A stretch of 64,000 nucleotides of DNA from Octopus vulgaris (Eukaryota), in NCBI GenBank assembly GCA_951406725.2, contig OX597825.1, positions 68,448,001-68,512,000 of the forward strand. The letters run 5' to 3'. Position numbers and translations under genes: made by a program. This document shows positions 1-64,000 of this stretch, piece by piece. Within the stretch, counting starts at the first letter, position 1. Each line of letters begins with the position of its first letter. The notes under the pieces were generated by a model. The model was given only the letters and a program-made list of their open reading frames with translations. It did no database searches and was not told the origin of the DNA.

Positions 1-461
1 AGTAAACTGGGAATTTTACAAATAAACAGAAAAAAAACTAAGACGAAGTAAATATGAATAAATAAAATAAAGCTGGGGTGAAAGTTCATGTTAAAACTAC
101 TGCGTAAATAAAAATTTATATAGGCTAGTGGTTGCATAACATATTTACATCAGCATCACTACTATCAACGTGATAGGGGTCGTCGCCACCGCCACCACCA
201 CCACCACCACCACCACCACCACCACCACCACCATCGTCGTTGTTGTGATCATCATCATCATGGTTGTCATCATCATTATAGTCACTGACGGGTTTTTGTT
301 CTCATGCTATGCGATTCCTTATTTTTTTTTTTTTCGCGTTAATATATGTTAATATATGTAAATAAACGTACGAGATCGCTTTTGTACTTTGTACAAACGA
401 ATTATATATTGCAGTAATCATTTCCTACGGGTTGGATGACATTTGTAACACATACGCGCAC

Positions 462-785
<324 letters not shown>

Positions 786-1257
786 CATCATCATCATCGT
801 TTAACGTTCGCCTTCCATGCTGGCATATATCATCATCATCATCGTTTAACGTCCGCTTTCCATGCTAGCATGGGTTGAACGATTTGACTGAGGTTTGGCG
901 AACAAGATGGCTGCACCAGGCTCCAATCTTGATCTGGCAGAGTTTCTGCGACTGGATGCCCTTCCTAATGCCAACCACTCCGAGAGTGTAGTGGGTGCTT
1001 TTGCGTGCCACCGGCACGAGGGCCAGTCAGGCGGTACTGGCAATGGCCACGCTCAAATGGTGCCTTTTATGTGCCACCTGCACAGGGGCCAGTCCAGCGG
1101 CACTAGCAACGACCTTGCTTGAATGTTTTTTCACGTGCCACCAGTACAAGTGCTAGTAAGGCGACGCAGGTAACGATCATGCTCGAATGGTGCTTTTTTT
1201 ATGTGCCACTGGCACGGAGGCCAGCTTGCTGCTCTGGCAATGATCACACTTGTATGG

Positions 1258-1314
<57 letters not shown>

Positions 1315-1593
1315 ATCACGTGACCGACCAGACCATCAGATGTTGTTACACATCGCTGGTCACAATGCGTTTGCATTGTTCTAGCCTTTGAATGACGCCA
1401 CCCCGCTGGCTAAGCGAGCAGGCCAACAGAAGAAAGAGTGGGAGAAAGAGTGATGAAAGAGTACAGCAGGGATCACCACCTCCTGCCGGAGCCTCGTGGA
1501 GCTTTTTAGGTGTTTTCGCTCAATAAACACACACAACGCCCGCTCAGGGAATCGAAACCGCGATCCTGCGACTGCGAGTCCGCTGCCCTAACC

Positions 1594-1624
<31 letters not shown>

Positions 1625-2343
1625 AATTAGAGGTTGTGTTAATCTCATGAAGGGATGGTTTCTTCACACTAATGATAGTGATCCTGAGAAATGTCCAACC
1701 CTAATTGTATTATAAAGCTTCATTGTGCAAGTATCTTCTACAATGTGGATCTCAGATCTTGGATCTTGGATTTTGGATCTTGGATCTTTGATTTTGTATG
1801 CTACAACCTCCATTTATTTGCTGCCCGCTTTATAGAATGTACTTGGTGCATTTTATTGATGCACCAACATTAATGAGGTTGCTTTGTTCACTGCAAGACT
1901 AAAGAGTTCTCTCTCCTCTATGTTGTTTGTGTTTGCTCAAAGCAAACATGACTGGGAAGGTAAACAAAAGAGAGAGAGAGAAAGAGAGAGGAAAAGAGAG
2001 AAAGAGAGAGAGAGAGAGGGAAAGAGAGAAAAAGAGAGAGAGAGAGTAATGACAAAGAGAGTAAAAGAAGGGAGAGTATGAGTAAGAGTGTGATAGAGGA
2101 AACATAGTAATTGAAGAGAGTGGAAAGCAAAAGAGGGAGAAATGGAAGAGAGACACTGATAGGCAGCCACATGCTAGTGCTTCATGGTAAAGAGATGGAT
2201 TAAAACAACAGCATGTTGGAAGGAGATAAATGAAATACCAGTCCAAGAGGGTGGATTGGCAGAATTATTAGAATGTCAGACTGGCTGACTTGAGGAATTC
2301 ATTCTGGCTTTTTGCATTTTGAGATCAACTTCTGTCTTTTATG

Positions 2344-2953
2344 TATCTATTTCTTTATTTCCCACAAGGGGCTAAACACAGAGGGAGGACAAACAAGGAC
2401 AGACAAACGGATTAAGTCGATTATATCGACCCCCAGTACGAAACTGGTACTTATTTAATCGACCCCGAAAGGATGAAAGGCAAAGTCGACCTCGGCGGAA
2501 TTTGAACTCAGAACGTAGCGGCAGACGAAATACCTATTTCTTTACTACCCACGAGGGGCTAAACACAGAGGGAGGACAAACAAGGACAGACAAACGGATT
2601 AAGTCGATTATATCGACCCCAGTGCGTAACTGGTATTTAATTTATCGACCCCGAAAGGATGAAAGGCAAAGTCGACCTCGGCGGAATTTGAACTCAGAAC
2701 ATAGCGGCAGACGAAATACCTATTTCTTTACTACCCACAAGGGGCTAAACACAGAGAGGACAAACAAGGACAGACAAACGGATTAAGTCGATTATATCGA
2801 CCCCCAGTACGAAACTGGTACTTATTTAATCGACCCCGAAAGGATGAAAGGCAAAGTCGACCTCGGCGGAATTTGAACTCAGAACGTAACGGCAGACGAA
2901 ATACTACTAAGCATTTCGCCCGGCATGCTAACGTTTCTGCCAGCTCGCTGCCT
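2344..2953 (-). mobile_element. SINE family B (MetaSINE-like domain), here three tandem partial units; other copies 3258, 18290, 20180, 22370, 23455, 34460
   Basis: GGCGAGCTGGCAGAA head and GCCTTTCATCCTTTCGGGGTCGATAAATTAAGTACC core. Confidence 0.85.
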
Positions 2954-3631
2954 GTCTTTTATTTATCACTGCCTTTCTCATGCTGGAGAAAAACAAGATC
3001 TTTGGAACAGAGCTATCAATGACAGTCTTCCAGCATTTGAGGGAATGTGACATCTCAGTCACATTAATGTCTATGAATACAGAGCCTGCAATGAAGTTGA
3101 ATAAATGCTAAGAAAGAGAGATGGAAAGAGAGATGCATGTAAGAGTCATCATGAAAGATCATCATCATCATCATTGTCACCACCACCACCACCACCACCA
3201 CCACCACCACCACCATCACCATTTTTATATTAGTAAGTATCCTATTTTTTTTAGAATATGTTTCTTTATTACCCACAAGGGGCTAAACATAGAGGGGACA
3301 AACAAGGACAGACAAACGAATTAAGACGATTACATCGACCCCAGTGCGTAACTGGTACTTAATTTATCGACCCCGAAAGGATGAAAGGCAAAGTCGACCT
3401 CGGCGGAATTTGAACTCAGAACGTAACGACAGACGAAATACCGCTAAGCATTTTGCCCGTTGCGATAACGTTTCTGCCAGCTCGCCGCCTTTTTTAGAAT
3501 AGGTTTGCTGTATCCCTACATGTTGTAAGAGTTGGCTAAAAAGTTTGGCATAAAGATGGGCGTCCAGACATAAAGCGATACTTCAAAATGTCCTACTCTT
3601 CCCTTGCTTACATAAAGGAGAGGGTGCAAAA

Positions 3632-3664
<33 letters not shown>

Positions 3665-3764
3665 GTGGTGGTGATGATGATGGTGAGGAGGAGGAGGAGG
3701 AGGAGGATGGTGATGGTGATGGTGATGATGATGGTAATGATGGTGATGATGATGGTGATGATGG

Positions 3765-3808
<44 letters not shown>

Positions 3809-4423
3809 GTGATGATGATGGTGATGATGGTGATGGTGATGGTGATGATGGTGATGATGATGGTGATGATGGTGATGATGTGATGATGATGATGATGATG
3901 ATGGTGGTGATGGTGATGATAATAAGGAGGAGAAGGAGGAGGAGGAGGAGTTCCCATACTTGCACAGATTGGATGGATTTATGCTTTTCCAATCAGTTGT
4001 TATTTTGAGTTCTTCGTGGGATTTAATTTGCTCAAACTCTGCATTCTTTGTGCCGGGAAGTATGTAAACATTTGTAATGTGTGAACCAGTGTTCTTTCAG
4101 TAACAAATGATGATCGATGTCACATCTCAAAAGACAACCACTAGATAACATTGAAAAATGTATTAATTTGATTCACCATCCATAATCTATCTTTTGTCCT
4201 TATGACCTCTGCCAAGGCCCAGTCTGGGAATCGAAACCGCATTCTTACGACTGCGAGTCCACTGCTCTAACCACTGGGCCATTGCGCCTCCACTGACGTT
4301 GGTGTTGCCTTGGCAGAGTTTGTGCTCTCTGAGTGTTCTTTATATGTAAAATACTACAATCAGCTGTCATTTTTGACAGTACGGGGGGCGGGGGCAGCTA
4401 ATTAATATATATATATATATAGT

Positions 4424-4826
4424 ACCGCAATGACTGGCCTCCGTGCTGAGGGCACGTAACAAACACCATCCGAGCGTGGCCGTCCGCCAGCCTCGTCTGG
4501 CACCTGTGTCGGTGACACATAAGAAAACACCATCCGAGCGTGGCCGTCTGCCAGCCTTGTCTGGCACCTGTGTCGGTGGCACATAAAAAACACCATCCGA
4601 GCGTGGCCGTCTGCCAGCCTCGTCTGGCACCTGTGTCGGTGGCACATAAAATCACCCACTACACTCTCGGAGTGGTTGGCGTTAGGAAGGGCATCCAGCT
4701 GTAGAAACACTGCCACATCTGACTGGCCTGGTGCAGCCTTCGGGCTTCCCAGACCCCAGTTGAACCGTCCAACCCATGCTAGCATGGAAAGCGGACGTTA
4801 AACGATGATGATGATGATGATGATGA
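4424..4826 (+). mobile_element. SINE family C with (GAT)n tail and internal ~60-bp triplication; other copies 790(-), 24495, 26925, 28720, 32500(-)
   Basis: GAGTGGTTGGCGTTAGGAAGGGCATCCAGCTGTAGAAAC...GCATGGAAAGCGGACGTTAAACGATGATG. Confidence 0.85.
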
Positions 4827-5664
4827 TCTCCAGGTCCACTGTGATTGAACAGATCTCTGTAATATGTATAAAATTAGTCAGCAATTAGTATGTAATTCTT
4901 GGTAGCAAACTATTTATCATACAATTTATTATATAACACTCCATGGTACATAATTTATAAATAAATAAAAACACATTAAAAGAACAAACAAACAAGCATA
5001 AATATTTGTGTGAAGTGACCAGGAAGTAATTAAATAGAAGTAGAGAAGTAAAGAGTGAAAAAAACTAATTAAGCCTGACAACTTAATAGTTTGGCTTATG
5101 TGAAAGTGAAAGTTTTTTTTCTGGGTTCTAGGTGAATTTCCCTACAATGATTTATCTCTGTGTGTGTGTGTGTGTGTGTGTAGTTGTATGTATGTGTGGT
5201 TGTATGTGTGCATGTGTGGTTGTTTGTGTGAGATTGCGTGTGATTGTATGTGTGTGTGTGCGTATGTGTTTGTATGGGTATGTGTGTGCGTATGTGGTTG
5301 TATGGGTGTGTGTGTGTGATTGTATGTGTGTGTGTGCGTATGGGTGTGTGTGTGTGTATGTGGTTGTATGGGTGTGTATGTGTGATTGTATGTGTGTATG
5401 TGTATGTTTGAATGGGTGTGTGTGTGCATATGTGGTTGTATGGGTGTGTGTGTGTGTGTGTGTTTGAATGGGTGTTTGTGTGCATATGTGGTTGTATGGG
5501 TGTGTGTGTGTGTGTGTGTGCGTATGCGGTTGTATGGGTGTGTGTGTGTGGTTGTAGATGAATTGTATCCATAGATAAATTGTTGTAGACAAATTAGCTG
5601 GATACCATTTCTCTGTATGTATGTTTAAATCCACACTAATACACACACATATATACATATGTGG

Positions 5665-6047
5665 AAGCACTCCGTCGGTTACGACGATGAGGGTTCCGGT
5701 TGATCTGAATTAACGGAACAGCCTGCTCGTGAAATTAACGTGTAAGTGGCTGAGCACTCCACAGACACGTGCACCCTTAACGTAGTTCTCGGGGATATTC
5801 AGCGTGACACAGAGAGTGACAAGGCCAGCCCCTTGAAATACAGGTACAACAGAAACAGGAAGTAAGAGTGAGAGAAAGTTGTGGGGAAAGAGTACAGCAG
5901 GGATCACCACCATCCTCTGCTGGAGCCTCGTGGAGCTTTAGGTGTTTTCGCTCAATAAACACTCACAACGCCTGGTCTGGGAATCGAAACCGCGATCCTA
6001 TGACCGCGAGTCCGCTGCCCTAACCACTGGGCCACTGCGCCTCCACT
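5665..6047 (-). mobile_element. SINE family D (tRNA-derived head GGAGGCGCARTGGCCCAGTGGTTAGGGC); other copies 1308, 8213, 16333, 23160, 35558(+)
   Basis: A/B-box-like head and shared body/tail across copies. Confidence 0.85.
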
Positions 6048-6084
6048 CACATACATATATATATACTGAAACACATCACTAAGA

Positions 6085-6335
6085 GGTTACTCTTCAGCTT
6101 GTCCTTACATCTGAGCCATGGTCGACCAACATTCCCGCGCCCACTCTCAAACTGTCTGCACACGAGGACTTTGGATATTCTTTTGTCACTCATTCTGACA
6201 TGACCAGCTCAGCTCAACTGTATAAAGAAGCTCTCAATTCCACCAATCTTACTCTTGCTAAACAAGTCGGCATTAGAAACTCTGCCTTTTACTGAATAAC
6301 CGCTGACTGTCCTCAGACAGCCTTTGTGGAAGATG
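6085..6335 (-). mobile_element. RTE-clade LINE fragment (RT C-terminal region)
   Basis: Minus translation FHKGCLRTV...RVSNADL...AGHVRMSDKRISK...GRPWLRCKDKLK. Confidence 0.75.
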
Positions 6336-7113
6336 CCTTTGCAAAACAGTTACTTTTTAATTCTTTTACTGGTTTCGGTCATTTGACTGTGGCCATGCTG
6401 GAGCACCGCCTTTAGTCAAGCAAATCGATCCCAGGACTTATTCTTTGTAAGCCTAGTATTTATTCTATTGGTGTCTTTTACCAAACCGCTAAGTTACGGG
6501 GACGTAAACACACCACCATCGGTTGTCAAGCAATGTTGCGGGGACAAACACACACACATATATGTATACATATACAAATATATACAACGGGCTTCTTTCA
6601 GTTTCCGTCCACCAAATCCATTCACAAGGCTTTGGTTGGTCCGAGGCTATAGTAGGAGACACTTGCTCAAGGCTCAAACCCCGCTAAAGGTGGCATTAAA
6701 ATAACAGCAAAAAAGTGTCAGAAACGATCGGACCGAAACATTTGTTCGACAGGATTTCTTCCTCTGAACATTTCTCCTGCTGTCCGTTCAACTCTTAGCG
6801 AGTTTCCACTTACTAAGGCAGATATTAAACCAATTATATTTTACAACGAATTATTAGTGTAACAGAGAATAAATCTAAGGTTGTAGAAAAGGTATCTCTT
6901 TACTCTCTTTTACTTGTTTCAGTCATTTGACTGTGGCCATGCTGGAGCACCGCCTTTTAATCGACAACTCGACCCCGGGACTTATTCTTTTGTAAGCCCA
7001 GTACTTATTCTATTGGTCTCTTTTGCCGAACCGCTAAGTAACGGGGACATAAACACACCAGCATCGGTTGTCAAGCAATGCTAGGGGACAAACACAGACA
7101 CACAAACATAGAC

Positions 7114-7162
<49 letters not shown>

Positions 7163-7303
7163 TATAAGAGAGTGGTCACTATATTGATCACTCTAGCACC
7201 AGTTAATCCAAAAGGTTTCAACCACGAAAAATACATGTTTCCCATGAAAGCCAGTACGACTGTTAGCTCACACGGACAGGGCAAATAAAAAATAACAAAA
7301 ATA

Positions 7304-7397
7304 CAGATTATTTTGGGACAATTGTTTCGCTATTAATGAATTAAATGTAATATTACTTACAATAATCCATTTGTAGCTCTTCAGCCAAGACTATCTG
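7304..7397 (-). ncRNA. Type I hammerhead ribozyme (mirror copy)
   Basis: Reverse complement of 7647-7740. Confidence 0.85.
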
Positions 7398-7646
7398 GAT
7401 GAAATCCACTCAATCACACGCCAGATTTTACCATAACGATAAATACGCGTGCGGTTCAATTGATTACATCGGACGTTATAATTCAAATGCCCCAACAAAC
7501 AGCGCGCCAAACTCTCACGGAAAACAAATACAGCATTTAGAAATAAATGCAGCATAATTATAATTAATTAATAAGGGTGAGAGAATTAGATACTAATTTA
7601 ATAGTATATTTATTCCACACCGGCGTGTGATTGAGTGGATTTCATC

Positions 7647-7740
7647 CAGATAGTCTTGGCTGAAGAGCTACAAATGGATTATTGTAAGTAATATTACATT
7701 TAATTCATTAATAGCGAAACAATTGTCCCAAAATAATCTG
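7647..7740 (+). ncRNA. Type I hammerhead ribozyme
   Basis: TTGG-CTGAAGA-GCTA..TAGC-GAAA-CAATTG-TC|CCAA; palindromic stem III (ACAATTGT); stem I extends CAGAT/ATCTG. Confidence 0.85.
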
Positions 7741-8765
7741 TATTTTTGTTATTTTTTATTTGCCCTGTCCGTGTGAGCTAACAGTCGTACTGGCTTTCAT
7801 GGGAAACATGTATTTTTCGTGGTTGAAACCTTTTGGATTAACTGGTGCTAGAGTGATCAATATAGTGACCACTCTCTTATATTTATTTTGTGAAAATATT
7901 ATAATATGTTATAAAATATTATAATAATCCAGGTTTCTCGTAGCACTAGGCCACTTGGTGTGGAATAAATATACTATTAAATTAGTATCTAATTCTCTCA
8001 CCCTTATTAATTAATTATATATATATATGTATATGTATATGCATACACGACGAGCTTCTTTCAGTTTCCGTCTACCAAATCCACTCACAAGGCTTTGGTC
8101 GGCGCCACGCAGTGGGACTGAACCCGGAACCATGTGGTTGGTAGACAAGCTACTTACCACACAGCCACTCCTGCGGAATGTCGCTATCCAGCTGTAGTTG
8201 TGAAAATTGTTGGCACTCTGTCGCTTACGACGACGAAGGTACCGGTTGAACCGATCAACGGAACAGCCTGCTCGTGAAATTAACGTGCAAATGGCTGAGC
8301 ACTCCACAGACACATGTGCCGTTAACGTAGTTCTCGGGGATATTCAATGTGACACAGAGTGTGACAAGGCTGGCCCTTTGAATTACAGGCACACCAGAAA
8401 CAAGAAGTGAGAGAAAGTTGTGGTGAAAGAGTACAGCAGGGATCACCACCATCCCCTGCCGGAGCCTCGTGGAGCTTTTAGGTGTTTTCGCTCAATAAAC
8501 ACTCACAACACTCTGCGAATCGAAACCGCGAGTCCGCTGCCCTAACCACTGTTCCATTGCGCCTCCACGGTTGTAAGAATTAAGTTATCAATATTTACCA
8601 TATATATATACATTTAAATGTATCCAACAGAAGATCGTAATTATTTCATGTTAGAAAAACGAAAAAGATAATAATGCAAGCGTGTGTCTCTGTGGGTGCA
8701 AGTTGAGTGTCAGTTTATGTATGTGTGAGTAAAACATTCCTTGTAAGAATTTAACCTGTGGCGTA

Positions 8766-9156
8766 GGATCGTTTCGGTTTGAACAGCAGTTTTTTCTAGC
8801 GGTGTCTTATGAAATTGTCACCCATAATTATGACCCTAGAATCGATCTATTGCATTTCAATCTGTTTTAGGGTTAGGGTTAGAGTATCTTTTTTCTTCAG
8901 AAATGTAAGTAAACCCAATCTGTTTCTTAAACGAGGGACATATTCATACGGCACAGAATGTTGTTTACCTCAATAGTGTCGGTGATTGGTTGAAATTGAA
9001 GAAACAAAAACAAATATCTTACAAACTATAGAGTTTTCTCAATAAAGCCAAGAGAAAAAGATGTTTTATAAACACATTCTACCAGTATACAAAGTTTAAA
9101 ATTTTTTAGTTACCTAGAAATTATGTTACAAAGTGCCGTTCAAACCGAAAAGATCC
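8766..9156. mobile_element. MULE-type MITE
   Basis: Imperfect TIRs GGATCGTTTCGGTTTGAAC / GTTCAAACCGAAAAGATCC, perfect 9-bp TSD TGTGGCGTA (8757-8765, 9157-9165); internal TTAGGGTTAGGG. Confidence 0.88.
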
Positions 9157-9267
9157 TGTGGCGTATTCTGCTTCCGCCACGAGATAAATAATGAATGAAA
9201 AAAATCATAAAGCGAAAATAAATCAACAATGTAGACGGAGAGCGAATGAGTGTGCGAGATAGAGATT

Positions 9268-9296
9268 TGTTTACATTGGTCAGTTACCATAGCAAC
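9268..9296 (+). promoter_or_regulatory. Ciliary-type promoter module: Forkhead site TGTTTAC (9268-9274), inverted CCAAT (9275-9279), RFX X-box GTTACCATAGCAAC (9283-9296)
   Basis: Near-palindromic X-box consensus ~310 nt upstream of the ATG of a tubulin-glutamylation gene. Confidence 0.75.
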
Positions 9297-9605
9297 TAGG
9301 AGCGGTGCCGATATAAAAATGTCGTCTATTTGTTTATTACCAAATAACGTTTCTTTTTCTTTTTATTTCTCTCCTTGAAAATATCCCTACAGTTATTGAT
9401 CAAATCTCAGCGAATCTTTTGAACAATATCCAGTGAAGTTTCATAAATTTCAGTCGTATATACACTGAAAATAAAACAGTGAAATATTTAACAAAAGCAA
9501 CGATATAATAGTCACCGGTTACCACTGAACTATAAAAGGTTTTGATATACTGAAAGGTTAATTCTAACTAATTTGTTGGAGTCACCTGAACAGGTATTCG
9601 TTATA

Positions 9606-9666
9606 ATGGAAGAAAACGTCTCAGAAATAATGCAACGAATAACATTTTCCGTTGTGAAATATTTAG
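9606..9666 (+). CDS. TPGS2: TPGS2 coding exon 1 (MEENVSEIMQRITFSVVKYL-E)
   Basis: ATG at 9606, 61 nt, phase-1 donor G|GTAAAT; aligns by eye to vertebrate TPGS2 'LEKLTLGITRILE'. Confidence 0.85.
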
Positions 9667-10459
9667 GTAAATTTCATGAAATTTTATTGCCATTAATTAA
9701 TTAATTAATTAATTAATTTACAAGTGTTTTGCAATGTGGTAGACTATAAAATGTTGAAAATTATGGGTTGTGTGGAGAAGAAATTTCAGTTTTATTCGTA
9801 ACTGCTATTCTGGAAGTCCACTTTATTATTATTATTATTTATGGCCGAAAAAATATATTCTTTTACTTGTTTCACTCACTTGACTGCGGCCATGCTGGAG
9901 CACCGCCTTTAATCGAGGAAATCGACCCCAGGACTTATTCTTTGTAAGCTTAGTACTTATTCTATTGGTCGCTTTGCCGAACCACTAGGTTACGGGGACA
10001 AAAACACACCAGCATCGGTTGTCAAGCTATGTTGGGTGGACAAACAGACACACACACACACACACACATATACATATACGACGGGCTTCTTCTAGTTTCC
10101 GTCTACCAAATCCACTCACAAGGCTTTGGTCGGCCGTACACCACCCGATTTTGGCGTAACAAAATCCCTAACTCTAACCCCAACCCTAAACATTGAGTGT
10201 ACATATTCTTTACTTTCGCCAAAAAAGCTCCCTTTCGTGAAATAAAAATTATGTACGTCTAGGAAAACATGTATAAAAGTGTCTATTATTTTTGGCGGCG
10301 AGCTGGCAAAATCGTTAAGCACGCCGGACATAAGTACCAGGGTCAATGTAATCGACTTATCCCCTTCCCAGAACTTACTGGCCTCGTGCCAAGAATTTGA
10401 AACCATTGTTATTAAATTTATCTAAGAATTATTAGAATTATTTTAATACCTCATTACAG

Positions 10460-10539
10460 AAACTAAAACTGGGGTGTGTAATGTGAAATTACACGAACGA
10501 ACTGGCACGACCAAAGAAGCCCTTTCTTCATGGGAACAG
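10460..10539 (+). CDS. TPGS2: TPGS2 exon 2 (ETKTGVCNVKLHERTGTTKEALSSWEQ)
   Basis: cattacAG acceptor, 80 nt, CAG|GTAAAA donor; matches TPGS2 'PGVTEV...ISSWEQ'; phases compatible. Confidence 0.93.
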
Positions 10540-10584
10540 GTAAAAACATTTGACTTTTCTGTTACATTGGATAGTTTAGGAATT

Positions 10585-10992
10585 ACTCTCTCTTTTACTC
10601 TTTTCAGTCATTTGACTGCGGCCATGCTGGAGCACCGCCTTTAGTCGAGCAAATTGACCCCGGGACTTATTCTTTGTAAGCACAGTACTTATTCTATCGG
10701 TCACTTTTGCCGAACCGCTAAGTTACGGGGACGTAAACACACCAGCATCGGTTGTCAAGCAATGCTAGGGAGACAAACACAGACACATAAACACATACAC
10801 ACACACACATATATACATACATATATACGACAGGCTTCTTTCAGTTTCCGTCTACCAAATCCACTTACAAGGCATTGGTCAGCCCGGGGCTATAGCAGAA
10901 GACACTTGCCCAAGATGCCATGCAGTGGGACTGAACCCGGAACGATATGGTTGGTAAGCAAGCTACTTACCACACAGCCACTCCTGCACCTA
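10585..10992 (-). mobile_element. SINE family A (tRNA-like head, internal CA/TA microsatellite); representative of >15 copies, e.g. 6360, 6896, 9858, 11110(+), 13260, 21460, 24855, 30295(+), 30760, 32720(+), 33162(+), 35950(+), 36650(+)
   Basis: Recurrent head GGAGTGGCTGTGTGGTAAGTAGCTTGCTT..GGTTCAGTCCC and tail GACTGAAACAAGTAAAAGAG. Confidence 0.9.
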
Positions 10993-12096
10993 TGAAATAT
11001 TTTATCAAACTCAACTAAAAATTTGGTATTATTTGGGAAGTTGGGGTGGAATAGTAAAGGCATGAGGCTTAGTGGTTGCGGTGTTGCAATCATAACCGCA
11101 GCATTGTGGTTTCAGTTCACATGGTTCCAGGTTCAGTCCCACTGCATGGCACCTTGGGTAAGTGTCTTCTACTATATCCTCGGGCCGACCAAAGGATTTG
11201 GTAGACGGAAACTGAAAGAAGCCCGTCGTGTATATATATGTATGTGTGTGTATATATTGGTGTGTGTCTGTTTGTCCCGTTCCAACATCGCTTGATAACT
11301 GATGCTGGTGTGTTTACGTCCCCGTAACCTAGCAGTTTGGCAAAAGAGACCAATAGAATAAGTACTAGGCTTAGAAAGAATAAGTCCTGAGGTTGATTTG
11401 GTTGACTAAAGGTTGTGCTCCAGCATGGCCACAGTCAAATGACTGAAACAAGTAAAAGAGTAAAGAGACTAAGTGGTGCTTTGCATTCTTGAGCAAAACA
11501 CTTCATTTCTCGTTGCTCAAGTTCACTCAGTTTCAACTTCAGTTGTAAGTGAATAGCCTTGCAATAGACTGGTGTTCTGTTTTGTGGAAATACTGTGATC
11601 TTGGTCTCTTACAAACCATGGAAACCAGGTTACCAGTCCTATGGGTTCTAGAGCTCAAGGTAGTAATATCTCAATTTTGGGGGTGAATAAGTTCAGTTTT
11701 ATCTTATTTGTTATCATATGTTTAATAAATATAATCAATTTTTGAGCCAGCGAAGGGACATCTGTGTCAGTGCTGGACAGTGACATAGCTAGAATGTGTG
11801 CTGCCCTGGGGCAGCCCTTGGATTTCCCCCGTCAGTGCAGGCTTATACAGCAGACCCTCAGAGCCCCACCCCCATAAAAGTGTCATCCCCATCTCATTCT
11901 ATCTACACTGCTGGTCTTCGCAAATAGAGTTTAGTGTCCAATGAAGGAAAGATATGTATAAGTGGGCTGGTTACACCCCTGGCATAGGCCACGAGGTTAT
12001 GATCTCACTTGGCTTGCCAGGTCTTCTCATGTTTGTATAAACCAAATTATTAAGTTGATGAGTTTATTATTTTTTTTTAATATTCTTTATATTTAA

Positions 12097-12459
12097 CTAG
12101 CTGACCCTGTGGTGTCAATAATGACGGCTAATTGTAGTATTTTATATATAAATAAGGTACAAAATGATCACACAAACATTCACATACTTCCCTTGTACAC
12201 GCACAGACACACACACATATATAATCATATAGTTGAAACGCTGATTTTTTTTCACCCCTTCCTTCCTTATTCATCTATCACCCCTTCCTTTTATTGCTAT
12301 TACTTTCTCTCACTCCCTCTCAGTCAAGGCTATTACTCTCACTACGTCTCCTTCACTGAATTACTATTTTCTCTTCTCCTCTATGTCTGGCGTGATTCTG
12401 GACATATATATATATATACAAATATATAAAATCAGTATGGTCATTATTATATTAGTAGA
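12097..12459 (-). mobile_element. Non-autonomous Helitron-like element
   Basis: Minus strand A|TCTACTAATATAATAA ... CAGCTAG|T termini, no TSD. Confidence 0.6.
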
Positions 12460-12535
12460 TTACTTCCTGGCCACTTCACTCAAATGTTTGTATTGTTTGT
12501 TTTTTTAATAACCTAACTTTTTTTTTATCTATATA

Positions 12536-12927
12536 CTAGCAGTATTGCCCGGTGTTACTCAGGTTTGTTTCGACCCTTTAGAATTGGAATTTTTGAAAAG
12601 TAAAAATTTTGCATTATGTAGCTTGTAATTCTCTTTAAGTGAACATTTTTCTGGTTGAAATACACCGAAAAATGCCGACACAGCAGTAAAAAAATCGTAA
12701 AAAATAGGGATTTTCATAGAAAAAAAGCACCTTTTTGGTGTAAATAATTTTTGGTGTTAACATGGTCCGATTTGAATTTTTTCTTCTACGGAAGGAAGAG
12801 CAAGCCTTCTTCTATCATACTCTCAATTTTGATCAACTTGCACCGCAGGGTCTCGGAGGAGATAGTGTTAGTTGAAGGCTACCGAACCTGCCATACACAG
12901 ACAACTTCAGCTTTATATATATAGAGA
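12536..12927 (-). mobile_element. Non-autonomous Helitron-like element
   Basis: A|TCTCTATATATATAAAGCTGAAGTTG ... subterminal hairpin, ATACTGCTAG|T; termini shared with 31522-31881. Confidence 0.7.
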
Positions 12928-14066
12928 TTATGTACCCCAGTGTGTTACATAACAAACAGTACAATGAATAGTTTGCTCCTGAGAATTACATACCAGCTGC
13001 TGATTACTTACATATGATACAGAGATCTGTTTAATCGCAGCTGACCTGGAACTACACATAATAATAACATAAAAAATTGGTGGTTGTGGTGGTGGTGGAG
13101 GGAAGGAGGTCACCAGGAGATAATTATGCAAAGAAAGAAAGAAAGAAAAATTTTTTTAAATTTTGTTTGGCAGTTCTATGAATTCCGAAATTCCTAAAAG
13201 ATATCAAATCAAAACTGATTCTTTAGTTTTGCATGAGATATACTCTTTTATTATGTTTTTTTTACTCTTTTTACTTGTTTCAGTCATGTGACTGTGGCCA
13301 TGCTGGAGCACTGCCTTTAGTTGAGCAAATCGACCCCAGGACTTATTCTTTGTAAGGCTAGTACTTATTCTATCGGTCTCCTTTTGCCGAACCACTAAGT
13401 TACGGGGACGTAAACACACCAGCATCGGTTGTCAAGCAATGTTGGGGGGGACAAACACAGACACACAAACATACACTCACACATGCATATGTATATATAT
13501 ATATATATATGCATATATACGATGGGCTTCTTTCAGTTTCCGTCTACCAAATCCACTCACATGGCTTTGGTCTGCCCGAGGCTATAGTAAAAGGCACTTG
13601 CCCAAGGTGTCACGCAGTGGGACTGAACCCGGAACCATGTGGTTGGTAAGCAAGCTACTTACCACACAGCCACTCCTATGCCTATGATATAATAAATTTA
13701 GAAGTAAAAGACTTGCATTCTATATATTTCGGTGTTAAAAACTATTGCAGTATATGTGTGTGTATCACCATCATCATCATTTAATCTCCACTTTCCATGT
13801 TGGCATGGGTCTGGGTTGGACAGTTTGACTGGATCCAACAACCTGCTGCAGTTCATCACATTCCAATGTCAACATTGATGTGGTTTCTAAGGTTGGATGC
13901 CCTTTCTAACACCAACCAATTTACAGTGTGTACTGAGTTTATTTTCTATGTTACTGGCTTGAGTGAAGTTATCAAGTAACTTGCAAGAGAAAAATAAAGA
14001 AAGGTAAAGGAAAAAGAAAAAGCCCCCTCCACTCAGGGAGAAGTGTGGAAATGGCTTTATGACAGA

Positions 14067-14432
14067 CTAGCAGTATGACCTGGCAATGCTGCATCATAGT
14101 GATAGTGCATGCATATACAGCTGTGTGCGTGCACACACACATGCGAGTACTGTCCAAATCTCCGACCAATCACATACAGCTAGCTGGCATTCAATTGGCG
14201 TATCAAGTTTCGGGCATTTTGATTGGGTTTTGGATAGAAAATTCACAAAAAAGTCACTTCTATTTATTTCTTAATGGCTTTGCGGGGTGACTGGGGAAAT
14301 GTAAAGATGTGCACGACCACCCTTGGACGGTTTTAAATGACCATAGAAAGTGCAAGCCCTCTAACTGAAAAATTGTGGATCTCTATAAAGGACACACACA
14401 CAGACATTTTTTGCCGTTTATATATATAGAGA
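14067..14432 (-). mobile_element. Non-autonomous Helitron-like element
   Basis: A|TCTCTATATATATAAACGG ... ATACTGCTAG|T. Confidence 0.6.
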
Positions 14433-14789
14433 TATTGAAGGCTAAAGTATGTTAGAGGGACAGGCACAGGTGTTTTGTTATAGAAGAAGTACATGGCTTC
14501 CCTATAATATGCAAGAGGAAGTGCTGGCACCACATAAAAAGCAACTGCTTTTTACATGACACAAACACGAGTGCTAGTGTCACTGTGCATGCAATCATGT
14601 GCTGCCATCTGCTGGCATGCTGCAGAACTAGTTTGGGAACTTTTTGATACCACCTTGTACATATATACATACAGAGACTTGCAGTCTTGAGACCAATTTT
14701 AAGCAGTTGACTTAGTGAGTTTGTTTAATTTTTTTGACAAAACCTTGCTTGCTTGAAAATCTAATCCTCCTCTTTATTGTTCAGGTAAA

Positions 14790-15235
14790 TAGCAAACTGA
14801 TTCGACAACAGAAAGTCATGGAGCAACAGAATCATTCCACCACTGGCATGTGCCAGACACACTGCCAAGAAAATTAAGTTGATAAGACTAACAAAAGCAG
14901 CAGTTTGTCATGTGTATAGACAATTTAAAGAAGAGGAAAAGAGTGATAGAAAAGAACACAAGACTCAAAGGGATTTCAAACGCAATCCAAAGTTTCTTGC
15001 TGACCTCAAATGCTCAATGGAAGCCAACTCCTCCACATCCATGACAACTCTTGCAAAGAAAAACAATGTGTCCCTTTCCATGGTGTCCAGAGCTGTGAAT
15101 AGGAACCTTGGCATGACTAGCTATATTCGACGACATCGTCACCTCCTAACAGCCAAGGCCGAAGCAATCAGAGCCGAGAGATACCCAAAGCTTCTGTCAT
15201 TCATCAAGCATCAAAGTGCAGTAAAGATATTTGGT
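14790..15235 (+). mobile_element. Tc1/mariner (DD37D/maT-like) transposase N-terminal fragment
   Basis: HTH-like 'SMTTLAKKNNVSLSMVSRAVNRNLGMTSY...HLLT..R.ER'. Confidence 0.75.
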
Positions 15236-17036
15236 TGCAGACCTCATTTGAGTCTTTTTATTATCACTAGGTCACACATAGTCTCCAGATGGTAACATTG
15301 ATTTCAAGCCCTTCCCAGATGAGTGACTGGTTATTCAAATACATTTATAGATTGTAAATTTATTCCGTCCAGTTATGTATCAGTACAGTGGTCATTTGCA
15401 AACTCTACAGGTGACACTTTCATTTCTCTTTAGCCCTCACATCACACAGTTGTTAATGTTTATTTCAGTTGGGTCACGTCCTTCCAATTGCTATAGATTC
15501 GTAATGCATCTTACGGCTGTGCCTGTCACCTGGATGGTGAGGAATCCTACACGCAGTTGTTAATGTTTATTTCAGTTGGATCACGCCCTTCCAATTGCTA
15601 TAGATTCGTAATGCATCTTACGGCTGTGCCTGTCACCTGTATGGTGAGGAATCCTACATTAGGAGTGGTAACGACTAGTGTAGGGTAGCTGACTGCTTGT
15701 GATCATTCGTCTTTTGGTTTCCTGTAGCTTTGCTCTTTTACAAACCCAGTGGACATACATATATTTCATATTTCAAAGAAATTCAAACAATAGATATAAG
15801 ACCCAAGTTAAAAAGATTATCAACAATTCAACTTCTCTGTTTGACATTAAGACACCCACCCCCACTAGGGGCCTTAACTCCCTCATTTTAGACTTCCATA
15901 GCCTCCATTTTTCAGGAGCAAAATCCTTTTAACAGGTTCCATAAGACTAGAATTTTGGAATCTGCACAAAAAAATCTGTAGTATGGGATACATGTGTCAT
16001 GATGAGAATTTTTTTAGGGTGTGTAAAGAGGGAAAGAAACTCTCATCTGCAATTTTGATGACATTCGAATCATAGGTATTCCAGTTCATTACAGAAAATA
16101 TAACAAAAATGTCTAATTCTTCATTTGCATGTAACATGGGCAATTCTGCTAATAATGGAATAAGCAGATGTGCTTCAAGAGGAAACAGCTGGGATTTATA
16201 CTAACTACCAACATAATATATATATATATATAGATATATTTATTTATTTATTTATTGATATTTAGCAGGAGCAATAAAGTGAATCAGGGTCCAAGATTTT
16301 CATGCTTTGGCATTTATCAAACTATATTTAAAGACTCCACCGGTTACGACGACGAGGGTCCCAGCTGATACGATCAACGGAACAGCTTGCTCGTGAAATT
16401 AACGTGCAAATGGCTGAGCATTCCACAGACACGTGTACCGTTAACGTAGTTCTCGGGGATAATCAGCGTGACACAGAGAGTGACAAGGCTGACCCTTTGA
16501 AATACAAGTACAACTCATTTTTGCCAGCTGAGTGGACTGGAGCAACGTGAAATAAAGTGTCTTGCTCAAGGACACAACGCGTCGCCGGGAATCGAACTCA
16601 CAACCTTACGATCATGAGCCGAATGCCCTAACCACTAAGCCACGCGCCCTCACAAACTATATTTATATATATAGAGGATGCACTGTTTCTCTCCTTTTAT
16701 ATATATGTTGTTTTGTTGTTTTCCTGTTTCAGCTCTTGAGCTGTGGCCATGCTGGGGTACCGCCATTTATATATATAAAATTTAAAGTGAGGGTAAGAAA
16801 TTAGATATTAATTTAATTAACATCGATTTCACACCAGTGGTCTAGCATATAAAAAAACTGAAGGGTCAGTAAAATTGTATTATATACATATTAGAGGGAA
16901 ACCACTTTGTGGACACCCTTATGCTAGAAATAGATCCGCTATGGTCTTACCACTAAGAAATGTTCTCAAGAAAAATTTAGCAAAAATTATATATATATAA
17001 TATATATGTGTATCTCCTTTAAATTATATATATATG

Positions 17037-17067
<31 letters not shown>

Positions 17068-17961
17068 ATACACACAAACACACGACAGTTTCTTCTTTCA
17101 GTTTCTCTCTACCAAATCTGCTCACAGGGCTTTGGTTTCATCAGGGCTATATCAGAAGGCACTTGCCTAAGGTCCCACATAGTTGGACTGACTCCAGAAC
17201 CATTTTTTTCGGAAGTAAATTTTTTACTACACAGCCATGACTACTGATACACATACACACACACACGTATATTTACTGCGCTGACTCATTCTTTAAATAT
17301 GTAAAAATAACATTCTTTAAATATGTAAAAATAAACAGGACACTGACCATCTTCTGTAAGGGCTCTTGAGAAATTAATTAATCATCATCATCATCATCAG
17401 TAAACCTCAATGCTTGATGTGTGGGTGGTTTGCCTGAGCATGCATGAAATCTTGAATTATACCACTTGAGTCTTGTGTCCTTTCTGACATTACACACTAC
17501 TGTGAGTGGTCTCCAACAATGCCCTTCTCACAACACTCTGTAACCAATTCTAAGAAAATGAGAGACAGAAAGAGGAAGAGAAACAGAGAGAGAGATAGAA
17601 AGATGGAGAAAGAGAAAGGATTAACCCAATATCCTTTTTGCTTTTATCCTTTACTTCTTTCAGTTATTGGACTGTGGCCATGCTAGGCCATGTTGTTCCA
17701 AGTTTCTGTCATTCCTTCAAATTGTTCCAGTTAAAATCCATGATGTCCAAACTGAAGAATTTTGTTTCAGTGAGAAATTCTACTGAGAATCGTAAAACTC
17801 AACATGAATTGTATTTGTCCAATGAAAAGAAAGATTGGATGACTTTCCATGTTGGTTTGTATTAAAATTCTGTTTGTTGACTTGGTTCATTTATTATTAC
17901 TCTGGCAGAATTGTACATTATTTACATTCAACGGATATTTGTCCTCATCTTGTTTGTTGTT

Positions 17962-18007
17962 AACACAACGTTTCGGCTGATATACCCTCCAACCTTCTTC
18001 AGGTGTC
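17962..18007 (-). ncRNA. Minimal type I hammerhead ribozyme in a short Penelope-type repeat
   Basis: Minus strand GACAC-CTGAAGA-A-GGTTG..CAGCC-GAAACGTT|GTGTT; palindromic AACGTT stem III. Confidence 0.75.
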
Positions 18008-19464
18008 TTGGGGAAATTTCGAACTTGGGTTCTCATTCCTAAGGTATTTTTCGATGTTGTTTGTTTATTATTATCATTATTGTTCAGTAGTTTTATTTTT
18101 ATAGCGTGCTTTCACTTCACTACCGAGCTCAGCTCTGTGTGTCTTGGGTATGTGCTGTGATTTGTTGTGATGCTCTGATGGTGACTGTTTATTATTATTA
18201 TTATTGTTCAGGTCACTGCTTAGAATCGAACTCGGAATCTTGGGGTTAGTAGCCCACACTCTTAACCACTACGCCATATGCCCGGAGGTCTATTGTTGGC
18301 AGAACTGTTAGCATACCGTATAAAATGCTTAGTGACATTTTATCTGTCTTTGCTCCAAGTTCAAATTCTACTGAGGTTGACTTTGCCTTTCAGGATTGAT
18401 AAAATAAGCACCAGTTCAGCTCTGGGGTTAATGTAATCAACCTACCCTACACCCAAAATTGCTGGCCTTGTTCCAAAATTTGAAACCATTATTACCTCCG
18501 CCTTAGCGAAGGTAGAAGTATTGTTTTCAATGTTTGTTTGTTTGTCCGTGGACAAGATATCTCAAGAACCGCAGGATGGATTCGGATGAAACTTTCAGGG
18601 ATGATTAGATTTTGGGATCAATCTGGTACTGGTAAAGGATTCTGGTTTATTTTCCTGTTTTCTTTACTTAATTTTTGAGAGTGGTTTGGTTCATTTTTAG
18701 CATACTCGTTTGTGAGAGCAGTTGAGTTTATTTCAGATATTCTCATTTTAAAACACATCTGTGGCTAATCGTTGAGAGGATGTCAACTTTGCCTTTCATC
18801 CTTTCAGGCTTGATAAAATAAGTACCAGCTGAACACTGGGGTTGATGTAATCGATTCATCCCATTCTCCAAAAATGCTGCCCTTGTGGTAATATTTGAAA
18901 CCATTATTATTGAGTGAGAGAGCAGCACTTATCATCAAAGTGACAATAGGGTAAAATATATGAAGCCCAGTATACCTATTATGACTACCTGTTTGATAAG
19001 GGTACACCAGTCACATGCATCACAATCATATGTGCGCAATATGGTGATCTTGTATCAAGATAAACAGCACATGACCTTGCAGGTGGGACCCAGTTAGAAT
19101 TTTCTTCAGGTTGAGTAGCCCATCCTGCTCAAAAGGTCTCTGAATAAGGGTTGTTCAAGGATGTTGAATAAAACATCCATGTTTCCAAAGGTGAATTATC
19201 CAAACCCCAAAGAATCCCTCTCAACACATGGCTATGATGCTCCTCCACTACTTCTACTCATGATCAGAGATGCACATATTGTCAGCCACTAAGGGACATG
19301 CTCAGTTGGTTATGGTCAAGTAACTGACAAGCAAATCTGTGGTACTGAGCAGAATATTTGTTGTAGCCTATATTTTATACCAAGACAAAACAATGTACCT
19401 GATAACACTTCCAATCAGTTAGGATCAGAAGCCATTATTATTATTATTATTATTTCCATTTCAG

Positions 19465-19552
19465 AAAAATTCCTGTTTACTTCCTGATGATCTAAAGAAT
19501 TATTATCTGACAAGTAATGGAATAAAACTGACCTGGTCTGTCAAAATTGACA
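19465..19552 (+). CDS. TPGS2: TPGS2 exon 3 (KNSCLLPDDLKNYYLTSNGIKLTWSVKID)
   Basis: tttcAG acceptor, GTAAGT donor, 88 nt; matches 'KNNCVMPEDVKNFYLMTNGFHMTWSVKLD' (SMI1/KNR4-like region). Confidence 0.96.
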
Positions 19553-21657
19553 GTAAGTTATATACCAGCTTCTATTCAAATTTCTGTCTCATGCTTTCAT
19601 TGTGATGTTTTTTCATTCCTTCATACATATGCACGCACACACACACATATGCATGTACGCATTCACATTCACACCAAGTACAAACATTCGCACATGCTTA
19701 CACATACACAATTGGCTTCTGTGCAGTTTCCATGAATCAAATTTCATTTACCAGACCATCAAGCTATGCTGGAAGACCTTTACGCAAGGTGCCATTCAGT
19801 TGGACAGAAACTGGTAACCTCGTGGTTGTAAAACAAACCTCTTGAACACTAATTCACTACTGTCCTTTATGTAAAGGACATCGAGGAATGTACCCAGGAG
19901 AATGGTTTCTTTCACCTGCCGAGCTGTCTTGGGGGTGGTGGTGGTGTAGTGGGGCGAGGCAGAGGTGAATCCCATTGATTTTCAGAGGTGGTCTGTGTAA
20001 AATTAATTGGGAGGAATTTTGATTAGTTAGCGGAGTCAAAATACCAGAGGGTTGGTGGAGGAGTGGAAAATGGGATACCTTGAAATGGAGCAGAAAATGG
20101 GAGACCTTGGGCAATGGTCTGATATAAAGGGGTGGGCTAAAGTACACAGGCGTACAGTTGAGTGGAATGTATGGCGGCGATTTGGCAGAATTGTTAGCAT
20201 GCCGGGTGAAATGCTTAGCAGTATTTTGTCCTTTTTATGTTCTGAGTTCAAATCCTGCCAAAGTCAACTTTGTCTTTTGTTCATTCAGGGTCGATAAATT
20301 TAGTACCTGTTGAGCTCTGGGAACCATGTAATTGACTTGACCCCCACCCCCACCACAATAAAAAAATTCCTCGCCATATGCCAAAATTTGAAACCATTAT
20401 TTAAGGCAACAAGCTGGCAGAATCGCTGGCATGCTGGGTGAAATGCTTAGTGCTACAATCATCTGTTTTTATGTTCTGAGTTCAAATCCTGCCAAGGTTG
20501 ACTTTGCCTTTCATCCTTTCAGGGTTGATAAATTAAGTACGTGTTGAGCACTGGGGTTGATGATGTTCATTTGCAGCTCTGTGAAACACCTGCCTGTCTA
20601 TGGGGGGGGGGATATCTTACCTTGCTTGAAAAACAGGTGAAGGTTGGCAACAGGAAGGGCATTCTGCCATAGAAAAGGGGTGATATAGTAAAACTATATC
20701 CTATATCCCCAGCAAATTCCATCTGACTCATGCCAGCATGGAAAAGTAGATATTAATGTGATGATGATGATGATGACAATGACATTGTGAGCAGAATTGA
20801 CATGAAAGGTGTAAGAGAACCAGGTGGGAAAGCTGTGAGTTTTGAAGTCATTTGGAAGATCACTTCAGAGCAAGAGAGAGAGATACAAAGAGAGAGAGAG
20901 AGGGGTATACAAAGAGAGAGAGAGAGAGATATATATATACAAAGACAGATATATATATATATATATAAAGTAAGATAGGGGTTATGAGTGTAACCCACTA
21001 TGGGATATCAGTTATCCAATATGCTGCTGGTGAAGTACCCAAATTCTTAATACATAAATGCTTTTAATTGCAATGCAATTAATTCATTTATTCTATTAAA
21101 TGGGTGAAGGTAAAAATATTTTTACTGTAAATTCATAATACAAATAAAGAAAGCAAGAGAGAGAGAGAGAGTGAGATACAAAGTGAGGGAGAGAGATAGC
21201 ATACAGTGAGATGATATAAATGTCCTCAATACAGGATGGTGGTGGTGGTGGTGGTGGGCAGCAAGTTGTGTTGTAGTTGAGGTTGATATTGTTATGGGGA
21301 AGGGAAGAGGGCTGTTGGTGATAGTGGTGACAGACCTTCAGGAATTTGTTATTGTTGCTGTTATTGTTAGCTACTATAATGTCTGTCTGTTTGTCACAGT
21401 GTGATGATGGAAATGTTAAACCATTTTGAACATGGAAAACATATATCTCTTTATTTTTTTGCTCTTTTACTTGTTTCAGTCATTTGACTGCGGCCATGCT
21501 GGAGCACCACCTTTAGTCGAGCAAATCGAACCTAGGACTTATTCTTTGTAAGCCTAGTACTTATTCTAAGAACCGCTAAGTTACGGGGACGTAAACACAC
21601 CACCATTGGTCAAGCAATGTTGAGGGGACAAACATATACACACACATACATACATAC

Positions 21658-21694
<37 letters not shown>

Positions 21695-22760
21695 CACATA
21701 TATACGACAGGCTTCTTTCAGTTTCTGTCTACCAAATCCACTCACTAGGCTTTGATCGGTTCGAGGCTATAGTAGAAGACACTTGCCCAAGGTGCCACGC
21801 AGTGGGACTGAACCCGGAACCATGTGGTTCATAAGCAAGCTACTTACCACACAGCCACTCCTGCACCTTTTATCTGTTTTATGTTTAAACCTGCCAGATC
21901 CAGCCTCTCACACTTACCCTACAATGTCATTCTAAAAATAAACAATCATATCATCAAAGTCATGATTAATTCAAAACTAAGTTTATAAATAAGTACTAAT
22001 TTTAACAGACGGATTGGTCTGACACCGAGTGGCATTAGGGCTACAACCCGGCAGACGGGGCTCTGGTGAAAATCCTCAGAGTGTCTGTTTCGGCAACCGG
22101 CAGTTCCTCAGTCATTCTGTCCCTGCGTCTGCGGCAAACAGGATGTCTCTACATGCGGGATTGCTGGGGACCGCTTATGAAATCCACATATTCCTACGAG
22201 ACTTCTTCCTTGAATTCTCACAAGAGGGTGGTAGAAGAAGCCAACTCAACCCGCCCAGGGTGAATGTCACCACAAGTACAAGTGCAAGTAAGTGGTTTGT
22301 ATTGTAGTGGTGTTGGAATGTAGTGGTATAGTCATGGTATGTTTTGATACAATAGTATACTACAGCAGTCGGCGAGCTGGCACTAAGGCGGTGAGCTGGC
22401 AGAATCATTAGCACGTCGGGCGAAATGCCAAGCGGTATTTCATCTGCCGTTACGTTGTGAGTTCAATTTCCGCCGAGGTTGACTTTGCCTTTCATCCTTT
22501 CGGGGTTCATAAATTAAGTACCAGTTACGCACTGGGGTTGATATAATTGACTTAATCCGTCTATCTGTCCTTGTTTGTCCCCTCTGTGTTTAGCCCCTTG
22601 TGGGTAGTAAAGAAATAGGTATGATAGTGGTGAGTGTTGGTGCTTAGGTGTAGCACTCTAGAAGCAGTGTGGTACTGTAATGGGAGGTATCAATGATGTA
22701 GTATAGTGGTGTAGAATATCTGTTTATTCCTTAATTCTCGTTCTTATATGAATGTTACAG

Positions 22761-22904
22761 GTTCCAATCCATATCCATTAGGACTGATGTATTTACACCC
22801 AGTGGATGACATCATGGAAATAACTGGAAAGTCCAAGAACAAGGCAGGGAAAACAGTTACAAAAGAACAAGACTCTGACACAGAATCAGAAGATGAAGAT
22901 TCCG
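22761..22904 (+). CDS. TPGS2: TPGS2 exon 4 (SSNPYPLGLMYLHPVDDIMEITGK...ESEDEDS)
   Basis: ttacAG / GTGAGA, 144 nt, phase 1-1; 'PLG.M' motif followed by acidic linker as in TPGS2. Confidence 0.9.
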
Positions 22905-23513
22905 GTGAGAAATATTTATTTTGGTTGCTGTTGTTGTTGTAATTGCTGCTTGTTTGTTTGTTTGTTTGTTGAGCGAAGTGGTTTTCGTCCCAGAGCTCAC
23001 AAGATCACGCCTCAGGATTGTCTGTAGTGGGAGAAGTCCGAAACGTGGTCTCCTATGCTATTCGTAAGACCCACAGAAGAGAAAGCAGGTCAACCCTCGA
23101 CACCGAGAGCATCGACAGGATGGATGAATGTGCATCCAGGCTCAGCGGTTGCGTAGGAAGTCGGGGACAAGAAACAAGAAGAAAGAGGTGAGAGAAAGTT
23201 GGAGCAAAAGAGTACAACAGGGGTCGCCACCACCTCCTGCTGGAGCCTTGTGGAGCTTTAGGTGTTTTCGTTTAATAAACACACACAACGCCCGGTCTGG
23301 GAATCGAAACCGCAATCCTCCAACCGCGAGTCCGCTGCCCTAACAACTGGGCCATTGCGCCTCCACTGTAATTGCTGCAGTGTGAAAGAGTAGCATTAGA
23401 GACAGGAGAGTTGCCAGCTTTTGTCTTACCTTTATTATTACTACTACTACATATAAGGTGGTGAGATGGCAGAATTGTTAGCACACCGGACAAAAATGCT
23501 TAGCAGCATTTCA

Positions 23514-23785
23514 CCTGTCTCTATGTTCTGAGCCCAAATTCCGCCTGTCTTTACGTTCTGAGCTCAAATTCCGCCTGTCTTTACGTTCTGAGCTCAAATT
23601 CCGCCTGTCTTTACGTTCTGAGCTCAAATTCCGCCAGTCTTTACGTTCTGAGCTCAAATTCCGCCTGTCTTTACGTTCTGAGCTCAAATTCCGCCTGTCT
23701 TTACGTTCTGAGCTCAAATTCTGCCTGTCTTTACGTTCTGAGCTCAAATTCTGCCTGTCTTTACGTTCTGAGCTCAACTTTGCCT
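23514..23785 (+). repeat. 30-bp minisatellite (~9 units) expanded inside a family-B SINE
   Basis: CCTGTCTTTACGTTCTGAGCTCAAATTCCG units. Confidence 0.92.
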
Positions 23786-23899
23786 GACATCCTTTCGAGG
23801 TCCATAAATTAAGTACCAGTTAAACACTGGGCTCAATGTAATTGACTTGTCCCTTCTACCAAAATTGCTGCCCTTGTGGCAAAATTTGAAATCATACCT

Positions 23900-24190
23900 C
23901 TACAAGTGACAAAGGGCCTCTTGCTCAGAGTAATAAAAAGTAGACTGTATGATGCATGTGTTCAAACAGCCATGCTACATGGCAGTGAAACATGGGCCCT
24001 GACTGCTGAGGACATGCATAAGCTTGCAAGGAATGAAGCCAGTATTCTCCGATAGATGTGTAATGTCAATGTGCATACTCGACAGAGTGTAAGTGCCTTG
24101 AGAGAAAAGTTGGACCTAAGAAGCATCAGATGTGGTGTGCAAGAGAGACAACTGCGCTGGTATGGTCATGTGGCGAGAATGGATGAGGAT
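23900..24190 (+). mobile_element. RTE-clade LINE fragment
   Basis: RLYDACVQTAMLHGSETW...LREKLDL...QLRWYGHVARMDED. Confidence 0.8.
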
Positions 24191-24191
24191 G

Positions 24192-24402
24192 AGATGGTGC
24201 AGAGTATTGTTGGAAGATGTACAGTCTTCCAATTGTACACTCTGACTATTGAGGGTCTCACAACGTTCTTAAACACTTCTGTCTAGACAGTGGCATTGAT
24301 TCTTAAACTCTGTGGAAAAAAATGAGGAGGTGTGACATCTCTCTGATTGCTGACAACTTCTAGAACCATCACAGTTGCTGGGAACTTAGTATGCTTGACC
24401 AT
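24192..24402 (-). mobile_element. Tc1/mariner DD37D-like catalytic-domain fragment
   Basis: TKFPATVMVLEVVS..DVTPPHFF...YIFQQYSAP. Confidence 0.75.
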
Positions 24403-25093
24403 TAGAACATAAACACACCAGCATCGGTTGTCAAGCGATGTTGGGGGGACAAACACAGACACACAAACATATACATACACATATATATATATACAAACAC
24501 CATCCGATCGTGGCCGTCCGCCAGCCTCATCTGGCACCTGTGTCGGTGGCACATAAAAACACCATCCGAGCGTGGCCGTCTGCCAGCCTCGTCTGGCACC
24601 TGTGTCGGTGGCACATAAAAACACCATCCGAGCGTGGCCGTTCGCCAGCCTCGTCTGGCACCTGTGTCGGTGGCACATAAAATCACCCACTACACTCTCG
24701 GAGTGGTTGGCGTTAGGAAGGGCATCCAGCTGTAGAAACACTGCCAGATCTGACTGGCCTGGTGCAGCCTTCGGGCTCCCCAGACCCCAGTTGAACCGTC
24801 CAACCCATGCTAGCATGGAAAACGGACGCTAAATGATGATGATGATGATGATGATGACAGGCTTCTTTCAGTTTCCGTTTACCAAATCCACTCACAAGGC
24901 TTTGGTCGGCCCGAGGCTATAGTAGAAGACATTTTCCCAAGGTGCCATGCAGTGGAACTGAACCCGGAACCATGTGGCTCGTAAGCAAGCTACTTACCAC
25001 ACAGCCACTCCTATGCCTATAATTGATAATTTCGTCATTGATAATTTCTTCTTCTTTGGAGATCTGATTGACTTCTTACATTTATTTTCTTAG

Positions 25094-25195
25094 GCTTAAA
25101 GAAACCATCTTTTACCTCCTCTTATCGAATATTTGAGTTGGATCCCTGTGCTGGACTTGGTAAGGTGTGTCTGGTTTACCGTAATCCGCATTCAG
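25094..25195 (+). CDS. TPGS2: TPGS2 exon 5 (GLKKPSFTSSYRIFELDPCAGLGKVCLVYRNPHS)
   Basis: ttcttAG / GTAAGG, 102 nt; matches 'KPHF...IFELDSCNGSGKVCLVY'. Confidence 0.96.
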
Positions 25196-25274
25196 GTAAG
25201 GTCCTTAACATTTGGATATCTTGATGTAACTGAAGTGAAAAGTGAATGTCAATTTAGTTTCTGATTGTGATCTG

Positions 25275-25930
25275 GCTTCTATCCTTTGACCTGTCTTGTA
25301 TGGGTGGTGACCCTTATTAGTTTGGCTTCTGTATTTTGATCTGTCTGGTATGGGAGGTGCCCCTTATTAGTTTGGCTTCTGTCCTTTGACCTGTCTGATA
25401 TGGGAGGTGACCCTTATTAGCTTGACCTCTGTCCTTTGACCTGTCTGGTATGGGTGGTGAACCTTATTAGTTTGGTTTCTGTCCTTTGACATGTCTGGTA
25501 TGGGAGGTGGCCCTTATTAGTTTGACCTCTGTCCTTTGACCTGTCTGGTATGGGTGGTGAACCTTATTAGTTTGGTTTCTGTCCTTTGACATGTCTGGTA
25601 TGGGAGGTGACCCTTATTAGTTTGACCTGTCTGGTATGGGAGGTGACCCTTATTAGTTTGGCTTCTGTCTTTTGACCTGTCTGATATGGGAGGTGACTCT
25701 TATTAGTTTGGCCTCTGTCCTTTGACCTGTCTGGTATGGGAGGTGACCCTTATTAGTTTGGGTTCTGTCCTTTGACCTGTCCAGTATAGGAGGTGGCTCT
25801 TATTAGTATGGCCTCTGTCCTTTGACCTGCTCGGTATGGGGGAACCCTATCAGGAGCTTGCACTCCGCTGGCATAGTTATCAGGGTTGTTGAGGCACACA
25901 TACCACAACATACTGCAACACAGGCTGGAT
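25275..25930 (-). repeat. ~50-bp minisatellite (~11 units) grown from an RTE-type LINE 5' leader
   Basis: TTTGACCTGTCTGGTATGGGAGGTGACCCTTATTAGTTTGGCTTCTGTCC units, terminating in leader-like sequence 25820-25930. Confidence 0.8.
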
Positions 25931-27462
25931 CTTTTGATGGTAGAATAAATTATGCAAATTTTCATGGACAGTCTGTACCTTGCATTAGAAATTCTTGGGC
26001 AAACTACATCTTGGGTTAGAAATTATGAGACAAGCTATGCTTCACATTATAAATTCTTGATCAGCGTACATTTTGCTTTAGAAATTTTCGGATAATCAAT
26101 ATCTGACATTGGAAATTCTTGGACAACCTCAGACTTTGAAAAAGAGACTAAATGCCATTGTTTTCATTGATTTAACAATATTTTATTCTAAAACTGAATT
26201 AGCTTTCTCTTTATGCGTTGTGGAGGTGAATGTGTCTGGGATACGTCCTAAATTGATAGGAAAGAAGCTGGACATTATGGGTTGTGATAATCATCATTTC
26301 CACCACCAGCAACACTACTACTACTACTACAACCAATACTACCATCAACACCATCTCGTTATTACCACTGCCATGATTACTATCAACATCAACACCACCA
26401 ACCTTATCTTCAAACTACCACTGCCTCTTTTATTAATATCATTGCCATCAATACCACTACCACCACCAAAATCATCCCCCACCACCTCCATTCTCAAAAC
26501 CATCATCATTATGACTACACCATCAGCATCATCACCACCACCAACACCTCCACTACTACTGGTATCATCATAGAGCTAATGGGGAGGGTTTCTATGTGGT
26601 CATTCAACCTACTAGAAATAACAGCCAAATCTCTTTGAAATTGTATACTGTTGCCTTAAAAAAGAGAACGCATTGGATGATGTAGTCCTAGATATCCCTA
26701 AAGACGACAAGATGACCATGACTAGAATGTCAGCAATTACATATCTGCTCAATCAGGGTTGTCCTGAGACTGAAAAAGTAACACCATCATCTTTGCCATC
26801 ATCATCATCTTCGTTATCGTCATCATTATCATCACCACTACTAACTACCTGTACCATTCTCAACACCACCACCATCAATGCCATCATCACTACTACCACC
26901 ACTATCAGTAACATTACTACCACCACTTGTGCTGGTGGCACGGGAAAAAACATTCGAGCGAGACTGGCTCCTGTGCAGGTGGCACATAAAAAGCACCATT
27001 TGAGCGTGGCCGCTTCCAGTATCGCCTGACTGGTCCTCGTGCCGGTGGCGTGTAAAAGCACCTACTACACTCTCGGGGTGGTTGGCATTAGGAAGGGCAT
27101 CCAGCTGTAGAAACTCTGCCAGATCAGATTGGAGTCTGGTGCAACCATCTGGTTCGCCAGACCTCAGTCAAGTCGTCCAACCCATGCTAGCATGGAAAGC
27201 GGACGTTAAACGATGATGACCTTCCACAATGCCAACATCATCATCAACACCATCACCACTATCAACTACCCATACCATTCTCATTGCCATTCTCACCACC
27301 ACTCCCAGGTAACATTATCACCGCTACCACCACCACCACCACCCTCAGTACCATCAACATTATCGCTACAACCGTCAGTACCATTCTCACTACAGCCTAC
27401 CACCACCACCACAAACCCCATCATCATCTCGTCATAAAAGTAAACAAGATCTCTTATTGCAG

Positions 27463-27614
27463 GTTGCAGTGAAATCTGGTTCCTCGATCGGTCTCTCAGA
27501 TGGCATTTCTTGGTGGCAAATTTCACGACTTATTATCGTTTGATGTTGCTACATCTTGGTCTGCCCCAGTGGCAGTACATCTTCACAGACATTGGCTTAT
27601 CAATGCAGGCAAAG
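27463..27614 (+). CDS. TPGS2: TPGS2 exon 6 (GCSEIWFLDRSLRWHFLVANFTTYYRLMLLHLGLPQWQYIFTDIGLSMQAK)
   Basis: ttgcAG / GTACGA, 152 nt; closely matches conserved 'EIWFLDRALYWHFL...YYRLLITHLGLPQWQY...QAK'. Confidence 0.97.
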
Positions 27615-29796
27615 GTACGACTTTGTTCTAATTAATAGTTTCAAATTTTGGCACAATGCCCGCAATTTTAGGCGGCGGGATGGGTGGGTGGTAGAATGTT
27701 GTTAGTCGATTACATTGACCCCAATGTTTTGTTCAACCACCGAAAGGATAAATGGCCAAGTCATCCTTGGTATTACAGCTGGTTGCTCTATGCCAGAGGT
27801 TCTCAACCATTTTTTATCTATGGACCCCTTTGAACCTTCGTAGCCATTCGATGTTTAAAAGTTTTATAGACCCTTCTTTCAGAAGGGTCTATAAGAGTTT
27901 TGTGAGAACTGCAATGCTGTATGAGAGTAAGACATGGTGCTTGAGGGAGAGAGAGAGATAGCAATTTTGTAAAGGACTGAGAGAGCAATGCTGAGAGAAA
28001 GTCCAGGCAAGATTGTTTATGGAAGACCAGCAGTCGCCCATGCATGCCAGCCTCCCTGCTCCATTCCACCGATGTTATCCAAGGGAAAGGCAGCAGCCGA
28101 TACAGCTTGGCACCAGTGACATCACAACTCATTTCTACAGTTGAGTGAACTGAAGCAACATGAAATAAAGTGTCTTGCTCGAGAACAGAACACACAGCCT
28201 GGTCTGGGAATTGAACTCACTACCTCATGATTATGAGCCTGATGCCCTAACCACTGAGCCATGTGCCTTCAGCTGTAAAATCCTGTCTCAAATCAATTCC
28301 TATGCAAGCCATGCTAGTGTTATCATCATCATTTAACGTCCTTTTTCCATGTTGGTATGGGTTAGATGGCTTGACAGGAACTGGCAAGGCCTGGGGTGTG
28401 CACCAGGTTCCATAGTCTGTTTTGGCTTGGTCTCTACAGCTTCATGCCCTCCCTAGTACCAACCACTTTACAGAGTGTACTGGGTGCTTTTTATGTAGCA
28501 CCATCACCACTGCTTTCTACATGGTACCAGCATAGAAAAATACACGTCAAATGACTGAAGAACAGTCATTTATCTCATGATGACATCGTTCACAATTTTA
28601 ATGGACATGTCAAGACAAAGGGAAGTCACACACACACACACACTATATTTATTTGTATTTACGTCACATCCCTAATTTAGTGTTAAATCTTGGTACAAAA
28701 ATTTTCCCTTCATATCGTTACTAGTGTTGCATTATTGGCACTTGAAAAACATTCGAGTGAAGTCATTACCAGTGCCGCTGGACTGGCTCCTGTGCAGGTG
28801 GCACGTAAAATACACCATTTGAGCTTGTCCGTTGCCAGTACTGCCTCACTGGCCCTCGTGCCGGAGGCACATAAAAATGCCCGCTACACTCTTGGAGTGG
28901 TTGGCATTAGTAGTTGGCCTGACTTGCCCCCATGCCAGTGGTACATAAAAAGCACCCTCTGGGTGGTTGGCATTAGGAAGGGCATCCAGCTGTAGAAACT
29001 GCCAGGTCAGACTGGAGTCTGGTGCAACCTTCCGGTTCACCAGTCCTCAGTCAAATCATCCAACCCATGCTAGCATGGAAAGTGGACGTTAAATGATGAT
29101 GATGATGAATCAAGCTTTGCCCACATATTAGTTGCAGGGCACGATTTTCCTGTTAAAATCAAATATAAAATAGTGCCACTTACACATGAATAAATGCAAC
29201 ATATACAACGGGCATCTTACAGTTTTCCTCTACCACATTTCACTAACAAGACATTGGTCAACTAATTGTGATAATAGAAGACACTAACTGACAGTCTCCA
29301 TGCATGAGGAATAAACCTTAAACCAAAGATCCCCAAAGTAAATTTCTTAACTGAGCATTTTCCAATTGAAGTCGAATGTAGAGGGTTTGTTGGACACAGT
29401 GTGAGACGACTGTTGTTATCGTTAGGCCTAACTCATCGTAAAGTAAATACCACCATGACCTATATCTAAACTACAGTGGAGAAGGATAGCCACTGGATTT
29501 GGTTAAAAAGAGACGATGAGCGATGGCTAGAGAAATATTGAGCTATATTTAATGACCAGTTGATCTCGCAAGTGGGGGCTCATATCAGTGGGGGAGGCCA
29601 GTGTGCAGTGATGCCCTGAAACAGCGCGCATTCTCTCCTGATGACCCCATACACTTGCTGGCTTCCGGTATGCGGAGTTCTTGACTGGTAGCACTTGCAT
29701 GTGCAAGTGGTTTGCGAGACATCAATATGGCCATTGTTAGGAAAAACTTTATTAGAATTTTAAAAATTTTGTTCTGCATTTCTTAAATGGATTTAA

Positions 29797-30018
29797 CCCT
29801 TTAGTGTTCGCATTATTCTGCCAAAATTAATCCTTTTTTATCTAAATTGTTTTGAACTAATCATGCATTATCTTGAATCTATGAGATTTTGATGAGGTAC
29901 CTGTAATTTTTTGAAAACGATATTGTAGGGTTAGTGTGAGAGACCAGATCTGGCCAGTCTGACCATAAAACAGGCAGAATACTTTTGGCCGGATGTGGCC
30001 GGTTTAAATGCTAAAGGG
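29797..30018. mobile_element. piggyBac-type MITE (related partial copies ~21870-22010, 34820-34950, 35200-35945)
   Basis: TTAA-CCCTTTAG ... CTAAAGGG-TTAA. Confidence 0.8.
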
Positions 30019-30099
30019 TTAATGAAGTTATTTTGTTTTGTGTGAAGCTATCTTGTTTTGATTTTCATTACTAATCTATTTACAACTGTTCACTAACAG

Positions 30100-30245
30100 C
30101 AATGGTTTAACATATATGCTCCTAGCCGTATTCAAACTGATGTTTCCCAAGGAAGAACTTACGAACACGATTTGAGGGATTCTCTCTCGGTAACACCAAA
30201 CCAATTGGACGTCTCCAAAATTTTCAAAGGAAAGAATGAAAAAAA
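30100..30245 (+). CDS. TPGS2: TPGS2 exon 7 (QWFNIYAPSRIQTD...NQLDVSKIFKGKNEK)
   Basis: cactaacAG acceptor, GTAAGT donor (phase 2); matches 'QWFSMYKP...NKLDPSKVFKSK'. Confidence 0.93.
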
Positions 30246-31521
30246 GTAAGTCTTTTAATTATAAACTTATCTAAGAAAAAGAAAAAAAACGTCTAAGTAT
30301 GGTTATGTGGTTAAGAAGTTTGCTTCCCAACCACATGGTTCCAGGTTCAGTCCCACTGCATGGCACCTTGGGCAAGTGTCTTCTTCTATAGCCCTGGGCC
30401 AACCATTGCCTTGTAAGTGGATTTGGTAGATAGAAACTGTGTAGAAGCTCATCATATATGTGTGTTTGTATTTGCTCCCTCTCCACTGCTTGACACCAGT
30501 GTTGGTTTGTTTATCTCCCCCATAACTTAGTGGTTCAGCAAAAGATAAAACAAGCACCTAACTTTAAAAAGTAAATACTGGGACTCATTTTTGCCAGCTG
30601 AGTTGGCTGGAGCAACATGAATTGAAGTGTTTTGCTCAAGAACACATGTTGCCCAGTTCAGTAATTGAAACCACAATCTTGCGATCATGAGTCCAACACC
30701 CTAACCACTAAGCCATGTGCCTCCCCACTTGGGTAAATGGCACTAGGTTGAAACCTTTCAGCCACTCCTACTCCTATGTATATATATATATATATATATA
30801 TATACGACGGGCTTCTTTCAGTTTCCATCTACCAAATCCACTCACAAGGCTTTGGTTGGACCGAGGCTATAGTAGAAGACACTTGCCCAAGGTGCCACAC
30901 AGTGGGAATGAACCCGGAATCATGTGGTTCGTAAGCAAGCTACTTACCATACAGCCACTCCTACGCCTATGTGTGTATATATATATATATGTATGTATGT
31001 ATATGTATATATACGACGGGCTTCTTTCAGTTACCGTCTACCAAATCCACCCACAAGGCTTTGGTCAGCCCAAGGTTATAGTAGAAGACACTTGCCCGAG
31101 GTGCCACGCAGTGGGACTGAACCCGGAACCATGTGGTTCGTAAGCAATCTACTACCACACAGCCACTCCTAACACTTACTGACCACCATCAGGTGTTCGG
31201 CTTATTATTGTTCTTTATTGAGGATATTTGACATTATTCATCACTGCTCGATGTTATGTACCTCGGTGAATTCATTTCGGTGAAATCTTCTTGCTTGTTA
31301 AACTCACCCTACACACCGACACTGATGTTTTGCGTAGACTAACTGAAATGTTTGTTATTCACAACCTGTCTGCACCAGTCAATATCAATGTCATCACCTA
31401 CCCATGTCACTGACCACTAAATGTTCTCTGACCGATTTCTCACAGCCAAACCTAGCCTTCACTGCATCTGTTGGCCATCAGATCAGCTGATCACTTTCCC
31501 TTCAGAGATGGTGGTAGGAAA

Positions 31522-31881
31522 TCTTTATATATAAAAGTGAAGTTGTGTGTCTGTCTCCTACGATTTAGATTCCTAACTACTCCCACATTTTGCGGTGCAG
31601 TGTAACCAAAACCAGGTATCTTATAGTCGTGATTCATATCGAGCCCTTCTGGGTATTAGCGCGTCTACGATTTAAAAAACATCTACCATCATTTTTTTGC
31701 TATTATATAAGGGAAGTAACTCTCTAAAAATGTATTATTAAATCTCAGAACGTAAAAAGCTACAGTAACACCCCACTTTGTGGTTAGCCATATTGAGATG
31801 GCTATTATACTTTACATCTCTAAAAATGCTTATATAGTTATTTCCCTTACAAACCTAAGCAACGCCGGGCGATACTGCTAG
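31522..31881 (+). mobile_element. Non-autonomous Helitron-like element
   Basis: A|TCTTTATATATAAAAGTGAAGTTG ... GCAACGCCGGGCGATACTGCTAG. Confidence 0.7.
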
Positions 31882-32294
31882 AAAGAAATAGGAATAAAAT
31901 GTGTTGGGTTGACTCATTTGAAGTGAAAACTGCAATCCACAAAACACTGCATACAAAACTGCTAATTATAACAAGTTCTTTAATTAGCACAAAGTTGGAA
32001 AGACTAATAGTAAATTAATTTAACTGAAGCACTCACCTGCTATTTATCCTAATGGTCACAGAAAGGCAGTGAGCTGGCAGAGTTCTTTGCACACTGGACA
32101 AACTGCTTAGCGACAGTTCTTTGGATTTTATTTTGAGTTGAAATTTTGCTGATGTTGGCTTCACATTTTATCATTTCAAAGTTCATAAAATAAGTACCAT
32201 TTGAGCACCAGGGGGTAGTGTAATAGACTATCCCCCTTCCCTCAAATGTCAGGCCTTGTGTTTATAGTAGACAGAAACTGTGTGGAAGCCCATC

Positions 32295-32356
<62 letters not shown>

Positions 32357-35250
32357 AATTTAAATAATAATAATAATTATGTTCTGGCGTTTGCTGAATT
32401 TTCTTGAGAACAATCTTTTCTTAGTGGTCAGACTATATGGGGTCTACATCTAGCATAATAGATGTCCACTTAGTGGTCATCCCTCTTATATATGCGTGTG
32501 TCATCATCATCGTTTAACGTCCGCTTTCCATGCTAGCATGGGTTGGACAATTTGACTGAGGCCTGGCAAACCAGATGGCTGCACCAGACTCCAATCTGAT
32601 CTGGCAGAGTTTCTACAGCTGGATGCCCTTCCTAACGCCAACCACTTCGAGAATGTAGTGGGTGCTTTTACGTACCACCAACACGAGGGCCAGTCAGGCG
32701 GTACTGATATATATATATATAGGTGCAGGCATGGCTGTGTGATGAGAAGCTTGCTTCCCAACTGCATGGTTCTAGGTTCAGTCCCACTGCATGGCACCAT
32801 GGGCAAGTGTCTTCTATTATAGCCGCAGGCCAACCAACACTTTGTGAGTGGATTTGATAGACGGAAACTGAAAGAATCCTGTCATGTATATATATGTGTG
32901 TGTGTGTGTGTGTCTTTGTTTGTCCCCCTCCTCCACCACCGCCATCGCTTTACAACTGATGCTGGTGTTTACATCCCTGTAGCTTAGCAGTTTGGCAAAA
33001 GAGAATTGATAGAATAAATATTAGGCTTACAAAGAATTAGTCCTGGGATTGATTTCTTCAACTAAAAACCCTTTAAAGTAGTGCTCCAGCATGGGCACAA
33101 TCAAATGACTGAAAACACACATATGCATAATATAAATATATATAATATAATTATAGATATATAGGCGTAAGAGTGGATGTGTGGTAAGTAGCTTGCTTAC
33201 GAATCACATGGTTCTGGGTTCAGTCCCACTGTGTGACAGCTTGGGCCAGTGTCTTCAACTATAGCCTCGGGCCAACCAAAGTCTTGTGAGTGGATTTGGT
33301 AAACATAAACTGATAGAAGCCCGTTGTATATATATATATGTATATACATATGTATGTGTGTGTATATGTTTGTGTGTGTCTCCCCAACATCGCTTGACAA
33401 CCGATGCTGGTACGTCCCCGTAAATTAGCAGTTTGGCAAAAGAGACCAATAGAATAAGTACTAGGCTTACAAAGAATAAGTCCTGGGGTCGATTTGCTTG
33501 TCTAAAGGCAGTGCTCCAGCATGGCCACAGTCAAATGACTGAAACAAGTAAAAGAATTTGTTTGTAATATGGTGTTAAAATGTCTCTGAATGGCTAACAT
33601 GTGTCTCTGCCACTCCAATTGTAGTACTTATTTTATCGGTCTCTTTTGCCGAACTGCTAAGTTACGGGGACGTACCAGCATCGGTTGTCAAGCGATGTTG
33701 GAGAGACAAACACATTGCCAGACAGCAAATAGAAACTTGAACATTGCTTAGAAAATAATTCTCATTTTTAACCTCGTATACAGTACGCACTAGGGATTTT
33801 GACCGTTAAATTTTGGGGGGAAAATGTGGATTATACTCGAGGATTTACGATAATTGAAAATACAAGTGAAGAATGACAAATTGCTCAAGTGCCATGCAGT
33901 GGGACTGAACCGAAAACCATGTGGTCAGGAAGCAAACTTTTCAACCACACAGCTATGCTTGCATCCAATGCTGACAATCTACTTAGTAGAATCTTATTGC
34001 CTTTCCTATACAAAACATCCATCAATATTTAAGATTATGTTAATATCCTGCAACCAACGTTTGTGTCTGTTTCCCGTTAGAAACTTGTGCTTCTGTGTTA
34101 AGCTATTACAAAACATGCTGTTATTGAAATAAAGGTATTGTAAATAAATAATTAAAAATTTAACAAACGTTTCTTTACAGAAAACCGCCTGTAGCTCAAC
34201 AGATCAATCAAATGGTAAAAAAGAGGGTAGTTCAGAACAGGTAATTTTTGTTACCTTTTGCTTTGTTCCACTTTTAGAGAGAGAGAGAGAGAGAGCGGGT
34301 GTGTAGTGTTCATGTGTATGTATAGGTAGATTTAAAACTGCAGAGAAAGGAACACTGTTCTGCTCTGCCAATGAGACTATGAAATAGCTGTGCAAAGACA
34401 TGCTCTCAGAACCACTGAGCTGACACTAAAATATCTTTTTCTGTTGACTATTTTAGCATCCGAGCTGGCAGAATCGTTAGCACGCCAGGCGAAATGTTTA
34501 GCCGTATTTCGTCTGCCGTTATGTTCTGAGTTCAAATTCCGCCAAAGTCAACTTTGCCTTTCATCCTTTCGGGGTCAATAAATAAAGTACCAGTTACGCA
34601 CTGGGGTCGATGTAATCAACTTAATCCCTTTGTCTTTATTTGTCCCCTCTCTGTTTAGCCCCTTGTGGGCAATAAAAAATATATTTTAGCATCAGTCACC
34701 ACCACCAGTATTCCTACATGTTTTTTGTTTTTCCCCCACATCTGACAGAGTTAGTCATACAACACCCACATTCCATGTTATGAAACCCAAAATACATGCA
34801 TTACTTAGTTATTTTGTTTGACCCTTTAGTACTTAGACTAGCAGCATCTGGCCCAGATATTCAACCAGAGCTGACCTCTCACACTTACCAATTCTAAAGA
34901 TAAACAATTGTAATCTCAAATCTACAAGATAATACATGATTAATTCAAAAGACAGAGGTGTACTTCCCAGGCAAGAGTTTCAATCCATCAGGGACCATGT
35001 GTTGAAACTAAATTGATTGCTGTGTTGGTGGGTGGCACGTAAAAAGCACCCACTACACTCACGGAGTGGTTGGAAACCTTCCAGCTTCACAGACCCCAGT
35101 TAGTCCAATCCATGCTAGCATGGAAAGCGGAGCTAAATGATGATGATGATTGCCACATGTGTTAAGTCTTTGTGTATTTCTGAATGGCTGTCTTCACTTA
35201 ATCACTTAAGCATTCAGATTACTTCTGTCAAATCTAATGCTTCTTTATTT

Positions 35251-35290
35251 ACCTGATGACGGGTCAATACCCAGAAACTGTAGTCCGTGC
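35251..35290 (+). ncRNA. Degenerate hammerhead core in a structured insertion
   Basis: CTGATGA-CGGGT-caat-ACCCA-GAAAC-TGTA-GTC; stem I broken at insertion edge. Confidence 0.4.
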
Positions 35291-37093
35291 GTATCACTTA
35301 GGTTGACGAGGGAAGGATGACCTCCCTTTGCAAATACCATAAGGGCACAGAAAGTGTGCCTAAAGCCAGCTGGAGACGATGTTCTCCTGGGGCTACAAGC
35401 TGCAGTAACACCCACCCTTAGTGGTTAGCCATACTGAAATGGCAAGTATACCTCACATTGTCATGCACTTACTGTTTATACCTCGTTCAGAGATTTATTA
35501 TTTATTTACATTGTTTTGAATTAATCAAGCATTATCTCATAGCTTTGAGATTTCAGTGTGGAGGCACGTGGTTAGGGTGTCAGCACCATGATTGTAAGAT
35601 TGTGGTTTCGATTCTTGGACCAGGCAACGCATTGTGTTCTTGAGCAAAACACTTCGTTTCACGTTGCTCCAGTCCACTCAGCTGGCAAAAATGAGTAACG
35701 CTGCAATGGACTGGCGTCCCATCCAGCTGGGGAACACATACACCATTGAAACCGGGCCCATGAGCCTGGCTAGGCTTTAAAAGGGTGCATTTATTATTAT
35801 TTTTTTGCGATTTGAGTAATGTGATTGCTTTATTTTTAGAATGACATCCTGGGGTAGGTGTGAGAGTATGGATCTGGTTAGCTTGAATATAAAGCAGGTA
35901 GAATAATTGGGCTGAATAAGGTCTGGTCAAATGCTAAAGGGTTAAACATTTAGCTTGCTTACCAACCACATGGTTCCGGGTTCAGTCCTACTGTGTGGCA
36001 TCTTGAGCAAGTGTCTTCTACTATAGCCTTGGGCTGACCAAAGCCTTGTGAGTTGATTTGGTAGACAGAAACTGAAAGAAGCCCTATATATATATGTGTG
36101 TGTATGTATGTATCTGTCCCCCAACATCACTTGGCAACTGGTGCTGGTGTGTTTATGTCCCTGTAACTTAGCAGTTCAGCAAAAGAGACCAATAGAATAA
36201 GTACTGGGCTTACAAAGAAATAAGTCCTGAGGTCAATTTGCTCGACTAAAGGCGGTGCCCCAGCATGGCTGCAGTCAAATGACTGAAACAATTAAAAGAA
36301 TAAAAGAACTTGTTTGTAATATGGTGTTAAAATGTCTCTGAATGGCTAACATGTGTCTCTGACACTCCAATTGCAGTATTTCAAAAGAATTTGAATAAAT
36401 AAGCATTTCTTTCATTGACGAAGTAACCCAACGTTATTGAGTACAAGAAAGTTCATCATTTTGTTCAAATGACTGGAAATGAGAAGGGACCAGGAAATGT
36501 GGCTATTTGCTGTACTTGATAAGATATGTTAAAAGCACCCAGCACACTTCCATCAGGAAGAACATCCAGCCATAGAAATCATGCCACAACAGACAGTTGG
36601 AGTCTCCCTGCCAGCATGCAAAGATGTTAAACGATGATGAAGAAGTATATAGGCGTAGGAGTGGCTGTGTAGTAAGTAGCTTGCTTACGAACCACATGGT
36701 TCCAGGTTCAGTCCCACTGCGTGGCACTTTGGGCAAGTATCTTCTACTATAGCCTCGGGCTGACCAAAGCCTTGTGAGTGAATTTGGTAGACGGAAACTG
36801 AAAGAAGCCTGTTGTATATATGTATGTCCCCCCAACATCGCTTGACAACTGATGCTGGTTTGGCAAAAGAGACCGATAGAATACGTACTAGGCTTACAAA
36901 GAATAAGTCCCGGGGGTCGATTTGGTCGACTAAATGCGGTGCTCCAGCATGGCCACAGTCACATGACTGAAACGAGTAAAAGTATATCCACACATACTTA
37001 TTCACTTTGACAGAGTAATCTGAATATTAAAGAATTAAAATGAAGTTTGCTTAAACTTGAGTTTAATATTTCTTTTTTTTTTCTCCCCCACAG

Positions 37094-37163
37094 ACAAACT
37101 GGCCTGGTCAACCCAAGACTTGTTCCTTTAAATCAAAATAATACTTTAAAAGGAAGCAAATAA
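37094..37163 (+). CDS. TPGS2: Probable TPGS2 terminal exon 8 (KQTGLVNPRLVPLNQNNTLKGSK*)
   Basis: Long polypyrimidine tract + cacAG, phase-2 compatible with exon 7, TAA at 37161-37163; total CDS 843 nt = 280 aa; sequence not conserved so less certain. Confidence 0.7.
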
Positions 37164-37604
37164 ATGAATGATCTTCAAAAATCATTTGACACCTGCTTTT
37201 TTGGTGCTGGCATGAGCTGCTGGTTGTCATGGTCCGAGCTGATTCCTGTTTGAAGTTAGGAATTCCCTGATGGGTTGGAGTATCAGATCTCAAATATTTC
37301 CTGTTTTTATTTCTACCAAATCACAACTAGTTGAGTGAATGGAGGGACGTGTAACTGGTGCTACATTAGACAAGAGATTTAACACTTAAATTGAGAAAGG
37401 AGCAACACACCATTGTCAGGTTACATCTGGGAAGAATACAATGTTAAAAAACAAAACAGAAGCCAATAACTAAATTGAAGCAATGATTTTATTTTCCAGA
37501 AGACCTTATTTTATTTTCCAGAAGACCTTTTTTGTCTTTACACATTTGGGAAAAGAATATATATACAATTCAAACAATTTGATACAAATTACATAATTTT
37601 ATTT

Positions 37605-37610
37605 AATAAA
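37605..37610 (+). terminator. Candidate poly(A) signal of TPGS2
   Basis: AATAAA ~440 nt after the stop codon, just before transposon-derived sequence starts. Confidence 0.5.
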
Positions 37611-37989
37611 ATTGCACAGTCTTAAACAATGAATGTGAAAATTCAACAAATTTCATTTAAGCCAACATTGAATATAAATCAATATCTTTTAGAGCTGAAA
37701 TGTGGAAAGGTTTTTTTGATTTCTTGGTTATTTGTCTCATTTCGGGTTGGGAATGGTTTAAGGGGCGGTAAATGGGGTCGGATTGGTGCCAAAATTTACA
37801 CTGGGGGTAAAATGGGGTGGGCAATGGTGTGAGGAGGGTTGCAAGTTGCTCGGGACTACCGTTTGGTTGTCATGGTGAGGAATATGGGAAAAATTGAGTT
37901 TTATGGGATAGACAGGTTGCACTGTTTGAATAATGGTGGCTTTTCGTGTTGCTGCAGGGGTTAGGTGGTTAACTTTAATTGTGGGTGTA

Positions 37990-38072
37990 AAAATTTAACC
38001 AATATAACTTGGGGTTTCTTCTGGCTTTCTATAAGGGTAGTGAAGGCCTTTATGTCTAATGTAGCATCTAAA
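37990..38072 (-). mobile_element. Short Penelope-like RT thumb fragment
   Basis: Minus translation FLDATLD..HYPYRKPEETPSYI. Confidence 0.6.
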
Positions 38073-38074
38073 AA

Positions 38075-39260
38075 ATGAACCCACTATGCCAACGACAACA
38101 ACACATGCAGCACTACATATTCCGAATGCAATGCTCCGGATACACACAAGACGATAGAGTCAGAGTGCACAAAAGAGCGAAAGCAAGATTCGAACGCATT
38201 CTAAGGGACGACGAAAATGGTATATGCCACCCTATACCGCAACAAGTTCTGGAATAGGTTAGAGAGAGACACCAACAAAAGGAAGAGAAACGATACTTGG
38301 TATGATAACAGGAAATTTCACGGGGTAATGTTCGTTGATGCCACACCTAAGAACGAGCTAAGGCATTCAAGAAAATCCTGCGCATTACTGGCCTTAAAAT
38401 TCAAGGTTGTAGAAAAGACAGGTAGGACTATCAAATCTGCATTATGCAGATCATATCCATTTGATAGAATCACGTGTCAAAGTAATTGTGCAGTACGTTC
38501 GACAAACCCACATGTGAACTGCAAAACCAAGGGCACTGTATACCAAATTGAGTGCCAAGAAGGAGCTTGCGCGACTAAGCCAGAGTCATACATAGGTGAG
38601 ACAAACCCACATGTGAACTGCAAAACCAAGGGCACTGTATACCAAATTGAGTGCCAAGAAGGAGCTTGCGCGACTAAGCCAGAGTCATACATAGGTGAGA
38701 CAAACCCACATGTGAACTGCAAAACCAAGGGCACTGTATACCAAATTGAGTGCCAAGAAGGAGCTTGCGCGACTAAGCCAGAGTCATACATAGGTGAGAC
38801 AAACCCACATGTGAACTGCAAAACCAAGGGCACTGTATACCAAATTGAGTGCCAAAAAGGTGCTTGCGCGACTAACCCAGAGTCATACATAGGTGAGACG
38901 AACCCACATGTGAACTGCAAAACCAAGGGCACTGTATACCAAATTGAGTGCTAAGAAGGAGCTTGCGCGACTAACCCAGAGCCATACATAGGTGAGACTT
39001 CTTGGAGTATCAATGATAGGTTCAAAGAACACCTGGACAACTACATTGAAAAGAAACCAAACTCCATCTTCTATCAGCATGCTGTAGACTGCCACAAGGG
39101 ATCCTTAGGGAAACTTAAGTTAAACATCCTATCAACACATCCCACCGTTGCAATGTTGAGACAGGTCACAGAAGCTGTTTGCATACAAGAATACAAACCT
39201 ACTCTCAACCGAAAATCCGAATGGAGTGACATCCAAATCCCATTCAGGAGGACCATTCTA
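38075..39260 (+). mobile_element. Penelope-like element 3' fragment, GIY-YIG endonuclease with 5 x 99-bp internal tandem
   Basis: SGY..R, FVDATP, 'GTVYQIEC...SYIGET', RFKEH, 'RQVTEAV.I...LNRKSEW'. Confidence 0.9.
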
Positions 39261-40250
39261 TAACCACCCCTCTCTCTCGTTTACATGTAATCCTTACATA
39301 CATGTTGAAATGCGTGGTGCTAAAACACTTATGTGCAGTTATATGTAACCGTATGAGCGTACGTTGTTTGGTACGTATGTGGTGCTATAAAAAAATGCAC
39401 ATATGAGTATGTATGGATGTATGCATTTATGCATATATAAAAAAAAAGAGCAGATAGGTTAATATAATGCATGTTCGATTTTTAACCGTTGCCCTTGAAT
39501 ACTGTGTCGTATTTTGTATGTGTGTGTGTGTATGTATGTAGAAGTGGATAAGCATATATGAGTGTGTCTATATGATTGTGTGTACTTGTGTATATGTATA
39601 TGGCTATATGTGCACAGTTGCACCTAAACGTATCCATTCACCGTTAGATGATGATGAGGGACAAACACACATATATGTGTGTGCGCGTCTATATAAACAT
39701 GTGTGTATATATACAACCTTCAACAAAGTAACAGTCATGTACACAACTTGGACGGACACATACCAGTACACGCACACACAGACGTCTGCCCATTCTCCTA
39801 GATACTCACGTACATGTACACACATACATACGCACATGCGTACGTATGTGCATACACACATACATACGTAGATATATATAACTTGAACTAACTAAATGTA
39901 AAGGAAAAAAAAAGAAAAGTAAAAGTAAAACAAAAGTTTTGAGATATAGAGATAAGTGGCTGATAATAGGTTTTAGAGTTTTGTTGTGGGGGTAAGGGTC
40001 GTAAATCACTTCCTAGTTTTTTTTTTGGGGGGGGGTTGAAATTTGATGTAATGAGTGGTCAGTCTACACCTATCCATCACTACAGGTTTATAGCGTTAAG
40101 TTTATAGTGTGTGTGCGTGCATATACACATACATACACACACACACACATGCGTACGTATGTACATACATGCATGCATGCATACATACATACACACACAC
40201 GTACATATATATATAACGAACTGTTACTTTCTCAGATGCAGCACGGATTT

Positions 40251-40300
40251 TTGTCAGTGAACAGGTCACGGTCTTAAAGCGACGAAAATATTTTGACCAA
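40251..40300 (+). ncRNA. Candidate G3-C8 variant hammerhead
   Basis: GTCA-GTGAACA-G-GTC..GAC-GAAAATATT-T|TGAC; core shows compensatory C3G8 to G3C8 swap; palindromic AATATT. Confidence 0.5.
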
Positions 40301-40439
40301 TTAAACTTAAATGTTGAAGTGAATCGAACGGCTTTTGTGTGTTTCTTAACTGGCTTACAAACACCTTCCACGCTGCAATTGTTTTCGTTTCAGCACACGA
40401 TCTAAGATCAAATCACTTGCTATGCAAGTACATCTCTGT

Positions 40440-42800
40440 AATGCAATTCTTTGGACTAACAATGTTTGTGGCTGAAGAGAGCTTTAAACCATCTTTTATA
40501 TCAATAATACACTGATGTAATTAACGGATTGATCATAAAGCTTGAAACACGTGTACCACGATATCCTTTGTGTTCTGTTTTTAATTTTATTTGATATATA
40601 TATGGACTCCTGGAGGCTAAAACAGCCAATCAAACCCCTGACATCACCCCTACATTACAAAATCTAATCAAATCTATAGAGACAACAATACCTCCAAAGC
40701 AGGAACATACTATAGACTGTTACTCAGTTAAAAACACCTGGATTAAAAATCTCAAAGCACGCAAATTTGCTTCCTGGAACTTCATAAAAAATAATAACAA
40801 AGCAGACATTTATGAAATGTGGCTCAACTCCACCCCAATCATCCTACCCAAAAAATTGCAAATGAAGCCCATCCGAAATGAACCAGAAAATCAACAAAAA
40901 CTCAGGGAGAAACTAGCTTTCGAAAAATTCAAAACAGAGAAATAGAACTATTGCAGCTCAGAGCCAATGCTAGTGAAGAAAAATTCAAGACCCTTGACAA
41001 TGAAATGCAGATTGAAATCTCAAAACACTGTGAAGGAGCACTCTTTGATAAAACCACCAAACACTGGAGAATAAACTGCGAGGATGAAGAAATTAAAATA
41101 ACTCCAACGAATAGAAAATAACAGCTGGTTCGCCAATTATGAAACAGAGTTCAAAAACGAACACCGTACAAGCAACCCATATTTTTAAAAATTAACTTCA
41201 ACTCACATCCCTCACCAAAAGCAAAGAAAACAAATCACAAAACATGCACCACCCCTAACTTTGACAAAAACAATAACAGGACTACAACCCCATCAAAAGA
41301 ACCCAGACACCCACCAACACAAGACAAAACTTTACCAGACAATGTAGACCCCAGCCCACACAAGAATTGCTCCAGAATCAGAGATCCTACCCACCACATA
41401 GGAATCTACCTCTGAACTATGATTGTAGATCCCAACCCAAACCATTCCAAACTCGGAGTTCCCTCCCAACATATAAGAATTCACCTCTAGACCATGAATG
41501 TGGTTTCCAACCCACTCTAAGGAACCAACATTACACTCAGTACGAACAACCCAGACCCTGAAATAACCAAAACTCTTCCAGTAGGTCACTCCAACAACCC
41601 AGACTCTGGAACAACCAAAACCCCTTTAGCAGACAACATATCAATGGGGGAAAGAACAACGCACACCAAAATACCGCAGATAGAAGAACCCCCAGGAATA
41701 ATTTTTTAAGCAAGGGCATCAGTTTCCATGACACTAGATGGTAGATACCAACCCCGAAAAACCAAAAATAGTGAATCTCTCAAATCTAAACCTATCAACA
41801 CAACAAATCGAAATCCTTTCAAAAGGACTAAAATTCACCCCAACTCCGCAATACCCTAACCTGAGAAAAATACAGGATGACATCTCACACTTTTGCAGGA
41901 AATTACGCCTCACAGAGGAATTTTTTGACAAAGAAACTAATAACGACGAATCAATGGTTCATGACAAAAGCAGCTATAATCCCATAAAAGGCAGAAACAA
42001 AACCTTAGACAAATTTTGCGACTACATCTCAAACTTCTCTTATAGTGAACTCCCACAACCTAAACCCAACACCAGTAAAAGGGAATGGGAAATCACCCGT
42101 ATGCTACGAGACAATCATGACGTCACAATAAAGGAAGCAGATAAGGGTAGTACGGTCGTTGTTATGAATACTGAGCAATATAAAAACTCTGTATCTCACC
42201 TTTTAGAGGATACCACACACTATGAAAGAGTAGTTGACTACCAGCAATCCAAAACAATGACCAAATTGAAGGCAGTCATTTACCAACACTGGAATGACTT
42301 AACAGCAAAGGAATGCGACTACATAAACTTTAACTGCAAAACCAGCACGCTCTATGGGCTTCCAAAAATACACAAGGGTGAAATTATTACAGAAGCTTGC
42401 AAAAAGTCCACTTCAACCTGCATCGCTATACCACATCCCACTGATCTCAAACTGAGACCAATAGTGGCAGGCCCCAAACTGTGAAACACACAGACATAGC
42501 AACTTTATCGATATCATCCTGAAACCAATACTGAAACACATTCCAAGTATTGTAAGAGATGACCTGGACCTATTAAATCATCTCCCCAAACATTCCGATA
42601 AGGACACTTTAATCGTCTCCTTTGATGTAATAAACCTTTACACTACGATCCCACATGAATATGGACTGGAAGTCATTAAATTCTGGCTGGATAAATATCC
42701 CAATGAGATCCCGGAAAGAATAAAAAGAGAATTCATCATCAAGGGCCTAAAATTTATTCTCCAAAATAACTTTATGAATTTCAATAATAACACTTACAGA
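40440..42800 (+). mobile_element. Penelope-like element 5' part (hammerhead leader, N-terminus, RT to motif A/B)
   Basis: NLS..LSKGLKFTPTP, IKEADKG, YGLPKIHK, LRPIVAGP, SFDVINLYTTIPH; stops/frameshifts. Confidence 0.92.
40466..40560 (+). ncRNA. Type I hammerhead ribozyme at 5' end of a Penelope-like element
   Basis: GTGG-CTGAAGA-GAGCTTTA..TAAAGCTT-GAAA-CACGTG-TA|CCAC. Confidence 0.85.
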
Positions 42801-42849
42801 CCTGCATCATTCATCATCATTTAACGTCCGTTTTCCGCATCTCAAACCA

Positions 42850-45090
42850 TACTAATGACCATATGGAAGCACAGTTCACTATAGCTAGGACCAAACTTAG
42901 ATTTTAGAACTATACACTAAGAGACAGAGGCCCAACTTGGGATTAAACCTGCATGTGGCCTACGTAAGCTCATTCAGCGCACGAGGAACGGAGAGGTGGT
43001 ATGCCTTCCCACAGATAAGTCCGGCAGGATGTCAAGAGACAGCTTACCGAACTACATCCAGGCAATGCAACCTCATATCGCCAATACAAAAATAACAACT
43101 TTACAGGCACATGAGGAGAGAGAAAAGGTCCTCAACGCCCATATGATGATGTGGACAATTGTTCTGGGACCCCAGAAACGTACAGCAAAGAATTTCCAAG
43201 CCTGGAACAATGATATCCCGGCACTGTATGGACTTTGCAAGGACCATAAAGTAATTACTGACCCTATAGCAGGACCACCAACAAGACCAGTCTGTGGAGC
43301 GAATATCGCTAGCAATTACAGGATCTACTTCCTCTCAATGATCATACGCCCTATAATCCGGATGTCACCTGATCTCCTCAGCAGGATCAATGACTGTAAC
43401 AACACTTGCGACCTGACAAGATGTATGGTGGGTAGCATGGATGTGGTATCCCTATACCCATCGATCAACGTAGATTTTGCGGTGGAGAAGTGCGTGGAGA
43501 TGATCAACAAGAGCGAGGTGGAGTTCCGCAATGTCAACACAGAGGAACTGGGCCTCCTACTTAGACTGATATGTAATAATGAATACTTAGATAAACATAA
43601 TCTTAGTAGTTTCTGCCCCAGTAGACGTTTAAGAGGTAGACCACCCACAATTACTTCTATGGCTAGGAAGACCCATATAGAGAGATGGAGCAGATGGACC
43701 AGAGCCATACGGACCCCCTCAAATGTCCATCAGGTAAAGAAAATGATCGCACATGCATTAGGAGCTAGCATAAGAGTTACCCTAAAAGGCCACACGTTTA
43801 AGTTTAACAATAAAATATATGCCCAGGACGAGGGGACAGCCATCAACGTTAGTATCGCCGGTAACGTGGTCAACCTTTTCATAGTATGGTGGACAGAAGG
43901 TTTAAGGAACGCCTAACACAGAACTCCATACTCGTGAACATGTACTCTTGCTATGTTAATGATATCAACATAGTGGTAAAGGCACCCCCCACAAGAGAGT
44001 AATGTTGATATAGAAACTAATACTATGGAGAGCATTCAGCAAATAGCTAACTCCATCCACCAGAGTATTAAGATCACGATAGACTACCCTACTAAACACC
44101 CTAACCATAACTACCAGTACTAGACACAGAACTCTGGCTAGAAACTGAGAATAATAACACCCAAATCCTTCATTCATACTATGTCAAACCTATGGCCTCC
44201 AAATACTTGATCCACCGGAACTCAGACATCACGGACAATGCCAAATTCAATATTTTGATGGCAGACCTCGTCAGAATAATGCAAAATGTGTCCCACATGT
44301 GCGAGCCTACAGAGTTAAAGTGACACATACAACATTTCGTTCACCGCATGCAGGTTACAGCCATAAAGAAAGGATCAGAGTATACAAAGGAGCCATGAAG
44401 AAATTTGATACTATCTTATGTAATGATAGGAATGGGATTCAACGCCCACTCTATAGGAGCAGTCATGGAACACTATTGAAGGGATAAAGAAGAAAATAGG
44501 GAAGGCCAAATCTTGGTATGATAGCCACAAATACCAGAGTGTCATGTTCGTCAACGCGACCCCTAGAGGTGAACTGGTGTACCGCTTTAGAAGGGCCCTA
44601 GACAAATTTAAGCTAAGGATTAAGGTCATAGAAAGGCCAGGCAACCCTATCAAATCCATAATTGGTAGAACCTCCCCTTTTAGTAGAACCCCCTGAACGG
44701 ATAGGAACTGTACTGTGTGTAGATTTAGCCCACAAACGGCTAAGCCAGAAATGTAGTCTATAGTATAAGATGTATAGAGGGACAATGCAGTAACAAGACG
44801 ACATATGTAGGAGAAATGGCATGGAGCATAGGAGAGTGGGTAAATGAACATTGGAGAGAACTTAAGGAAGGAAAGAGCTCATCAGTTCTGTACCAACACG
44901 CCAAGCAGGAACACGGGGGTTCAATCAACAACATAGAAGTAAAAATCTTGTCCACACATAGAACAGATGCAACAATCAGACAAATTACGGAAGCTACACA
45001 CATAATAGAAGATAAACGTAGCCTGAATAGGAAACTGGAATGGAACACTAGCACACACTACATGTACTTTTCATATTTTTTTATATTGTA
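42850..45090 (+). mobile_element. Penelope-like element (second clade), RT + GIY-YIG, disrupted
   Basis: PTDKSG, PTRPVCGA, GSMDVVSLYPSI, YVND, FVNATP, YVGE, 'RQITEA..I...LNRKLEW'; same clade as 38075-39260. Confidence 0.9.
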
Positions 45091-45209
45091 ATGTAATTCT
45101 TTGAACTAAGAACAATGTTTTAGAGAAGTGAAAGTTGGCGGGTGCTTTTCGTCTTCTCCCATCCTTATCATCCTTGCATTATTATCATTCATCCCATTAA
45201 TGTCTGCGT

Positions 45210-47963
45210 CCAGCCCGCAAGCTTCTCTCTGTGTGCTGCCCTTGTGGCAAATTAAATGAAATATAGAAGAACTTCGTGCAAATGCAGAATCACACAGCAT
45301 TGATATAATAGCTGTCCAAGAAAACCGATTCTACCACCCTGACGACATGCTCAAATACCATCAAGTGGTTCTTATCAATTTGTAACCTCTTCAGCATCAA
45401 AGAATACTGTTAATTCAACAGTTGGAGGTATCGGCTTTCTACTTTCATCAAAAGCGAGTGATACTCTCTTGAGTATAGAGTCAATCTTGCCCAGAATTAT
45501 GGTGCTTGAGATAGATGGAAATCCGAAAACAACATTAGTATACATGTATAGCCCACATAATTCGTCTGTGACAGATGAGATTGAGGATTTTTATACAACT
45601 CTTTGTTCAATCATTGAGCAAGTACCTCTCCATAATTTTCTAGTTATAGCTGGTGATCTGAATGCTAAACTAGGACCCGATGAGACCAAGTTTACTTTCA
45701 ACTCTAAAACTAATCGGAATGGGGAAATGCTCAAAGACTTTTTAGAGGAATTTAATCTTTACACCTCCAACAATTATTTTATGAAACCAAAAGGACAACT
45801 TTGGACATTCGAGTAGCTATCTGGTGACAGGGCACAAATTGACTACCTCATTTTTCGACCACAGAATTGTATCAGCTACTGTTAAGCTTAGTTTTCACTT
45901 ATCCAAAAAAGTTAAGCCTCATCCGATGAAACTGATCGACTGGAAAGAATTCTCGTCTAACCCCGATATGTCCAAGCAATTTACTATTGAGGTCTATAAC
46001 AAATTTCAATCTTTGTCTACTTCTGAAATAGATGCTGATAACATTGAAGAAGTTTACAGTAGCCTCATCAAATCAACATAGGAAGTTGCACTGGCTACTC
46101 TTCCCAAAAAGAAGAGATGGGGCCAGAGCAAACCTAATTCTCCAAATGTCATCAAAGCCAGAAACCATCTAAAGTATATATCACTAGCTTACCACCGTTC
46201 TCCATCCTAGACACTGAAGATCCAACTCATAACTGCCAAGAAGAATCTTGATGATGCTTACTTGAACGCTGAGGTTGACTTTATCAACGGCAAAACTAGC
46301 AAACTATCCAAAGAGCATATTAGTAAAAAACACCATCTTGCCTGGAAATCCATCAAAGACCTATCAGGCAAAAATTCTGGGTCATCAATTAGAATCAATA
46401 GGGGGATCAGCTAAGAAGCATTTAGAAAATTGGTCAACTCATTTTAAAAACCTTCTTGGAAAGAATGCCAAAATCCCTGATAACCCCACTCTTCCAAGTG
46501 TGCCTATATCAGATACGCTGGACATCAACACCTCCCCTTTTACCATATTTGAACTAACAGCAGCCACTAAACAACTGAAAGCCTCGAAAGCATTTGGTCC
46601 TGACAACATCCCAGCTATAATTTAGAAGGATGATAGATTTCACGTACTTTCGCTCAATCTTTGCAATCACACACTTTCCACTTTTATAGCTCCAAAGATT
46701 TGGCACCAATCTCAAATCATCCCAATACCCAAAAAAGGCGATTTATCCCTCATCACCAACTACAGGGGTATATCTCTAATGTCAATTGCTGCAAAATTGT
46801 ACAACAAGCTGATTCTAAACCGTCTCGTCCCTTTTGCTGAACCTTTGCTCTGAAAGAACCAAAATGGATTCAGACATGGGCGCTCAATGTTGAGCCAAAT
46901 ACTATGCCTACGCAGACTCATTGAAGAATCAAAATCGCGATCTCGCAATGGTGTTTGTAGACTTTTCTAAAGCGTTCGACTCTGTAGATAGGTACAAGAA
47001 GTTTGAAATCCTTAAGCTCTATGGGATTCCAGACAAAATCATCTCTGCTATCAAGGTCCTCTACACAGATACGTCTTCAACCCTGATAGAGAAACATCAT
47101 CTTTCTTAATCAAAGCCAGACTACTGCAGGGAGACACACTCGCCCCGTTTCTCTTCATCATTGTCGCTGACTATGTGCTATGTATATCAGTTGATACCAT
47201 TTCTGGTAAGGGCTTTGAAATAAAACCTAGAAGAAGTTCCAGACACCCAGCTGAATAATTGACAGACACTTTTATTTAATTTGTTTAATTTGTGTAAAAA
47301 AAAAATTATATACATTTGTGTGAAGAAATTAATTCATTAAGTTTAACAAATTATATACGTCTGTGTAAAAAAAAAAAATAATTAAGTTTCAGAAATTATA
47401 TACGTTCGCGTAAAAATTATATAAGTTTGTGTTACGTTTATGTAAAAAAAAATTATTATTTAAGTTTAAAAAATGATTTACTTTGTTCAAAAGATATTAT
47501 TAATATTAATTAATTTTCAAGAATTATTTAATTTATATAATTAATTCATTAATTTTATTCTGTAAAATAGTAATTAATTCATTTATTTTAATCTGTAAAA
47601 TAGTATTTTATGTTGACTGCAAACAAATATGTATCGCGCACGTGCGATACAAGTATATATCGCGCATGCGCCAGTCGGCTCGTAGGATCAACTACCTACG
47701 TCTGGCTAGCGCGGACACGCGTCTGCGCAAACCAGGTCCAGTCTACACTACTAGTACCCTGAAAACGAGGCAATTTCTACACTTCTCCTCTGGAAGCCAT
47801 CTGCTCGAGATTCCAGAGGGTGCACACTCTCCTACCCTGATGTAATCTCCAGGGATACAGGCATCCAGCAACAGGACCTCCGTAATGTTATGCTGAACCG
47901 TGAAGTCTGGCGTAACATAGTAAATTTCATAGTCTTGACCAGGGTCGAACAATGATGATGATG
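45210..47963 (+). mobile_element. RTE/RTE-X-like LINE (APE + RT), interrupted at ~47270-47755, 3' end with (TGA)n tail
   Basis: IAVQE, YSPH, AGDLNAKLG, QIDY, KAFGPDNIP, NYRGISL, QNGFR, FVDFSKAFDSV, LQGDTLAPFLF, C-term 'LLLWKP..SYPDVISRDTG'. Confidence 0.9.
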
Positions 47964-50523
47964 AAATGATACCGGTATTATTCGACCCAAGTATAACAAT
48001 TGGGAAGTGCGTACTTTAAACTTGTTACGCAAAAAGTATGAAAAACTACACGTGCAAAACAATTTAACAGAAATGAACGAACCGGTACCCTATGAAAATG
48101 ATGACCGTCAAAATAAAGGCCCAGATGTTGTTCCTCATGTCCCACAAATAAAACCAAAAAGGCATAAATGGACATGTGAGGAATATATTTCAATCCTACA
48201 CGCTTACTTTACAGCAGTGTTCTACCCAAAGAACGAAAACACAATAACACATACATATAAAATATGGAAGAAAAATAACCTAAATAAAGACTTGGATACA
48301 GCAATGAACCCTAATAAACTAGCTAACATACGAAGATATATTCTCAACGCAAAAAAAAATATCAGAAATAGAACAGGGGAAAGAAAAGCAAGCAAAGAAT
48401 CACTCTTTTGGTCGGAGCAAACTTAAGCGGCAGTGAGAAGCTACCTCTTCTGGTGATCGGAAATTCCAAGCAACCTAGTGCGTTTAAGAACAAAGATCCC
48501 TGTGAAGTACAAGGCTAATTTGAAGGCGTGGATGACAGCAGAAATTTTTGAAGAAATGTTACAAACGTGGGACGGACAACTCGGGCAGCAAAACCGCAAA
48601 GTGTTGCTATGTCTCGATAACTTCTCTGGTCACCCTTCTGACGTCCACTTGGACAACATCCAAATGCTCTTCTTTCCGCCCAACACAACAGCAAATTCCC
48701 AACCAATGGATCAAGGAATCATACAAAATCTTAAGCACCATTACAAAAAGCTTTTGCTGTCCCACCGTCTCGAAGCCATGGATGAAGGAAACGAGTTTAA
48801 ATTTACATTGCTCGACTCTCTGCACGTCGTTCGGCGTGCATGGGAGCAGGTCAGTGAATTGACGATTAAGAACTGTTTCGCGAAAGCCAAGTTTATTGAA
48901 GAGGAAATACAAATAGAGCCAGAGGATGCTGAGCTGCTCGAGATCTGGAAAGCTTTACCTCTCGAGGAAAAGACACATGAGAACGAAACAATTGAGCTGT
49001 TTGATTTTCTCGTAACTGGAGGATCTTTCACTCTAGAAGAAATAGATACTCATCTACAATCTCATACCAAGTATACTCATCTATAACTCATACCAACTAT
49101 ACTCTAGAAGAAATAGCAAAAGAAGTAATGCATAACGAAGAGCCGGTGGAAAGTGAAGACAATGAGGTAATTGTGGAAGAGGAATACGTTTCGTTTGCAG
49201 ATGCCCAGAGAGCATGGAGCACTATCCGAAAGTTTATGCAGCAGCAGAGCAGCGGAAAACCCAGCGTCATGCAGGCGTGTGATAGGCTAGACAACGAAAT
49301 GAATGAAATCCGCCGAAAGAAGATGCGTCAGCTGACAATTTTTGAGAGCTTTGGGATTAACTAAAAGCAATCTGAGAATAAACTTGGATGTCTTCTTTTT
49401 ACCATTGCATTGAACTTCTTATTGGCCTTACTTCCCACCCTATGAATTTTTATTCGTATGTTCAGTAAATTTTTGGTTATGTAGTGTTTAGATAACAGAC
49501 CCTCGGTACTATGCCACTTTGGCTCAGTCCCGCAGGGTGGCATAGTAGCGAAAGTTGACTGTACTATAAAAATGAAAATAATTAAAGAACTGAAAACCAC
49601 AGGTCTCAGAATGGACCACCGGCCATACCTCCCAAGAATCAAAATAGACGAAACAACAACACCAATTATAAACAGCATAAACCTAGCCGTCACGGAACTG
49701 TCGATTCTTAATGAAATCAGCAAACAATCAACACTACTGAGCAACAAAAATACTCCGCAAATATAACATCACAGAAAAAGATTTGCCGGAGATAAAAGAA
49801 AAGCTGAAGCAAGATATCCTTGCCAAAGCTCAAAGGATCCGCCGGTACGAGAAACGCCAACGCTTCTTTGAACAAAACGAAAAGTTCAACTCCAACCCCC
49901 AAAAGTTCTACCAAGAACTGGGCAAAAATAAAATAGAAGTCACTGCAGCACCAACGGCAGAAGAATTGGAAGAATTCTGGAGAGAAATATGGTCGGCGAA
50001 CGAACAGCCAAAAAAAAAAAGGAGTATTAAAATAACAAACTTAGCATCTGGGCAACTCTGGACCCCTATAACAACTGAAGAGGTCACCCAGGCATTGCAA
50101 AGACTAAGTAACTTGGCACGACAAGATCTCCAACTTCTGGTTAAAATATCTGACAGGAATACACAAAAAGCTGGTTGAAAACTTTAACAACATACTAGCA
50201 GAGCCAGAGACAATGCCTGAATGGCTCATGAAAGGGAAAACTATCTTAATTCCCAAATCCAATGAAATGACAAAACCACAAAACTACAGACCTATAACCT
50301 GTCTCCCTACAATGTACAAAGCCTTTACTGCAATAATATCGCAAAGATTGAGCAAGCATCTGGAATAAAACAACCCGTTTCCAGAAGAGCAGAAGGGATT
50401 CTGCAAGGGCTCATATGGCTGTAAAGATCAAATAATGATCAATAAAGCCATAACTGAAGACAGCCGCAGAAAGAAGAAAGGCCTCAGTATGGCCTGGATC
50501 GACTACCAAAAGGCTTTTGATAG
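47964..50523 (+). mobile_element. Dong/R4-like non-LTR retrotransposon fragment, split by the pogo insertion
   Basis: RHKWTCEE N-terminus; 'AKAQRIRRY..QNEKF..KFYQEL', PEWLMKGKTILIPK, NYRPITCLPTMYK, EQKG..GCKDQ, AWIDYQKAFDS. Confidence 0.85.
48380..49561 (+). mobile_element. pogo/Tigger DDE transposase 3' part with right TIR
   Basis: [36 protein letters not shown]; ends ...GTTGACTG|TA. Confidence 0.92.
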
Positions 50524-51519
50524 TGATATGGGGTCAGTTGAGAAACAGAGTGCTATGACCCACTTTTGTGAGTTGGCATCAAGCAGACGGGTAAATCTTT
50601 TGTTCTGTTAGTTTCTGGAAAGTTTTATGTATTAGGAAGTGACATTTTGGCCCCTACGGTCAGGGAAAGTTTAAGGAAAAAATAAATCTGCTACCCTTTA
50701 AAATGCGGGAGCTGTGGGTTTGTTGGGTCAGTTCGGCCAGAGACAGTGAATTGGTAACAGGGCAGTTTAGGAGTTCTGCCTGAGACAGCAAAGGGGCTGG
50801 AGGAGGCAGTCAGTTGGCAAAAGACAGCAGCCAAGAAGGTGGCGATGGCGAGAGGATGACAGGCGTGGTGAGGAAGACAGACAGATAAGCATTGGGAACA
50901 TGTAGAGCGAAAGAGAGGGATTACAGCGGATAGAAGGCATGGCTATTGTAGTAGGAGTTGTAACTAGAAAATGTAACGGTATGTGTTGTTTATGTTTTGA
51001 TGTGAATTGTGTTAAAAAGAGTTGTTAAGGAAAAGAGAATTGATGTGAAAAAAAAGAGAAAGAAGGAAAGAGGAAAAAGAAAGAACTGTGTTGAAAAGAA
51101 AAAGAAAGAGAGAGACTAATGTAGAACATTGAACTGATTTGAACTATTGTCTCCGGGCTGTGCTATATCATGAACATTCTGTTTTGATTCGACATGAACC
51201 GTTTAAATGCTTTGATTTTGTTGTTTTCTTGCATGTTATTTTCTTTAATGTATCTTTGATATGTATCACATTGTATTTGATGTTGTAATAGTTATAAACT
51301 GTTCTTAAATGTAGCCAATTGCCTTCCGCCGTGTCTCTGTTTTTCTTCCTGCTGTTGCTGTTATCTCCGGTCTCCGGTTCGTGTTCGCTGCCATTCCCCC
51401 ACCGAATCCTCTCTTTCCGTGGCGAATTCCCCGTTCGACTGGGCCAGTCAATCGTCGTCACTCAACTTGGTAGGGTCCCGGGTTCCGAAGTTCAAGCAAC
51501 GGCAGGTGGTTTCGTAACA
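50524..51519. mobile_element. Probable solo LTR (~1 kb)
   Basis: TGATATG...CGTAACA termini (TG..CA, imperfect inverted ends), non-coding; TSD only approximate (ATAG/ATAT). Confidence 0.5.
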
Positions 51520-51559
51520 ATATATATATCCTTGGCATCGGTTGAGGACTATCCCGCAA

Positions 51560-52000
51560 AAGAATTCAATATCGACACTTATTGCGTCGATTATTCTATG
51601 AAAAACATACCAATACCATCAAGGGAAACTTTTGGAGAATAATACAGGCCTGATGAAGCGCATGAGATGGAAAGCTTTCTTTTACAACACGGAAGTGGAC
51701 ACCATAGAAAATATATTCTATGGTATAAAATCTAAGAAATTCCCTCCAAAGAGCAATGGCTTGGAAGACTTCGAAGCAGACCTACTGAAGCTTATGAACA
51801 AAATAAAATTCCGTAAGTCTTTTAACACTTTCAAACAGAAACTGAAAAAATATATGTTACATAAAAAGCTCAAAAAAAAAAAAAAAAAAAAAAAAAAGCA
51901 CTTTTTCCCAACAAAACCAAGAACTTGTACCTGGTAGAAAACAGCATATATTCACAACCCCTACACGATAGCATCATCAATAATTACACCAAGGCTAGGC
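51560..52000 (+). mobile_element. Penelope-like N-terminal fragment (third clade)
   Basis: YSMKNIPIP, KRMRWKAFF, FEADL..IKFRK. Confidence 0.8.
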
Positions 52001-52331
52001 CACAGATTCTTCCCCTATTCCGTGGATTGATGATTGAGTTGATAGAGTCCGCAATTCGGTCTGCTTAACCAAATTAGATTTGAGAAAAGGCTATTATCAA
52101 GTTTCTTTAACCGAGCATACTAAATCTCTCATGTGTGTGTATGTATGTGTGTATGTATGTGTGTATGTGTGTATGTATGTGTGTATTCGTGTGTGTATGT
52201 ATGTATATGTGTGTATGTATGTGTATGTGTGTATGTATGTTTGTTTGTGTGTGTGTATGTGTGTATGTATGTGTGTGTATGTGTGTATGTGTGTATGTAT
52301 GTATGTGTATGTATGTATGTATGTATGTGTG

Positions 52332-52377
<46 letters not shown>

Positions 52378-52799
52378 AATGTAGCTATGTATGTATTATG
52401 TGTGTGTACGTATGTATGTGTATGAATGTATACGTGTGGGGGGGTTGGAGTTGTGTAGGCGTAAGGTACATGTGCGTGTGTGCGTTTACGTGCGTGTACC
52501 TGTACGTCTCAGCTAGGTGTTTATAGGAGTGTGCGTATCTGTATGAGTATTGTCCCTGGTCTGTGTGCACGGGCATGTGTGTGTGTGTGCGCGTGGGGGT
52601 GTGTATAGGTGTGGAAGTATGTGTGCGTACATGTGCATGTACGTTGTGTGTGTGTGGTGTGTTGGGAGTAGGTGTGTTCGTGGGTACGTGAGTGTGTGTG
52701 TGTGTGTGTGTGTGTGACTGCATAAGGACAATTATAAAAATTAAAAAATATAAAATAATTAATAAACAAAAAATAAAAGATGCTAGTGGGGGGAAGTGG

Positions 52800-55410
52800 A
52801 GTGCAGTCACTAAGAGGAGGGCCTGTGTTGAGTCCGTGTGGGGTTAGAGTCTGTAGAAGGAATATGAACCGTTGCTCCAAGTGAAGCCTAGATTGTGGAG
52901 AGCCGTTGTATGGGGCAAGACCAAACACCGAGATGTCATCGAGGGAATGGCTGGCCGAGCAGAAGTGACATGCGACGGGAGAATTGGAAGGTAGACGAAC
53001 ATCCCTCAGATGCTCGGCGAATCGGTCTGACAACCGGCGTCCCGTCTGTCCTATATACAGCATCCTGCAGCGGTTGCATTTAATGCAGTATATGAGTCCA
53101 GACGAGGTGCACGTAAAGGAATACCTGATACGTACAGTTTGCCGGTTGGAACCGGTGACAGCAGTGGTGTTGGTGATGAAGGGGCAGGTGTTGCAGCGGG
53201 ATCTGGAGCATGGGAAGGTTCCGAGTGGGGCTGAGGGGAAGGGAGGGTGCTACGGACCAGGAGGTCGCGTAGATTCCGGGCTCGTTTGAAGGAGGACAGG
53301 GGTGGGTTGGGGAAAATGGGGTGGGTCGTGGAATAGAGCTGGAGACAACGGAAGGCACGAAGTATCTTCCGACGAAGGGGTAGAGTAGAGGGGTGGAAAA
53401 GGAGGGGAAAGGGGTGCGGTGATTGGAAGGAGAAAGGGCGGTGGTGCGGTCGATGCGACGAGCGCGTTCAAGACCAGGGTAGGTGGGTATCCTCGAAGCC
53501 TGAACAGGCGGGCCAGGTATTGAGACTGGGTCTCGAAATCCTGGTCGCGGCTGCACAAGCGTCGGAGGAACTGGGAGTAGGGGATGGCCCGTTTGGTGTG
53601 GAAGGGATGGGAGGAGAAGTTGAGATAGAGGTGGGAATCCGTGGGTTTGAAGAAGGCGGAGGTAGTGAGAGAGTGGGAGGAGTGGTCGATGCTGAGAGAG
53701 ATATCAAGGAAGTTAACGGAAGTATTGGATATGGTAGAAGTGAATTGTAGAGAGGGGTGGAAGTTAGAGAGGAAGGAGATGAAGTGGCAGAGTTGTTCGC
53801 AGGAAAGGGAGGTGGCGCCTATACAGTCGTCTATGTAAAGACCGTATAGTTCTGGGGTCGGCCCAGAGAATTGGGAGAATACTTGGGCCTCAATGTAGCC
53901 AACAAAGAGATTGGCGAAATTGGGACCCATTCTCATTCCCATCGCGACCCCGGACACCTGTTGGTACGTTTCCCCGGCGAACATGAAACAATTGAAAGTT
54001 AGGACGAGCTCTGCCAGGCGGAGGAGGGTGGGGGTGCTAGGGGTGGGGTCGAGGAAGTGTTGGAGAGTGAGGAGACCGTCGTTGTGGGGAATTACCGTAT
54101 ACAGTGATTTGATGTCAAGGGTGAAGAGGAGGTGTGAGGGGCTGGAAGGGAAGGAAAAGGAATTGAGGAGACGGAGGGCGTGGTTGGTATCATGTATGTG
54201 GGAAGGGAGGGCTTTGACTAAAGGGGACAGGATGCGGTCGAGGTATAGGGAAATGTGTTCAGTAGGGCAATTACAGGCGGAAACGATGGGGCGGCCAGGG
54301 GTATTGGGCTTATGAATTTTGGGAAGGAAATAGATGGTGGAGGTGCGGGGTGTGCGGACGATGAGGTTGGTGGCGGTGGGGGGGGGGAGAGCAGAAGAGG
54401 AGATGAGTTCGCGGATAGTGGAGGACACTCGCTGTTGGTAGGAAGAGGTAGGATCAGAGGGGAGGAGGCGATAGAAGAGGGGATTTTGAAGCTGGCTGAG
54501 CGCTTCTTCCCTGTAGAGATTGGCGCGCCACACCACCACTGCTCCGCCTTTGTCCGCCGGTTTGATGACAATGTCATTGCGGTGACGGAGGTGGCAAAGG
54601 GCAACCAATTCAGCCTGTGTGAGGTTGTCTCGGAGAGGTCTTTTTTAAAAATTAAACCGGTTTACCAACGCGTTGCAGTCGTTCACAAACGAGTCTAGGC
54701 TACTGAATTGGACCGGGGGCGGCGTCCAGTTGGATGGGCAGCGCCCCAGCTCCAAAAAGCAATCCTGATTGTCGTGACGCTGCGGAGACGCGTGGTAGAA
54801 GGCGCAAAGTTTGAGGCGGCGCAGGAACTGGTTGACGTCCGTCCGAGTCTCGAATTTGTCACAGTGGCACGTGAGAGGCGTGAAGCGGAGTCCCTTACTG
54901 AGGAGAGAGCGCTCGGCGGCGGAGTGGGGGAGATTGGGGGTTATAGTGACAACAGTGCGAGGAAGCGGGGTGGTGGGATGAGTGGGGTCGGGAAGAGGGG
55001 ATGCAGAGGTGTGAGGAGAGTGGGGGTGGTTAGGTGAAGTAGGGGTAGGCGTAGAAAGGTCAGGGTGGGGTGTGTGTTGATCCGTGGAGGGGGAAGGGGG
55101 GTGGAGAGAGTCGGGGGAGCTGGAGGGGAGGAAGTGGAGGAGAGGGGATGGGAAGGAGGTGAAGGGTTGAGGAGGTGGTGGAGTTTTGTTTTTTGTGTGT
55201 GTGAGGAAATTATGAAGCTGGTGGTTGAGATTAAGAATGAAGCGGAGAATAGGTTGGGTGAAGAGTGGAGGGCAGAGGGAGGAGAGAAGAAGGTAAGCTT
55301 GGGGAAGTAGGTGGTCAAAGGAGTGAAGGAGAGAGTGGGTGGAACGGATGGTAGCACGGATGAGGAGGCAGGAAGTGCGGGCAAGGGTGGGTTTGATGAA
55401 GGGAGATAAC
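52800..55410 (-). mobile_element. Nearly complete Penelope-like element (RT + GIY-YIG), disrupted
   Basis: IKPADKGG, FLPKIHK, GRPIVS, LDIKSLYTVIPH, GVAMG, YIDD, FLD, LYIGQTGRRLSDRFAEH. Confidence 0.93.
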
Positions 55411-55439
55411 CCTAATCTCCCCCATACTTAATTTAGTGT

Positions 55440-55947
55440 GTCTCCTAGTAAAAATTAAAGCCTTATTTAATATAATAGGGTTTATGGATGTGTAGTAATT
55501 TTGTATATCAAATTGGATGAATTTACTTCTATCATTATCACTGACCTTAATGGCAGAAAACCAATCTAGTGCACCTTGAGTATTCTTCCAAAGGCTAAGT
55601 TTAATTTTGTTACGTATAGTTGGTAAATATTTGTCCAGAATAAGTTTACTCAGTCTGCCTAAGTGGGGGTATAAGGTTCAGTTTTTTCTTCCAGGTAATA
55701 ATCCAACATTATTTCTCTAACCTCAAAGTTTAGTTTCCTAAGTATGTTAAAAGGTACAATTTTATATTTTTTAGTAATTTCTTTATGTAGTAATTCATGG
55801 TATGTAAGGATGTCCATATTATAAATGTTACTGGTTTTGTCAGAATGGGTTAGAATGCCGTTCTTACTCTTAAGAGTTCTTTTAATTTTCTTTGGTACGG
55901 GTTATACCTCAATGGGTGATTTTTAAATTTGATGTTTTTGATAGTTC

Positions 55948-55950
<3 letters not shown>
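55440..55950 (-). mobile_element. Penelope-like RT fragment (third clade)
   Basis: Minus translation IKNIKFK, SDKTSNIY, LWKNTQGALDWF, FIQFDIQNYYTSI. Confidence 0.75.
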
Positions 55951-55984
<34 letters not shown>

Positions 55985-55988
<4 letters not shown>

Positions 55989-58001
55989 ATGCAAACCAGC
56001 CTCCTGGGAAAATAACAAAAGCAATGGAACACTTTTTAACAAAGAAATCAATGGAAGAAGAAGTTTCGAAGTTAGCTGCTATGGATGGATTCTCTTTCAA
56101 TTCAATCGCCAAAAGCAATTTTATACAGAGAAATCTTCATAGTCAGAGAGACAAATATGATAAATTACAACCAACATCTGCAAACGGAGTCAGGAATATG
56201 GTAATGAATTACATAACCAAGAAAGACAAACTAGCGCTGGGGATTCGATATTCATTGACATTGGATGAATACACATCAATTCAAAATAAATGATGTATGA
56301 ACATAAATGTTCATGGGAAAGACAATCATTGGTCGTTGGGTCTCATTGAGATCCATGGCTCCCTTAATAGCAGGAGAACAGAGCAATTTGTGAGAGGACA
56401 TCTTCATGAATTTGGATTGGATTTGGATATACACATTGTTGGCTGTATGATGGATGGTGCTTCTATGATGGTGAAATTCGGAAAAGAAACAAGACCTGAT
56501 CACCAACAATGTCTCACACATTGCATACATCTGTCTGTGATCGACATTCTCTATCAAAAAAATATTGCCTCAACCGATGAGACCGATAAAAAAAGTGAAG
56601 AGATCACAATTACAGATGATAGTGATGATGAAGCTGACATAAGCCAACAAGACATACTTTTTCAAACAGATTTGGCTCACGAAAATGCTTGTTTTCTCCA
56701 GCTAAAACCTGAATTTAACAAAGTTTTAAATAAGGTAAGAAAAATTTCAAAACTTTTCCATAAATCTCCTACAAATAATGAAATTTTGCAAGATTTTGCA
56801 CAAGCGAACTTTGATAACAGAGAATATAAACTTATACTGGATTGCAGAACTAGGTGGAATAGCACATTCCATATGATTGAGAGATTTTTGAAATTGAAAA
56901 GCTGTATTCCAAATGCTCTACGAGCAGTACTTTCCACAGATGCCGTAGCTGACTAAGAATGGAAATCTCTTGATTTACTATATGAAATTCTGCATCCAGT
57001 AGAAATTATTTTGAAGGCTATTTGCACTGATGATACGGATTTACTGAAAGCAGAATATTCTATAGAATTTTTATTGAATAAACTTAATATTGTCGGCAAC
57101 CCTTTGGCTCTAAATCTTTGTGAAAGATTTATGCATAGATATAATAAGAGAAGAAATGTCGAAACCGTGACTCTCTTGAGGTATTTACATAACCCAAGGA
57201 AGTCTAAAGGTGAATCAATTTCTGGACCTTTTCTTTTATTAATGAAACAACATTTAAGGAAGTATGCTGAACAAACATATAGATTATTCCCTGAACGTGA
57301 TGCTGAGGACACAACAGCATTATACAAAGAAAATGAAATAAGAGGGAACCTAAAAACAAGTGTTACCGTTGTCCCATCTACTTACAAAGGTAATGAACTC
57401 ATTCATGAATACACAAGTGCAATGAAGAAAATGAATGAAGAACCCAAGATAGTAACAGATGGATGTGAAATCTCTAAAGAATTTGAATATTTTGAAGCAA
57501 ATTCGAACAGAAGTGAAAAGCTCAAAAAACTTTAAAGAGCATTGCTTACAACTAAAGCAACTAGTGTCCAATTGGAAAGAGCTTTTTCAATTACTAGACT
57601 TTTCAACACAAAAATTATGACAAGTTTGTCAGGTAAAACACTGAATGCATTGTGTTTTTTAAAAGATTATTTTCCAAGGAAAGTGAATCAGCAAGTCAAG
57701 AAACTTGGTTTGATTCTCAAAAATACGACTTGGAAAAACGTTGCATTCCTCATTCAATAAATATAATACCATTATTTTTTTTGTTATTGCTTGTACATAG
57801 ATACAGGCACCATCAACATATTTGTGGATATCAGTCAACCTGTTACTTTCTCTCTTTTCCTCTGGTAACAAAATACAATGACAAACTTCTTCGTTACAGG
57901 GACTCCACTCTAAATCTGCGAAAACCGGTTTCTAACCGGTTTTGAGAATTACTTATACTTAAACTCGGTTTTGGGAATAATCAGTTTTTTTGCAAGCCCT
58001 A
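55985..58001 (+). mobile_element. hAT transposase pseudogene with right TIR
   Basis: SLTLDEYT, DGASMM, CLTHCIHL, TRWNS, dimerisation motif ATSVQLERAFS; ends TTGCAAGCCCTA. Confidence 0.92.
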
Positions 58002-58039
58002 ACACACACACACACGTGTATATATGGCTAATCCCTTTA

Positions 58040-59190
58040 AACCAATAAGCATAACTGCAAATTTACGCAGTTTGATTTTGACTTTTACCCATCAATATCT
58101 AGGCCTTTACTCCTAAAAGCATTAGACTTCGCCAAGCAGTATGTCGACATCAGTAGCTCGGAAATTGATATTATCATACATGCGAGGAAATCACTTCTTT
58201 TTTTACGAGGATTCCACCTGGGTTAAGAAGAGTGAGGATTCTCTTTTCAATGTACAGATGGGGGCATACGACAGAGCTAAGTTATGTATGCTCATAGGAG
58301 CTTATATTCTACGCAAATTAAACTAGAATTCCCGTTTATAGATGCAGGATTATATAGGGATGATGGCCTTATAGTCACCCATAATTTAAACGGCCATGAA
58401 TCATACGCTTAGGAAGGATCTTAATGCTTTCTTCCAAAGGATGGGCTTACAGGTTATGATAGATACTAACCTGAAAGGTTAGATTTTTTAGATGTAAATT
58501 TGGATAAGGTCGGATAAATTTAAACCTTACCGTAAACCTAATAATAAGCTATCTTATATTAGCAAAGAATCCAATCATCTGCCAGATATTCTTAGGAACT
58601 TAGTCAGCAGTGCACATAAAAGACCCATCAAATGTGATTTATGCCTGCTGGAAAAATATTTCATTGTATTCCAGGACAATAACTCTTTAAATCAAAGACA
58701 TGAACTCTTGAAATCCTGCAGACACACAGATAAATTTAAAATGTTGGCTAGCAATATACCATATGGATATGCAGCTATTCTTGCTGCAGAAACTTTGCCT
58801 CTTTCATTAACCAACAAAACAGTAGGATAATTGCTAATAATCATAGTTCCAATTCTCTTAAAAATTGTAATTGCAAAGATGGGTCCTCCTGTCCGTTGGA
58901 AGGGAAATGTTTGGAAAAAGGAGTCGTGTATAGAGCCAAGATGCAGATAGAAGGCTCACGCGAATATAGAACTTATAAAAGTGCTTTTGAAAATTCTTTC
59001 AAAACCCAATTCTATTTGCATAAAAATTCCTTCAGATACCCTGAAAATAGGATGGAGACCAGCCTGGCAAAATATGTCAGGGAATTAAAAGAAAAAGAAG
59101 CCCGAACTTTCAACGTGACATGGAGTATTTTTTGATAGAGCTGCACTGTACAGGCACAGCGCACATAAAAGACCCATCAAATGTGCTTTA
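58040..59190 (+). mobile_element. Penelope-like RT and GIY-YIG fragments (third clade), rearranged
   Basis: FNVQMGAYD, GLYRDDGL, PYRKPN, CDLCLLEK, NCNC..CPLEGKCL..GVVYRA. Confidence 0.85.
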
Positions 59191-59259
59191 CGGTAGAGGA
59201 GTAGGGGCCGAAACCGGACGTGGTTCCTCCTGATGATGTCATTTATTTACTGAAAGTAA

Positions 59260-61091
59260 AAGCGGAAAATTGGATTGCACGAAAGAAGAGCTCGAACAAC
59301 ATCTGAAAGAGACATACAGCGACTGACAGAAATGAAGTACTCCCAGAAATGCACGGACTGAAGAAACCACCTGAACCAAGAGTACCATTTGATTTGAGTG
59401 ACATCAAATGGAAAGAAATGGATGAGTTCATAAGAAAAGCAAGAGCAAAAAGTTCACCAGGGAACGATGGAGTGAGTTACAAAGTATACAAATATTGCCC
59501 AAAATTACATTTGCAGCTGTTTGCACTGATAAGAGAAATGTGGAAGAAGAAAGATGTAGCGGAGCGATGGTGTATAGCCGAAGGTATCTATCTACCTAAA
59601 GAAAAAGAGGCAAAATCACTAGGCCAATTTAGACCGATTTCACTACTAAATACAGCAGGAAAATCATGTTTGGAATAATTGCTAGACGAATCATAAGATT
59701 CGTACAGCATAACGGATACGTTAATGAAGCGATTCAAAAAGCAGGAATCCCTGGATGCATAGAACACGCATTTGCCATCTGGGGAAGCCATCACCTGTGC
59801 AAAACAAATGAAGAAAAACCTGTATATTGTTTGGCTAGATCTTGCCAATGCTTATGGATCTGTGCCGCACGCACTAATAAAAACAGCGTTGGACTTCTTT
59901 TGGATTCCAAAAGATGTTCAACGAATGCTCATGTCCTACTACGACAACCTGAGGATGAAATTTACAGTAATAGTGGGTGTTCATGTCCTACTACGACAAC
60001 CTGAGGATGAGATTTACAGCAGGAAAGTTCACAGCGGAGTGGCAACGGCTTGAAATAGGTATTGCAGCCGGATGCACGATATCAGTCATCTTATTCGTGC
60101 TAGTTATGGAAATGTTACTTAGATCTACAACCTGTGAGAAAGCTGTTACAAAGACACCATTAAGTGCTTTTATGGACACCGTAACTATATTATCGGAAAG
60201 TAGAGAAGCAGCAGAGGGAACGTTAGAGTGGTTGGATGAACTGATAGGATGGGCAAGGATGAAATTCAAAGCCAAAAAATCTCAATGCATGGCTTTCATG
60301 GAAGGAGTGCAAGAAGTGAAATTCAGGATAGGTGAAGACATACCAATGGTATAGAGATTTATTAAATGATAAGAAGCAAGGAAAAGAAACACACGAGTTA
60401 GTAGAACAAGGATTAAAGGCAATTGACAGAACAACGTTGCCAGGAAAATTCAAATGTTGAATACTGCAATTTGGGCTGTACCCAAGGATAATGTGGTCAT
60501 TGCAAATGTATGAATAGCTTCGAGTAGAGTAGAAAGGATGGAACAAAGATGCAGTGTGTTTATCAGAAAATGGCTTGGTCTGCCGAAACCACTGAATACA
60601 ACTGCACTATATGGAAAACCTGTGCTGCAACTACCAATAACATCAATCGCCGAAGAATATAAGGCAGGAAAGCCAAGGACAGTAATGATGCTAAGGTATT
60701 CAAAAGATCAGAGCATCTGGGAAAACCCTCCAAAGGTACAAACAGGGAGGAAATGGAAGGCGGAAGAGGCTGTAAACAGGGCGATCGGAAAACTAAGGCA
60801 CGCCGATATAGTTAGAGCAACGCAAGAAACAAGAGCTGGTCTAGGGTCGCATAATTTCAGGCCATTTTGCAATAGCAGCATAAAAGAGATGAAAGAGGCA
60901 GTGGTACACGAAATAAGAAAGGAGGAAGAAGACAGGCAAAATGTACATTTGGTGCAATGTAGTCAACAAGGACAGTGCCTGAGATGGGAGAAATATGTGG
61001 TCAGTTGCAGATTCTTGTGGAAGGAACTTTGGGCTTCGGAACAAGCAAGAACATCCTTCCTGATCAAGTCTACCTTTGACATTCTACCCTC
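59260..61091 (+). mobile_element. Hero/NeSL (R2-group) non-LTR retrotransposon RT fragment
   Basis: KARAKSSPGNDG, QFRPISLLN, QKAGIPGCIEH, WLDLANAYGSVPH, GIAAGCTISVILF, RMKFKAKKS, FLIKSTFDILPS. Confidence 0.88.
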
Positions 61092-62660
61092 ACTGGACAT
61101 GGTATACTATATAACTCTAGTACTATCCATATTGGAAGACACAACATATTATGAAAAGGCCCAACACTACAGTCAGCAGAAAATAATGAGAGACCTAAAA
61201 TCCATGTTAAACCTATACAGAGAAGAGTTCACTGACAAAGAATACGACTACATGACCAATTTCAAAAGTAAAACCAGTCAATTCTACGGGGTTCCCAAGA
61301 TACACAAAAGTGAGAAAATAAGTAACTCATGCAGGAAAGCCACAGACATGATGATCAAAGTCCCTACTCCAAATTACCTCAAATCGAGACCTATAATAGC
61401 AGGTCCCGCATGTGAAACCCACCACCTCAGTAACTTTTTAGATACCTTCTTAAAACCATTCCTCAAGCATGCCAAAAGCTACATAAGGGACAACCTGGAT
61501 ATGTTCAAACACCTTCCTGAAACAATAAACGAAAACACCCTACTAGTATCCTTCGATGTGGTCAACCTCTATTCCAATATCCCCCACAACCTAGGAATAG
61601 AGGCAATTCAATTCTGGCTAGAGAATCATGCCAACGAACTCCCACATGGCATCAAAAAAGAATTCGTGATAGAAGGGCTAAAATTTACCTTGGAGAATAT
61701 CTACTTGGTCTTCAAAGACAACATCTATTGACAAAAATCGGGGACTGCGATGGGTACGAGAATGGACCCCTCCTTTGCTAACCTAGTCGTGGGATATCTA
61801 GAAATTAGTCTTTATTGTACGGTACAAGAAAAATATGGCAACCCATTCTCTCTCTACATTGAAAATAACTGGAAGAGATACCTGGATGACTGTTTCAGTC
61901 TTTGGCATGAAAGTATAGAGAAACTTAAAGAATTCCAAGCACTTATAAATGGACTTGACGTAAACATTCAATTCACGATGGAAAATAGCCATCAACAACT
62001 CCCCTTCCTCGACATCCTCATTAAGAAATCTAACAATGTAATAGAAACAGATATATACTATAAGCTTACGGATTCCAAGCAATATCTCCCATTCAACTCA
62101 TGCCACCCCAGACACACCAGAATGAATATCCCCTTCAACCTAGCAAAAAGGATATGTACTATAGTTTCTAATACAAACACCAAGGACACACGACTACATG
62201 AACTAAAGGATACACTCATCACCAGGAACTACCCACCTTCATTAATTGTCATATGCTTTCAACGTGCCCTACAACTCAACATCCATGAACTCAGAAATCC
62301 CAAATTAAAGGAGGATTTACAACCAAAAGCCCTACCATACATCTCCACACACAACCCTCTTAACAATGAAGCCTTCAACACCATCCTTCAAAACATTTCC
62401 CGGCTAAAAAAGGACCACAGAATGAACCTCCAAACACACGCCATCATAAAAAGCAAGAGACAGCCCAAATCTATGAAAAGTCTCCTAACACAAGTCTGAA
62501 TACACTCAACAACAACACTGAAGCCATCAGCAAAAAAATGCAAAAGACCTAACTGTGGGAGATGCATCAATTTAATTGAGAGATCAGAGTTCTCCTTCAA
62601 ACAAGGACAACGTTTCAATGAAAAACAGCTTCACATGTGCTTTGGAGAACCTGATTTATT
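61092..62660 (+). mobile_element. Penelope-like RT fragment (same clade as 40.4-42.8 kb)
   Basis: FYGVPKIHK, RPIIAGP, SFDVVNLYSNIPH, GTAMG, RYLDD, LPFLD, SCHPRH, CKRPNCGRC. Confidence 0.92.
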
Positions 62661-62999
62661 ACACACATGTGAGTGAGAACACTGAGGTATTTTTGGTATC
62701 TAACATATGTCAGATACTGCGAGCGCTGCTTCTGATTGGTCAATCCATGGTGATGACCCGAGGTCATGGTGACGGCACTACTTTTGTCATTCATAAGTTA
62801 CAACTAAACTTCATTCATTACTTTCATGAGCAGGTAGAATGTAGCCATGTAATTAAACAAACATACTATCTTTTTTATACCAGATATCACTTAAAGTCAT
62901 ATACACATAAAATATTAACATTTTTGGTGGTAATTCAATTTTTTGTTGCCAAAAAAATCACAACATATTTCGTCTGCTCGTCGATACTCTTGCAGTGCA

Positions 63000-63640
63000 G
63001 GTAGATCTATCAACAAGATGGCTACTGTTGTCGATATCAAGGTGAATGATTTTGATAAGATTGATAGTAAAGATGGGGGAAGAGTGTTATCCGTTGTTCA
63101 ACCTCTTGGAACATACAGAATGTTCAAAGTGAAGATCAATACTGGCCAAGTTCGACATGTTGCTGGATACAGGTTAACAAAGGTACCTGAAACAGTGTCA
63201 TTGACGAGTGGATTGTCATCGAACCCTAGATCTAACATCCCTGATGAGGTGTACAACGAACTTCTATGTGACGATTTCTTTGATGAGAGCAATAATGAAC
63301 TTGAATTTCAACCAAGGTATGATCATTCTGGAATAGACAAATTCGTTCAAGGTAATCAAAATAAAAACACTCTTCGGAAAACAAACTATGATGTTAAACG
63401 ATTGTTTGTTTTCATGGCGACAAATGGCGACACGCGTCCAATTGAATCTATCGACAAAAGTGAACTTTGTGACATTCTCTGTACTTTCTTTATCTCGTTA
63501 CGAAAGCCGGACGGTAGCAACTATGAACCTTCATCTTTGAGGGGAATGTTATCCAGTATTGAAAGATATCTGAAGTCAAAATACTACTCGACGTCACTAT
63601 TCTCGGACAGGACATTCGTGAAACTACATGACGTACTAAT
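63000..63640 (+). mobile_element. Crypton-like tyrosine-recombinase N-terminal fragment (DUF3504/ZMYM/KIAA1958-type)
   Basis: NQNKNTLRKT..D, 'ELCDILCTFFISLRKPDGSNYEPSSLRGMLSSIERYL'; catalytic C-terminus absent. Confidence 0.8.
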
Positions 63641-64000
63641 CAAAATTCCGAAAAACAGAAAAATAGCATTCAGCCAACACATCAACATTTGTGCCAAAAA
63701 CAAAAATCCAAGTTTCAGTATTTTTCCCCTCTAACAATTCAGGGATGATACAACCTGTTGCCAACGAATTAGTAAAGAGTTGTTCTTTATCACAAAATAC
63801 AGACCCCCCCCCCTATTGAACGCATCTACAACAAATGACATATCCACCATGACCTTAGAATAACACACAAGCAAATATTAAAAATGATGCATTCAAAAGT
63901 ATTTTTCTTTTTCTTCTCTGCCAAGAATTCACACAAGAGTCAAAAAGAGAGACAGAGACAGGCAAAAACAAGGAAAATGCCCCTTGTATTTGAATACTAT

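Follow-up and report, generated by a model that had tools for sequence, protein, structure and literature searches.

Insertions of Penelope-like elements (PLEs) have been described as inverted, 5′-truncated copies and partial tandems that carry 3′ tails and favour microsatellites, and the tails are given as 30–40 nt long (PMC8557442). In vitro, the PLE protein of Poseidon_Ac (PAc) cuts and extends both target strands, starts RT at two internal positions and uses uncleaved RNA as a template (PMC11167929). Pairs of hammerheads on opposite strands, 100–700 bp apart and with a palindromic helix III, were reported as early as 2014 (PMC4209133). It has also been proposed that PLE proteins mobilise animal retrozymes, with little evidence on the life cycle (10.64898/2026.07.22.740005). 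In Octopus vulgaris, PLEs were recently active (31 families, 336 insertions; PMC13282606), and the main text of that paper does not mention ribozymes. No report of a cephalopod retrozyme was found among the literature matches listed, subscription papers and repeat libraries lying outside the scope of the search.

Here we describe an element at positions 7162–8019 of a 64-kb stretch of O. vulgaris DNA (contig OX597825.1; hereafter the window). It resembles insertions of endonuclease-bearing PLEs (Neptune, Nematis and Hydra types) as described in PMC8557442: it is a head-to-head inverted 5′-truncated copy with one arm longer at the 3′ end, a (TA)n target and a type I hammerhead in the pseudo-LTR region. 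It differs from them in that it has no ORF remnant, 292 non-coding nt follow the ribozyme cut, and the extension of the longer arm measures 137 nt, the published tails 30–40 nt.

Self-comparison resolved the element into four segments. Segment A is found at 7162–7422 on the minus strand and at 7622–7882 on the plus strand (261/261 bases complementary), and segment B at 7559–7621 (minus) and 7957–8019 (plus), with 63/63 bases identical. The single-copy segments are C (7423–7558, minus strand, 136 nt) and a spacer S (7883–7956, plus strand, 74 nt). The minus arm (7162–7621, 460 nt) reads B-C-A and the plus arm (7622–8019, 398 nt) A-S-B. Their 5′ ends meet blunt at 7621/7622, without any base in common, and TA repeats follow both 3′ ends. 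The four segments add up to 534 nt in the implied order C-A-S-B; the arms hold 460 and 398 of these, and neither contains a full unit. The B-C junction (7559/7558) occurs only once. These measurements bear out the preliminary description, which had noted identical inverted arms of ~265 bp and their permuted order (B-C-A and A-spacer-B) over a unit of ~530 nt.

In the inverted arm, A forms the 3′ end, 155 nt past the cut. In the direct arm, B provides a hairpin and an AU-rich 3′ end that is joined to (TA)n 292 nt past the cut; S and B together make up the 137-nt 3′ extension of the longer (plus) arm, the equivalent of a tail. The left part of the (TA)n target spans 7117–7161, and an AA irregularity near 7156 may represent 5 further nucleotides of the element after a TA slip. 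It was also observed that C and A sum to 397 nt, close to the 398 nt of the plus arm (C is 136 nt, S+B 137 nt). Synchronous termination of two cDNAs may lie behind this near-match.

At the head-to-head junction (7612–7629) there is a 5-bp hairpin with a 4-nt loop. It is present because A and B open with similar GU-rich words, both cDNAs presumably having stopped at like sequence; since the native starts of A and B account for it, a snap-back at the junction was rejected. A MITE or DNA transposon was rejected as well because the two termini do not form inverted repeats. Twin priming of the classic L1 type, acting on a single linear RNA, yields non-overlapping arms and was discarded, as A and B are both duplicated here.

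The arms show no differences in the 324 sites of A and B. With a calibration of 0.0036 substitutions per site per Myr, derived from a JC distance of 0.09 for 25 Myr (PMC13282606), the insertion is younger than ~1.3 Myr at the 95% level, unless conversion homogenised the arms. The earlier impression of a very young element is thereby upheld, with that proviso.

A descriptor search recognised a complete type I hammerhead in each arm, one at 7648–7739 (plus strand), with a predicted cut after 7727, and the other at 7305–7396 (minus strand), with a cut at 7317. The plus copy has its C3–A9 core at 7660–7666, a stem II closed by G10.1-C11.1, GAAA at 7716–7719, a stem III formed by an 8-nt palindrome (7719–7726) and the cleavage triplet GUC; the stem II region is 49 nt long. 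By sequence, the conserved core, an NUH cut site, stems I–III and an open stem I are all in place. Strict matches to the descriptor were absent from 2000 shuffles of the plus arm (loose matches: 2/2000), and 30 shuffles of the whole window gave one strict match in total. Rfam yielded no match in the window at the gathering threshold and 9 weak matches at the E-value threshold, no hammerhead family among them, probably due to the 49-nt stem II region. Compared with the PLE hammerheads of PMC4209133, the element shares the full core, the G10.1-C11.1 pair, a short helix I, a palindromic helix III and a second copy on the opposite strand within the 100–700 bp spacing, whereas its helix II region is much longer (49 nt), its palindrome has 8 nt, and an unpaired base between A9 and G10.1 is missing. 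The motif is a good candidate for the Penelope/retrozyme type of hammerhead that had been proposed, cut position included.

When two copies were cofolded without constraints, a dimeric hammerhead was predicted (−44.4 kcal/mol, against −17.9 per monomer), which agrees with the earlier reading of stem III as palindromic and of the dimer type. Modelling thus favours cleavage as a dimer, but strict dependence on it is not established because the active monomer fold lies only 1.3 kcal/mol above the MFE. The preliminary description had also suggested a long dsRNA hairpin. In a predicted read-through RNA all 261 bases of A pair, so a 261-bp duplex is possible, but it would trap both ribozymes.

The unit appears to be non-coding, as had been claimed. 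No frame stays open through the 292 nt between the cut and the 3′ end, there is no long ORF in the element, and comparison with 120 PLE-type proteins gave no match. The longest frame (64 codons) had no homologue among 13 candidates, which is a weak test. An ORF for RT and GIY-YIG, which would mark an autonomous PLE, is absent, but a truncated copy would lack it too.

Folding gave z-scores of −5.9 for the minus arm, −3.4 for the plus arm and −5.7 for a hypothetical 534-nt circle, while four controls from the window ranged from −1.9 to +1.8. The circle would have a GC content of 0.33 and 68% of its bases paired, with predicted structure filling the 534 nt. C and A are predicted to form a long rod around the ribozyme (69 C-A pairs); B mostly pairs with itself, and only 4 B-C pairs span the junction. 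The score of an antisense circle (z −6.3) is no worse than that of the sense one, and among three pLTR controls from PLEs the L015 region reaches −4.2, the other two giving −0.4 and −0.3. Folding does not, therefore, single out a circle, and the retrozyme trait of a non-coding, low-GC, highly self-paired unit, although present, is not specific. The head-to-tail tandem typical of retrozymes is not seen at the locus, where the hammerheads lie on opposite strands, nor is there an array in the window. The non-coding and strongly structured nature of the unit favours a non-autonomous, retrozyme-like element.

Metazoan non-LTR retrozymes, as presented in PMC7229834 and 10.64898/2026.07.22.740005, offer a further comparison. 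The element shares with them its non-coding nature, a GC content of 33%, a type I hammerhead, a self-paired predicted unit and kinship with PLEs, and 534 nt falls within the 51–972 bp range of the latter source. Unlike them, it has an inverted architecture of the PLE type with no head-to-tail tandem, and the putative unit of 534 nt exceeds the 170–400 nt of the circles that were shown experimentally.

For a wider comparison, a scan of a genome collection provided 51 PLE loci (L001–L051) on contigs filed under bacterial MAGs. They are animal-type PLE elements, some with hammerheads, and their presence in such MAGs likely reflects host contamination. The hammerhead descriptor matched 9 of the 51. 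Fifteen loci were compared with themselves, and L017, L033 and L049 turned out to represent the same autonomous PLE, all three having an inverted arm in head-to-head position (that of L033 was recognised by comparison with L017). In L017, hammerheads occur on either strand, one arm has a 34-nt tail, and two pieces that are not adjacent (4343 to 5839) are fused in the inverted arm; junctions within an arm need not, therefore, be native. The inverted layout itself is known biology, a routine product of PLE insertion, because these three loci and published PLE insertions match it; the preliminary description missed both this and the opposite-strand hammerhead pairs of 2014 (PMC4209133). A further observation concerns L015:1-8217, where PLE units of 3083 nt follow one another head to tail in almost perfect tandem, each with a hammerhead; the unit has an open frame of 891 codons. 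At the sequence level, comparison of the element with the 51 loci gave only two 18-nt chance matches. A 13-nt stretch of its hammerhead was not found in the supplement text of PMC8557442, a weak test.

Closer relatives were found within the window. A diverged, 5′-truncated one lies in a TPGS2 intron at 16772–16985 (minus strand), where it matches S+B with 78 identities, 21 mismatches and 9 gap positions (score 77; 0/1000 shuffles as high). It has the same 3′ end point as the element and likewise runs into (TA)n, so the target preference is seen at both loci. Relative to the element it contains frame-breaking gaps and has no ATG. It resembles the 3′ portion of A only marginally (25/1000 shuffles as high). 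In separate MFE predictions, on which the shared fold rests, both sequences end in a B hairpin and have a stem that closes the fold, the letters differing between the two; an alignment-based consensus fold of the two was poor, with 24 pairs, 4 of them changed on both sides.

The second relative is a decayed PLE at 40460–42881 (plus strand), recognised by the descriptor search and a protein match, with a hammerhead ahead of an RT-homologous region (41672–42881). This hammerhead (40472–40555, cut at 40555) has the same build as that of the element, with a long stem II and an 8-nt palindrome, and aligns with it at a score of 53 (0/1000 shuffles as high). Strong RT homology starts only 1.1 kb after the cut, which tells us that long leaders occur in PLEs. 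The RT region matches RT and GIY-YIG proteins of ~750 aa that carry a cysteine motif before the nuclease. According to PMC8557442, such a motif points to the Neptune/Nematis type and is tied to (TA)n targeting, which suggests that the relatives of the 40.5-kb PLE are of this type. The 40.5-kb PLE is a relative of the element, not its partner. The 64 kb hold no PLE with the same pLTR, no tandem array and no close third copy.

The window also contains a third, minimal-type hammerhead in a TPGS2 intron (17955–18010, minus strand, cut at 17967), with a 4-nt palindromic stem III; it probably derives from the pLTR of a different PLE family. Further PLE fossils with RT and/or GIY-YIG similarity lie at 52521–55082 (minus), 60988–63830, 38205–39263 and 42921–45091 (all plus). 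The minus-strand fossil keeps a 464-codon RT frame, and at 38501–38998 the stretch around a GIY-YIG motif is present as five in-frame tandem repeats of 99 bp (97% alike).

The element splits a tRNA-type SINE of the minus strand at its (TA)n. The 3′ half of the SINE occupies 6906–7116 and the 5′ half 8025–8174, a tRNA-like head with motifs that we take to be A- and B-box-like. In 9 of 11 other copies the halves are collinear and −11 to +19 nt apart, against 909 nt here; one remaining copy is without a right half, and in another it lies 385 nt away. The comparison covers the 11 other copies in which the match to the left half extends to the microsatellite, 2 of 14 left-half matches having been left out as too short. 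The head half looks ~30 nt shorter than in sister copies. Pol III transcription that starts in the SINE would probably not yield the hairpin by read-through because the first T4 run on the transcribed strand occurs at 7916.

Downstream, TPGS2 was placed by 9 exon matches (77–100% identical to the O. bimaculoides protein), with its ATG at 9606 and its first coding exon at 9606–9665 (plus strand). A perfect motif at 9283–9296, presumably of the RFX X-box type, precedes the ATG by 310 nt; none of 100 shuffles had one, and it fits TPGS2 as a cilia-related gene. It lies 1264 nt from the element, and the ATG 1.59 kb. The earlier placement in (TA)n inside a SINE, ~1.3 kb upstream of the TPGS2 promoter, is in line with these distances, the likely promoter being put at 1.26 kb by the X-box-type motif. 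A sigma-70 promoter scan was set aside as irrelevant to an animal genome. The host is an animal with heavy A-to-I editing, in which a possible 261-bp duplex near a promoter is a curiosity.

The anatomy, the motif, the target, the relatives and the predicted folds were established directly; from them we infer the enzymatic steps, the master unit and any RNA in the following account. On balance, we lean towards one retrotransposition by a PLE protein (RT + GIY-YIG), whose most likely template, used in trans, was a short non-coding hammerhead RNA from a PLE pseudo-LTR, with a unit of ~534 nt that was tandem-multimeric or circular. The endonuclease would open both strands of (TA)n inside the SINE, and each opened end would prime a cDNA on AU-rich sequence immediately 3′ of a hairpin, the two starts lying 155 and 292 nt beyond the position where the ribozyme cuts. 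Both cDNAs would cross that position, which implies a template that was uncleaved or re-ligated, and one would continue through C and, past the unit junction, into B. Neither would complete a full unit, and the two would be joined blunt, head to head. The process resembles that of PAc in vitro (PMC11167929) in the priming of both target strands, the two internal starts downstream of the hammerhead and the presumed passage of cDNA through an uncut ribozyme. In PAc, however, the starts fall within the ORF, at a stem-loop that is AC-rich and lacks homology to the target, whereas those of the element are non-coding, AU-rich and target-like.

In the parent element the hammerhead would release single units from multimers, working best as a dimer. 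The present copy is probably an inert dead end because it has no two cut sites on the same strand and no full unit in either arm, and its read-through RNA would be a 261-bp duplex; it cannot release a unit.

A real possibility, though not the one we hold probable, is that the template was an autonomous PLE. C-A-S-B would then be pseudo-LTR plus leader, the B-C junction a one-off jump that made a 63-nt partial tandem, and no 534-nt replicon would exist. PLEs normally insert as partial tandems and inverted, truncated copies (PMC8557442), and the inverted arm of L017 does contain a jump junction. That jump is a forward deletion, however, not a tandem-forming one, and one extra event would be required here. 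C+A before the cut amounts to 242 nt, just below the 245–422 nt between ORF end and cut in L007, L014, L015 and L017, so no coding remnant is expected upstream of the cut. Downstream the situation is less favourable: in L014 and L015 the distance from the cut to the start of a long ORF is 42 and 98 nt, while this young copy has 292 non-coding nt, and the 16.8-kb relative has its frame-breaking gaps and no ATG there. The end of B, a conserved start point shared with that relative, would be a natural landing site for a jump, and the 397/398-nt coincidence suits it, as the start of C could be a stop-and-jump point. The predicted structure that fills the 534 nt argues against an autonomous template.

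Several of these points weigh on the unit of the favoured retrotransposition in trans. The B-C junction, seen once, may be a template jump and is spanned by few predicted pairs; the L015 region and the antisense circle are strongly structured too; array and third copy are missing from the 64 kb; the coincidence of lengths, the 1.1-kb leader of the 40.5-kb PLE and an extension that exceeds the published tail length count against it as well. That a 534-nt retrozyme existed as circular RNA and was copied by a (TA)n-targeting PLE protein is, in our view, doubtful. The preliminary description had taken the permutation to imply a circular monomer; this step is not established, given the single B-C junction, the partial tandems made by PLEs (PMC8557442) and the precedent of L017. 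Additionally, 8 of 9 Xenopus retrozyme dimers were not cleaved in vitro (10.64898/2026.07.22.740005), another point against the favoured account.

We consider it improbable that the locus was copied, with no RNA step, from a tandem or satellite derived from a pLTR, through DNA repair or rearrangement and perhaps with conversion-homogenised arms. Long inverted repeats can indeed be homogenised. Unequal crossover may expand retrozyme arrays locally, according to the discussion of 10.64898/2026.07.22.740005. Yet both outer ends are element 3′ ends on (TA)n, the 16.8-kb relative ends at the same point, as target priming predicts, and the SINE halves are intact and collinear. An assembly or read fold-back artefact, which the perfectly identical arms and the trouble that PLE inversions cause in assemblies (PMC8557442) might suggest, is very improbable, since a fold-back has a single mirror axis for everything, whereas those of A and B differ (about 7522 and 7789), C and S each occur once, and the element is flanked by the two halves of a single SINE.

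Taken as a whole, the element works like a PLE-made insertion and probably like a retrozyme unit, though one that lacks the retrozyme tandem at this locus. For the present it counts as a commonplace product of PLEs, a class that accounts for ~6.8% of the O. vulgaris assembly (PMC13282606 supplement). Should the 534-nt unit prove real, a non-coding unit with PLE hallmarks would test whether PLE proteins mobilise animal retrozymes. If, moreover, a circular 534-nt retrozyme is behind it, the locus would preserve in the genome an instance of target priming of the PLE type on a non-coding circle, with two cDNAs that have different starts, both crossing the ribozyme junction and one the monomer junction. 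This would be direct evidence for the mobilisation of animal retrozymes in trans by the PLE machinery, and it could help to explain why permuted tandems and inversions arise when PLEs insert.
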